Source of the DNA: a virus
Length of the DNA: 64,000 bases
Virus record (IMG/VR): IMGVR_UViG_2529292698_000003
Strand: one strand, 5' to 3'
In this document: positions 1 to 64,000 of the stretch, piece by piece
Layout: each line of letters opens with the position of its first letter
How positions within the stretch are numbered: position 1 is the stretch's first letter
The notes under the pieces: model-generated
The model's input: only the letters and a program-made list of their open reading frames with translations
Databases searched by the model: none
Told to the model about the DNA's origin: nothing
Made by a program: the position numbers and the translations under genes

Positions 1-1
1 T

Positions 2-904
2 GTTTTCTTTATACTCACCTTCAGTGATAATACCAGCGAGTTTTTGCATATATAAAAATTCCTTCATAGCAGCTTTTGTTTCTGGGGAAAATGGTTCTTT
101 AAAATCAAGCTCACCAGCTTTTAATTTATTTAATACCTTCATTAAATCACCTTTTTTAGCATCAATTACAGGCATATCAACACGTGAAGGGGCATTTGGA
201 TGAATATCTGTAGGTAATTTTTTAGCATTAGCAATAAGTGTAGCTTTACCTTTTTCAAAATCACCACCACCAATTTTAGCGATAATTGCTTTAATTTCTT
301 CAGGTTTTTTCTCACTCATAGGCCATTGATCTGTACCTTGAGAAACAAAAGTATCAATTGTTTTTGGGATTAAAGTGGCAAACTGGCTAACATCTCCTTT
401 ACCAGGATTACCTTTTAATCCTTTAGCTTTAGTATAAACATTTAATGCTGTTACAACATCATCAGCCGGCATATCAACTTTTTCTACTTTAACTGAAGCT
501 CCAGGATTTAATAGTGTACGGGCTGCCCATCTATGATGACCATCCATAATATAACCATCAGCTGAGGTAATGGCTTCCATATTGTTAAGGTCAGGAGTAG
601 TACCTGTATCAGCAAACCCTAAAGCAAAAGATAATGCTTTTTTTGGGATCACCTCTTTTTGCATTGGTTTTAAACTACCAACAGCAACTGATGCTTTACC
701 TGCATTGGCTACATCATCTTTATCATCTTGGTCTTTTTTACCTCCATCTAAGGCTGCTTTAGCAGCTGCATCAGGAATTTTAGATAAAGGAATAGCTTTA
801 TTTGATCCAAAAGCATCTTCTCTTAAAGCTTGTAATTTTTCTTTGTACTCACCTTCAGTGATAACACCAGCAAGTTTTTGCATGTGTAAAAATTCCTTGT
901 TCAT
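2..904 (-). CDS. ParB/sulfiredoxin-like domain protein, putative internal head protein (runs off the window at its 3' end; absent from the ORF track)
   Basis: Manual translation from ATG at 904: MNKEFLHMQKLAGVITEGEYKE...YIMDGHHRWAARTLL...MKEFLYMQKLAGIITEGEYKEN, open to the window edge; DGHHR is the ParB/Srx motif; late motif at 927-936. Confidence 0.7.
   Translation of the reverse strand, partial: MNKEFLHMQKLAGVITEGEYKEKLQALREDAFGSNKAIPLSKIPDAAAKAALDGGKKDQDDKDDVANAGKASVAVGSLKPMQKEVIPKKALSFALGFADTGTTPDLNNMEAITSADGYIMDGHHRWAARTLLNPGASVKVEKVDMPADDVVTALNVYTKAKGLKGNPGKGDVSQFATLIPKTIDTFVSQGTDQWPMSEKKPEEIKAIIAKIGGGDFEKGKATLIANAKKLPTDIHPNAPSRVDMPVIDAKKGDLMKVLNKLKAGELDFKEPFSPETKAAMKEFLYMQKLAGIITEGEYKEN
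4..897. repeat. Dispersed ~60-nt direct repeat (about 4-63 and 838-897) encoding KEFLxMQKLAGxITEGEYKE
   Basis: Near-identical DNA at both ends of the first ORF. Confidence 0.85.
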
Positions 905-926
905 TTTTTTTTATTAAGATATTTTA

Positions 927-936
927 TTATAAATAT
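927..936 (-). promoter_or_regulatory. Class 2 late-type motif ATATTTATAA
   Basis: Exact motif 22 nt upstream of ATG 904. Confidence 0.65.
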
Positions 937-950
937 GTAGAGAATGCTTC

Positions 951-1433
951 CTATTCAAAAAACTGCTTTAGATTTGGTCTAAAATAGTTAACACTCTTCA
1001 TCACCTTCATATCTCTTGTTCTATAGACAACATATCCAGTTTCTTCAGAACCCTCATAATGACATGATTCACCTTGCTCTTCACTTCTTACTTTAACGGT
1101 TTCTTGAGCTTCTTCTTCAGTTTTACAAATTTTAGACATATTGGATGCTTGTACTTCAGCATATCCTGGTAGGATTTTGTCTTTGAGTCCGAAAACTAGA
1201 GCACCATTTCCTAATCCAACATATGTAATATCTAGAATTGCATCTAGGATTCCTACAATATCATCTTGTTCAATTGCCTCTTTCATTTCATCGAGTTCCT
1301 CTTGAATGAAATCAACTACAAACTGTGCGTCTTTTTTGTCAATAGTGGGTTCAGTTCTGTTTTGCCAACCTTTACCCATTGTGTAGTTAAATTTTTCTAC
1401 TTCATCTACGAATGGTACTTTTTTATTTTTCAT
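951..1433 (-). CDS. MazG-like / PRA-PH family nucleoside triphosphate pyrophosphohydrolase
   Basis: IQEELDEM...ILDAILDITYV...SNMSK all-alpha NTP-PPase pattern. Confidence 0.7.
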   Translation of the reverse strand: MKNKKVPFVDEVEKFNYTMGKGWQNRTEPTIDKKDAQFVVDFIQEELDEMKEAIEQDDIVGILDAILDITYVGLGNGALVFGLKDKILPGYAEVQASNMSKICKTEEEAQETVKVRSEEQGESCHYEGSEETGYVVYRTRDMKVMKSVNYFRPNLKQFFE

Positions 1434-1435
1434 AT

Positions 1436-2005
1436 TTATTTAATTTTATTTTGAAATTTCATAAATGATCCTTCTTTATCATTAGTTAAACCACCTACAG
1501 TATGTAATTTACTATCTTCTTCTGACCAAGGCCCTGGTTTATCTACTTGTTCTAAAAAATCTAAAACATCCTGGTCTTTTAAATAATCTTGGATTGCATC
1601 TGCTTTTTCATCTTCCCAGGGGTATATAATCCAATCATCATTTGAAATTATGTTACCATAGAAAGTTGGGGTGAAATTAGAAGTATGTTTTCTATAATGT
1701 AAACTTGCAAATTTCAAATTTAATGAAAATGCAAATTCTGTTTGATATCTACTATAAATTTCATCAAACGTAACTCCACTATCACATATATCGTCTACAA
1801 TTAAAGTATCTTCATATATGCTACCCATTGAAATAGGAATGTTTAGTTTATGAGATAGTATAACTGCTGGGATTAATCCACCACGAGGCACCCCATATAT
1901 AGATTTAAATTCATATTCTGAATGTGAAATTTGTAGAGCTAATTTATCTACTAAGGATGAAATTTCCTCCCAATTAATTTTTATTTTAGATGTTGTGCCC
2001 TCCAT
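1436..2005 (-). CDS. Type I purine phosphoribosyltransferase (Gpt/Xpt-like)
   Basis: GVPRGGLIPA, PRPP loop LIVDDICDSGVT, WIIYPWE. Confidence 0.85.
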   Translation of the reverse strand: MEGTTSKIKINWEEISSLVDKLALQISHSEYEFKSIYGVPRGGLIPAVILSHKLNIPISMGSIYEDTLIVDDICDSGVTFDEIYSRYQTEFAFSLNLKFASLHYRKHTSNFTPTFYGNIISNDDWIIYPWEDEKADAIQDYLKDQDVLDFLEQVDKPGPWSEEDSKLHTVGGLTNDKEGSFMKFQNKIK

Positions 2006-2681
2006 TGTTTATTTTTAGTGAGTCAAAAAATTCTTTACGTGCATTATTTGTATCATCTCGGAATGCTCCTGATGCTTTAGTAGTAACCATTGCTGCACCT
2101 GCATGTTTTACACCTCTACAAGATACACAATTGTGAGTACCTACTACAGTAACAATTACACCTAAATTACCTTCAGTAATTTTATCTACTGCATTATGGA
2201 TTGCTGCTGTGAGTTGTTCTTGGATAGCACCTCTACGACCAAATAGTTCTACAATTCGATTCAGTTTAGATAAACCAATTACTTGACCATCAGTTCCAGC
2301 AATATAACCAATATGAACTACACCTCCAATTGTTTGGTGGTGGTGAGAACACATTGAGGTAAGTGGAATATTTCTTTCAATAATTACTCCATCATAACCA
2401 TCTGAAGGGAATGAGGTAATAGGTGACATTGCTGTGTATCGACCTTCCCATAGGTCATTTACATATGCTTTAGCTACACGACGAGGTGTTTCCATTGAGT
2501 TTGGATCGTTTCTCCAATCACATTTTAGAGCATCAAGAAACTTACCATATGCTTTTGCAGCTGCATCAATAATATTTAATTTTTCTTCTTCAGTGAAGGG
2601 GAATCCAGGTGCAACTCCATTTGCAAATCCTGTTTGTACTACTTCTAGATCTTCGTGTAGTTTTCTACGTTTGTTTTCCAT
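1986..2681 (-). CDS. folE: GTP cyclohydrolase I
   Basis: TPRRVAKAY, SMCSHHHQ, GLSKLNRIV, IQEQLT, HNCVSCRGV. Confidence 0.95.
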   Translation of the reverse strand: MENKRRKLHEDLEVVQTGFANGVAPGFPFTEEEKLNIIDAAAKAYGKFLDALKCDWRNDPNSMETPRRVAKAYVNDLWEGRYTAMSPITSFPSDGYDGVIIERNIPLTSMCSHHHQTIGGVVHIGYIAGTDGQVIGLSKLNRIVELFGRRGAIQEQLTAAIHNAVDKITEGNLGVIVTVVGTHNCVSCRGVKHAGAAMVTTKASGAFRDDTNNARKEFFDSLKINNGGHNI

Positions 2682-3104
2682 TTATTTTATTTTATATTGT
2701 TTTTTATATTTTCCAACAAATGACTTACCAACACCCACTTCTAATATTTCTGCTTTGATAGGAATACCTGGTAGTTTATTAGCGGATAAAATATAATCAA
2801 TGTTTTCATTTTGCCAAACCTTTATTTTAGTTTTAGCATTTGAGCGATTTGATGTTTTAAATACCATTATTACTGGTTGGTTATTATATGCTTTACCTTT
2901 ATCAGCTTTAATTTTGGGTGATCTAAACCCTTTAGGGGATGTATGTTCTACTTTCCAAGGACCAGTTTGAGATTTGTTTATATCATAATACCATTTTGAT
3001 GTTCCTCCTAATTCTGGTTTAGAGGGGAATTCATGATGTTCTTCAACCCATTTTTGTTTAACTTTTGTTGGTGTTTCTTTAGGTCTTCCTCTATTTTCTC
3101 CCAT
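2682..3104 (-). CDS. Basic hypothetical protein with N-terminal RGRP motif
   Basis: Start moved from 3152 to ATG 3104 (MGENRGRPKE) because a promoter occupies 3124-3152. Confidence 0.6.
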   Translation of the reverse strand: MGENRGRPKETPTKVKQKWVEEHHEFPSKPELGGTSKWYYDINKSQTGPWKVEHTSPKGFRSPKIKADKGKAYNNQPVIMVFKTSNRSNAKTKIKVWQNENIDYILSANKLPGIPIKAEILEVGVGKSFVGKYKKQYKIK

Positions 3105-3123
3105 AACTTTTATTTTATAACGA

Positions 3124-3152
3124 AATATAAGGAGACTCTTTCGAGTCTCCAA
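3124..3152 (-). promoter_or_regulatory. Class 1 promoter TTGGAG-N17-TATATT overlapping hairpin GGAGACTC-GAAA-GAGTCTCC
   Basis: Exact 17-nt spacer; 8-bp perfect inverted repeat 3131-3150. Confidence 0.7.
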
Positions 3153-3174
3153 ATATTTTTTAATAAAAATTTTC

Positions 3175-3423
3175 CTATGAGTTGTATAAATCTCGAATTT
3201 CTTCTTTTAATTTGACTCCGATTACTCGGTTTGTTTCTGCTCCTCCATTTACAAATACAATTGTAGGAACATTACGAATTCCATATTGTTGAGCCATATC
3301 GGGTTGTTGGTCAACATCAATGAATTGGATTGGAAGACCTTCTGCTTTTAAGGCTTCCATTTCAGGTTTAAACATTTTACATGGTCCACACCATGGTGCT
3401 GAGAAGTATAGGATTTGTTTCAT
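3175..3423 (-). CDS. trxA: Thioredoxin
   Basis: FSAPWCGPCK active site, IRNVPT cis-Pro loop. Confidence 0.9.
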   Translation of the reverse strand: MKQILYFSAPWCGPCKMFKPEMEALKAEGLPIQFIDVDQQPDMAQQYGIRNVPTIVFVNGGAETNRVIGVKLKEEIRDLYNS

Positions 3424-3536
3424 TTTGTTAGTTTTATTAAAATTAATTCTATTTGTTCAATTGCGTCGTAATCATTACTAGTTTGATTAATACACTCTAC
3501 AATCTCAATTGCTATTTTTCGGGTTGATTTTTTCAT
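3420..3536 (-). CDS. 38-aa hypothetical protein (absent from ORF track)
   Basis: MKKSTRKIAIEIVECINQTSNDYDAIEQIELILIKLTK; start overlaps queE stop (TAATG), stop overlaps thioredoxin start (ATGA). Confidence 0.55.
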   Translation of the reverse strand: MKKSTRKIAIEIVECINQTSNDYDAIEQIELILIKLTK

Positions 3537-4306
3537 TATACTCCCCTCTCTGTATTATATGCGATGATATGGTCTCGACCAGTCATGTTATAACCATGTT
3601 TGGCAACCATTTCGAATACCAATGGATACATTAATATTAATTCTTCCCTAGTATCACCAGCGGGCATAATATATGTTTTATCTTTTGGGATATTATGTTG
3701 AACCCGGAATTCTTCAATTTCGTCTAACCCATATTCCGTTCCATCCCACACTGGTTTATAATGATAATCAGTATGATACTCAAGTGTTTTTGAAATTGCT
3801 TCGTGATTCAATCTAAATTTATTGTGCTGTGCAATAAACTTTTTATCTACTTCCTTACCACCAGGAGTTTTAATTCCATATTCTGGTATTGAATTTGAGA
3901 ACTTAGGTGATAGTGAAATTAATCCAATTGGATAATCTGTTTCGATAAAATGACTACCCTCAGTTTCGATAGTAATTAATATGCCACGATCATTTGCAAA
4001 ATGCGTTAATTCATTTACTAGTTTAGGATGCATTGTTGGCGATCCACCCGTTAACATCATTTCTTTTATATGCGGATTTTCATCGTATATTTTAATAATG
4101 TCATTAAAACAAAATTTTCCTTTTTCTGGATGTATTGAAGTATACCACGAATCGCACCATCCACCTTCTCCAAACCAACAGCGATGTGTGCATCCGGTTG
4201 TTCTTATTGCTATGGTAGGTCTACCAAAACGTGAACCTTCTGATTGGACGCATCGATATAGTTCAACTATAGGTAATACTTTATTGTAATCTTCTATTCT
4301 TTTCAT
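3536..4306 (-). CDS. queE: 7-carboxy-7-deazaguanine synthase (radical SAM)
   Basis: VQSEG..GRPTIAIRTTGCTHRC...WCDS, LTGGSP, IETEG, LSPK; start set at 4306 (ATGA overlap with upstream gene). Confidence 0.9.
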   Translation of the reverse strand: MKRIEDYNKVLPIVELYRCVQSEGSRFGRPTIAIRTTGCTHRCWFGEGGWCDSWYTSIHPEKGKFCFNDIIKIYDENPHIKEMMLTGGSPTMHPKLVNELTHFANDRGILITIETEGSHFIETDYPIGLISLSPKFSNSIPEYGIKTPGGKEVDKKFIAQHNKFRLNHEAISKTLEYHTDYHYKPVWDGTEYGLDEIEEFRVQHNIPKDKTYIMPAGDTREELILMYPLVFEMVAKHGYNMTGRDHIIAYNTERGV

Positions 4307-4506
4307 TGTTGTTTTTTTTTTAAGTTTGAACATAATAAATATGCTTCTTCTAACCCAATTCCCTCAACTTCAGGTCTAAACCCTACTATATTGCTGCCTT
4401 CAACTCTTAAATTATCTTTAGAAGTTTCAAACCAACAATCAGGGTGATAATGACACCACCACCCATTTTCTAGTAGGTATTGATGTTTTTCAATTTTACT
4501 CTTCAT
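4303..4506 (-). CDS. Hypothetical protein inside the que operon
   Basis: 67-aa ORF overlapping queD stop and queE start. Confidence 0.55.
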   Translation of the reverse strand: MKSKIEKHQYLLENGWWCHYHPDCWFETSKDNLRVEGSNIVGFRPEVEGIGLEEAYLLCSNLKKKQQ

Positions 4507-4972
4507 AAATTGAGCTGTTATTATCGTTTTCGAAACATTCTACTTTGATGCATTTACATCTACCACCATCTGTTTTAGATAACACTTCATTGAATTTATC
4601 AAATACAAGTTTAGCATTACTTTCAGCACCCATTTTCTCTAGAAAATGTACTTTACAAATGCCTTCCATAGCCATTGATTCAAATAAATCACGATATGGA
4701 TCATCTGCTTGGATTAGAGTTGTATGGTCCCACATATGGTTCATCCAATCTTTTAGACCATTTCCTTTAGGTGGAGTCTTAAATCCACCATAATCAACAA
4801 TCCAATTCATATCATCTAATTGTTTGTTAATGTCAGGTTCGTTTGATGCAAACCATACTTTAAATTTGAGAGCATATCCATGGAGTAGCTCACAGTGTGA
4901 ATGAGATGCTTTCCATTGTCTAATTGCTACTGAATAATTTTCGAATAATTTTGTTGAAATATATCTTGCCAT
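4496..4972 (-). CDS. queD: 6-carboxy-5,6,7,8-tetrahydropterin synthase
   Basis: HSHCELLHGY, WDHTTL, GAES; between queC and queE. Confidence 0.85.
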   Translation of the reverse strand: MARYISTKLFENYSVAIRQWKASHSHCELLHGYALKFKVWFASNEPDINKQLDDMNWIVDYGGFKTPPKGNGLKDWMNHMWDHTTLIQADDPYRDLFESMAMEGICKVHFLEKMGAESNAKLVFDKFNEVLSKTDGGRCKCIKVECFENDNNSSIYEE

Positions 4973-4975
4973 ATT

Positions 4976-5878
4976 TTATGAATTATGTTCTTCTAAAATT
5001 TTAGTTACTTCAGTCACTACATGACCCCATTCTACTGGACCTGTTTCATCTGCATATCTTGTAGGATCAGGTCTTCCTAATTTAATAAATGCTTCTACTC
5101 GCTCAACTGAAGATGCTGATTTATAATCTGAATACCAATTATCTCCTGAAGATGAAATGATTTGGATTGGTTTATATGATGTGTTTGTACGTTTATAAAC
5201 TTCATTAAAATCTAATCCTAATTCTTCACATAACATTTCTCCATCTTGTAAAATAGTAAATTTATCACCATTTAAGTAAGGAGTATAAACAAATACTCTT
5301 TCAGAACCCCAGTTACCAGAACGGAATGCTTCAAAATCCAAATCACGGAATTCTTGTCTACAGTCAGGATAGATTGCATGGTCACCTGCGTGGATCCCCA
5401 TCGCAATTACCGTGTTTTCTTCCGTCTTATCTGCGATTGAGAGTGCTACTGCCTGGATGATGGAAGCAAAGATTTTGTTGCGGTTAGGAACAACTGTAGC
5501 TTTCATATTTTCTTCAGCATAATGTCCTTCAGGTACTTCATCTCCACCTTCTACTAAAGCTGAATCTAGTAAATCGACTAACCCGTTTAGTTGGATTTGA
5601 CGATACATAACTTCATTGTAATTTTTTCCTACTACTGTAATTGTACCTAATTGATCCTGTTCTGTTTTTTCTACATTACCATTTAAGTAATTTACCAATG
5701 ATTGGGCACGATCAAGTTCAACTCGGTGTTTTTGACCATAATCAAAACTTAAAGCGGTTACAGTATCGAATTCTTTTAAACATTTTAACAACACAGTAGT
5801 AGAATCCATACCACCTGAAAGTGATACTACTGCATGTTTTGCATTCATTTTACCTAATTGTTCTTCAGTAAATAACAT
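4976..5878 (-). CDS. queC: 7-cyano-7-deazaguanine (preQ0) synthase
   Basis: SLSGGMDST, YGQKH, VPNRN, GDHAIYPDCR. Confidence 0.92.
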   Translation of the reverse strand: MLFTEEQLGKMNAKHAVVSLSGGMDSTTVLLKCLKEFDTVTALSFDYGQKHRVELDRAQSLVNYLNGNVEKTEQDQLGTITVVGKNYNEVMYRQIQLNGLVDLLDSALVEGGDEVPEGHYAEENMKATVVPNRNKIFASIIQAVALSIADKTEENTVIAMGIHAGDHAIYPDCRQEFRDLDFEAFRSGNWGSERVFVYTPYLNGDKFTILQDGEMLCEELGLDFNEVYKRTNTSYKPIQIISSSGDNWYSDYKSASSVERVEAFIKLGRPDPTRYADETGPVEWGHVVTEVTKILEEHNS

Positions 5879-5924
5879 AATTTTATATAATTTAAATTTG
5901 CCAGGTATTATTAAGCGTATAGGC

Positions 5925-6422
5925 TTACGCTATATTTAATTTTTCTTCTAATCTTTCAAACTCAGGTTCAATAACATCATCCCAAAAATATTCATAATTA
6001 TCTTCATCTTCTTCTATTACAGTTTCTAATTCTAGGTATTGACCTGCGTCTGTAATTTTAATAACACCAATAGGATCATATGCTTCATCCCAATAACGTG
6101 CTGTGAAGGTAATATCAGGATCTATAGCAACCAACTGATGATGAATTTCTTTTAGCATATCTGAGGGAGGGTAATTAGCTGATTCTAGACCAAATTCATA
6201 TGATGTTTCGTCATCCCAAAATATTTCATATTGGGTAATCCACTTTGAACCTACTTTATCAATAAATAATTCAGCATCAGCCCCAAACACATCAACAATA
6301 TGAGGAATTTCTTCTTCATTTGGATATTTTCCATCATGACAACTTTCATATTTTTCTTTAAAATATGAGATTGCTTCTTTTGATCCTTGGATCTTAACGT
6401 CTGTTCTACAAGTATTTGCCAT
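5925..6422 (-). CDS. Acidic hypothetical protein, possibly DUF1281-C/YubB ferredoxin-like fold
   Basis: F.LESANYPP...L...PDITF...YWDE pattern resembles that fold; weak. Confidence 0.45.
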   Translation of the reverse strand: MANTCRTDVKIQGSKEAISYFKEKYESCHDGKYPNEEEIPHIVDVFGADAELFIDKVGSKWITQYEIFWDDETSYEFGLESANYPPSDMLKEIHHQLVAIDPDITFTARYWDEAYDPIGVIKITDAGQYLELETVIEEDEDNYEYFWDDVIEPEFERLEEKLNIA

Positions 6423-6613
6423 TATTCTTCAACCCAAAAATCAGTTCCACCATCTTTATCTCGAGTGAATTCCATTTCATCTCTTAACTCATCTTGCATT
6501 TCGTCATCTTCCCAAAATACATCTTCATTCTCTTTGTAGAGTTTGAATTGTTCATCTGTAAGTTCTACTGCATAAAAGCGGTAGTCGGTTTCGCATCTAA
6601 TTAGTTTAGCCAT
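6422..6613 (-). CDS. Small acidic hypothetical protein
   Basis: 63 aa, TAATG-coupled to next gene. Confidence 0.6.
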   Translation of the reverse strand: MAKLIRCETDYRFYAVELTDEQFKLYKENEDVFWEDDEMQDELRDEMEFTRDKDGGTDFWVEE

Positions 6614-6624
6614 AACTTTATTTA

Positions 6625-6879
6625 TTAAAATGGTAAATCATTATCATAATCTTGTCTATCACCTAATGTAGGATTTGGTTTTGGCTCCTCAAAATGAAAA
6701 TCTAAAAAATCTTTAGGGTATAAACGTACTGAGCCTGTGTATTTAGGGTTTGATATTTGTCGTTCTTGGGTTGGAATTTTTGCTTCATGAGCTGCTCGGG
6801 CTACTTCACTACCCAATTCTTTACCCGCAGGTTTTCCTAAATAATCATAAAGAGATAAATATTCAATTTTATTTTCCAT
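6625..6879 (-). CDS. Hypothetical protein
   Basis: Start moved to ATG 6879 (MENKIEYLSLYDYLG) downstream of promoter 6893-6921. Confidence 0.6.
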   Translation of the reverse strand: MENKIEYLSLYDYLGKPAGKELGSEVARAAHEAKIPTQERQISNPKYTGSVRLYPKDFLDFHFEEPKPNPTLGDRQDYDNDLPF

Positions 6880-6892
6880 AATTTTTATTTTT

Positions 6893-6921
6893 AATATATT
6901 AAATAAAGGTGAGGATTCCAA
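6893..6921 (-). promoter_or_regulatory. Class 1 promoter TTGGAA-N17-TATATT heading the queC-queD-queE-trx unit
   Basis: Exact motif and spacer in intergenic gap. Confidence 0.7.
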
Positions 6922-6922
6922 A

Positions 6923-7717
6923 CTAGAGTCCATTTATTTTTCTAAATATTCTTAAATTATCTACAAGTAAATTCCAATTAACTTCACTCCCTATAATATT
7001 AAAATGGTCATTCATATTTGCTTTAGGTTTAAATTCTAACCCAAATCCAGAATATTTTGTATCTTCTAAAGATGCCATTACTGGGTTTGATGTATCTATT
7101 GATTCTAGAAAAGTATAACCTTTATACCATCCAAATTCTTGTGGAACAGAACATCCTAAAAGATGAACTCTATCAGAATTTAAAATAATTCCCATTTTAT
7201 GTAAAGTAGCTATTACTTGCATTCTTCCAAGTGCTTTACCTAAATCTTTATTTGGATGTGGGCAAACCTCATTATAGTAACTAGCACCGTATGAAAACGC
7301 AATCTTTTTATAACCTAAATCTTTATAAGTTTGATAACAAGTAGATGCTTCATGAAGTGTAGTCGCTTGAATTACTGCTACTTTTTCTACTCCTTCTGGT
7401 AATTTAATAGAAGCCCATTTACGAGCATTAACTAATGAAGCATCTTTATCTTCCCATACATCTGGGATAATGAATTCATTAGGTTTTAGTTGGTTTATCC
7501 AGTAAAATAATCGGTCTTCATTATATGCTTTTCCTAGTTCATGTAATGAATTATCCATAATAATGTACCTACCTTGTTTTTTACAATTTTGAAAGAATTT
7601 TCTATAGGTTTTATTTTTATCCATTAAATGAGGAAGACAATAGTCATAGTCGTTAAATTCTTGGAGTTCCTCTAATAGATATAATGGAGATTCATGACTT
7701 ACTTTTACTTTTCTCAT
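6923..7717 (-). CDS. TGT-fold protein, probable DpdA-like guanine transglycosylase
   Basis: Ordered motifs IIMDNS, IIPDV, VAVIQ, RVHLLG, SIDTS match the TGT/DpdA barrel; adjacent to the preQ0 genes. Confidence 0.65.
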   Translation of the reverse strand: MRKVKVSHESPLYLLEELQEFNDYDYCLPHLMDKNKTYRKFFQNCKKQGRYIIMDNSLHELGKAYNEDRLFYWINQLKPNEFIIPDVWEDKDASLVNARKWASIKLPEGVEKVAVIQATTLHEASTCYQTYKDLGYKKIAFSYGASYYNEVCPHPNKDLGKALGRMQVIATLHKMGIILNSDRVHLLGCSVPQEFGWYKGYTFLESIDTSNPVMASLEDTKYSGFGLEFKPKANMNDHFNIIGSEVNWNLLVDNLRIFRKINGL

Positions 7718-7738
7718 TTTTATTTTAATTTATATTTA

Positions 7739-8293
7739 TCAAAAAATTTCTTTTAATTTTTCATCTTTAACTATCTTCCTCAATTTCCTAGAATAAGAAC
7801 CGTCTTCTGCATATATCCTGTCTAATAACTGGTATAATTGGGTTTCTGTTTTACATTCATCAGCATAAGTACTATACCATAATGCATAATCTAGGAGTGA
7901 TTCCTCGTAATTGTTATAATAAGCATGACCATATTGAGTTCCTAATGCTAAATTTAATCTTACTTTTGCTTCTTTTTGACCAAAACAGTTATGGTTCTCG
8001 ACAAATATTCTTGATGTAAAATTTCCTGTTTCTAATTTAGATTGAGCTAAAACTATATGAGGAAATTTAAAATTTAATCTATCAATCTTATCTACCAACT
8101 TATCTTCTGTAAATTTAGCAGTGTCTTCTACTAATAATATAGCCTCTGTTTCAATATAAGTATGATAAATTGTTCTACTTGTTTCTATTGTAAAATAGAA
8201 TATAGTGAACATGCTTAATATCATTAAATATTTAAACCACCACCTAGTGAGTTTATATTCAAGTGTTTGTTTATCAAATCTATACAACTTCAT
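7739..8293 (-). CDS. Membrane-anchored glucosaminidase-family (GH73-like) peptidoglycan hydrolase
   Basis: N-terminal TM; VLAQSKLETG, NHNCFG, YAED..Y..KL. Confidence 0.7.
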   Translation of the reverse strand: MKLYRFDKQTLEYKLTRWWFKYLMILSMFTIFYFTIETSRTIYHTYIETEAILLVEDTAKFTEDKLVDKIDRLNFKFPHIVLAQSKLETGNFTSRIFVENHNCFGQKEAKVRLNLALGTQYGHAYYNNYEESLLDYALWYSTYADECKTETQLYQLLDRIYAEDGSYSRKLRKIVKDEKLKEIF

Positions 8294-8313
8294 AACTTTT
8301 ATTTTAATTTAAT

Positions 8314-8835
8314 CTAATAACTTTTATTTAAGAATACAACTTTTTTAGGCCTTCCTCGTTTTTTTCGAGGTTTAACAGAGTGGTCAAAAGTTTTACGAAC
8401 ATAATAATATAATTCTTCTATTGTACCTTCAAAGTTAACCACAAGATCTTCATATTCTTTTTCGGACATTATAAAATGAGATAAAAAATTTTTTTTAAGT
8501 TCTTCTAATAAAGAGTTTTCATTTTTTTCAAAATCCTCCCATAATCTTTTTCTACGTTCAAAATCAATTTTATGGTTTTCTAATAATTTTTGCATATCAT
8601 TATTATATTCTTCATATTTAGCATTAATCTCTATTTCACAATAACAAGCTTGATAATAATAATGTGAATATTCAAACTCTTTATTCTTAATTCTATCTAA
8701 AAATGAAGCGCCTTGAGGTAAAGGTTTATTAGGATTATCAAATCTTCTCCACCAAAAAAATCTATTATAATTTAGAGGTTGGAGCTCAGAAATTTTTCTT
8801 TTAATATAATCAGGATTTGAGACTTTATATAACAT
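8314..8835 (-). CDS. Hypothetical protein with C-terminal KKRGRPKK
   Basis: ORF with its own class 1 promoter. Confidence 0.6.
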   Translation of the reverse strand: MLYKVSNPDYIKRKISELQPLNYNRFFWWRRFDNPNKPLPQGASFLDRIKNKEFEYSHYYYQACYCEIEINAKYEEYNNDMQKLLENHKIDFERRKRLWEDFEKNENSLLEELKKNFLSHFIMSEKEYEDLVVNFEGTIEELYYYVRKTFDHSVKPRKKRGRPKKVVFLNKSY

Positions 8836-8853
8836 AACCTTTAATTTTGATTT

Positions 8854-8882
8854 AATATACGAAATCTATTCTATATCTCCAA
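8854..8882 (-). promoter_or_regulatory. Class 1 promoter TTGGAG-N17-TATATT
   Basis: Exact motif and spacer. Confidence 0.7.
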
Positions 8883-8886
8883 GCTT

Positions 8887-9984
8887 TTAGTATTCTATTT
8901 GATTATCTTTTAAATTTTGAAGATCTTTTAACTGTTTGCCTAGATGTGTAAGCGCTAATCCTTTTTTCTTTGATGAAACTGTAGAGGATTGGATTTTAGT
9001 AATTTCCTTCTCTGTATTCCTAATTTGTTCCTCTAATTTTTTAGCATCTTGAGATACCTCTTTATTCATTTGTTTTTCTAATTCAACTTGTGGATCAGGA
9101 ATTATTGGTTGTTTATCAGGTTGAACCATAATAGTGGGTTGTATTTTAGGTTCTTGCTTTATTTCACCATACATGTTTTTCTTGGGTTTAGTATTTTTAA
9201 ACGCTTGATTTGTTGCTATAACTAGAGCAATGGCTAATGGGTCAAAAACAAATATTAATATTAATATGAGCCAATTAGCTACGGTTTTAAGGGGTTTACC
9301 TGTTATTTCACTCATATATTTTATTACACCTAGTTCTCCATTTAATTCCTCAGTTGATTCTAGGTTTAAGATTTCTAATTCAAGTTTAGTTATACTATCA
9401 TTCAAAACATCTATTTGTTTTGAGATTGTATCCCTAGATTGGATTGAGAGTTCTAATTGGGTTTCAAATGTTTTACGAGCAGCGCTAGAAGTTGTTGAGA
9501 TTATTTCTCCGGTTTCTTTATCTTTATATTCTATTCTTGTCCCAGAAGAGAGTTGCTTTCGGAGTTCTGAGATGTCTTTTGTTAGAGTGGATTTTTCGGT
9601 TTGTTTTTCTTGTTTGGTAATTAAAAATCTATCTTTTTTAACTTCTATATTTTCTATAATACTTTGGTTAATGTTTAGGTTTGCAATGTTTTCGGTAAAT
9701 CCTTTACTCAACAAACCATAAATTCCTATAGAGGTAATTAAAGATAGTACTATTAACGCACCTGTTAAATATAATTTTAAAAAAGTATAGGTATTTTTCC
9801 ATTGGTTGTGGAGATATGTTGCAATTACAAGTTTAGAAGATTCTAAAAAGGATCCCATTATAATAACAGGTAAGGCAACAGCATTAAAAACAATTGAGAG
9901 CCCTAATACACTATAATAAGCAGCGGTAGTGGATAATCCTAAAGCACATATTAGTAATATCCAAGGTAATAATTTATTATTCAT
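8887..9984 (-). CDS. Multi-pass membrane protein with long coiled coil
   Basis: Three N-terminal hydrophobic helices, heptad region, further TM LILILIFVFDPLAIALVIA. Confidence 0.7.
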   Translation of the reverse strand: MNNKLLPWILLICALGLSTTAAYYSVLGLSIVFNAVALPVIIMGSFLESSKLVIATYLHNQWKNTYTFLKLYLTGALIVLSLITSIGIYGLLSKGFTENIANLNINQSIIENIEVKKDRFLITKQEKQTEKSTLTKDISELRKQLSSGTRIEYKDKETGEIISTTSSAARKTFETQLELSIQSRDTISKQIDVLNDSITKLELEILNLESTEELNGELGVIKYMSEITGKPLKTVANWLILILIFVFDPLAIALVIATNQAFKNTKPKKNMYGEIKQEPKIQPTIMVQPDKQPIIPDPQVELEKQMNKEVSQDAKKLEEQIRNTEKEITKIQSSTVSSKKKGLALTHLGKQLKDLQNLKDNQIEY

Positions 9985-9991
9985 ATTAATA

Positions 9992-10020
9992 AATATAAAT
10001 AACTATATCTAAGAAATCAA
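9992..10020 (-). promoter_or_regulatory. Class 1 promoter TTGATT-N17-TATATT
   Basis: Exact spacer; a TATTTATA late-type core (9994-10001) overlaps it. Confidence 0.6.
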
Positions 10021-10036
10021 ATACTTTTTAGCATTT

Positions 10037-10654
10037 TTACTTATCTTTTTCTGTGGCATACTTAACACCCATAATAGTACCTATAATACTAAATGAGTTA
10101 GTTAATAGAATACCAAATAAATTAGACCATGTAGATTCAATTATTTTGGAATCAGCACCCGTTGATAATACATATAAATATAAAGCCGTTGTCAGCAATC
10201 CAACCCCAAGTATAACCCAGAGTGCAACTTTTACAATAAGTCCCATTAACTCAAACTGGGTACGTTTTTGGAGAGTATCTAGATCTTCCATAGCAGCGTC
10301 TCTAAGTTTTTCAGCTTCTGATTTAGCAATCATAGCTTCTTTTTCAGCAACACGTGCTTCTTCCATTGCTTTTTCAGTTTCATCTAAAGCTTTTGATAGT
10401 TGCTTATTTACCCTATTATTTTCTTTTGCTGCTGCTTCAAGTTCTTTATTTTGTTCTTGGACTTGTTTAGTTACTTCTAATCGTTTTCTACGAGTAGATA
10501 CATCTTTTTCTTTACAAATCTTAAGGTATTCCTCAAATTCCGTGTCACCTTTTGGGGCTTTAAGGATTTTGAGGAAATTACCTTCTACATAGATTTTTTT
10601 CTTTTTTGCAACCTCTAGTAGAACATTTCTAGTATGTTCTGTTACTTCGATCAT
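10037..10654 (-). CDS. Coiled-coil protein with two C-terminal TM helices
   Basis: Heptad stretch then LIVKVALWVILGVGLLTTALYLYVL and LFGILLTNSFSIIGTIMGV; TAATG-coupled to the receiver gene. Confidence 0.7.
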   Translation of the reverse strand: MIEVTEHTRNVLLEVAKKKKIYVEGNFLKILKAPKGDTEFEEYLKICKEKDVSTRRKRLEVTKQVQEQNKELEAAAKENNRVNKQLSKALDETEKAMEEARVAEKEAMIAKSEAEKLRDAAMEDLDTLQKRTQFELMGLIVKVALWVILGVGLLTTALYLYVLSTGADSKIIESTWSNLFGILLTNSFSIIGTIMGVKYATEKDK

Positions 10655-11091
10655 TATCTATAAATCTTAAAAGGAGCAGACTTAGCTTTATAAGCTTCAT
10701 AATCACCCATAAAATCCTCTAAACGAGGTTCAATGTCATCTGATTTAATAATCCAGAATTGTGCACCTACTTTTTTAGCTCTTTCAATTTCTTCCTCATC
10801 TTCTGATGATGATATAATTCCTATTACTACTCCATCCCCATATTCAAAATTAATCTTTCTAATCATTTCAATACCATCAAATGATGAACCAATTATATTC
10901 AAATCTACAAATACACATTCTGGTCTTTCATGATCTGGATCATTAGGGAACCATTTTTTAAATAGTCTGTCGGCTTCATCTGAGCTGTCTAAAGCTTCAA
11001 ATGATAAAGCCATATCCAAAATTGAACATGCATCCTCAAATACTAGATGAAATAAGTTTTCATCATCAATTAACATTAATGTATTAATCAT
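10654..11091 (-). CDS. Single-domain response regulator (receiver)
   Basis: LMLIDDE acidic pocket, FVDLN phospho-Asp, IISSS, WIIKS Lys; no output domain. Confidence 0.88.
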   Translation of the reverse strand: MINTLMLIDDENLFHLVFEDACSILDMALSFEALDSSDEADRLFKKWFPNDPDHERPECVFVDLNIIGSSFDGIEMIRKINFEYGDGVVIGIISSSEDEEEIERAKKVGAQFWIIKSDDIEPRLEDFMGDYEAYKAKSAPFKIYR

Positions 11092-12362
11092 TAGTTTATT
11101 TTTATTTTTATTTTAGTACCTTTTTTAACTTTTCCAATAATAATATCAAAACCGTGTTCCTTAAGAATTTCAATACAGATGTTAAGTCCTAATCCTGTAC
11201 CTTGTTCTTTTTGGTTTTCTTTTCTAGTATAAGGTTTAGAAAACTCCCAAAACTCTTCTGAGGTTAATCCACGCCCGTTATCTTGTATACATATAAAGTT
11301 TTCTTCAGAGTATATTTTAACCCATTTAGTAGGAGAATCATTGTATTTAAGACCATTGCGAATTAAATTATCAACAGCTGTACAGAATAATGCTTCATTT
11401 GCTTTTAGATCTTTTGGTAAGTTCTCATCTAAAATAACTTGATTTTTATAAGCTGTAAGGCGTAAATAATCTTCAAGAATATTTTTTATATTACACTTAG
11501 TTACAGACATTTGAGCATTATTTTTTACTAAATTAGTAAATTCATAAACTCCAGAATATACTTTTTGGGAGTGTTTTAATCCATCCTCTATTAATTGTAG
11601 AGGTGCTTGGATTCTTAACTCTTTGATTTGCTCTTCAGATAATCTTCTCTTCAACGATTTGATACCTCTAGGTAAGTATGTGTTAATACCCGAGTGCATA
11701 TCATGTCTAATAATTTTAGAGGCGTGTTCTAAGTAAATATTCTTTTGAGCAATTTCATCTGTTGCTTTAATAATATCAGTAAGATCTTGTCTAACTGAGA
11801 CGTATTCAATCACATTATCATCATCATCAAAATTTGCTTTAATGTATGTGTCCACATAATAAAAACCGCCATCTTTTCGTTTATTGGTAACTACATCGTG
11901 CCAAATCTTACCTTGATGAACTGTATCATACATACCCTTCCAATATTTTTTAGGTTGTGTACCTGAATTAACTATAACGTGATCTCTTCCTTTAACTTCT
12001 TCAAATTTCCAACCAGATACCTCTTCAAACTTTTCATTTACATATGTTATCTTTGCTTTTGAATCTGCTTTAGTAACAATTGTTGCTTCTTGTATAAAAT
12101 CTTCAAATCGTTTGAACGAATGTATTTGTTTATCCAATTCTTCAGTTACTTTTTTCTTCTTATATAAAAACTCACTAACTACTTTAAAAAAAGGAGGCAT
12201 AAAGAATATTACACAACCCCAACCAAATTTAGCTAATTCTAAAGAGGGTTCACATAATCCAAATACAATACAAGTTTGTACTGCAAAGAAGGTTAACATA
12301 ATAATGCCTGCAATTGCTAAGGAAATTTTGGCATTAAGTGATATGCCATCTAAAGCACTCAT
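11091..12362 (-). CDS. Membrane-bound PAS/PAC sensor histidine kinase
   Basis: 2 TMs; PAS ITYVNEKF..VSGW...GRDH / W...TNKRKDGGFYYVDT; H-box IIRHDMHS; NLIRNGLKY, DNGRG, GTGLGL. Confidence 0.88.
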   Translation of the reverse strand: MSALDGISLNAKISLAIAGIIMLTFFAVQTCIVFGLCEPSLELAKFGWGCVIFFMPPFFKVVSEFLYKKKKVTEELDKQIHSFKRFEDFIQEATIVTKADSKAKITYVNEKFEEVSGWKFEEVKGRDHVIVNSGTQPKKYWKGMYDTVHQGKIWHDVVTNKRKDGGFYYVDTYIKANFDDDDNVIEYVSVRQDLTDIIKATDEIAQKNIYLEHASKIIRHDMHSGINTYLPRGIKSLKRRLSEEQIKELRIQAPLQLIEDGLKHSQKVYSGVYEFTNLVKNNAQMSVTKCNIKNILEDYLRLTAYKNQVILDENLPKDLKANEALFCTAVDNLIRNGLKYNDSPTKWVKIYSEENFICIQDNGRGLTSEEFWEFSKPYTRKENQKEQGTGLGLNICIEILKEHGFDIIIGKVKKGTKIKIKIN

Positions 12363-12365
12363 TTT

Positions 12366-12566
12366 TTACAATTCGGATTTTTTGAATCCACATTTACCGA
12401 AGAACCATTTTGAAGGACAAAAACCTGTCCATACTCCAACGTTCAACATAAATGTTACAAAAATTACTATACCCCAAGACTGTGTAAAATATCCTGTGAG
12501 CAATACAAATGACATTAAAAGATACACCATACGCGTATCAGTAATACTATTTAATAATTTTTTCAT
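12366..12566 (-). CDS. Small membrane protein, DUF2892/YgaP-like
   Basis: Two hydrophobic helices followed by TGFCP...FGKCG. Confidence 0.55.
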   Translation of the reverse strand: MKKLLNSITDTRMVYLLMSFVLLTGYFTQSWGIVIFVTFMLNVGVWTGFCPSKWFFGKCGFKKSEL

Positions 12567-12985
12567 GATCTTTTGCCTTTATGTTTATCGATTTTATCTA
12601 AAATAATGTTTAATAACTCATTTTTGATAAAACCTGCCATAGAAGCATTTTTAAGAGCAGACATTAATTGAAAAACTATAAATGGGGTAATAACTGTTTC
12701 ACTTAACCAACTAGTACCCTCAAAACCTTTTTCAATCATTAGGATTGCTGTAAGGATTATCTCCCAGGTTGCTAATGATTTTAATACTTTAAGGGCCTTA
12801 TATGTTTTGAATCCTTCTCTTTTGATGCCGGCTATTACACCAAAAAACCCATCTAATAGAAGTACAGCAGCAACCGCTAGATATTGTTCTGCATTAGCCA
12901 TTGTTAAATCCATAAAATAGGAACAAATAAATCCTATTGATGCTGATCCAGCTATTGTTACTTTCATGTATGTCGATTTGATCAT
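12563..12985 (-). CDS. Putative holin (toxin-secretion/phage-lysis holin type)
   Basis: 3-4 TMs, LLDGFFGVIAG, QLMSALKNASMAG, basic C-terminal tail; directly after endolysin. Confidence 0.6.
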   Translation of the reverse strand: MIKSTYMKVTIAGSASIGFICSYFMDLTMANAEQYLAVAAVLLLDGFFGVIAGIKREGFKTYKALKVLKSLATWEIILTAILMIEKGFEGTSWLSETVITPFIVFQLMSALKNASMAGFIKNELLNIILDKIDKHKGKRS

Positions 12986-13076
12986 CTTTAGTATAGGGTT
13001 ATAGTTTATATAAAAGCAATTTTAATACGAATCCATAATCTTTATATCCAAAGTAATGATTTAAATTCTTTTGTTT

Positions 13077-13086
13077 TTATAAATAT
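13077..13086 (-). promoter_or_regulatory. Class 2 (late-type) motif ATATTTATAA heading holin-HK-RR unit
   Basis: Exact motif in intergenic gap. Confidence 0.6.
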
Positions 13087-13101
13087 CTTCTAACTCTTTC
13101 A

Positions 13102-13983
13102 TTACAAACTTATCAGCATGTCCATCAACTCTTGTTGTGGGAACATATCTACTTTATCTTTTCTAGTATTAGTATGAGTCCAAAGACCTTTTACTCTTCC
13201 GTAATAAGCATCTTCGTTAAATTCGAATGCATCAGCACCTTTTTCTTTAATTAAGGCAGGTAAACCAGCTCTTACATCAATATTATCTCTTTCAGCAATC
13301 CATAAAATCCATTTATGTAAAGCTTCAATTTGAGCATCTGAGTAACGATGCCATAATTTATGTCCTCTAAATTCTTTATCTAATTCTACAATCTGTGAAT
13401 CTGCGACTGTAGTACCTGCATAGGTTTTACCATTTACTATATAACCAAAATTACATACTTCAATACCAATTGAGTTTACATGCATTTTTTGAGAACCGTT
13501 TTTACCTAAGTGCCAGCCATAATTTCCTTCTGGGAATGCTTGTACCATTTCTCCATCGTACTTATCATCATTTCCTTTTACGGAGGGGCCTCCTAATACG
13601 AATTCTGTAGCTACTGCACCTCTTGAATCTCTACCCCAACTATCAATTGTTTTGTATGGGTTGTGCCAACCTGCTGTATGGTGTAAAAATAACCATTCAG
13701 CATTAATAGGACCTTGTTTATATTCGCCTACTGGGAGAAAATGTCTGTTAATTACTAAACCATTATCTGTTGTATAAACTTTTTCAGAAGTATCTGTAGT
13801 AGCTAATCCCATTGCATCCCATGTAGCAGGACCTACAATACCATCAGCAACTAAATTATTATTAGTTTGCCATTTTTGAACAGCAGATTTGGTTCCTACA
13901 CCAAAGATACCATCAGCATTAATATTTAAAAATTCTTGTAGTTCTTTTACGTCTTTACCTCGTGAACCTATTTTTAGTAACAT
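13102..13983 (-). CDS. Endolysin: PG-binding domain plus N-acetylmuramoyl-L-alanine amidase (Amidase_2)
   Basis: DGIFGVGTKSAV..WQ...L.ADGIVGPATW; FLHHTAG; IGIE; HTNTRKDKVDMFP. Confidence 0.88.
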   Translation of the reverse strand: MLLKIGSRGKDVKELQEFLNINADGIFGVGTKSAVQKWQTNNNLVADGIVGPATWDAMGLATTDTSEKVYTTDNGLVINRHFLPVGEYKQGPINAEWLFLHHTAGWHNPYKTIDSWGRDSRGAVATEFVLGGPSVKGNDDKYDGEMVQAFPEGNYGWHLGKNGSQKMHVNSIGIEVCNFGYIVNGKTYAGTTVADSQIVELDKEFRGHKLWHRYSDAQIEALHKWILWIAERDNIDVRAGLPALIKEKGADAFEFNEDAYYGRVKGLWTHTNTRKDKVDMFPQQELMDMLISL

Positions 13984-13985
13984 AA

Positions 13986-14243
13986 TTATTCCCCCTTTTT
14001 CGTAAATATTTTTGTTATACCATCAATACCAAACGAACCTAAAGTAATAATTACGAAGGAATTGAAAATAGTATCAGTAATTAATAATTCTTTACCTAAT
14101 GCACCCGTGATAATATCAGCTGCGGCAAATATTACCATTACTGCAAATGAAGAGAATCCAACGATATTCTTTTCGTTAAGATCATTACTATCTTTAAATA
14201 TGTCTTTAAATGCCATAAATTTGGTTTTAATATATTGAATCAT
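13986..14243 (-). CDS. Small two-TM membrane protein (holin/antiholin candidate)
   Basis: Two hydrophobic segments, immediately upstream of endolysin. Confidence 0.5.
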   Translation of the reverse strand: MIQYIKTKFMAFKDIFKDSNDLNEKNIVGFSSFAVMVIFAAADIITGALGKELLITDTIFNSFVIITLGSFGIDGITKIFTKKGE

Positions 14244-14269
14244 AGAAAACTATTAGGTGGAACGTTTTG

Positions 14270-14279
14270 TTATAAATAC
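14270..14279 (-). promoter_or_regulatory. Class 2 late-type motif GTATTTATAA
   Basis: 26 nt upstream of ATG 14243. Confidence 0.6.
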
Positions 14280-14280
14280 A

Positions 14281-14309
14281 AAAAAAAGGAATGCTATTGC
14301 ATCCCTTTT
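14281..14309 (-). terminator. Intrinsic terminator
   Basis: AAAAGGGATGC-AATA-GCATTCCTTTT followed by T run. Confidence 0.75.
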
Positions 14310-14331
14310 CTAAAAACAATATTTTTTCTTT

Positions 14332-14544
14332 TTATTTGCTTAATAAGTTTTTTACCCAAGATTTAGCTAAATCCCAATTTCGTGTAGCAAATACACCAAA
14401 TGCGAATCCAGCATAAATTTTATAGCCAAAGGCCCATAAAATTAAACCTGCGATAAGTCCTAAAACTCCTTCGATTCCATTAGCTACGATCCAACCTTTA
14501 ACAATTGTAAAGATTTTCTTAATAAAATTTAATACATTTTTCAT
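14332..14544 (-). CDS. Small membrane protein
   Basis: 70 aa, Gly-rich hydrophobic core. Confidence 0.6.
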   Translation of the reverse strand: MKNVLNFIKKIFTIVKGWIVANGIEGVLGLIAGLILWAFGYKIYAGFAFGVFATRNWDLAKSWVKNLLSK

Positions 14545-14576
14545 AATAAGTTATTTTAATATGTTAATACATATTG

Positions 14577-16289
14577 TTATCCTTCACAACTAAGGCATCC
14601 ATCACTAATTCTTGAACCTAAATCCCCTTTAATTACTGAATCTGTGCGTAAATAGTAAAGGGTTTTAATACCTAATCTCCAGCTTTCCATATGTACCTGA
14701 TTAATCCATTTAGGGGAATCTGTTGGTGCAAAAGCTAAGTTAAGAGACTGAGTTTGGTCAATATACTTCTGGCGGATTGCTGCTTGTTGAACAAGTCCTA
14801 ACTGGTTTATTTCAGCAAATGTCAAATATACTTCTTTTTCCTCTTCAGTTAAAATATCATTAGGGATGTTTTGAACTGAACCATCATCTGCTAATATTGT
14901 ATCCCAAATTTTAGAGGTATTTTTTCCTTTACTTTCTAGTAATTTTTCTAGTTCAGGATTTTTAACAATAAATGTTCCTTTAGCACCGTTAAATACATAA
15001 ACATTTGCTGGTTGAGGTTCAATACCTGCTGAGCAACCATTGATACGTGAGTTGGAAACTGTAGGGGCAATTGCCATTAGGTGAGTATTTCTCATTCCTG
15101 TTCCTTTACACCATAAAGGTTCTCCAAACTCAACAGCCATTTTACGAGATGCTGCTTCTGCTTTAGATTTAATGTCATTAAAAATAGTATGTGTCCAAGC
15201 AGTAGAAGCAATTGAATTAAATGGTAAGTTTTTCTGTTGTAAAAATGTATGCCAACCCATTACACCTAAACCAAGTGCTCTACCTTTTTTAGCATGTCTG
15301 TGGGTACGAATCATTGAATCTTTCCCATTAGTTTTATCAATGAATTCCTGCATTACGCCATCTAGAAAATAGGTTGCTAATTCAACTGTATCTGTGTCTT
15401 TCCATTCATCATATTTTGCTAAGTTAAGTGATGATAAGCAACAAATAAATGAATGTTCTTCATCTGTAAATAATGTAATCTCGGAACATATGTTGGTCAT
15501 GGTAACATCTAAATTGTTCATTAGATATGCCATTGGGTTTACTTTGTTTACATTATCTTTAAACATGATATATGGCTCACCTGTTTCAACTCTTGATTTA
15601 AGAATTTCTAACCATAAATTCATTGCCTCTTGATCTCTATCATTTAATTTTTTCATGAAAGAATCATCAACAACAACACATTGATGTAGATTAAGACATT
15701 GTCTATTTACATCACCTTTTGGTCTACGAATTTGTAAAAATTCTTTAATATCAGGATGATTAACATCTAAGTTAACTGAGGCTGCTCCTCTTCTAACTGA
15801 GCCTTGGTTGGTAGCTATGATTGTAGAGTCATAGATTTTAGCCCAAGGAACTACCCCTTCTGATTTACCATTTCCTGTGATTTCAGTTCCACGTGGTCTA
15901 ATTCTACTTAATGAGATTCCAACTCCTCCTCCGTAAGAGGTAAGTCGCATAAGTTCAGCATTTGTTAATCCAATTCCCCTAATACTATCAGGAGTATCAA
16001 TACCAAAACATGAAATAGGAAGACCACGATCAGTACCTGTGTTTGATAGGACTGGTGAAGCAAGTCCAAGCCATCCATTCCAAATAATTTTAAAATATTT
16101 GTTAGCTAAATCTGGTCGGTTTTGTCTTTCAGCAATTGCATTAGCTACTCTTTTATATGCTTTTTTAGGAGTTTCTCCAGGCAAAAGATAACCTTTGGAA
16201 ATTGTAGATAAAGCTACTTCATCCATATGTTCAGGATAATCTTTACCTCGTTCCCATTGTTTGTAATCTGCTATTAAATTGTTATCCAT
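14577..16289 (-). CDS. nrdA: Class Ia ribonucleotide reductase alpha subunit
   Basis: LASPVLSN, ISCF, TNICSEI, LGLGVMG, IAPTVSN, KTLYY, C-terminal CLSCEG; no ATP cone. Confidence 0.95.
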   Translation of the reverse strand: MDNNLIADYKQWERGKDYPEHMDEVALSTISKGYLLPGETPKKAYKRVANAIAERQNRPDLANKYFKIIWNGWLGLASPVLSNTGTDRGLPISCFGIDTPDSIRGIGLTNAELMRLTSYGGGVGISLSRIRPRGTEITGNGKSEGVVPWAKIYDSTIIATNQGSVRRGAASVNLDVNHPDIKEFLQIRRPKGDVNRQCLNLHQCVVVDDSFMKKLNDRDQEAMNLWLEILKSRVETGEPYIMFKDNVNKVNPMAYLMNNLDVTMTNICSEITLFTDEEHSFICCLSSLNLAKYDEWKDTDTVELATYFLDGVMQEFIDKTNGKDSMIRTHRHAKKGRALGLGVMGWHTFLQQKNLPFNSIASTAWTHTIFNDIKSKAEAASRKMAVEFGEPLWCKGTGMRNTHLMAIAPTVSNSRINGCSAGIEPQPANVYVFNGAKGTFIVKNPELEKLLESKGKNTSKIWDTILADDGSVQNIPNDILTEEEKEVYLTFAEINQLGLVQQAAIRQKYIDQTQSLNLAFAPTDSPKWINQVHMESWRLGIKTLYYLRTDSVIKGDLGSRISDGCLSCEG

Positions 16290-16292
16290 TTT

Positions 16293-17276
16293 TTAAAATA
16301 TATCATTTGCGTTCCACTCCATATGACCCTTAGAATAATTTGTTACTCTATTTGCAAAGAAATCTGTATGTTGTTTTCCTGCAGATAAAGCATCAAACCA
16401 TTTCATTCTTTCTAAAGATGTTGGGTCAATTCCATCTATAATTCCTTTATATCCTAAATCACCTAGTTTAGTATTTACTCTATGTTTGATAAAGTTTGTT
16501 AAGTCATATTTTGAACATCCTTCCAAATCGCCCATCTCATATACCTTTTCAATAAAATCAAGCTCTAATTGTAAAGATAAAAGTGCTGCTTCATTTATTG
16601 CTGCCTCTAGTTCAGGTGTTTTAAGTGATGGATGTTCTTCTATCATTGTTCTAAATAGCCAACAACCTGCATTTGAATGTAAAGATTCATCTCTAATTGA
16701 CCATTCAACTATTTGACCAACTCCCTTAAGTCTATTTGTTAGTTTAAATGAAAGTAATACTGCAAATGAACTAAATAAATTAACACCTTCAGTAAATGCT
16801 GAGAATATAGCTAAAGATTTTGCAGCTTCATGCCAGTCAGGTTCACCTTTAAAACTATCCCTAACATCCATTAAATTTTCAATTTTAGCCATTGTGGTTT
16901 CATCTTCCATAAATTCACTAAAATCATCTAAACCTAATGTTTCATTTAGTAATGAGTATGCTTCAGCGTGAATAGTTTCCATAGCACCAAACGTTGTTGC
17001 CATTGCTATAATTTCAGGTTTTCTAAACCAACTTGTTACTAATCCTGTCCAATAATCATTTACTACAGTTTCAGTTTGTGCAAATCCCTTTAAAATTGAA
17101 CCAATAATATTTTTTTCAACTTTACTTAAGTTTTGATTCCAATCTGTTAAATCGTTTGCAAGTGGTACCTCTGTAGGTAACCAATGTGCTTGATTTTGTT
17201 GGAGCCAATAGTCTGCTGCTTGTTGGTACTCAAAGGGTTTATAAGGGATACGTTCTTTTAAAATGTCTTTTTTCAT
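16293..17276 (-). CDS. nrdB: Class Ia ribonucleotide reductase beta subunit
   Basis: ETIHAEAY, TEGVNLFSSF, IRDESLH, DFFANRVTNY. Confidence 0.95.
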   Translation of the reverse strand: MKKDILKERIPYKPFEYQQAADYWLQQNQAHWLPTEVPLANDLTDWNQNLSKVEKNIIGSILKGFAQTETVVNDYWTGLVTSWFRKPEIIAMATTFGAMETIHAEAYSLLNETLGLDDFSEFMEDETTMAKIENLMDVRDSFKGEPDWHEAAKSLAIFSAFTEGVNLFSSFAVLLSFKLTNRLKGVGQIVEWSIRDESLHSNAGCWLFRTMIEEHPSLKTPELEAAINEAALLSLQLELDFIEKVYEMGDLEGCSKYDLTNFIKHRVNTKLGDLGYKGIIDGIDPTSLERMKWFDALSAGKQHTDFFANRVTNYSKGHMEWNANDIF

Positions 17277-17282
17277 TTTTAA

Positions 17283-18647
17283 TTAAGAGTTAAGTTCAAA
17301 AAATGCTCTTGATAAATGTTCTTTATCAAATTTGTCTATGTTAAGTGAACTGGATGAATTTGAGGAGGAAGAAGAAGGAGATGAATCTTCATCATACTCC
17401 TGGGTTATTTGGAAATGTCCTGTTGAAGTATCTGCTTGGATTTGATAGGTAATCCCATCCATTCCATAACGGTTCTTCATTATGTGGAATCTTCCTGTAT
17501 TATTTACTTTATCTTCTTTCTTCCTGGAGAGTGAGATTGCAACATCTGTAATCATCATTTTATCGTATGATCCTGCGGCCTTATCACCCTCAATTATATC
17601 ATCCTTTGAGCCAGCTCTATTAACTTGGGATACACTCCAAATTGGTGTGTTAAGTTCTCGAGCTAAACCCTTGGTGCTTGTATAAATATCATCAATTTCA
17701 AACTTACGATCTGTAGAATTACGTTTTGATTTTAAAAGGTCAACATAATCAATGATTATTAAATCTGGTTCAAGTCCTAGTGATTTGAGTTTTTGTATAT
17801 GTGCTTCAATAGTTGTAATAGTTGCACGTCCTGTTGGAAATTCTTTAATAACTAATTCACCTTCTAACATCTCAACAGTACTTTCAACTTTATCTCTTTC
17901 CTCTGAAATTTTATTTACTGGGATATGGGTAAAGAAAGAGTCATATCTTCTCCCAACATAATCTTCTCCTAATTCTAAAGTATAATGAACTACATTATAA
18001 CCCATTTTAACAGCAAACCCACCTAATGCAACTAATGACCATGATTTACCTCCACCTGGGTTACCAAATATTAGACCAAAGTCTCCATTTCCTAACCCAC
18101 CTTGTATTAACTCATTTATTTCAGGCCAAGGAGTAGGAATAGTAATTCTATTATCTTCACGGTATCTAGACTCAACATCTTTATTATATTCATGTCCTAT
18201 ATTTTTATCTTGTCCTGCTTTTAACGCGCCTTCAACCATTAGTTTAATAGAATCATAATCACCTGCTTGGAGTAAATCTACGGATTTAAGTAATGCTTTT
18301 TTAAGTTGCTGGTTTTTGCAAAATGTAGAGAATTCTTCTTTTACATACTCTAAATCTTCTTCAGATGATTGATATGCTGCTCTTAACTGTTCTTTAATTG
18401 AGATTTGTAAAACTTCATTTTTTATCTTTTTTAATTCAACTTTTAAAATATCCATACTCGGGGTAGTATGATATTTTGCATAGTATTTTAAAATATTTTT
18501 AATGATCCATTTATTTGCATCACTTCCAAAATCATTTTCATCTAGAATATCATGTATGTTAACAAGAAAATCTTTATGAGTAAGGAGGGATGAAATAACC
18601 TTTATTTGGAACTGAGGTCCATATTGATCTATACTTTGTAATGTCAA
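17283..18647 (-). CDS. gp41: Replicative DnaB/gp41-type helicase
   Basis: Walker A GNPGGGKS, YTLEL, IIIDYVDL, SQVNR, MKNRYG; TTG start. Confidence 0.9.
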   Translation of the reverse strand: MTLQSIDQYGPQFQIKVISSLLTHKDFLVNIHDILDENDFGSDANKWIIKNILKYYAKYHTTPSMDILKVELKKIKNEVLQISIKEQLRAAYQSSEEDLEYVKEEFSTFCKNQQLKKALLKSVDLLQAGDYDSIKLMVEGALKAGQDKNIGHEYNKDVESRYREDNRITIPTPWPEINELIQGGLGNGDFGLIFGNPGGGKSWSLVALGGFAVKMGYNVVHYTLELGEDYVGRRYDSFFTHIPVNKISEERDKVESTVEMLEGELVIKEFPTGRATITTIEAHIQKLKSLGLEPDLIIIDYVDLLKSKRNSTDRKFEIDDIYTSTKGLARELNTPIWSVSQVNRAGSKDDIIEGDKAAGSYDKMMITDVAISLSRKKEDKVNNTGRFHIMKNRYGMDGITYQIQADTSTGHFQITQEYDEDSSPSSSSSNSSSSLNIDKFDKEHLSRAFFELNS

Positions 18648-18671
18648 AACTTATTTTTTTAATGTTAATAC

Positions 18672-19694
18672 TTATTTTAAACTTTCAAAACGATCTTTTA
18701 ACCATACGTTAACATTTCTAATTAAATTCCCCAACCTATCTTGTTCATACATTTTAAGAAAATGTTGAGGATGGTATTCAGGTTTATAATCTGCTACGTA
18801 CTGGTCTATGTATTTTTTATCCTCTTCATCTATCATTGGTTTTTTAAGATCCATTACTTTATATCTCTTCTCTAATGCTCCAGGATCACTTAAAACTCTA
18901 GCATATATAACATGATCTTTTAATTTATTTTCACTTATTAAAAGTAAATCATCTAAACTTATCTCATCTCCTTTTAATTCAGGAAACATCTTATATAGTT
19001 TCTTTGGTCCTAATCCCTTAATACCTGGAATTTTATCAGAATTGTCTCCCATTAAAACTTTATATAAAATAAAATTATGGGGTGGTAAACCAAATTTTTC
19101 TTTTACCAAATTTTCTGTAAAATACTTTTTTATTATTGGAGAATAAACTATAACTTGCTTATTAACTAATTGAAGATAATCTTTATCGCTAGATACGATA
19201 AAAATTCTATCATTTGGATCTTGTGGTAAAGTACTACTTAGATATGCTATGATATCATCTGCTTCTACTTTATCAATAGATAAAGACCTAACTGGGAGGG
19301 TTTTGATATATTGGATGATTCTAACAAGTTGATCAACTTTTGAATCATCTTCATCCTCATGGGATTCAAAAACCTCCCAATTAGTTACTCTTGAGACATT
19401 TCTATCAGATTTATATTCGGGAATAATATTTTTTCTATTATTTGAAGATCCAACTCCATCCCACACTATATAAACTTCAGTGGGTTCAATTTGCCTAATC
19501 ATAGCTCCTAAAGATCGAAGGAATCCTCCCAATCCTCCTATATGTGCTCCTTTTTCATTTACAGCATTAATTATTGTAAAATTTCTAAAGAATAGATTTA
19601 AGGCATCTATTAATAGTACTCGTCTTTCTTTAGGAGTATCATCCCCTTGCTCTTGGACATTGTCCAAAATTTTTAATAAATCTTTATTGCTCAT
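18672..19694 (-). CDS. rnh: 5'-3' exonuclease / flap endonuclease (T4 RNase H-like)
   Basis: LLIDALNL, VWDG, YKSDR, EADDIIA, SSDKDYLQL, GDNSDKIPGIKGLGPK. Confidence 0.9.
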   Translation of the reverse strand: MSNKDLLKILDNVQEQGDDTPKERRVLLIDALNLFFRNFTIINAVNEKGAHIGGLGGFLRSLGAMIRQIEPTEVYIVWDGVGSSNNRKNIIPEYKSDRNVSRVTNWEVFESHEDEDDSKVDQLVRIIQYIKTLPVRSLSIDKVEADDIIAYLSSTLPQDPNDRIFIVSSDKDYLQLVNKQVIVYSPIIKKYFTENLVKEKFGLPPHNFILYKVLMGDNSDKIPGIKGLGPKKLYKMFPELKGDEISLDDLLLISENKLKDHVIYARVLSDPGALEKRYKVMDLKKPMIDEEDKKYIDQYVADYKPEYHPQHFLKMYEQDRLGNLIRNVNVWLKDRFESLK

Positions 19695-19697
19695 ATT

Positions 19698-20774
19698 TTA
19701 TTGTGGTTCTTCAGCAAAAGACTCGATATCCATTTCTGGTGAGTCTTCTTCTATAATATTAAAATCTTCTCCTCCTAATATCTTTTTCCAATCAGCAGTA
19801 TGATCTTTTTTATATTGTTTAAGAGCTTTTTCATCATCATTAATAAACCCATGAGGGGTCATAACAATTCTACCTTTAGTTTGAACACCATTGATGTGGT
19901 TCTTATCAATTTGAATATTTGTACGTTTAGCAAATTCAACTTGTTTACCATCTTTGATTGCTTTAATCTTAGATGTACCAGCGTTAGCAACATTACCAAA
20001 TGTAATTACAAAAGTAGCATCAAACCACATTGCAAATCCTCCTTTATTCATCAACTTAGGTTGACCCATTGGAGTTGCAGGTTTTTGTGTCCATACTTTG
20101 TTAATACAAACTAAAGTATTGGTAAATGGTGAAGATTCTTTACGTGATAAAGTAATACGTTGGTTAACGTTATTTCCAAATTGAGTTGACATAGCACCTG
20201 CGTTCCACTCATTGTTATTTTTGTTTGATTTAACAGACATTTCACATGGTACTGAACCAATTGAATCCCACAAAAACATTAAATCTACTGGGAGATTCAT
20301 TTTCTTTTGTTCATCTATTAAATCTAAAACAAATGCAGCTACATCTTCAATAGTATGAATAGTTTCTCTATCTACATAAAGAAAATTACCTTTATAATCT
20401 AAAATTTCACCTGTTTCTTCATCAACAACTTCTTCCACTTCTAATCCCATCATTTTTGCATGTTCCCAAGACCATTTCATCTCTGTAATAATGAAAACAG
20501 GCATAATACCACGTTTTTGGGCAGCAACAGCTGCTTCTAGTAACGCGGTAGTTTTACCTGTATCTGAATGACCTCTCAACAATACAATGTGACCTAATGG
20601 AATACCTGGAACTGATAATACATCTGAAAAAGCATCTGATAGTGGGATCCATTCTTGGTCTTTAAATTTAACATTTGAATTGAGTCCTTTTTTTTCCTTG
20701 AATCCATCAAGGTCAAATCCTTTTTTAAGTTCAGAGGAGACTGCTTCCGATAAAGATTTTTTCTTTCTAGCCAT
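19698..20774 (-). CDS. uvsX: RecA/UvsX-like recombinase
   Basis: GHSDTGKTT Walker A, LWDSIG, KGG..MWFDA, IDKNHI. Confidence 0.85.
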   Translation of the reverse strand: MARKKKSLSEAVSSELKKGFDLDGFKEKKGLNSNVKFKDQEWIPLSDAFSDVLSVPGIPLGHIVLLRGHSDTGKTTALLEAAVAAQKRGIMPVFIITEMKWSWEHAKMMGLEVEEVVDEETGEILDYKGNFLYVDRETIHTIEDVAAFVLDLIDEQKKMNLPVDLMFLWDSIGSVPCEMSVKSNKNNNEWNAGAMSTQFGNNVNQRITLSRKESSPFTNTLVCINKVWTQKPATPMGQPKLMNKGGFAMWFDATFVITFGNVANAGTSKIKAIKDGKQVEFAKRTNIQIDKNHINGVQTKGRIVMTPHGFINDDEKALKQYKKDHTADWKKILGGEDFNIIEEDSPEMDIESFAEEPQ

Positions 20775-20790
20775 AACTTATTTTTATTTA

Positions 20791-21645
20791 TTAAAAGGGT
20801 AAACCATCATCCTCTTCCTCATCATCAAACAACTCATCAAATTTATCTACAGGAGCTTTTGAATCTTTTTTAGTTGAAAGAGAATAATTTGATTTAGGTG
20901 TTTCCTTAACATCATCATCAAACCCAGATGGAGTTTCAGAAATAATTTCATCTTCAGCTTCTTCAGGGTTAAGGAAATTTTGAAGAATCTTTTTTAAAGA
21001 ATCAAAATCTTTTTTAAATGGTTTTTGTAGGTCTAAAACATTATCTTGATTTTCTAACCACCCATTCACCTCATCCGCATCCTTACTAAGTGGGGATTCT
21101 TTACGTTTAGGTGAGATTGATGCAATCTTAAGAAAAGAACGACCATTCATTTCTCCTGGTTCTACATTTACTGTAAAATCAAATCCTTCAGAAACATCAG
21201 TAAAATTACCATAATCCTCATCATCAGCAACACTTAACAATTGTTGATAGACATTTTTACCAAATTCCCAAAGACGAACTCCTTTATCCTCTTCTCCACG
21301 AACTACAACTTGCGCAAAATATCTCATTTTAGGATCAAGTTGTTTAGCTAATTTCCAATTTTTGGATTCATTAGTTTTACGTAATTCTTTAACAAATTCT
21401 ACAATTGGGTCTTTTTCTTCCCAGTTAGTTAAAGCATAGATAGGAAATTTAGTGTATCCATAATGAAGTTGGACTTCTTGAATAGGCCATTCTTTGTTAA
21501 ACTTAGAAGGGACAATACGAACTTGATGTTTACCTTCGGTTTTGGGTTTCCAATAGACTTTAGTGTAATCTATTTTTTCATACTCCTTTTTCTTTTGTTG
21601 AGGTTGGAGAGCCTCCATCTTCTTTTTAATTAGGCTTAAATCCAT
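20791..21645 (-). CDS. gp32: Single-stranded DNA-binding protein (gp32-like)
   Basis: YWKP..GKHQVRIVP, DPIVE, VRLWEFGK, EGFDF, acidic tail ending LPF. Confidence 0.8.
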   Translation of the reverse strand: MDLSLIKKKMEALQPQQKKKEYEKIDYTKVYWKPKTEGKHQVRIVPSKFNKEWPIQEVQLHYGYTKFPIYALTNWEEKDPIVEFVKELRKTNESKNWKLAKQLDPKMRYFAQVVVRGEEDKGVRLWEFGKNVYQQLLSVADDEDYGNFTDVSEGFDFTVNVEPGEMNGRSFLKIASISPKRKESPLSKDADEVNGWLENQDNVLDLQKPFKKDFDSLKKILQNFLNPEEAEDEIISETPSGFDDDVKETPKSNYSLSTKKDSKAPVDKFDELFDDEEEDDGLPF

Positions 21646-21676
21646 AATATAACTTGTTTTTTATAATGTATAACTA

Positions 21677-21705
21677 AATATAATAACCTTTATCTTCTTA
21701 ACCAA
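21677..21705 (-). promoter_or_regulatory. Class 1 promoter TTGGTT-N17-TATATT
   Basis: Exact spacer, upstream of SSB. Confidence 0.7.
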
Positions 21706-21711
21706 ACTTTT

Positions 21712-22173
21712 TTAAAGATTTATTATCTTATAAATTTTAGTGTTTAGTTGTTTTAACTCATTATGTTGAGTTAATAAAATACAATTTCTATAATGCTGCC
21801 AATCAATTGGGAATTTAGTGTCTACAATCCCATTATTGAGGCTTTTAATAAGAGTATTTAATGCATTTATTGTATAAAGAGTATTAGTTTCTTTTTTTCT
21901 ATGAACTAATATTGTATTTTCGGGGATTGAAGAAATGTTGCCCTGATCAACATTATATGTGATAACATATTCTTCATTGCTTTTAACTTGAAGAACAAAT
22001 ATCTTTTTATATAAAACATCATAGCTATTAGACACCTCATAAATAAGTGTATCTAGGTCGTCTAATTGAGTAAATGTGCAGAATAATCTATTATTCATTG
22101 AACTAATGTTATCAAACGTATCAAAATCATACTGGTGATACATATGTTCAAGAGGTGTTAAAGTTTGGTTCAT
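21712..22173 (-). CDS. Hypothetical protein
   Basis: 153-aa ORF between polymerase and SSB. Confidence 0.6.
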   Translation of the reverse strand: MNQTLTPLEHMYHQYDFDTFDNISSMNNRLFCTFTQLDDLDTLIYEVSNSYDVLYKKIFVLQVKSNEEYVITYNVDQGNISSIPENTILVHRKKETNTLYTINALNTLIKSLNNGIVDTKFPIDWQHYRNCILLTQHNELKQLNTKIYKIINL

Positions 22174-22182
22174 AACTTGTTT

Positions 22183-23430
22183 TTAAAAATTGTAATTTTT
22201 TCCTTTTTTAATTTTAATATTTAATTTGTGGTTTTTAAATATGTCTAATATTTGTTTAATAGTATCTTTCTCCTCCTTATCTACATCTAATAAAAAAGAA
22301 TCATACACATATAATACTAATTTAGTATTTTTATTTCTTAATAATTTTAAGATTTTATATAATATAAGAACATTATTTGAAGTTTCCAAGTTTTGAAGTA
22401 AATAATTTAAAAGTTTTTGAGGATTCATATTCTCAAGTCTATCCTTATCAAATCTATGTTTTGATATAGGACACTCAATATATCCTTTACTTTTAAATTC
22501 TTCCCATAATTTATTAGTATATTCTTTAACCTTACTAAAAAATTCTAAATGTTCGTATTGTTTAAATACTCCACCATATAATTGTTTAAATGTTAATTCT
22601 TTAGCCTTTTTGTAATCCACACCATACATTTCAGCAAATGATTGATGAATATCTCCTTCAGGAAATTCAAATCCTATTACTTTGGCTAGTAATATGGGGT
22701 GGTAAGCACTGATATCTATATCTAAGAAAAAATCATTATGTGGTATAAATGCTTCTCTTTCTCCATTGTTTTTATTTAAAGCTGCAAAGTTAATGCCACC
22801 GAATTTATTTGAGGGTCTCATTGTTGTTGTATCTAAATTATATTGGGTATAGACATAACCTTGAGCTTCAAAGTTAAAATATCTGTTATAAACTTCTTGG
22901 TTGAGTTTTAAACCATTTTTTTCTATTAAATTAAACACCAAGTCTGCTTTATCTCTAAAACTTGATGGGTTTTGGAATTCAAGGTTAGAGAATAACTCCT
23001 CACAATATTCATAATGTTTAACAAGAGGTATTATACAATTTATGTTAGTTTGGTTTGGGTATTTCCTATAGTAAAATTCATGAGTTTGTGTATATTCATG
23101 TATATACGGAGGAGGGGGGAGGGGTGTGGTATGGCAAGATTTATGAAAGAAATAATGTAGAAATTCTTTTTTATCTCTAACATATATTGTCGCAATATCT
23201 GCTAGTACCTGCTGTATACTGCTATATTCTAAATGAAATGTGTCGTTGTGTTGAAGGCATATCATATAGCCTTTATTCGCGTTTACTAGCGGTCTAATGT
23301 AAACTAATGATACGGGGTTGAGTGTTGGATGTATGTTTGGGGAGAATGGTATTACCTCAACAAATGCTTCTTTAAAGCCTTGTCTTCTAAATATATCAAG
23401 TTGAGATTCAGTTTCTATAATCCAAAACAT
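22183..23430 (-). CDS. Small divergent family A DNA polymerase
   Basis: TTMRPSN, motif A DIDISAYHP, motif B KELTFKQLYG, NYLLQ, motif C YVYDSFLLD. Confidence 0.75.
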   Translation of the reverse strand: MFWIIETESQLDIFRRQGFKEAFVEVIPFSPNIHPTLNPVSLVYIRPLVNANKGYMICLQHNDTFHLEYSSIQQVLADIATIYVRDKKEFLHYFFHKSCHTTPLPPPPYIHEYTQTHEFYYRKYPNQTNINCIIPLVKHYEYCEELFSNLEFQNPSSFRDKADLVFNLIEKNGLKLNQEVYNRYFNFEAQGYVYTQYNLDTTTMRPSNKFGGINFAALNKNNGEREAFIPHNDFFLDIDISAYHPILLAKVIGFEFPEGDIHQSFAEMYGVDYKKAKELTFKQLYGGVFKQYEHLEFFSKVKEYTNKLWEEFKSKGYIECPISKHRFDKDRLENMNPQKLLNYLLQNLETSNNVLILYKILKLLRNKNTKLVLYVYDSFLLDVDKEEKDTIKQILDIFKNHKLNIKIKKGKNYNF

Positions 23431-23437
23431 ATCTCAT

Positions 23438-23466
23438 AATATACGATATATTTTTTATGATTCCAA
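23438..23466 (-). promoter_or_regulatory. Class 1 promoter TTGGAA-N17-TATATT
   Basis: -10 ends 7 nt before the polymerase ATG. Confidence 0.65.
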
Positions 23467-24105
23467 ATAATATTTTAAAAAGTTATCTTTAAAATATTTT
23501 ACAAAACCATACCATTTATTTCTTTGTTCTATTAAGGTAATATTGTTTTTGTTTGCATTATATGTTTGAGTTTTACCACCTTTTATTTGCCATATTACTT
23601 GAAGTGAGGTGTATAAATCCCAAGCAATTGTTTTGTCTTTATTTTGTAGTTTTGTAAATTGTTCTTTGTTTATTTCTATGTAGAGATTTTCATTGGTTTT
23701 TTTACAAAAATATCTTGGAAATGATCCTAAATCCTTATCTTTTTGGGTTGGTAGAGTTTGGAGGGGGGTTGGTAGAGAACGACCTAATCCAGAATCATTG
23801 TTTGGGATATAATCTGAAATATTTTGTATTGGGTTAGAGTTGGGAAGAGGAGGGAAACCAGAATTAACTCTAGTAATTGGATTTGAAGGTAAGGTTTGGT
23901 TTGTTAATTGGGGATTACCTGAGATATTAGGGTTTATTGGGATTAGGAGGATATTTGGGGTATTCGAGGAGGGACTACCTGTGAATTTATTACCGTTAGA
24001 AATCTCATAAAAATATCCTATATAAAGTTCTCCAGTTGTAGAAAGAACATATTCCTCCCCATTAGTGTAAAGGTTTAATTTTATTTGAGATTTAGGATAA
24101 TACAT
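23455..24105 (-). CDS. Hypothetical protein, last gene of baseplate block
   Basis: 216-aa ORF, Pro/Asn-rich middle. Confidence 0.6.
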   Translation of the reverse strand: MYYPKSQIKLNLYTNGEEYVLSTTGELYIGYFYEISNGNKFTGSPSSNTPNILLIPINPNISGNPQLTNQTLPSNPITRVNSGFPPLPNSNPIQNISDYIPNNDSGLGRSLPTPLQTLPTQKDKDLGSFPRYFCKKTNENLYIEINKEQFTKLQNKDKTIAWDLYTSLQVIWQIKGGKTQTYNANKNNITLIEQRNKWYGFVKYFKDNFLKYYLES

Positions 24106-24131
24106 TTACTTTTTTAGTATAAATTTTTAGG

Positions 24132-27100
24132 TTAGGTTTTTTGGTTTGAGATTGTTGGAACAACTGCAAAACCATCTAGTGATGAGGCATTATATGATTT
24201 GTTAGAGATAAATTTTGTTGCTCCCCCATCTCTACTATTTCCTGCTCCAGTATTTCCACCAATAGCAGCATAACCCCCCGGGTAAGTTGCAACTACTATA
24301 TCAACATGCCCACCATCTTTATAAGTATATTTAGCAATATCTCCTGGTTTTGGTGTTTTTGTCTTATTTAAAACTTGTTTTCTAGTAATAAATTGGAGTT
24401 TAGGGTTTGTTTTAAAATTATTCTTTATGGTTGCTGTACCTGGGCTTACAATTGCCCCTCCTTCAAGTAATCCATTCCATATCCCTTTATAAGTATCTGC
24501 AAATGTGGTTGGTATGTTAACTGCACTGGCTGCACTGTCAATTGAAGGTGTGTATGCATTACCTGTTGTAAAAGCTTCTTTCCAAACTAATTGACAGAAC
24601 CAAGCACACCAAGGTTCAGGTATAGTCCATTTGTATTTTAATTCTTTAAATTTATTTTCATATATTATATTATGCCAACCTTGGTTATTACCTGGGAGTT
24701 CATTTAGCCCTACATATGAAGCCGCTATTTCAACTATTCTTTTTCTTATAGCATTATCCCTAAGATATTCAACAGGATCTCCTCCACGTTTAAACTCCAT
24801 ACCTGAATTCTTTACTTTTTGCTGTATTTCTTGATCACTTAAAGCACCTTTTGCTAATTCTCCTTGGTAGCTTTTGCCTTCTATTCCTAGGGATGTATCA
24901 CCTGATCTATTACCTGTAAAAAATCCTTCATTAGGGTTTGTTCTAGTTTTAGCTAATGGTCCTGATGCTGTTTGGGTTTTGATACCATATTTTAATGAGA
25001 CATTTTCTATCAAAATTCTATTTACTTCTTCAAACCTTTCATTATAAGGGAATATCTTATTTCCTTTTTCATCATAATTTTCAGGAATTACAACTGTGTT
25101 AATAGAGGTTTCCCAATCATTATTATTTAATTTATGGTTTACGGATGTTGTTAAAAAACGTAAAGAATCAGTATAGTTTTTAGGTAAAAATCTTGTACTT
25201 GTTCTTACAACATTATATATCTTCATTCCAGATATCCCATCCATAGATAAATTTAAATTTATAGGAACAAATCCTATAATTGGAGATCCATATTTAGGAT
25301 TTTTTTGTTTGAATTGATATTGACAATATTTATAAAATTCAGTAGCAAAACTTACTTGGGTATTTATGAGTTCAGTATCTAAATAATATCCACCATTTGA
25401 GGATCTATTTGTTATTGGGGGTTTTAGAAGAACATTTTCTACATAATTTATAACAGCTTCATTAGCACTGCCTGAGGGGAGTGGGTTTGTGGATGGGTCA
25501 GGTTGGATATATTCTTCTTTAAATCTATCTGTAATTCCTGTATTCCATTTAGAAAGCATAGTTGCTTCCATCCCTTTAGTATACCCTGCAGCTGTAGCTC
25601 CAATTGATACCATTGAAGCATATTCTTTACTTACTGTAGATTTAACTGAGAACTTTCTAACAAAGTTAGAAGAATTATTTGTGGTATTATATCCATATAA
25701 TTCTAAAGTATAATCATCAGCAGGGGGTTCATCAGGTGTATAACTTCCATCAATTATTCTAATAGTGTTAGTTTCTTCGTCGATGGTAGGCTCAAGGTTA
25801 TTAACTCCACCTAAAGCTTTATTTATAGCAGAACATAAAGAAGATAAAAAATCATACAAAGATAAATTTCCTTCTTCATCTAAATTATCATTTATACTAG
25901 ATTCTATTTGGGAAAAATTAATATAAATGTTCATTAAATATGCATAGTCATTTCCCTCTTCAAACCATCCTGGAAGTTGGGGTAGGACTTCAAGTGATTG
26001 ATTTAACCCTACAGGATATTTAGATCTTACTAGACAAACTCTTGGATCGTATGATTGTTGGTATGGGAAATGATACATACGATTTGAATCCCATTGATCT
26101 GTATGGATTTTTATAATTTTTTCTGAGGTGTTTTTTTCAATAGGGATTATGGTACTTTCTGTATATTGTAATAGATATCCTAACCTCATATAGTATTGAG
26201 GATTATCTACATTTTTATTTCCTTCTTCAGTTATATAATTTAATGTAAAAACTTCTTTCCCATATGAACTTCCATCTGATATAAATTTAGTAGTTGTAAG
26301 AGATTTTTGTCCGGAGACGCTTATTACATCTGATAAAAATGGGGATGTTCCAATAACAATGTCACCATTTTTTATTTCTTCTTTATATTCTCTTTTTAAT
26401 TCTAATATTTTATTCTCAACTTCAGAAGGTGGAAGAGTATAAACTCTATTATTAATAGGAATTTTAATTTCTGGTTGGAATTCTACAAATCTTCCTGTTT
26501 CAATTCTACCATCTTCTTCTGCAATATCTATACCATCTAATCTATATGTTAAACCATTTTCCCAAGGGTTTGTAGATCCTTCAATAGATTGTTGGTCTGA
26601 GAATTTCCAAAGATTAAGATGGGCTTTTATAGAATTATCTATAGGAAAAACTTCAGGTGTTTCTCCACCTAATTCTTTGCCTTCTTCTAAGAAGTTTAAT
26701 TTTGTAAAAAAGTCAATTACTTCCTTTGTAGGAGGTACATTCATTTTCAATGATTCAATTACATCACCTACACTAATTAAAGATAGAGTAATATCATATG
26801 TTCCATTTTCAGAAATAGTCCAATCAAAATTTCTTACTTTGGCAAGGAGTCCATCATAGTTTCCATCATGTTTTTCTCTATATTCTGTTATTTTATTTAA
26901 AAAATCACTAAAGGTTTTTGGAGAAAGTGTTGAAATTGGAAAATTTGGGGAAAAAATTGTACCTGCGAGTGAAGCTGCATTTGTAAGTGTAGGAGTATTA
27001 TTACTATTATCTCCTTGACCCCAACCCTCATTGAAAAAACCATCTTTGTCTTCTATAAGAGTATAATTCATGTTTTTATACTCTTCATTATTATCATAAT

Positions 27101-27662
27101 ATGTACTCCAACCCCACTCTAAAAAAACCGTATATCCTAATCTCATATATAAAAGATCAATGAAATCAAATTGTTCTCTAGTATAAGCTGTAAGTTTAAC
27201 AGTTGCTTCTTTTATAGACCCTCTGTTTTTATTTTTAATATCGACACTGGTTATACCAGGCATAGGGACTAAACCAAATTCTAAATCGTTTATTTTGCCT
27301 TTTTGATTAACATTATATGTACCTGAGTTAGGGTCGGTTATATTTAGGTTACGGTTTGAGTTTGTTCCTCGTTGAATTAATTTCTTTTCTTCTAGACTAG
27401 CAACACCCCCAAATAGAACTCTTTGTTTAGCTAACTCCATTCCTGAAAATGAAGCATCCATTCCTTCTCTTTTAAGTCTTTCTTCTGAAATTTTAGCTCC
27501 TGAAGCTAATTTTACCCAAGCTGTTTTTGAGTTAAGGTAGTTTAAATATTCAATGGAGCGTGGGTTATTTGATGTACCTGAACCGTGAATGTCTTGTCTA
27601 ACATTTATTTGTTTTCGGACATATTTTTCAAATTCTTCTCCAATAATATTATTGTTAGCCAT
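24132..27662 (-). CDS. Baseplate hub / tail-associated lysin with C-terminal CHAP (NlpC/P60-like) domain
   Basis: 1176 aa; PWCAWFC, PGDIA...GHVDIV, AIGGNT at C-terminus; position in baseplate block. Confidence 0.65.
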   Translation of the reverse strand: MANNNIIGEEFEKYVRKQINVRQDIHGSGTSNNPRSIEYLNYLNSKTAWVKLASGAKISEERLKREGMDASFSGMELAKQRVLFGGVASLEEKKLIQRGTNSNRNLNITDPNSGTYNVNQKGKINDLEFGLVPMPGITSVDIKNKNRGSIKEATVKLTAYTREQFDFIDLLYMRLGYTVFLEWGWSTYYDNNEEYKNMNYTLIEDKDGFFNEGWGQGDNSNNTPTLTNAASLAGTIFSPNFPISTLSPKTFSDFLNKITEYREKHDGNYDGLLAKVRNFDWTISENGTYDITLSLISVGDVIESLKMNVPPTKEVIDFFTKLNFLEEGKELGGETPEVFPIDNSIKAHLNLWKFSDQQSIEGSTNPWENGLTYRLDGIDIAEEDGRIETGRFVEFQPEIKIPINNRVYTLPPSEVENKILELKREYKEEIKNGDIVIGTSPFLSDVISVSGQKSLTTTKFISDGSSYGKEVFTLNYITEEGNKNVDNPQYYMRLGYLLQYTESTIIPIEKNTSEKIIKIHTDQWDSNRMYHFPYQQSYDPRVCLVRSKYPVGLNQSLEVLPQLPGWFEEGNDYAYLMNIYINFSQIESSINDNLDEEGNLSLYDFLSSLCSAINKALGGVNNLEPTIDEETNTIRIIDGSYTPDEPPADDYTLELYGYNTTNNSSNFVRKFSVKSTVSKEYASMVSIGATAAGYTKGMEATMLSKWNTGITDRFKEEYIQPDPSTNPLPSGSANEAVINYVENVLLKPPITNRSSNGGYYLDTELINTQVSFATEFYKYCQYQFKQKNPKYGSPIIGFVPINLNLSMDGISGMKIYNVVRTSTRFLPKNYTDSLRFLTTSVNHKLNNNDWETSINTVVIPENYDEKGNKIFPYNERFEEVNRILIENVSLKYGIKTQTASGPLAKTRTNPNEGFFTGNRSGDTSLGIEGKSYQGELAKGALSDQEIQQKVKNSGMEFKRGGDPVEYLRDNAIRKRIVEIAASYVGLNELPGNNQGWHNIIYENKFKELKYKWTIPEPWCAWFCQLVWKEAFTTGNAYTPSIDSAASAVNIPTTFADTYKGIWNGLLEGGAIVSPGTATIKNNFKTNPKLQFITRKQVLNKTKTPKPGDIAKYTYKDGGHVDIVVATYPGGYAAIGGNTGAGNSRDGGATKFISNKSYNASSLDGFAVVPTISNQKT

Positions 27663-27674
27663 AACTTTTTATTT

Positions 27675-27986
27675 TTAATTATTTATAGAATCAAATTGAG
27701 CTATAATTTCAGCAGTTCGACTTGGAGCAGGTATTCTTAATTGGATACCACGAGGAGGTATTAATGAATCTTTTCCATATTCAGGATTCGCACTAGATAT
27801 AATCCACCATAAAGTAGAATCACCATAATATGAAAGTGCTAAAACATCATATCTATCCCCCATAGCAGTATAAACATATATATCCTCAAAAGATCTAGAT
27901 ATCTCAGGATATTTGGTGGTTGCATATCTACGTTGAGTAGATGTAGTTGATGGGTTAAATAGTCCTATGTTTTGGTATCTTTTCAT
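27675..27986 (-). CDS. Baseplate LysM/tail-X-type protein (gp53-like)
   Basis: GDRYDVLALSYYGDSTLWWIISSAN...GIQLRIP. Confidence 0.7.
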   Translation of the reverse strand: MKRYQNIGLFNPSTTSTQRRYATTKYPEISRSFEDIYVYTAMGDRYDVLALSYYGDSTLWWIISSANPEYGKDSLIPPRGIQLRIPAPSRTAEIIAQFDSINN

Positions 27987-27994
27987 ATATTAAT

Positions 27995-30112
27995 TTAAGA
28001 TTCTAAACCACTATGCCAACTTGGGTTAAATTCTAAGTCGTTTGTTATAAATCTGTTTGGATTTGTAAGGTTTTCTGTTTGAATTTCTGGTCTAAATGTA
28101 TGGATTGGGGTAAATTTAAATCCTGTAACTTTGATCATAAAAGGCAATTCATCAGGATTATTTTTATTAGCTATTTGTCCTTTAGGGGTTAGGGATAGAT
28201 CCCAAGAAGATTCTTGAGGAACCTCATAATTAATACTAGATATAAACCCAGGTTGTTCATAGATATAATCCCCTAATGTTAATTTTGCTAAATTTCCTGC
28301 CATATAACCAGATGTAGTATATGTAGGGGCAAGTGAGGAGGCAAGGAAGTTTAGTTTTTGGTACATCCCATGCATTTCTCCTTGAGAATGAGCTACAACA
28401 GTAAATGCCAAAGAAATATCTCTTTTAAACCCATCATATTTATAGAATTCCTCAGCTCTACCCATGTATTTTTGTCCTTTCCATGTAGCATTATATGAAT
28501 CTGAGAAGCTGTCTATGTAGGCTCTGAAGTTCATATAGTGAGTGTCGGATGGTTTTTTTGGGTCAATAATTCCAATACGAAATGATACTATATCATTGTA
28601 ATCTTTTGAATTTCTTCCATTTGATCCTGAGTCACTGGTGTATATAGGAGAAGCATTTATTTTGTCTAATACATCTTCTTTTTTGGTTATACTTGTAGCA
28701 TAAGTTCCTTTTACTCTTCCTGGGTCTCCTAAAGCTAATCTTCTTTCTATATCGTATGCATTATTTAGAGCATCATCTGGTTTAGGATATTTATCGTTTA
28801 AACTAGTTAGATATGTTGGTTGGTTATTTGGAGCACCCGTCTCTTCTTTAAGTAAATCTCTACCATATGTTTTTTGGTTTGAGGTTATTAATGACTCATT
28901 ATTTAATGGAGAAGTTACATATAAACTACCTGATTTGGTAGAGGAAATAGGAAAGTTAAATATATTTGTTACATCTGATCCTATATTTAAATCTTTATCT
29001 AATTGTCCACTTGATGTATAAGCTGAGTTAGTGGTAATTCCTTTTAATAAAGTTTTAGTGTCAAAGGTTCTACTACCATTTCTAGGATCTTTTCTTAGTT
29101 TTATACTTTCGTCAGATTCATCCTTTAAGCTACCTGATTTGGTAGAGGAAATAGAAAAACCAAATATATCTTTTACATCTGAGCCTATATTTAAATCTGT
29201 ATCTAATTTTCCACTTGATTTATAATCTAAATTAGTAGTAATTCCTTTTAATAAAATTTCAGTGTTAAATGTTCTATTACCATTTTTAGGATCCTTAAAA
29301 ATACCAAATCCATTACTATAAAACTTTTCTAGTTTAGGGTTATTTACCCCTGTTCTTTGGTCTGTGAATCTAATTCGGGTTTTACCTATCCCTAAAATAG
29401 AACCAGGTCCACCCCCATAAACATCAACATCATTAGAGTTACTAAATTTAAATTGTTTATTATACCAAATGTTTAATAATCTGTTACTAAATCCTCCTTC
29501 AATTGTTGTCTGTTCTGTAGGAGAAAAAGTAGGGGTTGTACCTAACTTAGATGTAACACCTCCTGAGGGGTTTGATGTGAGAACAATTGTTGTTTTTTCT
29601 ACAGGAATAGTATTAACCTCAAGTTTATTATTTTCTTTAGCTACATCCTCATACTTATTTATAGAAAGAGGAGATCCATCAAATGGGTTGAGACCTTGTT
29701 TATTTAAATGACTTCCTAAATATCCTACACCTGCTTGTGATAATGTAGATAGAGGAGTGTACACCCCAGCATTTAAACTACCTCCAGCATATCCAAGGCC
29801 TTTAGATGCTTCTGTTTTTGGAGATACTCTTGATAAAAGATTTTGTTTAGCTATAAATAATAAACCACTAGGGGATTTAGTGCTAAACATATATTTAGTT
29901 AATCTAGCAACATCATTAACCGCTCGTGAAGGAGCTTGTACTCCTCCTCTTAGCAGAAAGTCAGTATTCCCTGAAGTTGATATTCCAGATTCTCCATCAA
30001 TAGAGGTTTGGATATATGGTTGTCCACTATCTCCTCCACCAATTCTATCTTTACCAAACTTAAGAGATTTAAGGGAAGTATCCCCATTCTCTAATTTTAT
30101 TAAAAGACCCAT
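27995..30112 (-). CDS. Baseplate/tail tube initiator-like protein
   Basis: C-terminal FRAYIDSFSDSY...YMGRAEEFYKYDGFKRDISL...G.ISS.NY typical of tube-initiator folds. Confidence 0.5.
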   Translation of the reverse strand: MGLLIKLENGDTSLKSLKFGKDRIGGGDSGQPYIQTSIDGESGISTSGNTDFLLRGGVQAPSRAVNDVARLTKYMFSTKSPSGLLFIAKQNLLSRVSPKTEASKGLGYAGGSLNAGVYTPLSTLSQAGVGYLGSHLNKQGLNPFDGSPLSINKYEDVAKENNKLEVNTIPVEKTTIVLTSNPSGGVTSKLGTTPTFSPTEQTTIEGGFSNRLLNIWYNKQFKFSNSNDVDVYGGGPGSILGIGKTRIRFTDQRTGVNNPKLEKFYSNGFGIFKDPKNGNRTFNTEILLKGITTNLDYKSSGKLDTDLNIGSDVKDIFGFSISSTKSGSLKDESDESIKLRKDPRNGSRTFDTKTLLKGITTNSAYTSSGQLDKDLNIGSDVTNIFNFPISSTKSGSLYVTSPLNNESLITSNQKTYGRDLLKEETGAPNNQPTYLTSLNDKYPKPDDALNNAYDIERRLALGDPGRVKGTYATSITKKEDVLDKINASPIYTSDSGSNGRNSKDYNDIVSFRIGIIDPKKPSDTHYMNFRAYIDSFSDSYNATWKGQKYMGRAEEFYKYDGFKRDISLAFTVVAHSQGEMHGMYQKLNFLASSLAPTYTTSGYMAGNLAKLTLGDYIYEQPGFISSINYEVPQESSWDLSLTPKGQIANKNNPDELPFMIKVTGFKFTPIHTFRPEIQTENLTNPNRFITNDLEFNPSWHSGLES
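28922..29296 (-). repeat. Tandem duplication, two 171-nt units with 204-nt period
   Basis: KDPKNGNRTFNTEILLKGITTN...SSTKSGSL and KDPRNGSRTFDTKTLLKGITTN...SSTKSGSL. Confidence 0.9.
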
Positions 30113-30121
30113 CTATATTTT

Positions 30122-30337
30122 TTATTCAGGTAGGTCGTCTGAGTATTTTGGAGGGGTAATTCCATCTAAATCTAATGTAGATGGTGCAGGATATCCAGGT
30201 AATGATGGGACACCATTAATTGAATATTCATAATGTACATTTGATAATGGACTAGCGCTAGGCATTGTTGGTGGTGTTACACCATCAAATTCGCTTAAGT
30301 TTGAACCGTCTGTGTTTAATTTATCTAATATTCCCAT
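30122..30337 (-). CDS. Small Pro-rich virion-associated hypothetical protein
   Basis: 71 aa, own late motif; internal repeat DGVTPP/DGITPP. Confidence 0.6.
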   Translation of the reverse strand: MGILDKLNTDGSNLSEFDGVTPPTMPSASPLSNVHYEYSINGVPSLPGYPAPSTLDLDGITPPKYSDDLPE

Positions 30338-30353
30338 AATTGTTATTGTTTTA

Positions 30354-30363
30354 TTATAAATAT
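30354..30363 (-). promoter_or_regulatory. Class 2 late-type motif ATATTTATAA
   Basis: Exact motif. Confidence 0.65.
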
Positions 30364-30369
30364 TGAAGT

Positions 30370-32958
30370 TTATTGAGTTTTGTAAGCACCTAATTTAAGT
30401 GCTGTACCTACTTTTTGTCCATCTAATTCTACTATTCCTTCGGTTCGGATTACGTTAATGACTTGTAGGTTAGTATCAATAAGCCGTTGGAGAAGAGCGT
30501 TAGTTTGGGTTAGATCGACTTTTCCACCCCCATCAGATTTAACTTTAATTTCCCCTTTTCCAGCCATTTCAGTAGCTTTACCTGGTTCTGATTTAACATC
30601 ATTTCCAAATAAATTTGTTCCGGCTATTACAGTATCTTTATCATTTAATTGAATAGCTCCTTCTGGTCCAAATAGGGTACGTTTACCATAGCCCGAGGAG
30701 CCTTGGCCTGGTGACATTATGTCGTTACCTTTTTTAGCTGATGAGGATGAAGACATCGCGGCTTTAGCTAACATAGCTATCATTCCTACTACTGCTATTG
30801 CCCCTAATGCTGGACCTATTACTGGGATAGCCGCTAAAGAAGCATATATCAGACCTGCTGCTATAACTCCTACTATAGCAGCTATAGGGTATAATACCAC
30901 TTTTAAAGCAGTAGCTGCTGCTGATCCTTTAGATAACCATTCTGAAAAGCTAGAAATTCCACTTGATATGTAACTTACAATATCCCCTATTAATTGAAAT
31001 CCAGCAATTAGGGGGGATAAAATCAGGTTGATTGCAGGCATTACAACTGAAGCAATAGAAGATAACACATCAAATATAGGAGCCAAGGCATCCATTACTT
31101 GTACAAATATTTCTTTTAATTTTTCAACAGTAGCATTAAATTTTTCTTGAGCTGATTGTTGTTCGAGTTGTTTTGCAGCATCTTCTCCTAACATTTTGGA
31201 GATTTCTTCACGGGTTTTTCCCTCTTCTAACAACTGGTTATATCTTTCAAGAGCAGATTGTCCTTCTTCTCCTGCCATAGCTGCTAATGCTTCTCGTTCA
31301 ATTAAAGAAGATGCTAATTGCTCACGAGTTAATCCAACAGCTTTTGCCATAGCCTCTTGTTGGATAACGTTCATTTTATTAAATTCTTCAGATCCTTCTA
31401 GTTGTTTTAAAACTTCTCCAGCAGCTTCTGCAATGTCTCCTTCTAAAGCTAACTGTCTTGCTCTTTCTAGATTAAGATTCTTACCTGTTAAAAGTTCAGC
31501 ACTTAATTCAGCTTCAATTGAAGATTCAAAGTCAAGCATACTTGAAGATATTCTTTCAGCTTGTTCTAAATTTATACCAAATTTTTGAGCTTTAACTACT
31601 GCTTCACCTAACGCTTCAACACTTCCACCTAAAGATAATTTTAGAGCATCTGAGGCTTTATTTACTTCTCTTAAGACTTTATTATTATCAACAACAAGTT
31701 TATTTTGAGAAGCAAAGGCTGTGGCACCACCTAAAGCTGCTTCTACATTATCATCTAAACTTTTACCTGTTGCTAAAGATAATTTTTCAATTCCTATTAA
31801 TTCACTATGTTGAAGACCCGTCTTTTTAACTATGTCTGTCATAGTTTCAAGATCTTCTGTATTTAATTGGGCATTGGTTCCTAATGCTTGACCTACAGCT
31901 AGTTGAGATTCACTTAGATCTTTTACTGAAAGGTTAGAATTCATCGAAAGATTTGCTATAGTTGCAAATTCTTGTCTCATATCAGTTGCTCTTGTAGCAG
32001 ACATTCCTAAACCTTTAGCTAAATCTCCAATGCCTTTTTGGGAGGTTCCAAAAGCATTTATAAGTGCTTGAAAAACATAATCAAGTAAATTAGCACTTGT
32101 TAATTGGTCTTTTAAAGCTTTACCTATATTTTTATATTTGGAGGCTTGGGAGGTGAGTGATTTATTTACAGATTTTAAATCATTTTTTTTCGTTTTTAAA
32201 GCATCTTTATCAGTACCGTATCTTTTCTTTAATTGAGAATATAAGTGTTTTTCTTTAAAAGATAAGTTTTTATATCCTTTATTTTGAAATTCTTGTAACT
32301 TATTTATATTTTCAATTTCATCAGCATTTAATTTTTGTTGGAGGCGAGCATTTTTAGTTTTATCAATAGCATCTTGTAGGGGTTGGGATAAATCCCCAAA
32401 TCCCATTTTAGATAAAATCTTTGCGGCTCCACTTAAACCTGTTCCCAATAAACCTATTTCTTTATTTACTGCTTTTTGATGGTCTATAGTTCTTTGTACT
32501 TCTTCATCAAACATTTGTTGTTGGTCAAGTGCATTTTTTACTTCTTCAGCGTTTGCTTTACTTAACTGTCCACTTCTTAGATCATTTTTTAAAGAAGCAA
32601 ACTTTGTTTTAGCTTGCTGTTGAAGATTTTTCAACTGTTTTTCAGTTAGAGTAGAATCACCTTTTCTATAATCAGTAATTTTTCTAGATATATCTGAAAT
32701 TGAAGAGAGGGATTTTCGTGCATCAGTTAGATAGGAATTTTGGCGAGAGAGTTCATTGACACTATCTTTAAAGGATTTAGATACATAATCTAAATCACTT
32801 CCCATTTCTCTTACTTCTGATCTAAGTCCTTGTAAGGCAAGTTTAGCAGCCTCTATATCTTCTTCTTTAAAAGGTTTAAGAGGGTCATCTCCTAACTCTT
32901 TACGAAGTTTATTTATTTCTTTGTTTATATCTTCTAATTGCTTTTTTAAATCAGCCAT
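30370..32958 (-). CDS. Tape measure protein
   Basis: 862 aa, helical Ala/Leu/Gln-rich, hydrophobic C-terminal segments, follows tail chaperone genes. Confidence 0.8.
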   Translation of the reverse strand: MADLKKQLEDINKEINKLRKELGDDPLKPFKEEDIEAAKLALQGLRSEVREMGSDLDYVSKSFKDSVNELSRQNSYLTDARKSLSSISDISRKITDYRKGDSTLTEKQLKNLQQQAKTKFASLKNDLRSGQLSKANAEEVKNALDQQQMFDEEVQRTIDHQKAVNKEIGLLGTGLSGAAKILSKMGFGDLSQPLQDAIDKTKNARLQQKLNADEIENINKLQEFQNKGYKNLSFKEKHLYSQLKKRYGTDKDALKTKKNDLKSVNKSLTSQASKYKNIGKALKDQLTSANLLDYVFQALINAFGTSQKGIGDLAKGLGMSATRATDMRQEFATIANLSMNSNLSVKDLSESQLAVGQALGTNAQLNTEDLETMTDIVKKTGLQHSELIGIEKLSLATGKSLDDNVEAALGGATAFASQNKLVVDNNKVLREVNKASDALKLSLGGSVEALGEAVVKAQKFGINLEQAERISSSMLDFESSIEAELSAELLTGKNLNLERARQLALEGDIAEAAGEVLKQLEGSEEFNKMNVIQQEAMAKAVGLTREQLASSLIEREALAAMAGEEGQSALERYNQLLEEGKTREEISKMLGEDAAKQLEQQSAQEKFNATVEKLKEIFVQVMDALAPIFDVLSSIASVVMPAINLILSPLIAGFQLIGDIVSYISSGISSFSEWLSKGSAAATALKVVLYPIAAIVGVIAAGLIYASLAAIPVIGPALGAIAVVGMIAMLAKAAMSSSSSAKKGNDIMSPGQGSSGYGKRTLFGPEGAIQLNDKDTVIAGTNLFGNDVKSEPGKATEMAGKGEIKVKSDGGGKVDLTQTNALLQRLIDTNLQVINVIRTEGIVELDGQKVGTALKLGAYKTQ

Positions 32959-32972
32959 TCCCCAATATTTTG

Positions 32973-32982
32973 TTATAAATAT
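32973..32982 (-). promoter_or_regulatory. Class 2 late-type motif ATATTTATAA
   Basis: Exact motif. Confidence 0.65.
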
Positions 32983-32995
32983 TTAAAACTATAAT

Positions 32996-33313
32996 CTATT
33001 TATAATTTGATTGTTTTTTATAGGGTTCAGATGCTTTTAAGAATTCAGGAGTATTTACGGTACCATCAGAGTTTACTACAGATTTCTTCCCTTTTCCTCC
33101 ATTTTTAGCATTCTCATATTCTTCATTTTCTTTTTTATAGAAATCTGAGATTCTGTTGAATGTAAAACGACGAAGCCAAATTGGCATGTTGTAAACATCA
33201 TGCCAACTATATCCACCTTTTCCGTGGAAGACTATTTCATGTATTTGGGTAAAAATTACAGCTCTAGCTTGAGGAATATTATCAAGCGTCAGGCCAAAAA
33301 AAGCTAACCCCAA
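32996..33313 (-). CDS. Tail chaperone C-terminal extension, probably reached by frameshift
   Basis: Overlaps upstream gene in +1 frame across a T7 run; only a TTG start in the overlap. Confidence 0.6.
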   Translation of the reverse strand: MGLAFFGLTLDNIPQARAVIFTQIHEIVFHGKGGYSWHDVYNMPIWLRRFTFNRISDFYKKENEEYENAKNGGKGKKSVVNSDGTVNTPEFLKASEPYKKQSNYK

Positions 33314-34010
33314 TTGGGATATTGACTCTATCGTTTGACCCTTCGGGAAAAAAAGTTAATTCAACATCGGGTTGAATTTCTTTAATATACTCTCTTAGGG
33401 CTCTCGAGTCCCTGGCTAGCAGATAATTGTCGACAAATTCTCGAATATCTTTACTTTCTGTTTTTCCTTCAACTGAAGTGATAAGGTATTTGAGTCGGGT
33501 TGTGAGTTCAGGGGAATTGTCTTTGTTTATCTTTTTAAGTCCTTCTAATTCTCTGCTAATATTCTGTTCATCTTTGTGTGTTAAAAGCTTGAAAGTAACT
33601 TTATTACCAGAGTGGGGAAGAGTAAATTCAAAGTTGTTTTCACCGTCTTTAAATAGCTCCTCATTAAGTGGTTTGTTTTCGAGTGTAGATAAATCTATGG
33701 TATGATCTTCACCTAAAATTGAAAATGAGTAATCTTTACCATATCCTAAAATACGAGCAGCAACCATAATTGCATTTTTATCTCCAATCAATAGATCATC
33801 ATAGTTGATTTTAGATACAATAAGAGATTTCATTAATTTATCAAGTACTGTTCCTTTTTGAATATATGATTGGTTTGTAAGGATATCTTCTTCCTTAGCT
33901 GTCATATATTTCATTTCAAGTGTTCCTTTTGCTAATTCGGATCCTTCAGGGTAAAGTAAACCTTTAGATGGAAGTTCAATAACTTCAGTAGGTAATTTAA
34001 ATTCGCTCAT
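33282..34010 (-). CDS. Baseplate hub assembly / tail chaperone (gp26-like)
   Basis: LPTEVIELPSKG, MKYMTAKEEDIL, IMVAARILGYG; ends SFFWPDA. Confidence 0.65.
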   Translation of the reverse strand: MSEFKLPTEVIELPSKGLLYPEGSELAKGTLEMKYMTAKEEDILTNQSYIQKGTVLDKLMKSLIVSKINYDDLLIGDKNAIMVAARILGYGKDYSFSILGEDHTIDLSTLENKPLNEELFKDGENNFEFTLPHSGNKVTFKLLTHKDEQNISRELEGLKKINKDNSPELTTRLKYLITSVEGKTESKDIREFVDNYLLARDSRALREYIKEIQPDVELTFFPEGSNDRVNIPIGVSFFWPDA

Positions 34011-34041
34011 AATTTTTATTTAATTGTAACTATATTGTTAT

Positions 34042-34051
34042 ATATAAATAT
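34042..34051 (-). promoter_or_regulatory. Class 2 late-type motif ATATTTATAT
   Basis: TATTTATA core 34043-34050. Confidence 0.6.
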
Positions 34052-34424
34052 TACAAAGAGGAGTCTTTGATGAATTAATTAATAATTTTTACCTTGTGTA
34101 CTAAAAAGATCAAAATCTTTGTACACTTTAGATTCTAGTTTGTCGACTCGAGAGTCGGTGTGTCGAACAACTTGTTCTTCAACACGGTTAATTTGTTCAT
34201 ATAAATCATTTCGGTAGCGTTCTACCTCATAATGTAATTCTCTAACGTTAGCATCTAACTCTCGTTGAGTGTTTTCCGTTTGTTTACGGATAATATTCAT
34301 AGTCTTTAAGACCAAAAACGTTCCTACAACAAGTAATAAATCAATCACTGCAAGAACACCTAGAGTAAAAGATAGTGTTTCCATAGTTTTATTTATATTA
34401 TATCAAAGAACTCCTCTTGTAATA
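34049..34424. repeat. 23-nt imperfect inverted repeat (34049-34071 and 34402-34424) flanking one ORF
   Basis: TATTACAAAGAGGAGTCTTTGAT and ATCAAAGAACTCCTCTTGTAATA: 22 bp with two single-nt bulges. Confidence 0.85.
34079..34384 (-). CDS. Single-TM coiled-coil protein inserted in tail operon
   Basis: N-terminal TM then heptads; own class 1 promoter. Confidence 0.7.
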   Translation of the reverse strand: METLSFTLGVLAVIDLLLVVGTFLVLKTMNIIRKQTENTQRELDANVRELHYEVERYRNDLYEQINRVEEQVVRHTDSRVDKLESKVYKDFDLFSTQGKNY

Positions 34425-34428
34425 ATAT

Positions 34429-34457
34429 AATATAAAAAAAGAGCTTGGCAACGCCAA
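34429..34457 (-). promoter_or_regulatory. Class 1 promoter TTGGCG-N17-TATATT interlaced with terminator
   Basis: Exact spacer. Confidence 0.65.
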
Positions 34458-34461
34458 GCTC
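34434..34461 (-). terminator. Intrinsic terminator after tail tube gene
   Basis: GAGCTTGGC-GTT-GCCAAGCTC-T7. Confidence 0.85.
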
Positions 34462-34486
34462 AAATTTAAATTTATCTAAACTTTTA

Positions 34487-34975
34487 TTAGTAATTCAAAA
34501 TACAATAATCTGGTTGTACAGTCATTGTGATGTTTACAGCAGTACCATCATCATCCCAGTTATACTCTCCAAATGTTGCGTTAGTGATTAATGCTCCTTT
34601 AACAATCCATTCAGAAACAATATCTCCAACAGGTCCTACAACATTAAATGTTAGATCCTTTTTATAGAAATCAGAGTAACCATCTCTACCTGTTACAGAT
34701 TCGTGATGTAAACGTACCCATTCCATTACTGCTTGAGCACCAGAAGGGGTGATTGGGTCAAATAATGTGAATTGGATTGTACCCCATTTTGTTTTACCCT
34801 TAACATAACGTTGTACGTTAATATGGTTAAGAGCAACTGCTGTTTGGTCTAATGTTACAGCTCCCATTCCTTTTACTAAATATGATGGGATACCATCAAT
34901 GTATAGGATGAACCTGTTGGTTTGCTTTGGTTCAAAAGCTGTGTAAAATATTTCGTTTGGATCTAATACTGCCAT
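34487..34975 (-). CDS. gp19: Tail tube protein
   Basis: FEPKQTNRF, GKTKWGTIQFTLFDPI, GRDGY...YKKD; follows sheath genes. Confidence 0.85.
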   Translation of the reverse strand: MAVLDPNEIFYTAFEPKQTNRFILYIDGIPSYLVKGMGAVTLDQTAVALNHINVQRYVKGKTKWGTIQFTLFDPITPSGAQAVMEWVRLHHESVTGRDGYSDFYKKDLTFNVVGPVGDIVSEWIVKGALITNATFGEYNWDDDGTAVNITMTVQPDYCILNY

Positions 34976-34998
34976 TTTCTGTTATATTAATGTTCTAG

Positions 34999-35008
34999 TT
35001 ATAAATAT
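34999..35008 (-). promoter_or_regulatory. Class 2 late-type motif ATATTTATAA
   Basis: Exact motif. Confidence 0.65.
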
Positions 35009-35023
35009 TAGCTATTCTAATTT

Positions 35024-36733
35024 TTAAGCAGGAAACTCAGCTCCTGTTGGTTGTAAAATAAAATCTAGGTTGATAAATTCTGCTGTTCGTGTTGGTTGAA
35101 TGTAAATTTGGCCTACTAATTGGTTTCTATCAATTACATCAGGTGTATTTAATGTATCATCCATAATCACTTTAAACGCATATAATCCTTGTTTTTGTTT
35201 AATATCTTCTAAATAAGGGTTTACTGTTGCTAAGAATTTATTTCTAGTAGTGATTGAGTTTTGTTCAAATACTAAGTTATCTGCTGTTTGACCAATAAAT
35301 GATTTTAATTCAATTAATAATCTTCTAACATTTACTCTATCAAGTGCAGATGCATCTTTTTGGAGTGTTTTTTGTCCAAATACTACAATTCCTTTTCTAG
35401 GGAAAGTTGCAATTGGGTTAATATTGTTAGCATATAATTCATCTCGGTTTGCTTGAGATAATTTATTTTTAGCTCTAAGTACAGATCCTAAACCACCTCT
35501 GTTAATACCTGCTGGGGCAAACCAAGGTGCAGCTACTTTATCTGTGTTAGCATAAACTCCTCCAATCATTGTTGAAGCAGGAACCCATACTCTTTTACCT
35601 GTTTCTGGGTCTTGGATTCGTAACCAAGGCCAATAAGTAGCAGCATATGAATTATCTCTAGTTTGAGCTTGAGTTACAGCTTCAGCTAATGTTCCATCAT
35701 ATCCAACCATATCAACTACATAAATATTATCTCCACGTAATTGTGTGTTTGTGATAATTGAACTAATTACACCTGTATGTGTAGCAGCTGAGTTTAATAA
35801 TCCTGGGGTAAGTAAGGTATTAAATGAGTAATCATCTTTGTTTGAAAGGAGATTAACCATATTAGTATAGTTACCTGAAGTTAATCCTTGAGTATCTGTA
35901 TTGTCTATGTTTTCGTAAAAATTAGCTCCTCCTTTTACATCACCTGTTGCTCCACTAAATGAACCAGACCCATTTTGTGGAATAGAAGCCGTATATGCTG
36001 AAACTGCTACTCCAGAATTATCTAAGTAATTAGGTGTTGGGGTTACATTTTTAACTCGTACATATCTTGAATTATTAGGGAATGAACCACTAACAATATC
36101 TACTTGGTTTTCTGTTGAGTTATAAGAAACTACTTGATCTCCTATCACACTTGAAATAAATCGTGGAGAATTTGGATCTAAACTTACATTTGTAAATGAT
36201 TCAATAACAACTTTTTTATTTGTTCTATCATTACCCTGACGAATTAATACATTAAATGTACCTGATCCTGTGTTTGAGTTTGTAATTTCCCATCTAACAT
36301 TATCTAAAGATCCTGAAACTAAAGATCCATCAGCATTTAGTGCTCCTGAGTTATTCATGATAATTCCTTCAGAAAGGGTTTCTAAGGCAAATGAAGAAGA
36401 GGTAGCATCAATATAGTTTGAAATTGTTGTTGAAGTTGCAGAAGTATATGATCCTGTCACTACTCTAGCTACTAAAAGTGATTCGCCTCCATTATTAAAA
36501 TAATTATATGCTGCAATTGATGTTAAATATGAATAAGTATCACTTCCACTTATAAGTGAACCCCCAAATCTATTTTTATAATCTGAATATGAGGTTACAA
36601 CTATTGGAATTTCTACTGGTCCTTTAACTGTTGGTCCTATGATTGCTGCTCCTACTTTAACAGGAATAGGAGAAATAAATGTATTATCTATTTCATTAAG
36701 AGATACTCCTGGTGATGTTAAAAAGTTTGCCAT
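35024..36733 (-). CDS. gp18: Tail sheath protein, copy 2
   Basis: SPGVSLNEID, GPTVKGP, WFAPAGINRG, FGQKTL, DRVNVRRL, FEQN, IQPTRTAEFI. Confidence 0.92.
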   Translation of the reverse strand: MANFLTSPGVSLNEIDNTFISPIPVKVGAAIIGPTVKGPVEIPIVVTSYSDYKNRFGGSLISGSDTYSYLTSIAAYNYFNNGGESLLVARVVTGSYTSATSTTISNYIDATSSSFALETLSEGIIMNNSGALNADGSLVSGSLDNVRWEITNSNTGSGTFNVLIRQGNDRTNKKVVIESFTNVSLDPNSPRFISSVIGDQVVSYNSTENQVDIVSGSFPNNSRYVRVKNVTPTPNYLDNSGVAVSAYTASIPQNGSGSFSGATGDVKGGANFYENIDNTDTQGLTSGNYTNMVNLLSNKDDYSFNTLLTPGLLNSAATHTGVISSIITNTQLRGDNIYVVDMVGYDGTLAEAVTQAQTRDNSYAATYWPWLRIQDPETGKRVWVPASTMIGGVYANTDKVAAPWFAPAGINRGGLGSVLRAKNKLSQANRDELYANNINPIATFPRKGIVVFGQKTLQKDASALDRVNVRRLLIELKSFIGQTADNLVFEQNSITTRNKFLATVNPYLEDIKQKQGLYAFKVIMDDTLNTPDVIDRNQLVGQIYIQPTRTAEFINLDFILQPTGAEFPA

Positions 36734-36755
36734 TTTATATTAGTGATTAATTTTA

Positions 36756-36765
36756 TTATAAATAT
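36756..36765 (-). promoter_or_regulatory. Class 2 late-type motif ATATTTATAA
   Basis: Exact motif. Confidence 0.65.
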
Positions 36766-36772
36766 TGGTTTT

Positions 36773-38491
36773 TTATTCAAAAGTTACTCCTGTTTGTGTA
36801 ACATTAAAATCTAATACTATAAATTCAGCTGTTCTTACAGGTTGGAGATATATGGCACCAACAAGTTGGTTATTATCAATTACAGTTGGTGTATTATTAG
36901 TTTCATCCATTACTACTCTATACGTGTATAAACCTTGTCTTTGTTGAACAGATGATAAATAAGGATTTACTTGAGATGTAAAATCGTTACGTGTTGCTAC
37001 AGTATTTTGTTCAAATACTAATGAATCTGCAATTTGTTTTATAGTAGATTTTAATTCTATTAATAAACGACGTACATTTACTCTATCTAAAGCACTTTTC
37101 TTTTTCTGAAGTGTTTTTTGTCCAAATACTGTTACTCCTGAGTTAGGGAAAGTAGCAATTGGGTTGATATTTGCTTCATATAAAGTATCTCTATTTCCTT
37201 GGGTTAAAATTCTTTCTGCTTTAATTACTGTAGGTAAAGTTCCACGAGTAATTCCTGCTGGTGCTATCCAAGGTTCTGAAATTGAATCTGTAAAAGCATA
37301 GATACTTGGCACCATTGTTGAAGCAGGTACCCAAACTTGTTGTCCCGTATTAGGATCTAAGGTTTGTAACCAAGGCCAATAAGTAGAAGAGTATGAATTG
37401 TTTACAGTAGATGCTTCACTTACTACTTCCGATATATTAGCGTTGTAATCTAACATATCTACTATAGCCATAGTATCACCTCTTTCTTGACATTTTGTAA
37501 TTAAAGAATTTACTACAGAAGCATGAGAAGCAAAATCTCTAACCAATCCAGGTGTTGAAATATATTTAAATTGATATTCGTCTTTATTAGAAAGAAGATT
37601 TATTGCTTGTGTATAGTCTGAAGCTATTAAACCTTGTGAGTTAGTATTAGTTATATTATCATAGTATTTTCCTTCTGTTGCTGGGATATTAGTTCCTGTT
37701 GCACTACCAAATGAACCACTTGAAGCTATTGGAATTGATGAAGTAAAGGCAGATACTGGGTCTCCTGAATTGTCTATATAATAAGGGGTTTTTCTGTTTA
37801 CTTGTTTAACTCTTATATATCTAGATTGGTTTTGATAATTACCAGAGAGTTGAAGAAAGGTATCAGAGCCATCAGTTGCTATAGTTGTGGTTTGATTACC
37901 TATGACTTTTTCAATATAATTAGGGGTTGTTGGATCTAGTGTTAAATTATCCCATGTTTCTAATACCACAGGAGAAATTCTATCATCATCTCCTCTACGA
38001 ACTAGTAAAGTAAAAGTACCTGAAGAGGTGTTAGGGGAGACGATTTGCCATCTTATATTATCTGAGGAGCCTGAAGGGAGGGAATTATCTGCATTTTCTG
38101 TAGAATCACTATTCATAATTATCCCTTCAGATAATGTTTCAAGTTCAAATATTGTACCTAATGTTCCATCACTACCAGAAATGAATGAGCTAGTAGCAGG
38201 TGTAAATGAACCACTTGTAACACGTGTTACTAACAATGAAGTTCCTCCTCTATTAAAGTAATTATATGCTGAAATTGAAGTAAAATAAGTATAGTTTTGG
38301 CTTCCACTAATAAAAGAAGTACCAAACTTATTTACATATTCAGAATAAGTTGTTACAATTGTTGGTCTTTCAACAGGTCCTTTTACTGTAGGACCAATGA
38401 TAGCAGCCCCAGCTTCAATAGGTTGTTGAGTAATAAATGATTGATCATTTTCAACAGTTAATACTCCAGGGGATAATATAGTTTCAGCCAT
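36773..38491 (-). CDS. gp18: Tail sheath protein, copy 1
   Basis: SPGVLTVEND, GPTVKGP, WIAPAGITRG, FGQKTL, DRVNVRRL, LQPVRTAEFI. Confidence 0.92.
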   Translation of the reverse strand: MAETILSPGVLTVENDQSFITQQPIEAGAAIIGPTVKGPVERPTIVTTYSEYVNKFGTSFISGSQNYTYFTSISAYNYFNRGGTSLLVTRVTSGSFTPATSSFISGSDGTLGTIFELETLSEGIIMNSDSTENADNSLPSGSSDNIRWQIVSPNTSSGTFTLLVRRGDDDRISPVVLETWDNLTLDPTTPNYIEKVIGNQTTTIATDGSDTFLQLSGNYQNQSRYIRVKQVNRKTPYYIDNSGDPVSAFTSSIPIASSGSFGSATGTNIPATEGKYYDNITNTNSQGLIASDYTQAINLLSNKDEYQFKYISTPGLVRDFASHASVVNSLITKCQERGDTMAIVDMLDYNANISEVVSEASTVNNSYSSTYWPWLQTLDPNTGQQVWVPASTMVPSIYAFTDSISEPWIAPAGITRGTLPTVIKAERILTQGNRDTLYEANINPIATFPNSGVTVFGQKTLQKKKSALDRVNVRRLLIELKSTIKQIADSLVFEQNTVATRNDFTSQVNPYLSSVQQRQGLYTYRVVMDETNNTPTVIDNNQLVGAIYLQPVRTAEFIVLDFNVTQTGVTFE

Positions 38492-38505
38492 TTAATGTAT
38501 TTTAT

Positions 38506-38515
38506 TTATAAATAT
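38506..38515 (-). promoter_or_regulatory. Class 2 late-type motif ATATTTATAA
   Basis: Exact motif. Confidence 0.65.
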
Positions 38516-38788
38516 TTAAGAGTTTTGGTCTATTTTAGAAAACTCACCTGTTTCGACATTTAATGAAATATCGCCATATTTTTCTTTTATAGATTTTGTG
38601 AAAGATAGTTCTTTTGTTTGAGTTTCTTTTAGAGTTTTTTTAACATTTTCGTATCTTTCTTCTATTTGTATTTTAATAATTTCAATTTCACCTAATTCAA
38701 ATTGGAGGTTTTGAAAGTCTTGTTGTAATAAACGTAATGTTTCTAATTCCTCTTTAGTTAAAACATTTTTTTCTGTAACAATTGGCAT
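38516..38788 (-). CDS. Small coiled-coil protein (fibre chaperone-like)
   Basis: Heptad pattern, after fibre-like genes. Confidence 0.55.
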   Translation of the reverse strand: MPIVTEKNVLTKEELETLRLLQQDFQNLQFELGEIEIIKIQIEERYENVKKTLKETQTKELSFTKSIKEKYGDISLNVETGEFSKIDQNS

Positions 38789-38818
38789 ATTTTTTATTTT
38801 TATAAATTTAAAATTTAA

Positions 38819-39583
38819 TTAACTTACTGTCCATTCACTTCCTGTTGATGTGTATATTTGTACATTCCAACCTGATGAATATCCAGTTAATTCAATCTTA
38901 GTATCAGGATATGGTTTTCCAGCATTTGATTGGATTAGAAATGAAGAAGATACAAATTGGCCTGTTCCTCCTTGGGCACCTAAAATATTTCCATACATCT
39001 TTCCAGCAGTTTGTTGTAATCTAAAATCAGCACTTGCTCCAGGAGTAGGATTTGTGAATAAAATAGTATATTTTGTTGGAATTAAAGGAGTAGTATCTAA
39101 AGACAATCTAACATCATTTACCCCATCTTGTCCTAAATCTACTAATAGAGTCCCTCCAGCATAAACAACATTCTCGATTGCAGTATTTACTGCTGAGCTA
39201 TTGTCTACAGATGTGTATGGAGAATAAAAGTTATCTCCATTAAATGCTACACTTCCTGTTACTATTAAACTACCTGAGATTATGGCTGATCCTGTATATG
39301 GGAAAGAAGCACCTCCCTCTCCTGCATTTAAGGCATATGAAGCAGTAATAGCATGAGATGAAGTAGTTGCATAAGATGAAGAAATTGCTGTTTGTGATAG
39401 TAGAGCATTTGTTGAATATGATGCTGTACCATTCATTGTTGTTCCACTTCCTAAAATTAAGGAACCTGATATAGTAATATCATAGGCTTCAGTGCCTGTA
39501 AAAGCATCTATAGATTGGGTCACATGCCATGTTTCGACAGTATTTCCTGTGGTTATTCCGATTTTTGATAGAGTGCTAGCCAT
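38819..39583 (-). CDS. Virion structural / fibre-like protein
   Basis: Ser/Thr/Gly-rich, ISGS and SSSYA..A..A motifs; late motif upstream. Confidence 0.55.
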   Translation of the reverse strand: MASTLSKIGITTGNTVETWHVTQSIDAFTGTEAYDITISGSLILGSGTTMNGTASYSTNALLSQTAISSSYATTSSHAITASYALNAGEGGASFPYTGSAIISGSLIVTGSVAFNGDNFYSPYTSVDNSSAVNTAIENVVYAGGTLLVDLGQDGVNDVRLSLDTTPLIPTKYTILFTNPTPGASADFRLQQTAGKMYGNILGAQGGTGQFVSSSFLIQSNAGKPYPDTKIELTGYSSGWNVQIYTSTGSEWTVS

Positions 39584-39593
39584 TTATTTTTTA

Positions 39594-39603
39594 TTATAAA
39601 TAT
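39594..39603 (-). promoter_or_regulatory. Class 2 late-type motif ATATTTATAA
   Basis: Exact motif. Confidence 0.65.
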
Positions 39604-39621
39604 TAAAGATATTTGAATGTA

Positions 39622-39849
39622 TTATAAATCTAAAATATTTTTTAATTGTTGGATTTGTTCTAGTGTTAAGTTTGTGAAATCTAAATTACTCATATTGGTA
39701 TCTGAGTTTATATTTGGATCTTCAAAAACAATTTCCCTAGATATTCTATTTTCAATAGTTGCCTGTTCTTCAGTTTGACAATCATGTACATCTACATGCC
39801 AACTATCTTGACCATTTCCTTGTAATTTGTATGTATATTTTGTTATCAT
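39622..39849 (-). CDS. Small hypothetical protein coupled to fibre gene
   Basis: TAATG overlap with 39849-42395. Confidence 0.55.
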   Translation of the reverse strand: MITKYTYKLQGNGQDSWHVDVHDCQTEEQATIENRISREIVFEDPNINSDTNMSNLDFTNLTLEQIQQLKNILDL

Positions 39850-42395
39850 TATAGTTCTAATTTAATTCCTACTCTAAATTGTACTGCAGTTGGGTTAGTG
39901 GTAAAAGTAGGGGTCTCTATGTTTACGAAAGTTCTACCAGCATTAATAGATATTGATAAACCTGTAATTATAAATTCTTGATGTCTGCTAGTTGCAGTTA
40001 CAGTCGATGACAATGTGTTACTTGTTGCTCCACCATCGGATAAAAAATTAACTGTTATATTTTCACCACTAGCAAATGTACTAGCATTATAAACTCCAAT
40101 ATAAGCTTCTGTTATTGTTCCTGATGGGAGGGGTATATGAGCAACTGCATTCACACTGGTTTGTAAACTTGTCATTTGTCCAAGACGATAAGTAGCATTA
40201 TCTGCTAATGAAGAATTGCTAACATTAAAATATGAGAATGCAAGAGCGGTAGATCCACCTGTATTTAAAGCGTGAGATGCTGTTACAGCATATGATGAAC
40301 TTATAATACCTGTGATTCCACTACCATCTCCATAATATGATCCAGTATAAGAAGAAGCAGTCACTCCACTTTGGACCTCTAAAGAACCTCCTATACCTAC
40401 ATCACCTGCAGCATCTATTGTAATTCTATCTGTAAGTGTTCCACCTACACGGGTTCTTAATCCAAATTTAGAGTCACCATCAGTACCGTCTGCTTGGAAT
40501 CCAAAGAATCCTGATTGGATATAGGTACTACCATCATAAGCAAAAGCATTTACTGCCCCAATATAATCATTATTAGCAACTGAGGAAGAAGCTGCTGCCG
40601 TACCATGTGATTTGAAAAATCTTATATCAGGACCATCAGAAGTATCATCGTGTTGGGCTACTCTAACTTGTGCTTCTCCACTTGATTCACCAACTAAATC
40701 TAATTTTACTTGAGGAGTTGAGGTTCCAATACCTACCCTTTGATTAACCGTATCAATAGATAATAGATTAGAAGATGTAACTTGTGTGTTAGCTCCAACA
40801 ATAAGGATTTCATTTTCAGCTCCTAAATTTCCAAGCTGTAATGCTGAACCTGTTATGTTACCATCTACATCTAAATCTCCATGGACTGTAAAACCATCCA
40901 CCCCTGATGATGCAGTTGCAGCATATGAAGATGATGTTGCAGTATCTGCATTACCTTCTAAATCTCCTTGAAATGATCCGGTAATTGTTATTCCATCCAA
41001 TATGTTTGTGTTTTGCCATTCTGCTCCAGCCCAGTATAGTAGATCTCCAGTTGTAACTGATGATATGGTTACATCATTTAAGTCTCCTAAATTTGTAACA
41101 ACTGGTGCACTAGCTGCCCCACCTGCCCCAGTAGTTCTAAATGCTCCTGCTTGGATAAATCTGGCATCATCTGTATCTGTTAAATCTGTTGCACCACTTT
41201 CTACTATTAAATATCCTAAAAATATTGCTTGGTTATTTGTGTTATCGTTTTCTTCAAATTCCTCAAAAGGGAGATTTTGAAGGGCTTGTGCTATTGTACC
41301 ATATTGTTGTCTACCATAATAAACACCTAATGTGTCTGGTGATTTAGGGAAGAAAAATATTCGTTGGATTTGGAATTTATTAGGATCCATCGATGATAAT
41401 CCAGTAGGAGTACTAGGAGTATTATAATTATCAGGATCTATTACTGTAGTTCCGGTTGTTGTTACAAACTCAGAACCAGATGCATAGTATCTAAATATTC
41501 CAGGAGCAGAAGCAGCTTCATCACTCATTAATGATGGATTATCAGGGTCAAATGCATAGTTTCTACCAACTGCAAATGAAGTACCTGCTGATCTATCTAA
41601 TGATAGATTAGTACCATTTGCTGAGATTGTGTGTCCTGATATTTTAACTCCACCAAATGATCTTACAAATGTAAATAATTGTTGTGTTGCTGCGTAAGAG
41701 GGTTGAGTGAAAGATTTTACTAAGGTTATATTAGTTCGGTTGGGGTGTAAAACTACACCCACTTGTATGTTCTCTCTAAATTGAAGTTCTGTAGGAGATG
41801 AAGTTTGTTGTATCAAGTTACCACTACCATCAATGAGTAACCAAGTTGTATCAGCAACTGCTAAATTTGTAATAGATTGACTAGTAAAATCACCCCACTT
41901 TACGTTATTAATAGTTGGGTATGGTCCTTCGCTAGCTGTAAAAGCGTTCATTGTTGTAATGATACCTTCCCCAGCAGCTACATCAAAGGTTGTTGTTCCA
42001 GGGGTTCCACTTACTATACCACCATATAATATCCCCGTATTAATATTACCTTCTAACCAACGTAAACGTGTTACGTTATTGTATCCCCCACCATTTTGGG
42101 AGAAATATAGATCAGATGTTGAACCTGATACGTAAATATAGGATGCGGATATGTCTGTATCAATGTTTGTTGTTACTGGGTCAAATCTATGATATCCGTA
42201 TGTTTGAATATCTCCAAATACTTGTAAAGCTGAGGGTGGTTCTCCTGGATTTGATCCTGATATGATCATGGTTCCATTTAATTCATGGGAACCTGTGTGG
42301 TTGAATGAACCTGTCAGTTCAATACCATCTGTTACTAATAATGAATTTAAAGCAGCATCAGAACCGCTTACTATTACTTTTTTCCAATTTGGCAT
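39849..42395 (-). CDS. Tail fibre-like protein
   Basis: 848 aa; MPNWKKVIVSGS start, RVGIGTSTPQVKLD fibre motif, S/T/G-rich. Confidence 0.65.
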   Translation of the reverse strand: MPNWKKVIVSGSDAALNSLLVTDGIELTGSFNHTGSHELNGTMIISGSNPGEPPSALQVFGDIQTYGYHRFDPVTTNIDTDISASYIYVSGSTSDLYFSQNGGGYNNVTRLRWLEGNINTGILYGGIVSGTPGTTTFDVAAGEGIITTMNAFTASEGPYPTINNVKWGDFTSQSITNLAVADTTWLLIDGSGNLIQQTSSPTELQFRENIQVGVVLHPNRTNITLVKSFTQPSYAATQQLFTFVRSFGGVKISGHTISANGTNLSLDRSAGTSFAVGRNYAFDPDNPSLMSDEAASAPGIFRYYASGSEFVTTTGTTVIDPDNYNTPSTPTGLSSMDPNKFQIQRIFFFPKSPDTLGVYYGRQQYGTIAQALQNLPFEEFEENDNTNNQAIFLGYLIVESGATDLTDTDDARFIQAGAFRTTGAGGAASAPVVTNLGDLNDVTISSVTTGDLLYWAGAEWQNTNILDGITITGSFQGDLEGNADTATSSSYAATASSGVDGFTVHGDLDVDGNITGSALQLGNLGAENEILIVGANTQVTSSNLLSIDTVNQRVGIGTSTPQVKLDLVGESSGEAQVRVAQHDDTSDGPDIRFFKSHGTAAASSSVANNDYIGAVNAFAYDGSTYIQSGFFGFQADGTDGDSKFGLRTRVGGTLTDRITIDAAGDVGIGGSLEVQSGVTASSYTGSYYGDGSGITGIISSSYAVTASHALNTGGSTALAFSYFNVSNSSLADNATYRLGQMTSLQTSVNAVAHIPLPSGTITEAYIGVYNASTFASGENITVNFLSDGGATSNTLSSTVTATSRHQEFIITGLSISINAGRTFVNIETPTFTTNPTAVQFRVGIKLEL

Positions 42396-42462
42396 ATAAT
42401 TTTAATTATGGTTGGTTACAACAAATGTGTGTTGCCCACTTCCCGTAAGGGCCAATAATTTA

Positions 42463-42472
42463 TTATAAATAT
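42463..42472 (-). promoter_or_regulatory. Class 2 late-type motif ATATTTATAA
   Basis: Exact motif, 68 nt upstream of fibre ATG. Confidence 0.65.
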
Positions 42473-42473
42473 G

Positions 42474-42704
42474 TTATACTTTTGTTTTAGATCTAGTAGA
42501 TTTTTTAATCTCTTTAATTCCGTCTGCCTTGATAGATTTTTCTTGTTCTAAAACTTGTTTTGCATCGTTTAATTCTTGTTCAAGTTTTATTTGGAGTTGG
42601 GCTATAAATTGAGCAGAAGAACCTTTTATATCTATTACATTAAGTGATTGTCTCAATGTAGCAATTTCTTCTATTGATAAATTTTCAATTGAAAATAAAA
42701 CCAT
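42474..42704 (-). CDS. Small hypothetical protein
   Basis: 76 aa ORF. Confidence 0.55.
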   Translation of the reverse strand: MVLFSIENLSIEEIATLRQSLNVIDIKGSSAQFIAQLQIKLEQELNDAKQVLEQEKSIKADGIKEIKKSTRSKTKV

Positions 42705-42706
42705 AA

Positions 42707-42913
42707 CTATTTAGTAATGTTTAAATATTGTTTTTGCAGTTTAACAACTAAATTATATAAATTCTCAATATCTTCTCCAAGGAAAGTTGATCTTTTTATT
42801 AAAGAAAGTAAAATCTCTATCTCTTGAAGGTTAAGTTGTTCAGGAGATAGAGATGTTTGAGAATTTAGTTGTGGTTGGTCTTTAATATTTAAATTGGTGG
42901 CTTTAAAACCCAT
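42707..42913 (-). CDS. Small hypothetical protein
   Basis: Start moved to ATG 42913 (MGFKATNL) to avoid overlap with 42939-44171. Confidence 0.5.
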   Translation of the reverse strand: MGFKATNLNIKDQPQLNSQTSLSPEQLNLQEIEILLSLIKRSTFLGEDIENLYNLVVKLQKQYLNITK

Positions 42914-42938
42914 AACTTTTTTTAATATTTTATTTAAA

Positions 42939-44171
42939 TTAAGAATAAATCCAAATGCTTTCATCACCTGAAGAGACATAAATATTACCAACAGCATCAT
43001 ATCTAGCATCAGGCCCAGAGGTATTTGGGTTTGTACTAGCTAAAGTTGTAACTGCTGACATAAAAGCATCTGGGGTATAAGCTGAACTATTTGCTGCAAA
43101 GCTACTAGTTACACCCCAACGTGTTGTTGCTGAGTCATATCCAAATAGTTCTCCAATATCTTGAGTTGCTTGTTGTACTACAATACCACCATCTCCAGTT
43201 CCTGTTGAACCAGAAGCAAACAATACGAATCTATCTGCTACTTCTAAATTAGTAGTATTTTGGAATGAGGCAGTACCTTGTACAATAAGGTCATTATTGA
43301 TTGTAATAGTATCACCTGAGAAGGTTCTATTACCAGAAATTGTGTCTGCTAAGCCAATTGTATATGAAGGTCCTCCACCTAATGCTTGTGCTGCAGTACC
43401 TGTAATATCAATTTCTCCTGCAGTTTGTGTTAAAGTAATAGTAGTATTACCTTCAACGGCAGTTCCTGATGTTGAGCCATAGTCAACATTTAATAATCCA
43501 CCACCACTAGCAGATAGACCGGTTCCATCAATAGTATCTACATCTAAACCAACACCATTAGCAGTTACAGAAACGGGTTTTACATTACCGCCTGTGGTTG
43601 AATCTGCTTGAACAGAAACGGTAGCTGTTGTCGATCCATCATATGTAAAGTCTGCGATACCATTTCCATCTGTTAAATCAGGTAAATCAGTTGTTCCAAC
43701 AAAGGAACCGCTAAATGATCCTGTGAAGCTGTTTACACCAATTGTACCTAAAGATGTTGCAATAGCGTCTGTATCAACACCTCCATCTTTGATACTAATT
43801 GTTTTAGCAGTACCACCGTTATAAGTTGTACCAGAATCTAATTGTAGAGTAGCATTGTCTACTGTTAGATCGTTTAAGTTGCTTCCTAATGAAATTCCAC
43901 TAATTGTAGAATTAGCTAATGATGAGTTTGGAATTGCAGATAAACCAAAAGTTAGAGTATCTGTACCAGCATTTGCAGATATAGTAAGACCTTGGTCTGA
44001 GGATGAAGCGAATGTTAAATTTCCATTAGCATCATCTGCTAATAATAGAGTTCCATCATATGATGCGGTTGCAAATGCATTTTGCGCTGTTACTGATGTT
44101 ATATAGCCTGCATCATTATTAAATTGAGATATATCACTTCCGGATACTGCTACTTTTTTCCAAGTTGCCAT
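42939..44171 (-). CDS. Fibre-like virion protein
   Basis: MATWKKVAVSGS start shared with 39849-42395; beta-rich G/T/S/D composition. Confidence 0.6.
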   Translation of the reverse strand: MATWKKVAVSGSDISQFNNDAGYITSVTAQNAFATASYDGTLLLADDANGNLTFASSSDQGLTISANAGTDTLTFGLSAIPNSSLANSTISGISLGSNLNDLTVDNATLQLDSGTTYNGGTAKTISIKDGGVDTDAIATSLGTIGVNSFTGSFSGSFVGTTDLPDLTDGNGIADFTYDGSTTATVSVQADSTTGGNVKPVSVTANGVGLDVDTIDGTGLSASGGGLLNVDYGSTSGTAVEGNTTITLTQTAGEIDITGTAAQALGGGPSYTIGLADTISGNRTFSGDTITINNDLIVQGTASFQNTTNLEVADRFVLFASGSTGTGDGGIVVQQATQDIGELFGYDSATTRWGVTSSFAANSSAYTPDAFMSAVTTLASTNPNTSGPDARYDAVGNIYVSSGDESIWIYS

Positions 44172-44194
44172 AATTAATTAATTATTTTATTTTA

Positions 44195-44204
44195 TTATAA
44201 ATAT
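44195..44204 (-). promoter_or_regulatory. Class 2 late-type motif ATATTTATAA
   Basis: Exact motif. Confidence 0.65.
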
Positions 44205-44222
44205 GTTATTTTTTTTTATTTC

Positions 44223-44633
44223 TTAATCTAGCCCCACATAAAATGATTCGGAGGTAAAATATATTCCACCATTAGGGGCAGAAGTTATTAATTCTGATGA
44301 TTGGGTTGAGAATATTACTACCCCACTTTGACTTACTGCTAATATAGGAGCAAAAGAAGTATCTTGAATTAAAAACATTGTAGGGGCATCATTAGTTATA
44401 GTAATAGCACCTGATTCTTCTATGCTTAAAACCTCAAATGATGATGATTTTACTAAAAAAATATCCCCACCTGTACCATTAATATCTAAAGAACCAGTAA
44501 TCTGTGCATCCCCTACAAAAGGAAATACATTTATATCAGTTAATTTACTACCATTTCCTTGAAAAGATCCTGAAAAGGATCCGCTTATGGTATAAGAACC
44601 TGATAAAAGTTGTTCTGGTTTAATTAATGCCAT
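44223..44633 (-). CDS. Virion-associated hypothetical protein
   Basis: SGSFSGSFQG and ITGS motifs like neighbouring fibre-like genes. Confidence 0.55.
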   Translation of the reverse strand: MALIKPEQLLSGSYTISGSFSGSFQGNGSKLTDINVFPFVGDAQITGSLDINGTGGDIFLVKSSSFEVLSIEESGAITITNDAPTMFLIQDTSFAPILAVSQSGVVIFSTQSSELITSAPNGGIYFTSESFYVGLD

Positions 44634-44634
44634 T

Positions 44635-44772
44635 TTATCTTCCTTGGGCTACGTATTTTTTAACGTAATTTTTGCTATTTTTAGATTTGCTAGTTTTTGA
44701 TTTAGCATGTACACCTGGTCTTTTCTTTTTTGGGTGGTAAGTGGTTGATGGTTGTCCTTTTAATTTTGCCAT
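44635..44772 (-). CDS. 45-aa very basic protein (absent from ORF track)
   Basis: MAKLKGQPSTTYHPKKKRPGVHAKSKTSKSKNSKNYVKKYVAQGR; fills the gap exactly, late motif 6 nt upstream. Confidence 0.7.
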   Translation of the reverse strand: MAKLKGQPSTTYHPKKKRPGVHAKSKTSKSKNSKNYVKKYVAQGR

Positions 44773-44777
44773 TTTTT

Positions 44778-44787
44778 GTATAAATAT
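44778..44787 (-). promoter_or_regulatory. Class 2 late-type motif ATATTTATAC
   Basis: TATTTATA core 44779-44786. Confidence 0.6.
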
Positions 44788-44793
44788 TAAATA

Positions 44794-46059
44794 TTAACTA
44801 CTAAATTTTCCGATTGCTATTATTTCATCTGTTGGACTAAGACCATATCCTAGTTCAGTTGGATTTATAACTAAAGTTGTAACTCCACCACTTTCAGTGA
44901 AAGAAGTTATAGCAGATCCTTCAACTAAAGCACCATTAATAAATATGCTAAAATTGTTTACGGAAGTGGTTGGAAGACCTAATGGGGTAGTTAGCCATCC
45001 ACTTGAGAAAGTAGCAGTTGTTGAATTAACATATGTTCCTTCTTTTTGGATATTTGTATTCAAATAAACTATAACAGTATTATCTATAGAAGTACCTCCA
45101 CCACCTGAAGAGGGTGAAGATGGGAATTGAGTTATAGATTTTGGTTTGGATGAAGAAACAAGTTCTAATCCTGATGTGGTTTCTATTCCAAAGGTTACTT
45201 TAGATTTAGCATTATATTTTTTAATAGATGTTAAGTCTTTTTGGATAACATCTGGGATTATATATCCATGGACTTTTAGAGTGAAGTTACTTCTTACAAC
45301 TCTATTTTGACCTTGGTTTAGTTCTGTTATCGTATTAAAGGTGTCAATTCTTGATTTAAATTGAAAACGTTCCGGATCCCCCCAATATGAATCGGACGCG
45401 TAGTTTATCGCCTCTACTATTTTATTTAGTTGCTCTATATAATAAGTTTGAACAATAAAACTATAAGTTAAAGTAACATAGTCAGGAACTACATTAGCAA
45501 TAAACTGTTTTGTTGGTATTCTATTATTTAATAGATCAAAATTAGAATAAAAGTTTTTAGGGTTATATGATTTTTGCCAAGATGTATAAAGATGTGGTGA
45601 ATTAGCGTCAAGTTTATTTGTTATAGAACGATTTTTATCTAAACTATCACGTTTAAACATGATAATAGGAGACATGATTTTACCTTTTTTATCTCTATAA
45701 AATCCATCTTTTTGAATAGCTTTAAATCTCTCAGGAGAACCATATACTAAGGGTACAGCAATTCTTTCTCCATTTTGTATAACTGTAGGTTTAATTACAT
45801 TATCAAAATAATATAATATAGCTTCATCTACATCCTGTATATTTACTGTAAAGGGTTTTACTTTATCCCCTTTAAAAGACATTTTTTCAGATCTGTTAAA
45901 ATCTACTCCACGTTGTGTATTAGGGGTGAATTGTCTAAAATCTTGTATCTCATTAGGATTACCACGAGTTTCTCCTGTTTCAGGATTAACATAAGGGTTA
46001 ACCTGATTATTGGAAATCTCTTTTTGAGATTTTGGTATGGGTTTTCTATTATTTGGCAT
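44794..46059 (-). CDS. Tail completion / sheath stabiliser (gp15-like) with C-terminal extension
   Basis: VPLVYGSPERF, PIIMFKR, VPDYVTLTY, QLNKIVE; follows neck genes. Confidence 0.6.
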   Translation of the reverse strand: MPNNRKPIPKSQKEISNNQVNPYVNPETGETRGNPNEIQDFRQFTPNTQRGVDFNRSEKMSFKGDKVKPFTVNIQDVDEAILYYFDNVIKPTVIQNGERIAVPLVYGSPERFKAIQKDGFYRDKKGKIMSPIIMFKRDSLDKNRSITNKLDANSPHLYTSWQKSYNPKNFYSNFDLLNNRIPTKQFIANVVPDYVTLTYSFIVQTYYIEQLNKIVEAINYASDSYWGDPERFQFKSRIDTFNTITELNQGQNRVVRSNFTLKVHGYIIPDVIQKDLTSIKKYNAKSKVTFGIETTSGLELVSSSKPKSITQFPSSPSSGGGGTSIDNTVIVYLNTNIQKEGTYVNSTTATFSSGWLTTPLGLPTTSVNNFSIFINGALVEGSAITSFTESGGVTTLVINPTELGYGLSPTDEIIAIGKFSS

Positions 46060-46571
46060 TAAATTCTTTCTTTAGTAATTTGTACTTTATCTGCAGGTAC
46101 ATAAAGTGTTTGACAAATAATTGATAAGTTTGTACCAAAATTTTCTAATCCTGGGTTTAATGGGTTTGGTTCGTAAGGATAGTCAGGGTTTTTACCTGTT
46201 ATATAACGGTTAGCATTAGTTGTATGAACTTCATAATATCCTTCATTATACATTACAATATCTCCTACTTCAGGAACCAGGTTAATATCTACTAAATCGT
46301 CTCTTAAAAATTTAAAATCAATTCCCCATTGGAAATCAACACCTAATACTTCATCTTGTGGAAATTCTTGTTCTGATCTTTGGATTCTAGCAAATAATAT
46401 TATAGGTTCAAAATAATATCTTGATCCTGCTGCTTCACCATACATGTTTACTTTAGTTTCATTTAATTTTAATTTATAGTAAACACATTGTTGAGACATG
46501 ATATTACCCATTAACTCGCGGTTAACTTTTCTAAATAACGATATATCTCTTTGTGATCCGTAAATTGCCAT
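46059..46571 (-). CDS. Neck/head-closure protein (gp14-like)
   Basis: NMYGEA, PEVGDIVMYNEGYYEV; gene order. Confidence 0.6.
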   Translation of the reverse strand: MAIYGSQRDISLFRKVNRELMGNIMSQQCVYYKLKLNETKVNMYGEAAGSRYYFEPIILFARIQRSEQEFPQDEVLGVDFQWGIDFKFLRDDLVDINLVPEVGDIVMYNEGYYEVHTTNANRYITGKNPDYPYEPNPLNPGLENFGTNLSIICQTLYVPADKVQITKERI

Positions 46572-46572
46572 C

Positions 46573-47727
46573 TTATCCTATGAAAATTGTATATGGTACG
46601 TAATTTAATTCTTTTTGTAAATGTTCTGACTCAGTTGCTCTATTTTCTAAGAGTTTTTTACGAGAAGTTTCTTCAAAATATGCTCTTAATCTTTCTATAA
46701 GGGCATCTTTTGTTTCTTTTGCTGAACTTAATAGATCTGGAGCGTTTAGAGTGAGTTTTTCATTAGGATCTGGGATTTCATTTCCGTATTTACCTCGAAC
46801 ATATCCTAAAATTTCTTTAACAATTGATAAAGAATATTCAAATATCCATTGTCTGCCAATAGAATTTATTTGAGAATAAACAGGATTTGTGTATGGTACT
46901 TGAGATATATTAGTTATAACATCAACTCCTCCTGTATCGACATATGGATTATTTCGATCTGATTTTTTAATATATTGTACCCACATTTTATCCATAGTTT
47001 CACTTGGAATAGGGAAGATTTTAAGATTGTTATTTACTAATTCAAATGTGTATTGTGATCTACGAATTTGATCATTAAATTCAATAGCTTGTAATTTCTG
47101 TAAATCATAATTTACGGGCATCATCAAAAAGTTTATAGCAGGCGAATAACCTCCAAAACCAAAACTATCTAACATTTGCATCATACCTGTACCTGTACCA
47201 GCATATGGATCAAAATATCTTACAATTGCTGGAGGGGCTTCATAGTAAACTCTTTTAATTTCTAAATCACTAGGACTTAATCCCTCTTGGGCAGCAAAAC
47301 TTTCTAAATTATAATTTTGTACACCCGCAGTTAAATTAATAGAACCAGAATACCAAGTTACATTTCCCCCAACTCCTGCTTCTACCCCATATTGATCTGA
47401 AATTCTAGCTATAGTTGCAAAGTTAGGTTGAGGTAAAGAATTGTTAGCGGAGTTTATAGTTGTTGGAGCTCCTTGAAATGATAAGAAATTTTCGGATGCT
47501 TGGTATGCAAATAATTCATTACCATATGTTGTAATTGCCTCTTCAAAAGCCGCATAAAAGTTTAAATCTTGTAATTCTATTTCAGTAATAGGATACCCTA
47601 ACCTTCTAGCGGCAAATGTAACGAATTTATCAGCATCTTGTTGAAATTGGAGATCATCATCGTAAAATCCAAAAGGGGTTTCTCCTGGAGAGAATGAACT
47701 AGATCCTGGGAAGATAGGTATATTCAT
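46573..47727 (-). CDS. Neck/adaptor protein (gp13-like)
   Basis: RRLGYP..EIEL, WIFEYSL...KEILG.VRGKY, TLNA..LLS.A; gene order. Confidence 0.7.
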   Translation of the reverse strand: MNIPIFPGSSSFSPGETPFGFYDDDLQFQQDADKFVTFAARRLGYPITEIELQDLNFYAAFEEAITTYGNELFAYQASENFLSFQGAPTTINSANNSLPQPNFATIARISDQYGVEAGVGGNVTWYSGSINLTAGVQNYNLESFAAQEGLSPSDLEIKRVYYEAPPAIVRYFDPYAGTGTGMMQMLDSFGFGGYSPAINFLMMPVNYDLQKLQAIEFNDQIRRSQYTFELVNNNLKIFPIPSETMDKMWVQYIKKSDRNNPYVDTGGVDVITNISQVPYTNPVYSQINSIGRQWIFEYSLSIVKEILGYVRGKYGNEIPDPNEKLTLNAPDLLSSAKETKDALIERLRAYFEETSRKKLLENRATESEHLQKELNYVPYTIFIG

Positions 47728-47731
47728 ATTT

Positions 47732-48178
47732 TTAAGAGTTTATAAGGGTATATTCTATGTCTAAACTACTACTTATAGCATAAACTTTTATAGCTTCTAT
47801 ATCATCTCCAAAACTTCCATTAAAATTGCTTGAGGTGATTTGTGAACTTACAAAAAATAAAGAATCTGTAGGGGTGAGTTTTTGAGTAAAACTACCTTGT
47901 GACCCACTAACTATTATAGCAGCATCATAAGTATCATCCAAATTAGTAATTCTAATATATTGTAAACTTGATGAAGGAAAAGTTCCAGCTCCTGGGTTAG
48001 TTCCATTTAGATTAAATAAATCAATGGATGTAGTATTAGGGCAAGTTAATATACGGTGATCAACATTTGTAACATTTGAAATAGTATGAATTACTTCATT
48101 TTTTATTACACTATTTCGGACAACTTGTTCTTCAGTGATTTTTATTTTAAAAGAAGTTGGTGTTAATGTAGAGGCCAT
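47732..48178 (-). CDS. Virion-associated hypothetical protein
   Basis: 148 aa, late motif upstream. Confidence 0.55.
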   Translation of the reverse strand: MASTLTPTSFKIKITEEQVVRNSVIKNEVIHTISNVTNVDHRILTCPNTTSIDLFNLNGTNPGAGTFPSSSLQYIRITNLDDTYDAAIIVSGSQGSFTQKLTPTDSLFFVSSQITSSNFNGSFGDDIEAIKVYAISSSLDIEYTLINS

Positions 48179-48190
48179 ATTAATATTTTA

Positions 48191-48200
48191 TTATAAATAT
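48191..48200 (-). promoter_or_regulatory. Class 2 late-type motif ATATTTATAA
   Basis: Exact motif. Confidence 0.65.
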
Positions 48201-48202
48201 TG

Positions 48203-48901
48203 TTAGCTTCTAAATGACTTATAAACTTCTAATATAGGATCTACAATTTCATGACGATGGTTAGTTTCTAAAGTTACTACATTAAAACTAGGCACATCAA
48301 TCATATGTTTAATCATAAAATCAAATCCAGAATCTTTTTTATTTCTAAGATCAATTTGAGCACTATCCCCACAAAATATAACTTTAGATCCTTTACATAT
48401 TCTAGTAAGGATTAACTCAGTTTGAACATCAGTTAAGTTTTGAGATTCATCTACTACTACTAAACAATCTGTAAAATTTCTACCTCTCATAAAGGAAACA
48501 GGCACTATTTCAATTTTACCCTCTTCTATAAGTTTTTCAATTTTGACTTTATCGTATAAACGATGCATATTTTCGTATACAGGAGCTGTAAAGGGGGCTA
48601 ACTTTTCATCAATACCACCTGGAAGATAGCCTATGTCTTGTCCTGCTACTACAGTTGGTCTTGTGATAAGAACTTTTTCTATTTCTTTAGTAAATAGTAA
48701 GTCTAGGGCTACTTGTGCAGCCAACAAAGATTTACCTGATCCTGCTTTTCCTTTTAATACAGTTACAGTATTATAGAGAATCTGTTTTTTAGCTTCTTTT
48801 TGTTCTTGGTTTAATGTAAGTTTGAATTTTATTGGGTTTTTTGGTCTGCCTTTTCTTTTAAAAGTTTGTTGAGCTTCAGTTGATCTATTATAATCTGTCA
48901 T
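48203..48901 (-). CDS. phoH: PhoH-family ATPase
   Basis: GKAGSGKS, ITRP, IGYLPG, MRGRNF, VDESQN, TRI..GSK..FCGD..QIDL, RH..V. Confidence 0.92.
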   Translation of the reverse strand: MTDYNRSTEAQQTFKRKGRPKNPIKFKLTLNQEQKEAKKQILYNTVTVLKGKAGSGKSLLAAQVALDLLFTKEIEKVLITRPTVVAGQDIGYLPGGIDEKLAPFTAPVYENMHRLYDKVKIEKLIEEGKIEIVPVSFMRGRNFTDCLVVVDESQNLTDVQTELILTRICKGSKVIFCGDSAQIDLRNKKDSGFDFMIKHMIDVPSFNVVTLETNHRHEIVDPILEVYKSFRS

Positions 48902-48914
48902 ATAACGGTTTTGA

Positions 48915-48924
48915 TTATAAATAC
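48915..48924 (-). promoter_or_regulatory. Class 2 late-type motif GTATTTATAA
   Basis: Directly after capsid terminator. Confidence 0.6.
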
Positions 48925-48926
48925 AT

Positions 48927-48952
48927 AAAAAAAGCCTAGCTTTCGCTAGGCT
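48927..48952 (-). terminator. Intrinsic terminator after major capsid gene
   Basis: AGCCTAGC-GAAA-GCTAGGCT-T run. Confidence 0.88.
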
Positions 48953-48979
48953 CTTTTAAAATTTATGAATTGATTTCTA

Positions 48980-50659
48980 CTAGATAGAAGCCAAATCACT
49001 GATGAAAATACGACCATAGAATTCTGGACGGATCATTTTCTTAGCGTAACGAGTCAAGAGACCTTTACGTGGTGTAAATGTATCTGGATCGTACACTAGA
49101 GGTGTCATGATCAATGGAATGTATGGAGCAAATACCGCACCAGTTTCAAGGAATTGAGATCCTCTATAACCCATCAAAATAACATTTTCTGTCATGTAAG
49201 GGTTTTTATAAACTGTGTAACGGTTGTTTAATTGTCCCGATTTTTGGATACCAAATGAATAAGACATTTTAGTTGCTTCACCATCAGATGTTGATGCAAA
49301 TCCAGGGATTGATTCTAACACAGTAGCAACTGTAGGAGAAACTACAACAAAGTTCGCACCTCCACGTAGAGTTTTCTGGTGGATTTTGTTACTAACTTTT
49401 TGCATCTTAGTTCCTAAAGTTTGGAACCATTGTCCTTGTGTGTTGAAGAATCCTAAATCATCAAATCCAGTTTTTCCAGAGTTTAATGAACGGTTATTAA
49501 CAGCTGACCAATATTCATCTGCTGCAGAAGCATCTTGGATCAACATATCAAGGTTTTCAAGATCAATCTCTAATGAGATATACTCGCTCATGATAGAAGT
49601 TAATTCCGCTTCAGCATCAAGTGATTGGTAAGCGTTAAGATCCTGAGCGAATTCCGGTGTCCATTGTGCTTTTAATTTACGTGTTTTAGCAACGATAGCT
49701 TCAGATTTCAATTTAACATTGATTTCTGGGATAGCAAGTTCATCTGCTGCAGTTGAGTTAGCATTTGGACGACCAGCACCTGATGCATCTTCGAAGTCAC
49801 CACGGTTGTTATCAGTTGGTTGAACGTTGTAAGTTACATAGAATGGCTCACTCAAATCAGCGAATGAAGCTGAAGATACTTGGTGAATGAAAGTTACAGT
49901 TCCTGTAGTTTCATTAACTGAAGTATATTGAGGTAAGATAGTTGAAGTAGTAGCGATTGAAGCTGAAGTAGCTGTGAAAGCACGAACACCTTTGAAGTCT
50001 GGGTTTGTTGCACCAGATCCAGTAAGAGAACTCATGTTAACTGATACTGCTGAGTAAGTAACACCTGCTGCGATTGAAGCTGAAAGTTCAGCAGCGTAAT
50101 CAACTTGAGCCCAAGTTGCAGATGTAATAGTACCTGTTAAAGATGATGATTTTTGGTTGATTGAGTAACCAAATCTTCCCGCTCCATATAAACCTCCGTT
50201 TGGATCAACACCAGCACCTGGATCTGTGTCACCATACATAGATGCATTAGCTCCGTATACAGTATCACTACCACCAAAGTTTAATTGTTTAGTATCTCCA
50301 TATTGGAAATCCAAGAAGAATACTAGACCTGAAGGTAAGTTCATTGGTTGAACAGACATGAATTCTTTAGTTGAAAGAGATCCAAATACTTTACGTACCA
50401 ATGGAAGAGCAACTCCTGCCCATTGTGCACCATTTCCTACAGAAAAAGTACCACCACCTTGGTCAGTAGCAGAAGCTTCAGTTACTAATTGTTTTGCTTG
50501 GTTTTCAAGGATTAAGGCCATGTTGTTTTTGTCGATCTCATTGCTTAGACCTTCCAACAAACCTGTTCTTCCCCATTTGCTCGAAATACGAGCACCTTCG
50601 TTCTGCATGTTTTTCCAACCTTGTGCAGAGCTTTCTAAAAGTGAATTTAAGTTTGACAT
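48980..50659 (-). CDS. gp23: Major capsid protein (T4 gp23 family)
   Basis: VQPMNLPSGLVFFL, AKTRKLKA.WT.E.AQDL, DAEAEL, YAPY-like FAPYIPL, KGLLTRY. Confidence 0.95.
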   Translation of the reverse strand: MSNLNSLLESSAQGWKNMQNEGARISSKWGRTGLLEGLSNEIDKNNMALILENQAKQLVTEASATDQGGGTFSVGNGAQWAGVALPLVRKVFGSLSTKEFMSVQPMNLPSGLVFFLDFQYGDTKQLNFGGSDTVYGANASMYGDTDPGAGVDPNGGLYGAGRFGYSINQKSSSLTGTITSATWAQVDYAAELSASIAAGVTYSAVSVNMSSLTGSGATNPDFKGVRAFTATSASIATTSTILPQYTSVNETTGTVTFIHQVSSASFADLSEPFYVTYNVQPTDNNRGDFEDASGAGRPNANSTAADELAIPEINVKLKSEAIVAKTRKLKAQWTPEFAQDLNAYQSLDAEAELTSIMSEYISLEIDLENLDMLIQDASAADEYWSAVNNRSLNSGKTGFDDLGFFNTQGQWFQTLGTKMQKVSNKIHQKTLRGGANFVVVSPTVATVLESIPGFASTSDGEATKMSYSFGIQKSGQLNNRYTVYKNPYMTENVILMGYRGSQFLETGAVFAPYIPLIMTPLVYDPDTFTPRKGLLTRYAKKMIRPEFYGRIFISDLASI

Positions 50660-50680
50660 TTTTGTTTTTGTTTTTTAAGA

Positions 50681-51940
50681 TTAATGTTTAGCGCTATAAA
50701 ATGCTATTTCTCTCATACGTGAGAAAGCATCGTTAGCTTCAATAATTGGTTTTTTGGTTGTACCCGTTGCTTTTGAAGCACTACCTAAGTTTTCAGAAAG
50801 TGGTTTTTTGCTTGTTGTGATACCTCCATTTAGAGTTTCATAAACAAGTTTTACTTCTTTAACTGTAGTAGTTTTATCAAAGCTGTTTAGTACTTTTAAT
50901 TTTTGACTTTCAGTCAAGTTTTTACCTTTGAAGATTTTATTTGTGTAAAGCAATTTAGCATTTAACAAATTAACTTCATTTAATTCAGAACGAAGAGCTT
51001 CAACAGTTGAATAAGCTTCATCAAGTTCTTTTTGAAGGTTTTCAAAAGTAGATGCTGTTGCTGGTCCTGCGATTTCAGATCCAGGGGTATAAACTAATTC
51101 CCCTCCTTTGATTTCAATTCTTCCAGCACCACCATCTGCTTCAGCTGCTTTAACTAGAGCTTCAATTTCAGATTCTGTTGGTGGAGTGAAAGATTCAATC
51201 TTTCCTGATGCTGCTAATCTTTTACCAGCGTAGACTTTCATAGGAATTTCTTTTTCCAAATCCTCAACTCTTCCTGCCGCAGCACTGAAAGGTTTGGTGA
51301 TTTTCTTAATAGTATCCATAAAGCCTTCTTCCATCGGATCTTCGTCTTCCGTCATATCATCATCATGATATGTTTCATCCATAGAATCAATTTCAGCTAG
51401 AAGTTCATCGATGTTTACTTCTTCTTCTTCCTCTTCTTCTGTTTCCATTTCTTCATCTTCCATGTCTTCACCTTCCATGTTTTCACCAGCTTCTAATTCA
51501 CCAGCTTCAACCATATCAGCGATTACATCTTCGATGAATGATTTTAAATCTTCTTCAGACATATCTTCCAGATCCATTGTTTCTTCCTCAGTTTCTGATT
51601 CCATGTCTTCATCAGCTTCTTCAGCTTCATCTTCCATGTCTTCTTCATCTTCGGCTTCATTTAGTTCTGAGAGTAGTTCTTCAAGATCTAGCTCTTCCAA
51701 ATTTTCTTCTTCCATTGTAGGTTCTGTATCATATTCTTCATACATTGCCATTTCACCATCTTCCATTCCTTCTACTTCTTCATCAATTTCTTCCATTTCT
51801 TGAAGTTTAGTAGCAAGCATAGATTTTAGGTGTGGAGTAAAGGATTCTTCTAGAGCTGCTTTTGCATTTGCAATAGCCATTTCTTTTACAGCTTTAGCAT
51901 CTGCGATTGCTTCTTTAAGCAAATCTCTGTTTGTTGCCAT
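50681..51940 (-). CDS. Prohead scaffold (core) protein
   Basis: Extremely acidic, coiled C-terminus, between protease and capsid genes. Confidence 0.75.
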   Translation of the reverse strand: MATNRDLLKEAIADAKAVKEMAIANAKAALEESFTPHLKSMLATKLQEMEEIDEEVEGMEDGEMAMYEEYDTEPTMEEENLEELDLEELLSELNEAEDEEDMEDEAEEADEDMESETEEETMDLEDMSEEDLKSFIEDVIADMVEAGELEAGENMEGEDMEDEEMETEEEEEEEVNIDELLAEIDSMDETYHDDDMTEDEDPMEEGFMDTIKKITKPFSAAAGRVEDLEKEIPMKVYAGKRLAASGKIESFTPPTESEIEALVKAAEADGGAGRIEIKGGELVYTPGSEIAGPATASTFENLQKELDEAYSTVEALRSELNEVNLLNAKLLYTNKIFKGKNLTESQKLKVLNSFDKTTTVKEVKLVYETLNGGITTSKKPLSENLGSASKATGTTKKPIIEANDAFSRMREIAFYSAKH

Positions 51941-52037
51941 TTTTCCTAAAATTTTATTTTGTTTGGGAAATACGTTTATTGAGAAACGTAATAGAATTAA
52001 TTAGTTATCATGCTATATAAGGGATAGCATATTCGTG

Positions 52038-52047
52038 TAATAAATAC
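52038..52047 (-). promoter_or_regulatory. Class 2 variant GTATTTATTA heading scaffold-capsid unit
   Basis: One mismatch to motif; follows terminator. Confidence 0.5.
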
Positions 52048-52073
52048 ACAAAGAAAATTCAAAATGTAAAGAG

Positions 52074-52100
52074 AAAAAAAGATTGAACTTTTGTTCAACC
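52074..52100 (-). terminator. Intrinsic terminator after protease gene
   Basis: GGTTGAAC-AAAA-GTTCAATC-T7. Confidence 0.75.
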
Positions 52101-52126
52101 TTATTTATAATAAAATATCTAGGATA

Positions 52127-52735
52127 TTAAAATATAGGACAATTACCTTGTGAACAAAGTATATCGGTTATAATACTTTGAACATTTTTGTAGGGGTTTG
52201 GTAGATTAGAGTAGTCTATACCTTCTCTAAGTGGAGACATCCATGATCCTGGGTTAGAAGGTGTTGAAACAAAATCCCAACATAATAAATCAAAATCATC
52301 TTGGACTTCTAATACACCATTATTTTCTTTTAATGAACCCATCCCACGAGATGATACTCCAACTTTAATACCACTGTCTATTAATGCCTTAAGTATATTT
52401 CCTGATGGAGTTGGGAGGATCTCTATTTTACCCATTACTTTATCCCCATTCCACCAGATTTCTGTAATATTATGGGATACATTTTTTAGGTTAATAATAG
52501 AGGATTCAGGATGATCTAATTCTCCTAGGGCTCTGTTTTCTTTAACAGACTCCATATATTTATCAATTTCTCTTTCCCATAGATCCTTAGAATAGTATCT
52601 ACCGTTTCCATTTTTGACTTCAGCGGTTGCTAAAAGACCTTCAACAATTGGGTTACCTCTTTCAGATTTTCCTTCAGTTAAGGAAACCTTTGTAGGTTCA
52701 AATAATTGGGTTTCTATTAAAAGTGGTTTATTCAT
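52127..52735 (-). CDS. gp21: Prohead core protein protease
   Basis: NGNGRYY, LGELDHP, GVSSRGMGSL, DFVSTPS. Confidence 0.92.
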   Translation of the reverse strand: MNKPLLIETQLFEPTKVSLTEGKSERGNPIVEGLLATAEVKNGNGRYYSKDLWEREIDKYMESVKENRALGELDHPESSIINLKNVSHNITEIWWNGDKVMGKIEILPTPSGNILKALIDSGIKVGVSSRGMGSLKENNGVLEVQDDFDLLCWDFVSTPSNPGSWMSPLREGIDYSNLPNPYKNVQSIITDILCSQGNCPIF

Positions 52736-54387
52736 TATATATCGTAATCAAGTCCTAAATCATACCCTTCTAAAAACTCAACAACTTCATTGTACATTTC
52801 AGGGTACATAGATGCTATATCTTCTATTTCCATTCCTTCTTCCGCATACATTGGAATTATTTGGTTGATGATTTCTTGAGGGAGTTCGTTTTCACCTTTA
52901 TCAAGGTTTAAAATTTCTGGGTTTACTGTTAAGAATTCTTCAAATTCATCCATTACATCTTCTTCGGCATTGATATCTTGGGAATGCATATCAATGAAAG
53001 ATTTTATATCTTCATTAGATATATTTGGGTATTTCTTTGAAATAATACCTGCAATATCAATATTTTCATCTTCTTCAAGCTTTAGTTTAGACATATCTTC
53101 TAAATTTTTTTTTACCTTTTCAACGGTTGGGTCTAAATCTTTAAAGGTTGTATTAAGTTTCTCAGAATCAACAGATGGGGCTTCTGATAGTACTTCATCT
53201 TCATCAATGATTTCTTTCTTTGTAGTTTTAGTTTTGGTAAGTTTTTCATACATTTTCAAAACTTTACCTTTATATTTTTCAAGAAGTTTAACCTCTTTTT
53301 TAAGTTCTTTCATTGCTTTATTATCAACCAATTCTCTCATTTCTTCACTTTCCTCAATTGAGTTTAGTCGTGAATTTTTTTCTTCTATTGCTTTATCTAA
53401 AGCTTCCATTTTAGTTGTGAGTTCAGCTAATTTAGAAGTTTTTTCAATCTCTTTAATAGTTTTTTGATATTTTTTATTTTCTGAGATTAATTCTTGTTTA
53501 ATCATGGTATTGATCAATTTACGAACTTTTGATTCATCAATTGATTCATTCATATTATAATTTTTATCCCACCAATTTCTTAGTTTTTCTTCATTTTCAG
53601 AAGATAGAGTGGAGGTCTCATCAGTTAGACCATATGTTACTTTTTGAATAAAATCATCAACATTTCTAGAAATTGCCATTGTATCTACTAGGAAAGTATA
53701 TAGCTCATCTCCGGTCATAGGAATAGTTTCTCCTTGGTATTCACTGTCTAGGAAGTTTGGGTAATTTCTTTTAATCTTTCCTTCTTTTAAATCACCATAT
53801 CCACTTGATTTATATTTACCTTTAGGTTCTTTTGGTTCTCCAAGACCAGGTACATCCATTTCAACACCTACACCTTTTTCACCAAACATACCATTTTTAG
53901 TATAGTAAATTGGATCTTTAGCTAGATTTTTAAGAACAATATCACGTAGTTGTTGTTCTGTCTTCTTAGCATTTTTAGGATCTTTCATCTCACAATAGTA
54001 TCCTTTCATAATCTCACCGAAGATTTGATTATCAGGGTTTTTCTTATCTGTACGATCAAAGTTATGTTTAAGTTTATCTTCTACTTGTTGAGAAACTTTT
54101 TTAATTTCAGCGTTAGGATCGTTATCATTTTTCTTACGAGCTTCCTTTAAGAAGTTTTCAAAGGCAGTTTCATAAGATTCTTTTTTACGTGAAATAGTAT
54201 TAATTGGTTCTATACCAACTAAATTTTCACTAATAACGTTTTTATCCTTTAGAATATTAGATGCTTCTTCAAATGTAGCTGCATTACGAATATAATTAGG
54301 AAACATTTGTTTTGCTTCCTTCAAAAACACACCTTTGTGTCCTTTACCTTCTTTAATTAATTTATATTGGTCTTGTAAGGTTTTCAT
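52735..54387 (-). CDS. Hypothetical, putative processed internal head protein
   Basis: Charged, many L/I-x-E motifs, TAATG-coupled to protease. Confidence 0.5.
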   Translation of the reverse strand: MKTLQDQYKLIKEGKGHKGVFLKEAKQMFPNYIRNAATFEEASNILKDKNVISENLVGIEPINTISRKKESYETAFENFLKEARKKNDNDPNAEIKKVSQQVEDKLKHNFDRTDKKNPDNQIFGEIMKGYYCEMKDPKNAKKTEQQLRDIVLKNLAKDPIYYTKNGMFGEKGVGVEMDVPGLGEPKEPKGKYKSSGYGDLKEGKIKRNYPNFLDSEYQGETIPMTGDELYTFLVDTMAISRNVDDFIQKVTYGLTDETSTLSSENEEKLRNWWDKNYNMNESIDESKVRKLINTMIKQELISENKKYQKTIKEIEKTSKLAELTTKMEALDKAIEEKNSRLNSIEESEEMRELVDNKAMKELKKEVKLLEKYKGKVLKMYEKLTKTKTTKKEIIDEDEVLSEAPSVDSEKLNTTFKDLDPTVEKVKKNLEDMSKLKLEEDENIDIAGIISKKYPNISNEDIKSFIDMHSQDINAEEDVMDEFEEFLTVNPEILNLDKGENELPQEIINQIIPMYAEEGMEIEDIASMYPEMYNEVVEFLEGYDLGLDYDI

Positions 54388-55079
54388 TCTTCTTCTCCTT
54401 TAAGTAGTTGTTTAATGTCTTTTATATAGTCTAAAATTAAATCTGTTGATCTAATAATGGCATAAGAGCCTGGGTTTTCGGTGTAGTATTCTATAGTAGC
54501 GTTTTTAGCGTTGGAAATTAGTGGGGATAAACTATTAAGTTCATTTTCAATTTTGTCAAATATATTAATTCTTTCTTGTTGAAAATCTTTAGCTTCTCCC
54601 TCGTATAATTTTTTAACTTCTATCCCTGATCCTTTTATTTTTTTAGGGACAGGTTTCCATCCTAATTTATAGTAATAAATATTTTTAGTTCCTTTAGAAT
54701 TAGTATTTTTGTTAAACGCTTTAGGAGTAGCATACTGTGCCCCTGTTCCAGAAGTAAAAGAAGCTCCTCCTTGAGATGTGGATGATTGTTCTTTTAGATC
54801 TGGGTATTTAGTTAATAGTCTAGAAAATCTGTTTCGTAAAGATTTACCTAATTTTAATAAAGATTCTGATTCGGGGGTTTTAGTGAGTTTATATAATTTA
54901 TTTAATTTGGTAGTTATGTTATCTATATCAGTATAAAGTTTTTTAAGGTTTGGAGTATAATCAACATCCCAAGATATAGATTGTGTTTTTGGATCCTCAC
55001 TAGTTTTTGTAGTGATAAAATCTTCAGCTTCTTTTAATGATTTAAAAGTAGATAGTATTTCTTCTTTAAACTGCTTCAT
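54384..55079 (-). CDS. Hypothetical, putative internal head protein
   Basis: SLKE, DLKE, KLYE motifs; head gene block. Confidence 0.45.
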   Translation of the reverse strand: MKQFKEEILSTFKSLKEAEDFITTKTSEDPKTQSISWDVDYTPNLKKLYTDIDNITTKLNKLYKLTKTPESESLLKLGKSLRNRFSRLLTKYPDLKEQSSTSQGGASFTSGTGAQYATPKAFNKNTNSKGTKNIYYYKLGWKPVPKKIKGSGIEVKKLYEGEAKDFQQERINIFDKIENELNSLSPLISNAKNATIEYYTENPGSYAIIRSTDLILDYIKDIKQLLKGEEE

Positions 55080-55926
55080 TTGCTATCTCTAATTCATTAA
55101 CTAAATCGCAATATTGAAGTAGGTTAACTAAGTTATCATCTGTTATTTTGTTTGAAGGTTTAACATCTAACAAATTTACTACTTCATTTAATTTTATTTG
55201 GGTAGTTTTATCAGTTACGTTTTTAGTTAAACTTATAAGTTCATTTTTAATCTCGTTAGATTTAAAAATATAAAATTCCTTTAAACGAGGTTTATTATCA
55301 ATAGAATATAAAAGTTCTTTTAAGATTTCTTTTTGGGAAGAAGAGAAATTTTCATATTTCCCATTAAACTTTTCAAGAAGAATTCTATATGTTAACATTT
55401 TAACTTCTTTATCTTCTTTACTAAGTTCTTCTAAAACTTGATTTCTAACAGATTTTTCCTTGATAGGAGCAGCAGTTAAATGCTCTAGAATAGTTATTTT
55501 ATTGTTAATAATATGCTCAGGATTAATAACTTTATCTGAATTGTGGATTTCTAATAGGGTGTAAAAAGCAGCATGTACCTTATAATGAGGTAATTTATGG
55601 TTAAAGAATTCATTAATATTATAATGTTCTTTTATTTCATTAATTAAATTATATTTTTGTTTTTTGATTAACCTTCTATTAAGAGTTTTAGAAGATTCAA
55701 TCAAAGTATTAACTATTATTTCTGCTTTAGTTTCTGTTATACTAGTTTTGTTAAGTAAAGTTTCATATAGTTTATACTCTTTACCTAACTCAGTTTTAAC
55801 AAAATATTTCTTTAAGAGACTTTTAATAGATGAATCTTTTCCCTCAAGTGTATCAGAGGTAATTTGTCTAACTAACAGTTCAAAAAGAATTCCAGTGTTT
55901 TTGTACTTCGAATGTTTAATTTTCAT
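55066..55926 (-). CDS. Hypothetical head-module protein
   Basis: 286 aa directly after portal. Confidence 0.55.
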   Translation of the reverse strand: MKIKHSKYKNTGILFELLVRQITSDTLEGKDSSIKSLLKKYFVKTELGKEYKLYETLLNKTSITETKAEIIVNTLIESSKTLNRRLIKKQKYNLINEIKEHYNINEFFNHKLPHYKVHAAFYTLLEIHNSDKVINPEHIINNKITILEHLTAAPIKEKSVRNQVLEELSKEDKEVKMLTYRILLEKFNGKYENFSSSQKEILKELLYSIDNKPRLKEFYIFKSNEIKNELISLTKNVTDKTTQIKLNEVVNLLDVKPSNKITDDNLVNLLQYCDLVNELEIANEAV

Positions 55927-55943
55927 TCTATAGTAATGTTTAT

Positions 55944-55953
55944 TTATAAATAT
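55944..55953 (-). promoter_or_regulatory. Class 2 late-type motif ATATTTATAA
   Basis: Exact motif. Confidence 0.65.
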
Positions 55954-55964
55954 ATGGAAAAATA

Positions 55965-57848
55965 TTATTCTCGTATTTGATCTTCATCCAACATTGATCC
56001 TTCCTTCTTATCATTTTCAAATACTAATCTCTTTTTTGATGGTATTTTTTCAAGCATTGCTTTTTCTTTAAGAGATAATGGTGATCCACCTTTATATTGA
56101 GGTTTAACTGAATCAGAAGAATCATTGTCTTTTTTCATTCCTAAACTACCTATTCTATCTTTACCAAAGGCGTTGTTTTGGGTGTTTCTTCCAGATACTT
56201 TTTCTTGTGGGCGGCCTAATGGTTTTTTATCATCTGTATTATATCCATCTGGGACATTACCTGGTTCAGAGTACATTCTTTCTTTGCCATATAATGTAGC
56301 TAAGTCATGTGGGGTACCATAGGATTTGCCTGTTTCTAAAGGATCATTCCCTTCATTTTCAATTTGGGTTATTCTAAATTTACGTTTAGCATCTTCTCTA
56401 ATTAGATCTCTATATTCATCATATTGGTCTTCACTCATATGGAATAGATGATCATAGATAAAATCGGTTGGGAATAATTTTTGTTCCATCATTTGAGAAG
56501 CTAAATCCATTTTTTCTTTCATTAATGCTACTCTTTCTTGGTCATAAATGATAGAAGGGGTGGTTAGTGAAAGTGTAAAATTGGATAGGTTTTCATCTTT
56601 ATACCCTTGGGAATATAAATGAACTAAAGCAATTTTATTAAGTTCAGAAACAATTATTCTTTGAATGCGTTCAATAGTACGAGCAAATCTAATGTCTTCA
56701 GCAGCTAAGGTTGCTTTACCTGTTAAATCTTTCTCATACCCTAAAAAAGCTTTTGGTACTTTAAGTGCTGCAAATAATTTATCTCTTAAATATTCTACAT
56801 CAGTAATTCCATCATATTGTAAACCTCCTAGAGTATCTATAGCTGTTGCTTGATCATTACCTCGAACTGGGATATAGAAATCCTCAAGTAGGTTTTGCAT
56901 GTTATATTTTAGGTTATAATCTCCAGTATTTTGATCAATGTATGGGGTACGTTTCATTTTAGAGATTGTCTTCTGCATAAAGTTTTCTACTTCTGCAGGG
57001 GCAATATTACCAACATTAATTTTAAAGATACGTTTTTCAGGTGCACGTACAATTCTATGAATTAACATAGCATCTTCCATTAATGTATATTGTTTAAACA
57101 ACTTACGAGCAGGTTCTAAATAACTTCTACCATAAGGTAAAAAGTTTGTATCTGTTAATAAACGAAAGTGAGCTATCTCATAATTATCAAACAATAAAGA
57201 ATTTGCTTGAGTATTATTACCTGGGACATCATAATAACCATAGCTAGATGCGGATACACCTTCAGGATCAAATCTGAATCTTACTGATGCGGGATTATCT
57301 TGATCATATCCTTCTTGTCTTTCGATATGGTATGCAGTGTATGGGATAACATTATAAACCCCAAACTTTTCAGCAATTTCTAATTTAAGAAAGAAATCAC
57401 CATACTTACACATATTACGAATCCAAGGCCAAAGATTAAATTCTATATTTAAAACATCATAAAATAAATTATATAATATTTTTTGAATATCTTCATCTGA
57501 GGAGCGAATAGATAATACCTCACCCATATCATTTTTTAAGGTACTTTCATCAGCTATAATATCAAGGGCAGATGCAATAATAGCATCGGTATCCATTGCA
57601 TCATATTCTGAGTAAAGTTGGGGTCTGAGGGTTTGGTAGTTAAAAGAATTCTGGTATCCATATAAAGAGGTACTAGAATTAGTATATAAACGGTTATATC
57701 TATCAATTAGTGAATTTGTTTGAAATTCTCCTGATTGTTGAACAGTATTTATGTCTAATACTTTTAATTGACCTCCACCAGTATTTCTAATGATAACATC
57801 AGTAGAAAATAATCGTTGTAGTCGTGAAAATAATCCTTTATCTGCCAT
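55965..57848 (-). CDS. gp20: Portal protein (T4 gp20 family)
   Basis: EDAMLIHRIVRAPEKRIFKINVGN, EDFYIPVRG, LFAALKVPK. Confidence 0.93.
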   Translation of the reverse strand: MADKGLFSRLQRLFSTDVIIRNTGGGQLKVLDINTVQQSGEFQTNSLIDRYNRLYTNSSTSLYGYQNSFNYQTLRPQLYSEYDAMDTDAIIASALDIIADESTLKNDMGEVLSIRSSDEDIQKILYNLFYDVLNIEFNLWPWIRNMCKYGDFFLKLEIAEKFGVYNVIPYTAYHIERQEGYDQDNPASVRFRFDPEGVSASSYGYYDVPGNNTQANSLLFDNYEIAHFRLLTDTNFLPYGRSYLEPARKLFKQYTLMEDAMLIHRIVRAPEKRIFKINVGNIAPAEVENFMQKTISKMKRTPYIDQNTGDYNLKYNMQNLLEDFYIPVRGNDQATAIDTLGGLQYDGITDVEYLRDKLFAALKVPKAFLGYEKDLTGKATLAAEDIRFARTIERIQRIIVSELNKIALVHLYSQGYKDENLSNFTLSLTTPSIIYDQERVALMKEKMDLASQMMEQKLFPTDFIYDHLFHMSEDQYDEYRDLIREDAKRKFRITQIENEGNDPLETGKSYGTPHDLATLYGKERMYSEPGNVPDGYNTDDKKPLGRPQEKVSGRNTQNNAFGKDRIGSLGMKKDNDSSDSVKPQYKGGSPLSLKEKAMLEKIPSKKRLVFENDKKEGSMLDEDQIRE

Positions 57849-57865
57849 TTAGTTAATTTATATAA

Positions 57866-57875
57866 TTATAAATAT
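57866..57875 (-). promoter_or_regulatory. Class 2 late-type motif ATATTTATAA
   Basis: Exact motif overlapping terminase stop. Confidence 0.65.
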
Positions 57876-59455
57876 TAGAGTAGCCATCTAATATCTTCTT
57901 TTCCATCAGAATATGGGTTGTCCATACTCCATGGGTTTTCTTGGTTATTTGATGAATATCCACCATAATATGGAGTATTAGTAGATGTTGTACTATTTAA
58001 CATGCTTTTATACATATCTTCTCCATATTTGTTAAATTGTAAAGCTGTTGATCTAACATATTGCCCCATTGAAAAAGACATAACTAAATCATCGTTATAT
58101 CCTGATTGGGCTTCAGCTCTATTATTTTTCCAAACAAAAGTTTTCATTTCAGATAATAATCTTTTTGATTGAAATATTACTCCTTTATCAGCTACTGATT
58201 CTTGGAATTTATTTATACAAATAGGTCTTGTTTTTGAATTCATTGTAAATCCAGGTGTCATTTTAGATTTATCAACATATTCATTAAAGTAAGAATCTGC
58301 TTTAATCTCTCCACTTTTTGGTGAATGATACAAATTTTGATATCCTCTCTCAAGGATAGTTTGAATTGTAGACCATCCAATATTAGCATTTTCTACCACT
58401 AACAAAGCATTATTATATTCAGTTGCTATACCCACTAATAAATGCCCGTATTCTTGTGTACCAATATGTCCTTTATATTCACCAACTTGAGTATTATTTT
58501 CAATATCTAATATATGGAATGCAGAAAAATCTTTACTATCACCTCTAGCTACATCTGCTAATACCATATATTGGCGAGAATAATCTGCAGGTTCCCATAT
58601 CCATAAATTACGATCAGCTCCCCGTTTTTCCAAGGGATCTTTAACATAAGTTTTTTCATAGAATTCCATGAATTCATTATAGAATACAGTATCCCCTGAG
58701 GTGTTGAAATCACAATCACATTCCTGAGCGGCTAATCTTGGATCACCCAATAAGATATCTTGTTTATCTCTCCAAGATTGGTCTCGTTCAGGGTGTACCT
58801 GCCAGGGTAATTTAATAGGTAAAAATTCACTATCTAACACATTTTCAGCTTCTTCCCACATTCTATGAAACCAGTTACCTGTACCGTAAGGGGTAGATAA
58901 TATTATAGCACCTCCACCAGTAGCTAGAGTTTGTTGTGCTGATGCCCATGTTTCGGCTATATTATCAATAAAAGCAGCTTCATCAATTATCAATAAGGAT
59001 ACTGCTTCAGATCGTGCTGCATCTGGGCTTGAGGATTTGGCTTGTATTTTAGACCCATTTTTAAGTTTTAAAGACAATTTATTATTTTCTTCATGTGTTA
59101 TTTTTAACCATGAAGGTAAATTTTCATACATAAATTGAACTTTAGAAACTAAGTTTCTGGCAGTTGCTTGGGTTGTTGCTAATGCTAGTATGTTTTTGTT
59201 TTCAAAAAATATCATCAACCATAAACCATAACCTGCAGATAGGGTTGATAAACCTAGCTGTCTTGATTTAAGAACTATGCTATATGGGTTTTCTTGAAAT
59301 AATTTTAATACTTTTTCTTGAAATGGGTATAGTTGAAATTGAATTCTACCTCTCTGAGGATGTTGGATGTAACAATATTTTTTCATAAAGTATACTGGGT
59401 TTGTGGCACACTTTATATATTCTTCTTTTAATATTTTTTTTATATCTTGGCTCAT
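57875..59455 (-). CDS. gp17: Terminase large subunit
   Basis: LKSRQLGLST, LLIIDEAAF, STPYG, LADVARG, VVENAN, DDLVMS. Confidence 0.93.
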   Translation of the reverse strand: MSQDIKKILKEEYIKCATNPVYFMKKYCYIQHPQRGRIQFQLYPFQEKVLKLFQENPYSIVLKSRQLGLSTLSAGYGLWLMIFFENKNILALATTQATARNLVSKVQFMYENLPSWLKITHEENNKLSLKLKNGSKIQAKSSSPDAARSEAVSLLIIDEAAFIDNIAETWASAQQTLATGGGAIILSTPYGTGNWFHRMWEEAENVLDSEFLPIKLPWQVHPERDQSWRDKQDILLGDPRLAAQECDCDFNTSGDTVFYNEFMEFYEKTYVKDPLEKRGADRNLWIWEPADYSRQYMVLADVARGDSKDFSAFHILDIENNTQVGEYKGHIGTQEYGHLLVGIATEYNNALLVVENANIGWSTIQTILERGYQNLYHSPKSGEIKADSYFNEYVDKSKMTPGFTMNSKTRPICINKFQESVADKGVIFQSKRLLSEMKTFVWKNNRAEAQSGYNDDLVMSFSMGQYVRSTALQFNKYGEDMYKSMLNSTTSTNTPYYGGYSSNNQENPWSMDNPYSDGKEDIRWLL

Positions 59456-59458
59456 TTG

Positions 59459-59878
59459 TTATATTAATATAATAAGAGCAGCTAGAGTACCCAACAATCC
59501 TCCACCTAATATTTTAACAGTGGTTTTTAGATTTTTATTTTTTCTTTCTAATTCACTATTTTCCTCTTTTAATCTACTTACTTCTTCAGTATGAAGACTG
59601 TCTTGCATAGTAAGATTATTAATTTGGTCTAAATAATTTACTTCTTTTTGTTCTAGGATTGAAATAGTACTATCTTGAATAGATATCTTAGACTTATATA
59701 GTACCATTAGGGTTTGAGTTTCTTGAAGTTCTTTTTCTAGTGAATCTTTTTGAACTAACTCAATAGAAATTTTTTGAACTATGTCATATGGAAGACAAAT
59801 TCTATTTGTATCTGTCTGTGAGAAAGTTATATAACTCAGTAGGAGAAGAATTACGAATATTGCTGATTTTTTCACCAT
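59459..59878 (-). CDS. Exported coiled-coil protein with C-terminal hydrophobic anchor (spanin-like candidate)
   Basis: Signal peptide ending TFS-Q, heptads, ILGGGLLGTLAALIILI tail. Confidence 0.5.
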   Translation of the reverse strand: MVKKSAIFVILLLLSYITFSQTDTNRICLPYDIVQKISIELVQKDSLEKELQETQTLMVLYKSKISIQDSTISILEQKEVNYLDQINNLTMQDSLHTEEVSRLKEENSELERKNKNLKTTVKILGGGLLGTLAALIILI

Positions 59879-60161
59879 AATAGTTTCTTATATTTTCTAT
59901 ATTTAAGTTTATTGAATCTATCTTATGGTCATATACTATAAGACTATCTTTATATTTTTGTATCTCTGCTTCAAATTGAGTTTGTTCTTGTTGTAAAGTA
60001 ACTAATTCTGAATCTAAACTGTCAATTTGTTTTTGGTACTTGTCTACAGTGTAAAGAGCGTTTCCCCTATCATAAAGAGAAAACGCTAACCCTACTATTA
60101 ATATTCCTATAATCCCTAATAGGATTAATTTAGTCTTATCTAATGTTATAACCTTTTTCAT
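59802..60161 (-). CDS. N-terminal TM coiled-coil protein (i-spanin-like candidate)
   Basis: LILLGIIGILIVGLAFSLY then heptads; overlaps next gene by 77 nt. Confidence 0.5.
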   Translation of the reverse strand: MKKVITLDKTKLILLGIIGILIVGLAFSLYDRGNALYTVDKYQKQIDSLDSELVTLQQEQTQFEAEIQKYKDSLIVYDHKIDSINLNIENIRNYYGEKISNIRNSSPTELYNFLTDRYK

Positions 60162-60170
60162 TTAAAAATA

Positions 60171-61043
60171 TTAAACTTTAACTTCTCTCCCAGCGGTACG
60201 TTTAAGATCGTCAAGCATTGATTTTGGAAGTTTATATTCTTCTTTTGCTTTCTTTAAATAAGCATCTACTTTAGGTTTATCATCTTTGTACTTTTTAATG
60301 AATTTAACTCCTAAATTAAATTTTTCTTTCTTTTCTTCTGGTGTTGATGATACTGTTTTAACTATATCGTCTTTTTCTCCATCTTTAACTGCTTCTTTAT
60401 CTTCAGAATCCATTCCAGATAATTTTCCAGCGGGGCGTCCTCGTTTACCTGTTGATGCTTTTTTAGTTGGTTTATTAGGATCTGCCTTTCTTCCTCTTTT
60501 ACCCACTGTTCTTTCTCCTTTGGTTAAAGCAATAAATTTATTTAATTGATTATCATATAAAGTATCTCCTTCTAAAGCATCTTCTACAGCATCATTAGCT
60601 CTAATTGCTTTTTTAAGTGCCAACCCTGTTAAATCAGGATTATCATTGATTACTTTTTCAATAGATGATTTCAAATCACCTTTAATTTTTGCCATTTCAT
60701 TTAATTGCTCTTCTTCTATTGAAGAACCACGAGATGTTTCTGTGGTAGAATATTTTTCATTTAACCCTCTAATATCTCTAGCAGCATTTACAATAGCATC
60801 GTTATAGTTAACAGCTTGACCTAAAGCTTCTACATCATCAATCTCATCCTTGGTGAGTTTGTTGAGAGCATTTATAAATTGGAGTGCATTTTCTACGCTA
60901 GTGTTCCCATAGTCTTCATATTTTGAAATATCCCCGGCATATTTAAGGAGGGTATCTATAGAAACAGACACATTTGTATTCATTTCTTTTAATGCATAAG
61001 AAATTTCTTCACGTATAATTTCAAGTAAACGAGTCTTTTTCAT
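60171..61043 (-). CDS. Putative internal head protein with basic GRP motifs
   Basis: LLEIIREEISYALKE, QLNE, GKRGRKA, GKRGRPA; late motif upstream. Confidence 0.5.
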   Translation of the reverse strand: MKKTRLLEIIREEISYALKEMNTNVSVSIDTLLKYAGDISKYEDYGNTSVENALQFINALNKLTKDEIDDVEALGQAVNYNDAIVNAARDIRGLNEKYSTTETSRGSSIEEEQLNEMAKIKGDLKSSIEKVINDNPDLTGLALKKAIRANDAVEDALEGDTLYDNQLNKFIALTKGERTVGKRGRKADPNKPTKKASTGKRGRPAGKLSGMDSEDKEAVKDGEKDDIVKTVSSTPEEKKEKFNLGVKFIKKYKDDKPKVDAYLKKAKEEYKLPKSMLDDLKRTAGREVKV

Positions 61044-61057
61044 TTATATATTTTTAT

Positions 61058-61067
61058 TTATAAATAT
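61058..61067 (-). promoter_or_regulatory. Class 2 late-type motif ATATTTATAA
   Basis: Exact motif. Confidence 0.65.
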
Positions 61068-61597
61068 TAAGGAAAAAGTGTTTGTTTAACTTTTTGTATT
61101 CTTTCCTCGGTAGTGCCCGATATTTTAATGAGATTAGGGATTTTTGAATTATATTTGATTAATAACTTTTGAATCTCATTATCAATCTTTATTCTATAAT
61201 TAGCATCGGTTTCACGAACTCCATTATCCTCTATTTCAACTCCTTCAGGTGAAACATAAAAAATATAATCATATTCACGTAGTAAATGTGAAGCTGCTTC
61301 ATTCAAAGTATCACATATAAAATATGATATTGAATGAGAGGATATAGTAAATGCCATCACATCAATTACTGTACGATCTGTAATTACGTTTTCTAAATAT
61401 AATTCACTTGAACGTTCAGCTAAAAATACAAATTGACCTTTTAATGTTGAGTCAGTATTTAAGGGAATCCCTAAATCACGTAAATATTTTGAACGTTCAG
61501 TTCGAAATTCATAACCTGAAAATTCAGGTAATTCTTTTAAAGCATTAACTAAGGTAGTTTTACCTACTGAAATTGTACCGCAAAAACCTATTTTCAT
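61067..61597 (-). CDS. P-loop nucleotide kinase (AAA_28/NadR-like, possible dNMP kinase)
   Basis: IGFCGTISVGKTTL, ITDRTVID, DNGVR. Confidence 0.75.
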   Translation of the reverse strand: MKIGFCGTISVGKTTLVNALKELPEFSGYEFRTERSKYLRDLGIPLNTDSTLKGQFVFLAERSSELYLENVITDRTVIDVMAFTISSHSISYFICDTLNEAASHLLREYDYIFYVSPEGVEIEDNGVRETDANYRIKIDNEIQKLLIKYNSKIPNLIKISGTTEERIQKVKQTLFP

Positions 61598-62949
61598 AAT
61601 TGAGTTTGTTTATAATAGTTATCAGATTCTAATTTTTCATTTAATATCCCCTCAACAGTATAGATACCTTGTGCACCACTTACTGTTATACCTCTTGCAC
61701 TCAAAGCATCACCTACAAAATGTACGTTAGAATATTTAGTTAGACTAAGATTTTTATAATCCACTAATGGTTCAGGTGAAAGATATTTTACTTCAGGCAT
61801 ATAAATACCCCAATCATTTTCTAATGTTGGGAATACTTTTTTCATATCCTCAATAAAATCTTCAATATAAAGAGCATAATCACCTATAGCATCATATAGT
61901 GGTTGAATACTATCTACTACATTACATTTAATATATTGCCCTTCAGATGTTTTAGAAGGTAAACGAGTGTGGTTAGGTGAAAAATAAGTACCCATACCAT
62001 CTTTTTGTAATTTTTTAACTGCCTCTCTAGACCAATCAAATGGATCTTCAATACCATTAATTTCCATCAGAATGCCAAAATTAGTCATATTGTTTCTATA
62101 TGTTTCATCTTTTTTAGCGTGTCCATTGTAAGTATGATCTCCATATGTTACTTCAGTTGCTACATAGGCGGCATTATTATTAGTACAGAATGAACGTAAT
62201 GATACACCTTTATCTTCATATTTTCTATAAAGTTTAAAATCATAACTAACATCAATTAGTTTTTGGAAGTGTTTTTGTGGTGCTTCAAATCTTACTCCTA
62301 TTTGTACTGATTTTGGTTCAGTAGGTAGTTTATAATCGTCTGCTAGTTGTTTACCAAAATCGATTCCTGATTTACCAACACCAAATATGAGTTTATCATA
62401 ATCAACATAACCCCCAACACCTTTATTAGGCATTTCTTCATATTCTAAATGGTTATTTTCAAATGAAATGTTTTGTACTTTACTCTCCCAAATAAATTCA
62501 ACACCATTATCAACTAAGAAATCGTACCAATTTTTACCTATTTCATGTAGATAATCTGTACCAACGTGCCATACCGGAAATAATCTTAAACCGAAATATG
62601 GTTTAATAAAATCTGGTTCTGCTTGTGGATCTGAGCATTGTACTTCTTCTGGTTTAGGGTGGAAACGTTTGAAATTATTGATTACCTGGTCCATCAACTC
62701 CATTGCTTTCTCATCACCACAATATTTTGATAATTGACCGCCAATTGCAGTGTGGTAGGTAAGTTTACCATCACTCCAACCACCTGCTCCTAGAAATCCT
62801 GTCATTACTTCTTCAGGTTTTCTTTCATATGGAGATTTACCCATATCAATGATAGTGATTTTATCTCCAGGATAACCATTATCCACTAATTTAGTAGCAG
62901 CATTTACACCTGCTACTCCAGCACCTACTATTACTATTTTATCTTGCAT
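61594..62949 (-). CDS. FAD-dependent oxidoreductase (HI0933/uncharacterised dehydrogenase family)
   Basis: VIVGAGVAG, GAGGWSDGKL, GVRFE, RSFCTN, VGDALSARGI..SG. Confidence 0.8.
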   Translation of the reverse strand: MQDKIVIVGAGVAGVNAATKLVDNGYPGDKITIIDMGKSPYERKPEEVMTGFLGAGGWSDGKLTYHTAIGGQLSKYCGDEKAMELMDQVINNFKRFHPKPEEVQCSDPQAEPDFIKPYFGLRLFPVWHVGTDYLHEIGKNWYDFLVDNGVEFIWESKVQNISFENNHLEYEEMPNKGVGGYVDYDKLIFGVGKSGIDFGKQLADDYKLPTEPKSVQIGVRFEAPQKHFQKLIDVSYDFKLYRKYEDKGVSLRSFCTNNNAAYVATEVTYGDHTYNGHAKKDETYRNNMTNFGILMEINGIEDPFDWSREAVKKLQKDGMGTYFSPNHTRLPSKTSEGQYIKCNVVDSIQPLYDAIGDYALYIEDFIEDMKKVFPTLENDWGIYMPEVKYLSPEPLVDYKNLSLTKYSNVHFVGDALSARGITVSGAQGIYTVEGILNEKLESDNYYKQTQL

Positions 62950-62969
62950 TTATAAAAATTTTATATGTT

Positions 62970-62998
62970 AATATACTAAAAAAAAGTGGCGTCTCCAA
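62970..62998 (-). promoter_or_regulatory. Class 1 promoter TTGGAG-N17-TATATT interlaced with terminator
   Basis: Exact spacer. Confidence 0.7.
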
Positions 62999-63012
62999 AT
63001 AAGAGACGCCAC
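62978..63012 (-). terminator. Intrinsic terminator
   Basis: GTGGCGTCTC-TTATTTG-GAGACGCCAC-T8. Confidence 0.88.
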
Positions 63013-63099
63013 AGATGTCAAAATTTTTATCTCTTGTTAAGAGCGACCGGCTATGAATCGGTCTGTATGTTTTGTGATACTAAATTATTTCATTAGGTT

Positions 63100-63630
63100 T
63101 TATTTTTTAATTTTATCGTAAACAGCTTTACCTAATATAGCCAATATAGCACCACCAATTGCTCCAGCCATCGTAACCCCAATATGTGATGGGGATTGTC
63201 CCAATAATTCCATTTGATGTGTTATTGTGTCCCCCATACTTGCTACATAACCAGCCAAAGTTCCACCTCCTAATAGTCCAGTCCAGAAAGCTCCTGCGTA
63301 ATCAAATCCTTCATCTAGATTTTGTGGGTTCTGTTCAGCTTTCTTAGCGAATTGTAATGCTAGTTTATCTACGATATCTTCAGTTAAACCTTCCCCTTCG
63401 TTAAGACCCATAAGTTTCATTAACTCTGCTTGTGCTTTTGGATCTTTAGCTATTGTATCTACTACTTTATCAAATTTAGGTGTATCATCTACTTTGTCTG
63501 CTACTTTTTTAGCAATAGTGACAGCTTCCTGTGGGGTTACTTCTTTTGTATTTTGATATTCCTCTTCTGTAATTAGCCCTGCTAATTTTTGCATTCTACG
63601 AAATTCTTCACTTAAAATTTGTGTTTTCAT
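63100..63630 (-). CDS. Putative internal head protein with MQKLAG leader and Gly-rich hydrophobic C-terminus
   Basis: ILSEEFRRMQKLAGLITEEEY; two Gly-rich hydrophobic helices. Confidence 0.6.
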   Translation of the reverse strand: MKTQILSEEFRRMQKLAGLITEEEYQNTKEVTPQEAVTIAKKVADKVDDTPKFDKVVDTIAKDPKAQAELMKLMGLNEGEGLTEDIVDKLALQFAKKAEQNPQNLDEGFDYAGAFWTGLLGGGTLAGYVASMGDTITHQMELLGQSPSHIGVTMAGAIGGAILAILGKAVYDKIKK

Positions 63631-63705
63631 TGTTTTTATTGTTTTAGATTTTTAATTCTGGTTTATTTATTATAAATGTTTTTTTAATCTTATTTATAAG
63701 TATAT

Positions 63706-63999
63706 TTAAGCAGGGGAAGAGGCTATTGCCTTTGCTAAATTATTAATCTCACCTGCTTTTATTCCTATTTCACCAACTTCTACAGCCTTATGAATTAAGC
63801 TATGAGCACTAGCAGCACTAATACCAGCACCTATCCCTCCAGCTACTAACAAACCTATATATATTTTTCTAGCGGCATCATATAAAGGAAAATTTTTATT
63901 ATGAACATCCATAGTTTTTGGATAGAGGTCTGGGTAGGCTTTTTTGAGAGCAGATCCTATAACATCAAGATAGGCATGTTCTAGTTTATGAGAGGCTTT
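63706..63999 (-). CDS. Hypothetical protein, 5' end outside window
   Basis: Frame stays open from 63912 to the window edge (KASHKLEHAYLDVIG...MDVH). Confidence 0.55.
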   Translation of the reverse strand, partial: KASHKLEHAYLDVIGSALKKAYPDLYPKTMDVHNKNFPLYDAARKIYIGLLVAGGIGAGISAASAHSLIHKAVEVGEIGIKAGEINNLAKAIASSPA

Positions 64000-64000
64000 A

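Follow-up and report, generated by a model that had tools for sequence, protein, structure and literature searches.

A Gpt-type purine phosphoribosyltransferase accompanies the 7-deazaguanine gene clusters of phages and may recycle guanine

Introduction

The stretch of DNA analysed here, 64,000 nucleotides long and called the window below, comes from an uncultured T4-like phage from aquatic Bacteroidota. It carries a cluster of preQ0-pathway genes together with a purine phosphoribosyltransferase (PRTase) and an all-alpha NTP pyrophosphohydrolase, and the question is what these two enzymes do there. A first, sequence-only reading proposed that they form a nucleotide-level route to a modified base, alongside or instead of the exchange of guanine in DNA by DpdA. 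The DpdA3 subfamily is found in three phage groups with all guanine replaced; per 10^6 nucleotides, phiST has 302,000 dDG and immuto 345,000 fdPreQ1, and replacement is complete in CP220 too. Complete replacement has been reported for dDG, fdPreQ1 and dADG, dPreQ0 not being among them (PMC10516641). The published description of the immuto-type clusters is silent on the PRTase and mentions a dUTPase/MazG-like gene of phiST in passing (PMC10516641), and we found no published description of a PRTase paired with a 7-deazaguanine cluster in the literature.

Results

Gene calls and profile searches placed the cluster at 951-7717, tightly packed and all on the minus strand (Table 1). It holds a DpdA-family gene, QueC, QueD, QueE, a thioredoxin, FolE, the PRTase and the pyrophosphohydrolase, and the genes named in the sequence-only reading (queC, queD, queE, folE, a TGT-fold gene, PRTase and pyrophosphatase) are all where it had put them. 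Its description of the last two as co-oriented and abutting folE is also correct, the FolE and PRTase genes overlapping by 20 nt and 2 nt separating the PRTase from the pyrophosphohydrolase gene. The gene order is identical in another IMG/VR contig, L015, and in dozens more, which implies that the arrangement is more than chance.

Table 1. Features of the cluster, with positions in the 64-kb window.
Feature	Position	Strand	Evidence
All-alpha NTP pyrophosphohydrolase (PRA-PH/MazG-like), 160 aa	951..1433	-	PF01503 E 2.5e-8; phrog_671 E 5.6e-25
Gpt/XGPRT-type purine PRTase	1436..2005	-	PF00156 E 1.5e-7
FolE, GTP cyclohydrolase I	1986..2681	-	PF01227 E 3.5e-41
Basic protein, pI 10, between thioredoxin and FolE	2682..3152	-	No family match
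Thioredoxin, 82 aa	3175..3423	-	PF00085 E 8.8e-19
QueE, 7-carboxy-7-deazaguanine synthase, radical SAM	3536..4333	-	TIGR03365 E 3.4e-13 (weak radical-SAM/QueE profile match); identity supported by 67% to annotated immuto QueE
ORF between QueD and QueE, 67 aa	4303..4506	-	90% identity to same-position ORF of L015; no family match
QueD, 6-carboxytetrahydropterin synthase	4496..4972	-	PF01242 E 2.1e-10; 38% identity to immuto QueD
QueC, 7-cyano-7-deazaguanine synthase, 300 aa	4976..5878	-	PF06508 E 4.7e-35; 79% identity to immuto QueC
Acidic protein, 165 aa	5925..6422	-	No HMM match; DUF1281_C-like lead only
Putative acidic ORF, 63 aa	6422..6613	-	No match in family searches
Hypothetical protein, 102 aa	6625..6933	-	Often adjoins DpdA or QueC; no Pfam, PHROG or NCBIfam match
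DpdA3-subfamily guanine transglycosylase homologue, 264 aa	6923..7717	-	36% identity (E 4e-60) to immuto DpdA

In the 64-kb window, tblastn with the immuto proteins as queries gave no match to QueF or DpdN, and HMM searches gave neither QueF nor a second QueD. The lack of queF seen in the first reading was thus confirmed for this window, where the Pfam scan took in the ORFs outside about 24-52 kb. As that reading also stated, QueC is without a glutamine-amidotransferase domain in the Pfam domain search. Both RNR subunits are encoded in the window, and a kinase homologue lies 54 kb from the cluster.

Several of the smaller genes recur elsewhere. Homologues of the 102-aa protein were present in 10 of 80 PRTase loci and also upstream of immuto QueC. 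The 165-aa protein has 43% identity to an ORF in that same upstream region, and in the ESM Atlas its neighbours are hypothetical proteins of viruses, a part of them with PF18406. The basic protein is kept between thioredoxin and FolE in four loci; its listed start is a TTG overlapped by a hairpin (3131-3150), and the true start is probably further in. A thioredoxin homologue was found in 35 of the 80 PRTase loci, and the FolE proteins of the clade have a mean column identity of 81%.

The TGT-fold gene had no Pfam match. It matches phrog_19058 (E 2.5e-41), and its best PDB sequence match, a weak one (E 0.25), is the bacterial DNA-guanine transglycosylase 7UI4. Judged by its sequence it is a DpdA3 homologue: D55, R165, H185, G188, D208 and N254 are invariant in 30 homologues, and both conserved aspartates are present. 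The protein is a minimal barrel without zinc cysteines, and the net charge in the family is mostly acidic (median pI 6.0). QueF occurred in none of the 80 loci picked by similarity to this DpdA3, while the PRTase was present in 31 of 35 loci selected in this way.

The PRTase matched only 26 records among GenBank phages: immuto, the phiST group, CP220-like Campylobacter phages, Brevundimonas phages, PA5oct, a cyanophage, Stenotrophomonas and Pseudomonas phages and two unannotated records, nearly all of them deazaguanine phages. It adjoins FolE or is fused to it in Flavobacterium, Brevundimonas, Stenotrophomonas and cyanophage genomes; in StAshley it is adjacent to FolE with QueC/D/E and a DpdA-like gene 8 kb off, and in Bhz54 there is a PRTase-FolE fusion. 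FolE lies within 400 nt of the PRTase in 45 of 80 IMG/VR loci, and DpdA never abuts it. Co-occurrence of the PRTase with the pathway was clear, with preQ0-pathway genes in 66 of the 80 viral (IMG/VR) PRTase loci as compared to 7 of 80 from cellular genomes, and, when the PRTases were grouped at 50% identity, in 16 of 24 clusters. The seven cellular loci are either virus-like or fusions. The pairing of the PRTase with phage 7-deazaguanine clusters is therefore real and conserved, and it extends over unrelated lineages.

It is conceivable that there is no specific link, and that the PRTase, thioredoxin and pyrophosphohydrolase are ordinary auxiliary genes of nucleotide metabolism that share a block with the que genes by descent. 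The thioredoxin in the block and the nearby RNR would agree with this, as would five well-covered, distant PRTase loci with no que genes, a complete 328-kb phage with the PRTase and no DpdA3, and the restriction of the pyrophosphohydrolase link to one clade. However, the PRTase pairing recurs in unrelated lineages with differing gene orders and a FolE fusion, and the excess in viral loci and the near restriction to deazaguanine phages in GenBank also speak against common descent alone. We give this explanation little chance.

The nearest NCBIfam model of the PRTase is xanthine PRTase, scoring below its cut-off. By sequence, the PRTase is closest in the PDB to archaeal purine PRTases, and the best fold matches in Foldseek (E 1e-10 to 1e-7) are P. 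horikoshii 1VDM, the S. solfataricus PRTases (4TRB, 5BQO) and E. coli XGPRT (1A95/1A97/1NUL). Gpt/XGPRT and the phage protein have in common the RGG loop, the DD..D[ST]G.T motif for PRPP and the W-I-x-x-P-W-[ED] motif for base binding. In the alignment, D71, D72 and D75 correspond to D88, D89 and D92 of E. coli Gpt, and W125..E131 to W134..D140. R41-G42-G43, D71, D72, D75, W125, P129, W130 and E131 show little or no variation, in clusters with and without QueC or QueF; D75, whose E. coli equivalent contacts the purine N7, is invariant in every alignment whichever the end product (CDG, preQ0 or preQ1). These residues argue that XGPRT chemistry is retained. Gpt and XGPRT are housekeeping salvage genes, whereas the phage gene is carried by viruses and is linked to FolE or fused with it.

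About 25 residues of Gpt (59-83), the flexible catalytic loop with the R69 equivalent, are missing from the phage PRTase, and 59 of 80 viral homologues lack the loop. Since this loop matters for HGPRT-type catalysis, the PRTase may be slow, need a partner or do something else. Instead of a transferase it could be a FolE subunit that binds PRPP, GMP or ppGpp and has a regulatory or scaffolding role, and the FolE fusion, as well as the ppGpp-bound PRTase-like protein 5VOG among the fold neighbours, would fit. The phage proteins also have an added, conserved C-terminal tail of about 45 aa (residues 144-189), low-confidence in the model (pLDDT 82) and seemingly disordered, which suggests a docking motif. 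But outside the loop every residue for catalysis and PRPP binding is invariant, as would be unusual in a module that only binds, and we find such a role very improbable.

Among the accessory genes of the clade, that of the pyrophosphohydrolase is conserved best, with 60% mean identity and its acidic residues (E45, E46, E49, D64 and D68) invariant. Its model has a pLDDT of 93.6, and the nearest solved fold is DR2231 of Deinococcus radiodurans (E 1.6e-3, TM 0.60-0.69), dUTP-specific according to structure entry titles and literature. The helical bundle and the EExxE...DxxD site are common to the phage enzyme, DR2231, MazG and HisE, but identity to DR2231 is about 15% and the phage enzyme has an extra C-terminal beta-hairpin region (model residues 124-138). 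No sequence match to characterised G-specific enzymes was detected. T4 gp56 dCTPase/dUTPase and MazZ of Z-genome phages are functional parallels, reshaping of the dNTP pool by phage-encoded enzymes of this type being common. Homologues in other phages lie beside thymidylate genes. The proposed pairing of PRTase and MazG-like enzyme with que clusters holds in the clade of the source phage and fails beyond it. Of the 80 PRTase loci, 25 have the gene downstream of the PRTase at a distance of at most 400 nt; the family is present in just 3 of 24 PRTase clusters and absent from three genomes, 94-100% complete, that carry DpdA3 and the PRTase (G006, G007 and G010). The association is limited to this clade.

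Discussion

The gene set is of a known type for swapping DNA guanine with a 7-deazaguanine. The immuto cluster, from a phage of the same host phylum, has FolE, QueD, QueE, QueC and the DpdA3 homologue in common with ours, and also holds the PRTase (48% identical) and the pyrophosphohydrolase (61%). Immuto QueC must make preQ0, and its high similarity to the QueC found here counts in favour of the same product. FolE, QueD, QueE and QueC would convert GTP to preQ0, and DpdA3 would exchange guanine of the phage DNA for it. We infer that the final base is probably dPreQ0, because QueF, DpdN and DpdL of the immuto-type system, and DpdM, are absent from the window, and, by comparison with the three DpdA3 phages that have been characterised, that all or nearly all of the guanine is probably exchanged. 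The base could also be dADG, or be further modified via genes outside the window.

The nucleotide-level route would instead have a TubE/ToyH-like PRTase ribosylate preQ0 (or CDG/ADG) with PRPP; kinases and the phage RNR would give a dNTP for the polymerase, the pyrophosphohydrolase would destroy dGTP, and DpdA3 would patch residual G. Fully substituted phages usually do destroy the canonical dNTP. TubE (tubercidin) and ToyH (toyocamycin) of Streptomyces are purine-type PRTases encoded with FolE, QueD and QueE homologues, and TubE, proven to be CDG-specific, joins PRPP to 7-carboxy-7-deazaguanine (PMC6112128). The PRTase is present in each of the three completely substituted phage groups, and the RNR genes and the conserved pyrophosphohydrolase just downstream of the PRTase would also suit such a route. 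So would the ADG nucleoside reported in the cytoplasm of CP220-infected cells and the lack of demonstrable DpdA3 activity, on DNA or in E. coli (PMC10516641).

On the other side, the TubE and ToyH clusters make free nucleoside antibiotics with GMP-reductase, Nudix and decarboxylase tailoring genes and have no DpdA, and they are likened to the phage PRTase by description, not by sequence. Among the scanned ORFs of the window there was no GMP-reductase, PurA/B-like, Nudix or HAD tailoring enzyme of the toy/tub type. D75 is kept whatever the end product, and the substituent of a 7-substituted 7-deazapurine, which has no N7, would face its carboxylate. The link of the PRTase is to FolE, whose step opens the pathway and consumes GTP, and not to QueC or DpdA, and DpdA3 is present in 19 of the 23 well-covered PRTase loci with preQ0-pathway genes. 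The pyrophosphohydrolase is absent from the complete genomes with DpdA3 and the PRTase, and is closest in fold to a dUTP-specific enzyme. Thus the companionship seen in the first reading stands, with the pyrophosphohydrolase alongside in the clade, but not the pair as a substitute for DpdA: DpdA3 has its aspartates, and the PRTase its N7-contacting Asp and base-binding motif. We regard the nucleotide-level route as unlikely.

A third possibility is that the exchange takes place on mononucleotides. The pyrophosphohydrolase would turn dGTP into dGMP, DpdA3 would swap its guanine for preQ0, a phage dNMP kinase and NDK would give dPreQ0TP, and the PRTase would recycle guanine via GMP to GTP for FolE. 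The scheme resembles in its logic those of T4 hmC and the Z-genome phages, finds a use for every conserved gene of the module and, as D75 would suggest, lets the PRTase act on guanine. The small, acidic DpdA3 barrel, a thymidylate-kinase-like gene between DpdN and QueF in immuto-type clusters and the ADG nucleoside would also fit. But this is pure inference, pI is weak evidence, the kinase homologue is far from the cluster, and the complete genomes mentioned above have DpdA3 and the PRTase without the pyrophosphohydrolase. To our knowledge no TGT-family enzyme acts on mononucleotides, and we find the scheme quite improbable.

To DpdA3-type replacement in DNA, with guanine recycled to GTP for FolE, we give an even chance. 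The PRTase more likely recycles expelled guanine than feeds a modified base into the nucleotide pool, and the guanine would presumably return to GTP. The conserved Trp/Ile/Glu motif reads a face that guanine has in common with CDG and preQ0, which leaves D75 as the sole argument for a base with N7; adjacency or fusion to FolE indicates a shared pathway and not which step, and for no phage protein of the family is an enzyme activity known. The hosts already own purine salvage, and a phage copy therefore needs an argument of quantity. With about 50,000 G per 160-kb genome (31% GC), millions of guanines would be released, and equal GTP used, per burst. The pyrophosphohydrolase, syntenic in the clade and not obligatory, would be a pool sanitiser, a dUTPase-like one being the leading guess. 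The loop-less PRTase, translationally coupled to FolE, would join PRPP to guanine expelled by DpdA3 or coming from degraded host DNA, and in doing so it would also clear guanine, which is poorly soluble and competes with preQ0 for the transglycosylase. Host kinases would raise the GMP to GTP, which would enter FolE again and close the guanine cycle.

Organization of the gene cluster

The gene block in which the sequence-only reading had seen que, folE and TGT-fold genes, with a co-oriented phosphoribosyltransferase (PRTase) and NTP pyrophosphatase beside folE, is tightly packed and lies on the minus strand throughout, and both the gene set and the packing were confirmed. The DpdA gene is followed by three small ORFs without an assigned family, QueC, QueD, a 67-aa ORF, QueE, a thioredoxin and a basic protein, and the block ends with FolE, a Gpt-type purine PRTase of 189 aa and an all-alpha NTP pyrophosphohydrolase of 160 aa, in that order of transcription. 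The FolE and PRTase genes share 20 nt, and a gap of 2 nt separates the PRTase from the pyrophosphohydrolase. FolE, QueD, QueE and QueC are encoded by the phage itself, with Pfam and NCBIfam matches and 38-79% identity to the proteins of Flavobacterium phage immuto, whose fdPreQ1-type DpdA3 cluster is characterised. QueF, DpdN and a second QueD were not found anywhere within the 64-kb window, and the earlier statement that it holds no queF was borne out. Elsewhere in the window there are both RNR subunits, a DnaB-like helicase, gp32- and UvsX-like proteins and a T4-type portal and terminase, which identifies the element as a T4-like phage.

A GC-rich hairpin of 8 bp with a GAAA loop is located directly after the thioredoxin gene, over the listed TTG start of a 156-aa ORF, and a promoter-like TTGGCA-N16-TATATT is found on the upstream side of FolE. 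The sigma-70 promoter scan gave 43 sites in total as compared to 40 expected, which is background. Taken together, the hairpin and the promoter-like site are a hint of a separate transcription unit made up of FolE, the PRTase and the pyrophosphohydrolase.

Homologues with 43% identity to the 102-aa and 165-aa proteins encoded upstream of QueC are found at the same place in immuto, where 12 kb separate QueC from the remainder of the cluster, and a QueC-linked accessory role is possible for both. In immuto-type fdPreQ1 clusters an AAA_28 thymidylate-kinase-like gene is placed between DpdN and QueF. The window has a 27% identical homologue 54 kb from the cluster, beside a flavoprotein oxidoreductase.

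Coordinates of the features discussed; positions refer to the window unless a locus or record is named
Feature	Position	Strand	Remarks
Gene block	951-7717	minus	DpdA to pyrophosphohydrolase
DpdA-family protein, 264 aa	7717-6923	minus	first gene in transcription direction
102-aa and 165-aa proteins	5925-6933		upstream of QueC
Immuto counterparts of these two proteins	L010:409-1388		immuto locus
Hairpin	3131-3150		after thioredoxin
Promoter-like site	2817-2790		upstream side of FolE
C-terminal tail of PRTase	1436-1570		PRTase residues 144-189
Family A polymerase region	21712-24105		PF00476
AAA_28 homologue of the window	61067-61597		27% identical
AAA_28 gene, immuto-type cluster	L001:4751-5275		between DpdN and QueF
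AAA_28 gene, immuto-type cluster	L042:13569-14132		between DpdN and QueF
AAA_28 gene, immuto-type cluster	L045:8571-9098		between DpdN and QueF
AAA_28 gene, immuto-type cluster	L063:13687-14202		between DpdN and QueF
QueE to glycosyltransferase-like genes, cyanophage BUCT-ZZ01	L004:5153-12087		PRTase after QueE
Pyrophosphohydrolase homologue region, Microbacterium phage Juicer	L096, MZ622175.1 31968-36040		pyrimidine-gene neighbours

DpdA3 and the predicted DNA base

The TGT-fold gene product is 36% identical to the annotated DpdA of immuto (E 4e-60) and matches phrog_19058 (E 2.5e-41), a family that also detects DpdA3 in a CP220-like Campylobacter phage; it has no Pfam match. Because the Pfam TGT model misses even annotated phage DpdAs in a genome profile search, phrog_19058 and a purpose-built DpdA3 profile with a positive control were used, and this approach recovered DpdA3 in five of five control records. 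D55, D208 and an HLLG motif were invariant in an alignment of 30 homologues, and the two aspartates are probably the TGT catalytic ones. The isoelectric points of DpdA3 proteins, with a median of 6.0, are no indicator of DNA binding either way.

The window QueC is 79% identical to that of immuto, which must feed preQ0 to QueF, and QueF was found in 0 of 80 loci picked by similarity to the window DpdA3; the base predicted for the DNA of this phage is therefore dPreQ0, and genes outside the window may alter it. QueC enzymes can also stop at the amide. Besides a small number of tailoring enzymes, the published model of 7-deazaguanine DNA has FolE, QueD, QueE, QueC and DpdA. Members of the DpdA3 subfamily are found in phiST (dDG), immuto (fdPreQ1) and CP220 (dADG), where the replacement of G is essentially complete in all three, and all such DNA modifications were concluded to be post-replicative, although tests in E. 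coli failed to show DpdA3 activity (PMC10516641). The present cluster is a new member of this known type, and its predicted end state is complete dPreQ0, which is so far unreported and differs from the end states in PMC10516641.

Association of the PRTase with preQ0-pathway genes

A tblastn search with the window PRTase matched only 26 of 50,697 GenBank phage records: immuto, the phiST group, CP220-like Campylobacter phages, two Brevundimonas phages, one cyanophage, PA5oct, 42-kb phages of Stenotrophomonas, Pseudomonas and Variovorax, and two unannotated records. The arrangement varies among the genomes inspected. FolE adjoins the PRTase in Brevundimonas phage StAshley, beside RNR and a dNMP kinase, with QueC, QueD, QueE and a DpdA-like gene 8 kb away. 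A 297-aa fusion protein of Stenotrophomonas phage Bhz54 has the PRTase as its N-terminal domain and FolE behind it, and is encoded in an operon with the order queE-queC-queD-[PRT-FolE]-DpdA, and the known fusions of this kind measure about 300-345 aa. In the Synechococcus cyanophage BUCT-ZZ01 the PRTase is placed between QueE and QueD/FolE, and in phiST and the Campylobacter phage it is located elsewhere in the genome.

At least one of FolE, QueD, QueE and QueC was present in 66 of the best 80 IMG/VR PRTase loci, in which the PRTase was within 400 nt of FolE in 45 cases, of QueE in 11, of QueC in two and of DpdA in none. Clustering at 50% identity gave 24 PRTase clusters, 16 of them with preQ0-pathway genes. 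Among the best 80 PRTase loci of cellular genomes just seven had such genes, all of them phage-like MAG contigs, probable prophages or additional PRT-FolE fusions. In the converse selection, where 35 loci with enough downstream sequence were picked by DpdA3, the PRTase was found in 31, FolE in 30 and the pyrophosphohydrolase in 23. The link between the PRTase and the preQ0-pathway genes is real and crosses phage lineages, and mere synteny of nucleotide-metabolism genes is an improbable reading of it. No paper connecting a PRTase with phage deazaguanine DNA was found in our literature search; the FolE-linked Gpt-type PRTase, which lacks a catalytic loop, is a conserved component not described in the literature searched.

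Five loci with PRTase and que genes gave no DpdA3 match, and these were mostly fragments apart from one complete genome of 328 kb. That genome (L089/G004 in our comparison) is an IMG/VR jumbo phage of 328,096 bases with terminal repeats, and has a distant PRTase (34% identical) near a QueE-like gene. The profile found no DpdA3 in it and its QueC-like matches are weak only, hence it is not a clean DpdA-less case. The T4-like BUCT-ZZ01 has QueE, the PRTase, one gene without assigned function, QueD and FolE, and then two or three glycosyltransferase-like genes, with no QueC match and no DpdA detected with the profiles used. The product of its pathway may be other than modified DNA.

Structure and likely substrate of the PRTase

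By sequence and fold the PRTase groups with the small Gpt-type purine PRTases, the archaeal 1VDM, 4TRB and 5BQO and E. coli XGPRT. The AF2 model, whose core has a pLDDT >90, shows a type I PRTase fold, and Foldseek matched it to 1VDM, 5BQO and 1A97. In a direct alignment with E. coli Gpt, R41-G42-G43 corresponds to the RGG loop, the PRPP-binding motif D71-D72-x-x-D75-S-G-x-T79 to D88-D89-x-x-D92-T-G-G-T, with T79 in the phosphate loop, and W125-I126-x-x-P129-W130-E131 to W134-I135-x-x-P138-W139-D140. The aligned residues, D75, W125, P129, W130 and E131 among them, vary little or not at all in phage alignments of 20 and 30 sequences, which took in clusters with QueF, with QueC only and without QueC.

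D92 of E. coli XGPRT, the equivalent of D75, contacts N7 of the purine, and a stacking Trp and the C-terminal W-I-x-x-P-W-D/E motif complete the purine site. Bacterial adenine, uracil and orotate PRTases are not known to have an Asp at the D92 position; it does occur in an archaeal adenine PRTase, one of the fold neighbours, and D75 therefore points to an N7-bearing purine, not specifically to guanine. N7 is absent from 7-substituted 7-deazaguanine. The invariance of these residues whatever the end product of the cluster would fit a common substrate such as guanine, and CDG would fit likewise.

The flexible catalytic loop of E. coli Gpt (residues 59-83, including R69; about 25 residues) is absent from the PRTases of the window, immuto and L015, another of the loci compared, and from the Bhz54 fusion. 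In 59 of 80 viral homologues RGG and DD lie 26-31 residues apart, as compared to 43-49 when the loop is present. A loop-less PRTase could be a non-catalytic regulator of FolE, and we regard this as very improbable. Roughly half of the family, the window protein included, has a conserved C-terminal tail of 45 residues, which is present in the forms of about 180 aa and absent from those of about 140 aa. It has a consensus around WSEEDSKLHTIGGLTNDKEGSFMKFQNK and is modelled as disordered with low confidence. The tail could be a docking motif or a stand-in for the deleted flexible loop.

The reading that we prefer, and to which we give an even chance, is that DpdA3 swaps G for preQ0 on the DNA while the PRTase recycles guanine. 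The PRTase would make GMP from the guanine expelled by DpdA3 and from that of degraded host DNA, and host kinases would bring the GMP back to GTP for FolE. For each replaced G one GTP would be spent and one guanine freed. A genome of the size of immuto at 31% GC contains about 50,000 G, which implies that millions of guanine molecules would be released per burst, and this poorly soluble base would compete with preQ0 at the transglycosylase. Three observations agree with the recycling model: the PRTase is tightly coupled or fused to FolE, it keeps the N7-contacting Asp, and almost every well-covered locus has DpdA3.

The pyrophosphohydrolase and nucleotide-level routes

The pyrophosphohydrolase is a helical bundle (model pLDDT 93.6) with a PF01503 match, and the residues of its EExxE...DxxD metal-binding motif, E45, E46, E49, D64 and D68, do not vary among 31 sequences. 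No other accessory protein is as well conserved in the clade, which has DpdA3 and QueC and no QueF. The pyrophosphohydrolase is present in 41 of the 80 PRTase loci but in only three of the 24 PRTase clusters. Three genomes of 94-100% completeness have DpdA3, the PRTase and the pathway and no member of the family anywhere, in a search of the kind that recovered DpdA3 in all five control records. The combination of DpdA3 and PRTase can thus do without the enzyme, whose link to the pathway is bound to the clade. An integral, universal part for it was rejected on the same counts. Of the co-occurrence with que clusters proposed as a check for both enzymes, the half concerning the PRTase held (66 of 80 viral against 7 of 80 cellular loci, in several lineages) and the half concerning the pyrophosphohydrolase held within the clade only.

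The nearest solved structure is DR2231 (E 1.6e-3, TM 0.60-0.69), a MazG-like enzyme for which dUTP specificity is described and which was crystallised together with analogues of dUMP. GenBank has members of the family in 141 phage records, mostly of Microbacterium phages. In the one inspected, Juicer, the homologue is grouped with a thymidylate kinase, a glycosyltransferase and a thymidylate synthase, which suggests a pyrimidine-related role there, and in Tenacibaculum phage PTm1 it is found among genes without assigned function.

The sequence-only reading had proposed that the PRTase ribosylates a deazapurine and the pyrophosphohydrolase removes dGTP. TubE (PMC6112128) is a true precedent for such ribosylation, and the literature gives two hints in the same direction, an ADG nucleoside reported in infected cells and a DpdA3 that has not been reconstituted. 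The TubE/ToyH pathway resembles the present case in that the window PRTase is also encoded with CDG/preQ0 synthesis genes, and differs in that it has no DNA transglycosylase whereas the window has DpdA3. None of its types of tailoring enzyme (GMP-reductase-like, PurA/B-like, Nudix, HAD phosphatase) were found among the ORFs scanned. A dGTP specificity finds no support, and the indirect hints, a nearest fold that is dUTP-specific and homologues beside thymidylate synthase and kinase in a Microbacterium phage, point elsewhere. We consider this route unlikely; the computable evidence neither supports nor refutes a pre-replicative interpretation.

A somewhat broader scheme, with a small but real chance of being right, is that the complete replacement of G in DpdA3 phages takes place at the nucleotide level. 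The pyrophosphohydrolase would hydrolyse dGTP to dGMP, 7-deazaguanine would join the pool by DpdA3 exchange on the mononucleotide or by PRTase ribosylation, the PRTase would return the expelled guanine towards GTP for FolE, and the modified dNTP would be built into DNA by the polymerase. A narrower hybrid, in which the pyrophosphohydrolase supplies dGMP, DpdA3 exchanges the base there and the PRTase recycles the guanine, would mirror the logic of T4 hmC and the Z-genomes; it is speculative and improbable.

The family A polymerase signal of the window is limited to a 415-aa ORF (PF00476 weak, E 5.6e-6), flanked by ORFs of 153 and 216 aa that matched no family. A split or miniaturised polymerase is possible, and its form could matter if modified dNTPs are its substrates.

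Significance

DpdA3, the subfamily in which 100% of G is replaced, has never been reconstituted, and the PRTase is an obvious candidate for a missing component. It is about as common as FolE in DpdA3 clusters (31 as compared to 30 of 35), it occurs as a FolE fusion in other phages, and it is found in all three fully substituted phage groups. Whether it keeps the supply and use of guanine in balance for a very costly modification or opens a route through the nucleotide pool, either role would aid the laboratory reconstitution of complete G replacement and explain how the phages can afford it. The clade with DpdA3 and QueC and without QueF is abundant in aquatic viromes, and for these phages fully dPreQ0-substituted genomes are predicted.

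Follow-up and report, generated by a model that had tools for sequence, protein, structure and literature searches.

The window, a stretch of 64,000 nucleotides taken as a whole, comes from an uncultured T4-like phage of aquatic Bacteroidota. On its minus strand, directly downstream of the endolysin gene, five intact and tightly joined ORFs occupy positions 10037-12985 (Table 1). They encode, in this order, a holin homologue, a 66-aa putative YgaP-like/DUF2892 protein, a histidine kinase, a receiver and a coiled-coil/TM-hairpin (CC-TM) protein; the successive junctions are ATGA, TAA-AAA-ATG, TAATG and TAATG. The coordinates, open frames and ATGA/TAATG overlaps given for these genes in the initial annotation were all verified. 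Kinase and receiver are predicted to be co-transcribed and translationally coupled with the DUF2892-type gene upstream and the CC-TM gene downstream.

Table 1. Positions in the window of the cassette genes, of their parts and of the elements that precede them.
Feature	Position	Strand	Basis or remark
TM hairpin of the CC-TM protein, residues ~136-200, motif STWSNLFGILLTNSFSIIGTIMGVKYA	10055..10249	-	Two family alignments
CC-TM protein, 205 aa, proposed relay output	10037..10654	-	AF2, alignments, family search
Receiver-only response regulator, 145 aa (D9, D10, D63, S94-96, K116)	10654..11091	-	Response_reg
Sensor histidine kinase, 423 aa: TM1, TM2, linker helix, PAS, DHp, CA	11091..12362	-	Pfam PAS + HATPase_c, AF2, Foldseek
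Catalytic ATP-binding domain, N/G1/F/G2 boxes	11100..11501	-	HATPase_c 51.7 bits; boxes invariant
H220 codon, predicted phospho-accepting histidine, H-box IRHDMHSG	11703..11705	-	Invariant in 13 diverse kinases
Kinase PAS domain, residues 95-193, predicted flavin-binding type	11784..12080	-	Sequence and structure match to MmoS FAD-PAS 3ewk
Two-TM protein, 66 aa, putative YgaP-like_TM / DUF2892 type	12366..12566	-	Family members match PF11127
Holin homologue, 140 aa, Phage_holin_4_1 (PF05105)	12563..12985	-	Pfam, phrog_199 holin; predicted holin activity
Late-type promoter-like motif ATATTTATAA (gene strand)	13077..13086	-	Full copy, 100 nt upstream of the holin start; putative promoter role
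Endolysin, PG_binding_1 + Amidase_2	13102..13983	-	Pfam and PHROGs matches; genomic context
Two-TM protein, 85 aa, heading the endolysin unit	13986..14243	-	Behind late-type motif 14271-14278; genomic context

The late-type motif that had been said to head the cassette is real, since the same extended form, ATATTTATAA as read on the gene strand, precedes 14 genes by 17-40 nt, those for the sheath, the major head protein and the portal among them; TATAAATA was counted 37 times against 17 expected. Scans of the cassette for intrinsic terminators and sigma-70 promoters returned nothing beyond the shuffled expectation, save for a hairpin of 13 bp (14282-14311) that precedes the gene for the 85-aa protein, and no tRNA genes were found in the window. 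Other membrane proteins of the region, of 70, 85 and 365 aa, have no assigned role.

The holin homologue was matched by Phage_holin_4_1 in Pfam with 22.6 bits (cut-off 22.2), as were 17 of 17 members of its family (best E 2.5e-8), and it shares 62% identity with the annotated holin of Flavobacterium phage immuto. The window's own copy of the 66-aa protein is unmatched in Pfam, its tentative assignment coming from 9 of 16 relatives that match PF11127 (best E 2.3e-5); R12 and C50-P51 are invariant in this family and S52 is conserved, and its profile gave no meaningful match against PDB sequences. In 51 of the 59 loci having a TM-bearing kinase, this gene directly precedes that of the kinase; it is never found beside soluble kinases.

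Pfam matches of the kinase comprised PAS_9, PAS_3 and PAS, all above their cut-offs, and HATPase_c (PF02518, 51.7 bits, cut-off 26.4), with no others. Its AF2 model (pLDDT 80) has the canonical TM-PAS-DHp-CA layout, with helices 9-33 and 41-93, PAS 95-193, DHp 195-281 (helices 195-240 and 252-281) and CA 288-421; the best Foldseek matches of this model were PAS/LOV-DHp-CA histidine kinases, with E values down to 2.7e-18. Although Pfam HisKA gives no match, H220-D221 are invariant within the H-box, and H220 sits in the middle of the first DHp helix of the model. The N, G1 and G2 boxes (DNLIRNGLKYND, DNGRG and GTGLGLNI) are likewise invariant across 13 diverse kinases, so that the reported integrity of the four boxes holds for the relatives as well. 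By these signatures the protein is an intact class I histidine kinase with two predicted TM helices, almost no outer loop and a single PAS domain of flavin type.

An Aer/NifL-type PAS domain had also been proposed, and the comparison with solved structures bears this out: the best relatives by sequence were the MmoS FAD-PAS 3ewk (E 1.9e-20), Aer (6.8e-13) and NifL (2.2e-12), and the model superimposes on 3ewk with an rmsd of 1.4 A over 116 columns at 36% identity. We accordingly assign the domain, as a prediction from sequence and model, to the flavin-binding Aer/NifL/MmoS type. Related kinases vary in their sensors: some lack PAS, others carry one PAS or two, and others combine GAF with PAS; since PAS is absent from about 36 of 60 of them (~60%), redox sensing cannot be the common input.

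The only domain detected in the 145 aa of the receiver was Response_reg (PF00072; 31.0 bits, cut-off 30.2), with no output domain, in agreement with its description as a stand-alone receiver. Its identity is 63-88% across 23 phage relatives, and 59% and 65% to two MAG-derived rows; in these 25 sequences D9, D10, D63, S94-96, K116 and helix 1 are all invariant, which confirms that the expected acidic, serine and lysine positions are in place. Together, kinase and receiver have every mark of a complete, intact, phage-borne membrane two-component system.

The module is widespread, with 126 related IMG/VR stretches and genomes of 117-285 kb, and 11 studies of estuarine, freshwater, marine or marsh habitats contain near-identical DNA. 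Contigs with at least 99% identity, spanning all cassette genes, were recovered from two DNase-treated metatranscriptome runs of a single study, where DNA carry-over is possible. Cover by these RNA contigs has gaps at 9770-9963 and above 14232; contigs of this kind cannot show absence, strand or level.

In 60 distinct IMG/VR loci the kinase, receiver and CC-TM genes follow one another in that order wherever the flank allows, usually with the DUF2892 gene first and mostly with overlapping stop and start codons, and all full-length loci have intact frames. The coiled-coil protein with two TM helices seen earlier in the cassette is hence a constant companion of the kinase and receiver. The conserved unit is kinase-receiver-CC-TM, not a coupling of holin and kinase: the ATGA junction between the holin and 66-aa genes, from which translational coupling to the holin had been proposed, is present here and is not conserved, the holin/endolysin pair lying before, after or far from the module among relatives.

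The AF2 model of the CC-TM protein (pLDDT 85) consists of a small N-domain (1-33), a helix (38-165) that runs from the stalk into TM1, and a second helix (170-204). Foldseek of this model against the PDB gave no match with E below 2.9, and thus no solved structural relative. TM2 is nearly invariant in the family alignment. The family is small and seen only in viruses, with 112 representative clusters among 1.84 billion proteins, and its nearest Atlas clusters are 100% viral. As possible homologues of the TM hairpin we considered the 67-aa protein encoded after the holin in immuto (hhalign probability 26% over 46 TM columns, too weak) and the 85-aa protein of the window (0.6%), and both were rejected.

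In three variants the same coiled coil and TM hairpin are fused directly to sensor domains, with PAS-PAS (P0179), PAS (P0170) or GAF (P0150) replacing the N-domain. Neither of their loci, L096 and L097, contains a kinase or receiver gene, and in both there are endolysins 2-5 genes away. The GAF of the fused variant is 64% identical to the GAF within a 592-aa kinase of the window kinase's family, and the fused PAS domains share 50% identity with the second PAS of two-PAS kinases. The same sensors would therefore appear to reach the hairpin by two wirings, either directly or through a kinase and receiver. Because the fused versions occur without kinase or receiver, the CC-TM hairpin protein is probably the output of the relay.

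Natural deletion derivatives also occur (P0209 and P0227), in which the N-terminus of the kinase runs into the final TM helix of the hairpin protein. Such derivatives, and the closest cultured relative, phage immuto, doing without the module, might be taken as signs of a passenger or decaying moron, that is, of acquired signalling genes having no role in the phage life cycle. This seems to us highly improbable, as the receiver keeps its 63-88% identity, TM2 its near invariance, the kinase and receiver their catalytic residues and all full-length loci their frames, in genomes that span the whole range of sizes above and many habitats.

A search of 185,579 species genomes gave only 9 matches, every one of them in a MAG and most in surroundings that look phage-like. 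One cellular homologue pair lies on a 967-kb contig of a Bacteroidetes MAG, where its neighbours are cytochrome c, TauE, TetR and ABC1 genes; identity to the phage proteins is 42% for the kinase and 58% for the receiver, helix 1 of the receiver is invariant between phage and cell, and the locus has no CC-TM gene. L081, a large phage-like contig, encodes a soluble three-PAS kinase and a receiver with no CC-TM gene nearby. Both cases would suit a captured Bacteroidota pair that mainly cross-talks with the homologous host kinase, the host receiver or the targets of that receiver and so reprogrammes the behaviour of the host late in infection, the CC-TM protein being only an anchor or accessory. 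We nevertheless consider such hijacking of host signalling improbable: in virtually all loci the receiver gene is followed by that for the CC-TM protein, pure hijacking does not explain hairpins fused to sensors where there is neither kinase nor receiver, and with so few matches, mostly phage-like, a widespread target pathway in hosts is not evident.

We surveyed the neighbourhood of the module for lysis genes, a linkage that the proposed role in lysis would lead one to expect among relatives. A holin or endolysin gene lies at most 300 nt from the module in 37 of 53 informative loci and at most 2 kb away in 5 more (42/53); the gene orders number at least six, and the enzymes are of the Amidase_2, GH19 or glucosaminidase type. 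Many of these loci are related, so the counts do not represent independent events. The expected linkage stands for this majority and fails for the remaining 11 of the 53, which have no recognisable lysis gene within 3-6 kb, Pfam and PHROGs giving no lysis annotation to the neighbours in these loci. Moreover, each of two complete 117-kb genomes yielded a single Amidase_2 gene, ~70 kb from the module, and the module keeps its place beside ribonucleotide reductase while the lysin-holin pair moves. The proposed CC-TM effector cannot work solely through a Phage_holin_4_1 holin, because this holin family is absent from five related records that contain the module.

Module and lysis genes may then share a region of late membrane-protein genes, and nothing more. 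In that case the module would have a membrane role apart from lysis timing, such as superinfection exclusion, ion flux or energisation for late production, or envelope remodelling. The separation from recognisable lysis genes in about one fifth of the loci and in the two complete genomes, the constancy of the ribonucleotide reductase neighbourhood and the further membrane proteins of the region would all agree with it. T4 exclusion functions are early genes, and a late-type motif fits poorly with such functions; in addition, three unrelated endolysin families recur nearby in several gene orders, the fused variants included. On balance we hold a role of this kind to be unlikely. Lysis genes near most loci and near the fused variants, and a cassette that sits behind a motif preceding structural genes, both support a connection with lysis, and control of lysis timing by the module is plausible.

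The explanation that we put forward, to which we would give even chances, is a phage-encoded phosphorelay with a virus-only membrane protein as its output. It is supported by the intact and invariant catalytic motifs of kinase and receiver, by the co-occurrence of kinase, receiver and CC-TM genes in fixed order, by the viral nature of the hairpin family together with a cellular pair that goes without a CC-TM gene, and by the near-identical metatranscriptome contigs that span all cassette genes. The kinase would read the state of the infected cell, candidate inputs being redox or energy state, sensed by the PAS flavin, and the membrane state, sensed by the TM helices, possibly with the DUF2892 partner, and would phosphorylate the receiver at D63. 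The phosphorylated receiver would bind the CC-TM protein at its small N-terminal domain, which tips the coiled coil, a contact that we infer only from gene order and domain rewiring, and the signal would pass along the continuous stalk-TM1 helix to alter the assembly of the TM hairpin in the inner membrane. More speculatively, this assembly could permeabilise or depolarise the membrane, or block such an event, so that holin triggering and lysis come earlier or later. Overall, the module probably serves to adjust membrane permeabilisation or lysis to the state of the host, as far as can be judged from its sequences.

A bolder version makes the CC-TM protein itself a signal-gated pore or depolarising channel, i.e. 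a regulated holin, switched by the phosphorylated receiver or by the fused PAS or GAF; this is possible, and we think it rather doubtful. If true, lysis in hundreds of aquatic phages would be clocked by a phosphorelay responsive to the redox or energy state of the host, a form of control that is not known from any virus. To our knowledge, T4 lysis inhibition and holin/antiholin pairs account for nearly all that is known of how phages tune lysis to host state. Phage fitness depends on the timing of lysis, and so does the release of carbon from Bacteroidota, which are abundant in aquatic habitats. The module would represent a complete virus-encoded signalling chain, with known sensor types and with both two-component and one-component wirings, and its defined proteins and residues (H220, D63, the N-domain and the TM hairpin) make the question of lysis control directly testable.

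We did not find the module described in cultured phages or in the searchable literature. Among 50,697 GenBank phage records there was no DNA match to the cassette; receiver and CC-TM protein were without a match in the same set, and the kinase matched only Aer-type PAS pieces. Our literature search found no paper on phage- or virus-encoded two-component systems or histidine kinases as such, and apart from the phiCDHM1 agr case discussed below, what broader searches returned was confined to host systems on which phages act.

Flavobacterium phage vB_FspM_immuto (NC_055915), whose major capsid protein is 59% identical, resembles the window in gene order, a small TM protein being followed by the endolysin and the holin, and encodes downstream a homologue of the 365-aa membrane protein; its homologue of the 85-aa protein is 50% identical and also precedes the endolysin. 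Kinase, receiver, DUF2892 and CC-TM genes are, however, all absent from it, and four unrelated genes stand in their place.

In T4 lysis inhibition, which involves the holin T and the antiholins RI and RIII, superinfection is sensed by direct periplasmic protein binding (PMC8385771). The system proposed here would resemble it in function, with dedicated proteins of a T4-like phage sensing the condition of the cell and acting post-translationally on a membrane lysis protein. We draw the parallel for function only, and no homology is apparent: Phage_holin_4_1 is the family of our holin, and the effector forms a separate family. The relay here would consist of a histidine kinase and a receiver together with a coiled coil in the cytoplasm, the signals are likely intracellular or from the membrane, and the link to lysis is a presumed one.

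A second parallel is the LytSR system, in which LytR is a DNA-binding transcription regulator and LytS a multi-TM sensor of a different kinase family. The receiver described here, with Response_reg as its only domain, lacks LytTR or any other DNA-binding domain; its output is presumably by protein contact, and it is virus-encoded. In staphylococci LytSR works with the holin/antiholin-like proteins CidAB-LrgAB (PMC2996381). Both systems would thus tie two-component signalling to murein-hydrolase activity and cell death with a small holin-like end point, a tie to lysis that in our case is putative. As regards domain architecture, a class I kinase core with a receiver-only regulator that acts by binding a partner recalls CheA-CheY-FliM and HK853-RR468, and HK853 and HK853-RR468 complexes were among our structural and sequence matches; the proposed partner here is instead a CC-TM hairpin of no described family, and the system is viral. 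Finally, the Clostridioides difficile phage phiCDHM1 likewise has a sensor histidine kinase gene (agrC), which it carries with agrB and agrD; it encodes no response regulator and so relies on its host (PMC4124054), whereas the phage studied here itself encodes the kinase, the receiver and the presumed effector.

The kinase and receiver genes of the window belong to a phage signalling module that is real, intact and widespread. The window itself is a fragment of a myovirus genome of about 31% G+C, and all of its genes lie on the minus strand. Its products include a major head protein of the T4 type, a portal protein, two sheath paralogues and a ribonucleotide reductase. Judged by the capsid protein, the closest cultured relative is Flavobacterium phage vB_FspM_immuto (59% identity), which makes an aquatic host of the Bacteroidota probable. 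The initial annotation had described five tightly joined genes after the endolysin, headed by a late-type motif, and this arrangement was borne out: intact ORFs of 140, 66, 423, 145 and 205 aa lie 3' of the endolysin gene, their four junctions being, in gene order, ATGA, a spacer of 3 nt and twice TAATG, and a full copy of ATATTTATAA heads the unit at 13077-13086. On the gene strand this motif was found 17-40 nt 5' of 14 genes, including the sheath, major-head and portal genes, and it may be the late promoter of this phage lineage.

Features of the window, of two relatives with extra genes (loci L018 and L023) and of three rewired hairpin-family proteins
Feature	Position	Strand	Remarks
Endolysin, PG_binding_1 + Amidase_2	13102-13983	minus	directly before the five-gene unit
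Extended motif ATATTTATAA, example sites	36757-36764, 48916-48923, 57867-57874	gene strand	among the 14
Tandem tail-sheath paralogues, 569 and 572 aa	35024-36733, 36773-38491	minus	phrog_23, E 1.5e-72 and 5.7e-77
Glucosaminidase, 184 aa, second peptidoglycan hydrolase	7739-8293	minus	PF01832, E 2.5e-13
365-aa protein, four predicted TM helices and long coiled coils	8887-9984	minus	directly after the module
Extra genes between first kinase and receiver	L018:7253-9252, L023:7764-9805		201-221-aa protein and HATPase_c kinase of 445-479 aa
P0179			PAS-PAS-coiled coil-hairpin
P0170			PAS-coiled coil-hairpin
P0150			GAF-coiled coil-hairpin

The extended motif corresponds to the T4 late box TATAAATA reverse-complemented, plus flanks, and a late-type motif precedes each of the two sheath paralogues. 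A stem-loop of 13 bp with a T run behind it (14282-14311, minus strand) lies directly 5' of the late-type motif of the unit comprising an 85-aa protein and the endolysin, and is likely a terminator between the unit and the genes for ribonucleotide reductase. The 365-aa protein belongs to no known family, and its gene has its own late-type motif; homologues follow the module in many loci (37-48% identical, 55% in locus L084), and phage immuto encodes another (37%). The glucosaminidase has a hydrophobic N-terminal stretch and could be a signal-anchored endolysin.

Regarding the individual proteins, the 140-aa product is a member of Phage_holin_4_1, borderline when searched alone (22.6 bits, cut-off 22.2); the family matches all 17 of its relatives (best E 2.5e-8), and the annotated holin of immuto is 62% identical to it. 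The 66-aa protein by itself gave no Pfam match; YgaP-like_TM (DUF2892) matches 9 of its 16 relatives, and an Arg and a Cys-Pro signature are invariant. The model of the 423-aa kinase (pLDDT 80) displays TM1, TM2 with a linker helix, a PAS domain, a DHp hairpin bearing H220 and a catalytic domain; its top structural matches are PAS/LOV histidine kinases, and the PAS domain is nearest to the FAD-binding ones of MmoS, Aer and NifL. The 145-aa product consists of a receiver domain alone. Kinase boxes and receiver residues had both been read as intact, and indeed H, N, G1 and G2 are invariant in 13 diverse relatives, as are D9, D10, D63, S94-96, K116 and helix 1 among relatives of the receiver. The model of the 205-aa protein (pLDDT 85) comprises a small N-terminal domain, a long helix (38-165) forming a cytoplasmic coiled coil that extends directly into TM1, and another TM helix, TM2; the latter is almost invariant among relatives, whose coiled coils differ in sequence and in length.

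With the kinase as query, IMG/VR yielded 126 related stretches. In the 60 loci whose kinase sequences are distinct from one another, kinase, receiver and the coiled-coil protein ending in the TM hairpin (hereafter hairpin protein) occur together and in the same order wherever the flank allows, mostly with a DUF2892 gene just 5' of the kinase. The sensor part is modular: about 36 of the 60 kinases have no PAS domain and consist of two TM helices, DHp and CA alone, about 19 resemble that of the window, two are soluble PAS kinases and three carry GAF plus PAS; longer relatives of 528-596 aa contain two or three PAS domains, and relatives of 529-596 aa are located on contigs of 192-285 kb that look like phage DNA. 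Compared with window positions 10037-13983, loci L048 and L050 are 93-95% identical in holin, DUF2892 protein and receiver and 91% in endolysin, the hairpin protein is 75% identical, and the kinase is PAS-less with a core just 72% identical; this suggests that kinase alleles are exchanged within the cassette. Two loci, both on large phage contigs, have a further kinase gene inserted after the first and ahead of the receiver gene, so that two kinases may feed a single receiver.

Kinase, receiver and hairpin protein were all absent from GenBank phages, and immuto carries unrelated genes where the module would sit. A search of 185,579 species genomes gave just nine matching loci, every one in a MAG. 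One of them, on a 967-kb contig of a Bacteroidetes MAG (L089:3438-6838), has a genuine cellular context: a multi-PAS kinase and a 143-aa receiver (42% and 58% identical to the phage proteins) neighbour cytochrome c, TauE (sulfur transport), TetR and ABC1 genes, and no hairpin gene is present at the locus. This pair is a candidate source of the phage kinase and receiver, which were probably captured from Bacteroidota, the hairpin protein being added in phages. DNA that is almost identical turns up in sequencing runs of 11 studies, with the labels estuary, freshwater, marine, marsh and soil. In one study, two marsh metatranscriptome runs treated with DNase contain contigs at least 99% identical across the genes for hairpin protein, receiver, kinase, DUF2892 protein, holin and endolysin; these contigs show neither strand nor level, and DNA carry-over may contribute. 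One RNA-library contig skips 503 nt (11746 to 12250), spanning the PAS region.

An exhaustive profile search of 1.84 billion representative proteins with the TM hairpin alone as query retrieved 112 clusters; in the ESM Atlas, the nearest clusters contain viral members alone. Rewired versions, with sensor domains fused to the hairpin protein, account for three of the 112, and their contigs L096 and L097 have neither kinase nor receiver genes. The fused GAF is 64% identical to that of a 592-aa kinase and the fused PAS domains 50% to the second PAS of two-PAS kinases; by their sequence, the fused domains are the kinase family's own sensors, and they reach the hairpin directly or via kinase and receiver, the classic way in which one-component and two-component systems are related. 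Because the same sensors feed it by both routes, the hairpin protein is a well-supported candidate for the output of the relay. The hairpin is nearly invariant in phages without the 140-aa holin family, in loci where the kinase is soluble and a DUF2892 gene is lacking, and in sensor-fused forms; therefore the constraint would not come from contact with any of the proteins absent in these cases, and its likelier source is self-assembly in the membrane or a host target that is itself conserved. In two further database proteins, P0209 and P0227, the hairpin protein's final TM helix is fused to the N-terminal TM region of the kinase, as if the whole kinase-receiver-stalk interior had been lost in a natural deletion, although they could be assembly chimeras.

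The initial annotation had made linkage to lysis genes in relatives a test of its proposal; such linkage held in the majority of lineages and failed in a minority. Among 53 phylogenetically non-independent loci with enough flank, a holin or endolysin gene lies within 300 nt of the module in 37 and within 2 kb in 5 more, and in 11 no recognisable lysis gene was found within 3-6 kb; in two complete 117-kb genomes the sole Amidase_2 gene is ~70 kb away. Arrangements differ: endolysin and holin lie 5' of the module, as in the window, or 3' of it, or holin, a small TM protein and endolysin lie 5'. Soluble-kinase loci have a GH19 enzyme directly 3' of the hairpin gene, and another lineage has one 1.4-1.5 kb downstream. 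Hairpin genes of the fused type are 2-5 genes away from an enzyme with PG_binding_1 and GH19 domains, and from a glucosaminidase with an adjoining faint GH19 match. A 36% identical homologue of the window's glucosaminidase lies in L097, a few genes 3' of the GAF-fused hairpin gene.

At the sequence level, the intact kinase and receiver, the coupled genes and the rewired variants are established; that the module controls lysis is plausible but unproven. Phosphate would pass from kinase H220 to receiver D63, the receiver would bind the N-domain of the hairpin protein, and the signal would run along the continuous stalk-TM1 helix; more speculatively, hairpin assembly might alter membrane permeability and so advance or delay lysis. 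The nearest analogues in function are T4 lysis inhibition (PMC8385771) and LytSR with the Cid/Lrg proteins (PMC2996381), neither with apparent homology to the module, whose receiver lacks the output domain that defines LytSR-type systems. Our literature search turned up no account of a complete two-component system encoded by a phage. The only phage-borne histidine kinase that it could document, agrC of phiCDHM1, lacks an accompanying regulator (PMC4124054); the module described here, by contrast, has a receiver too.
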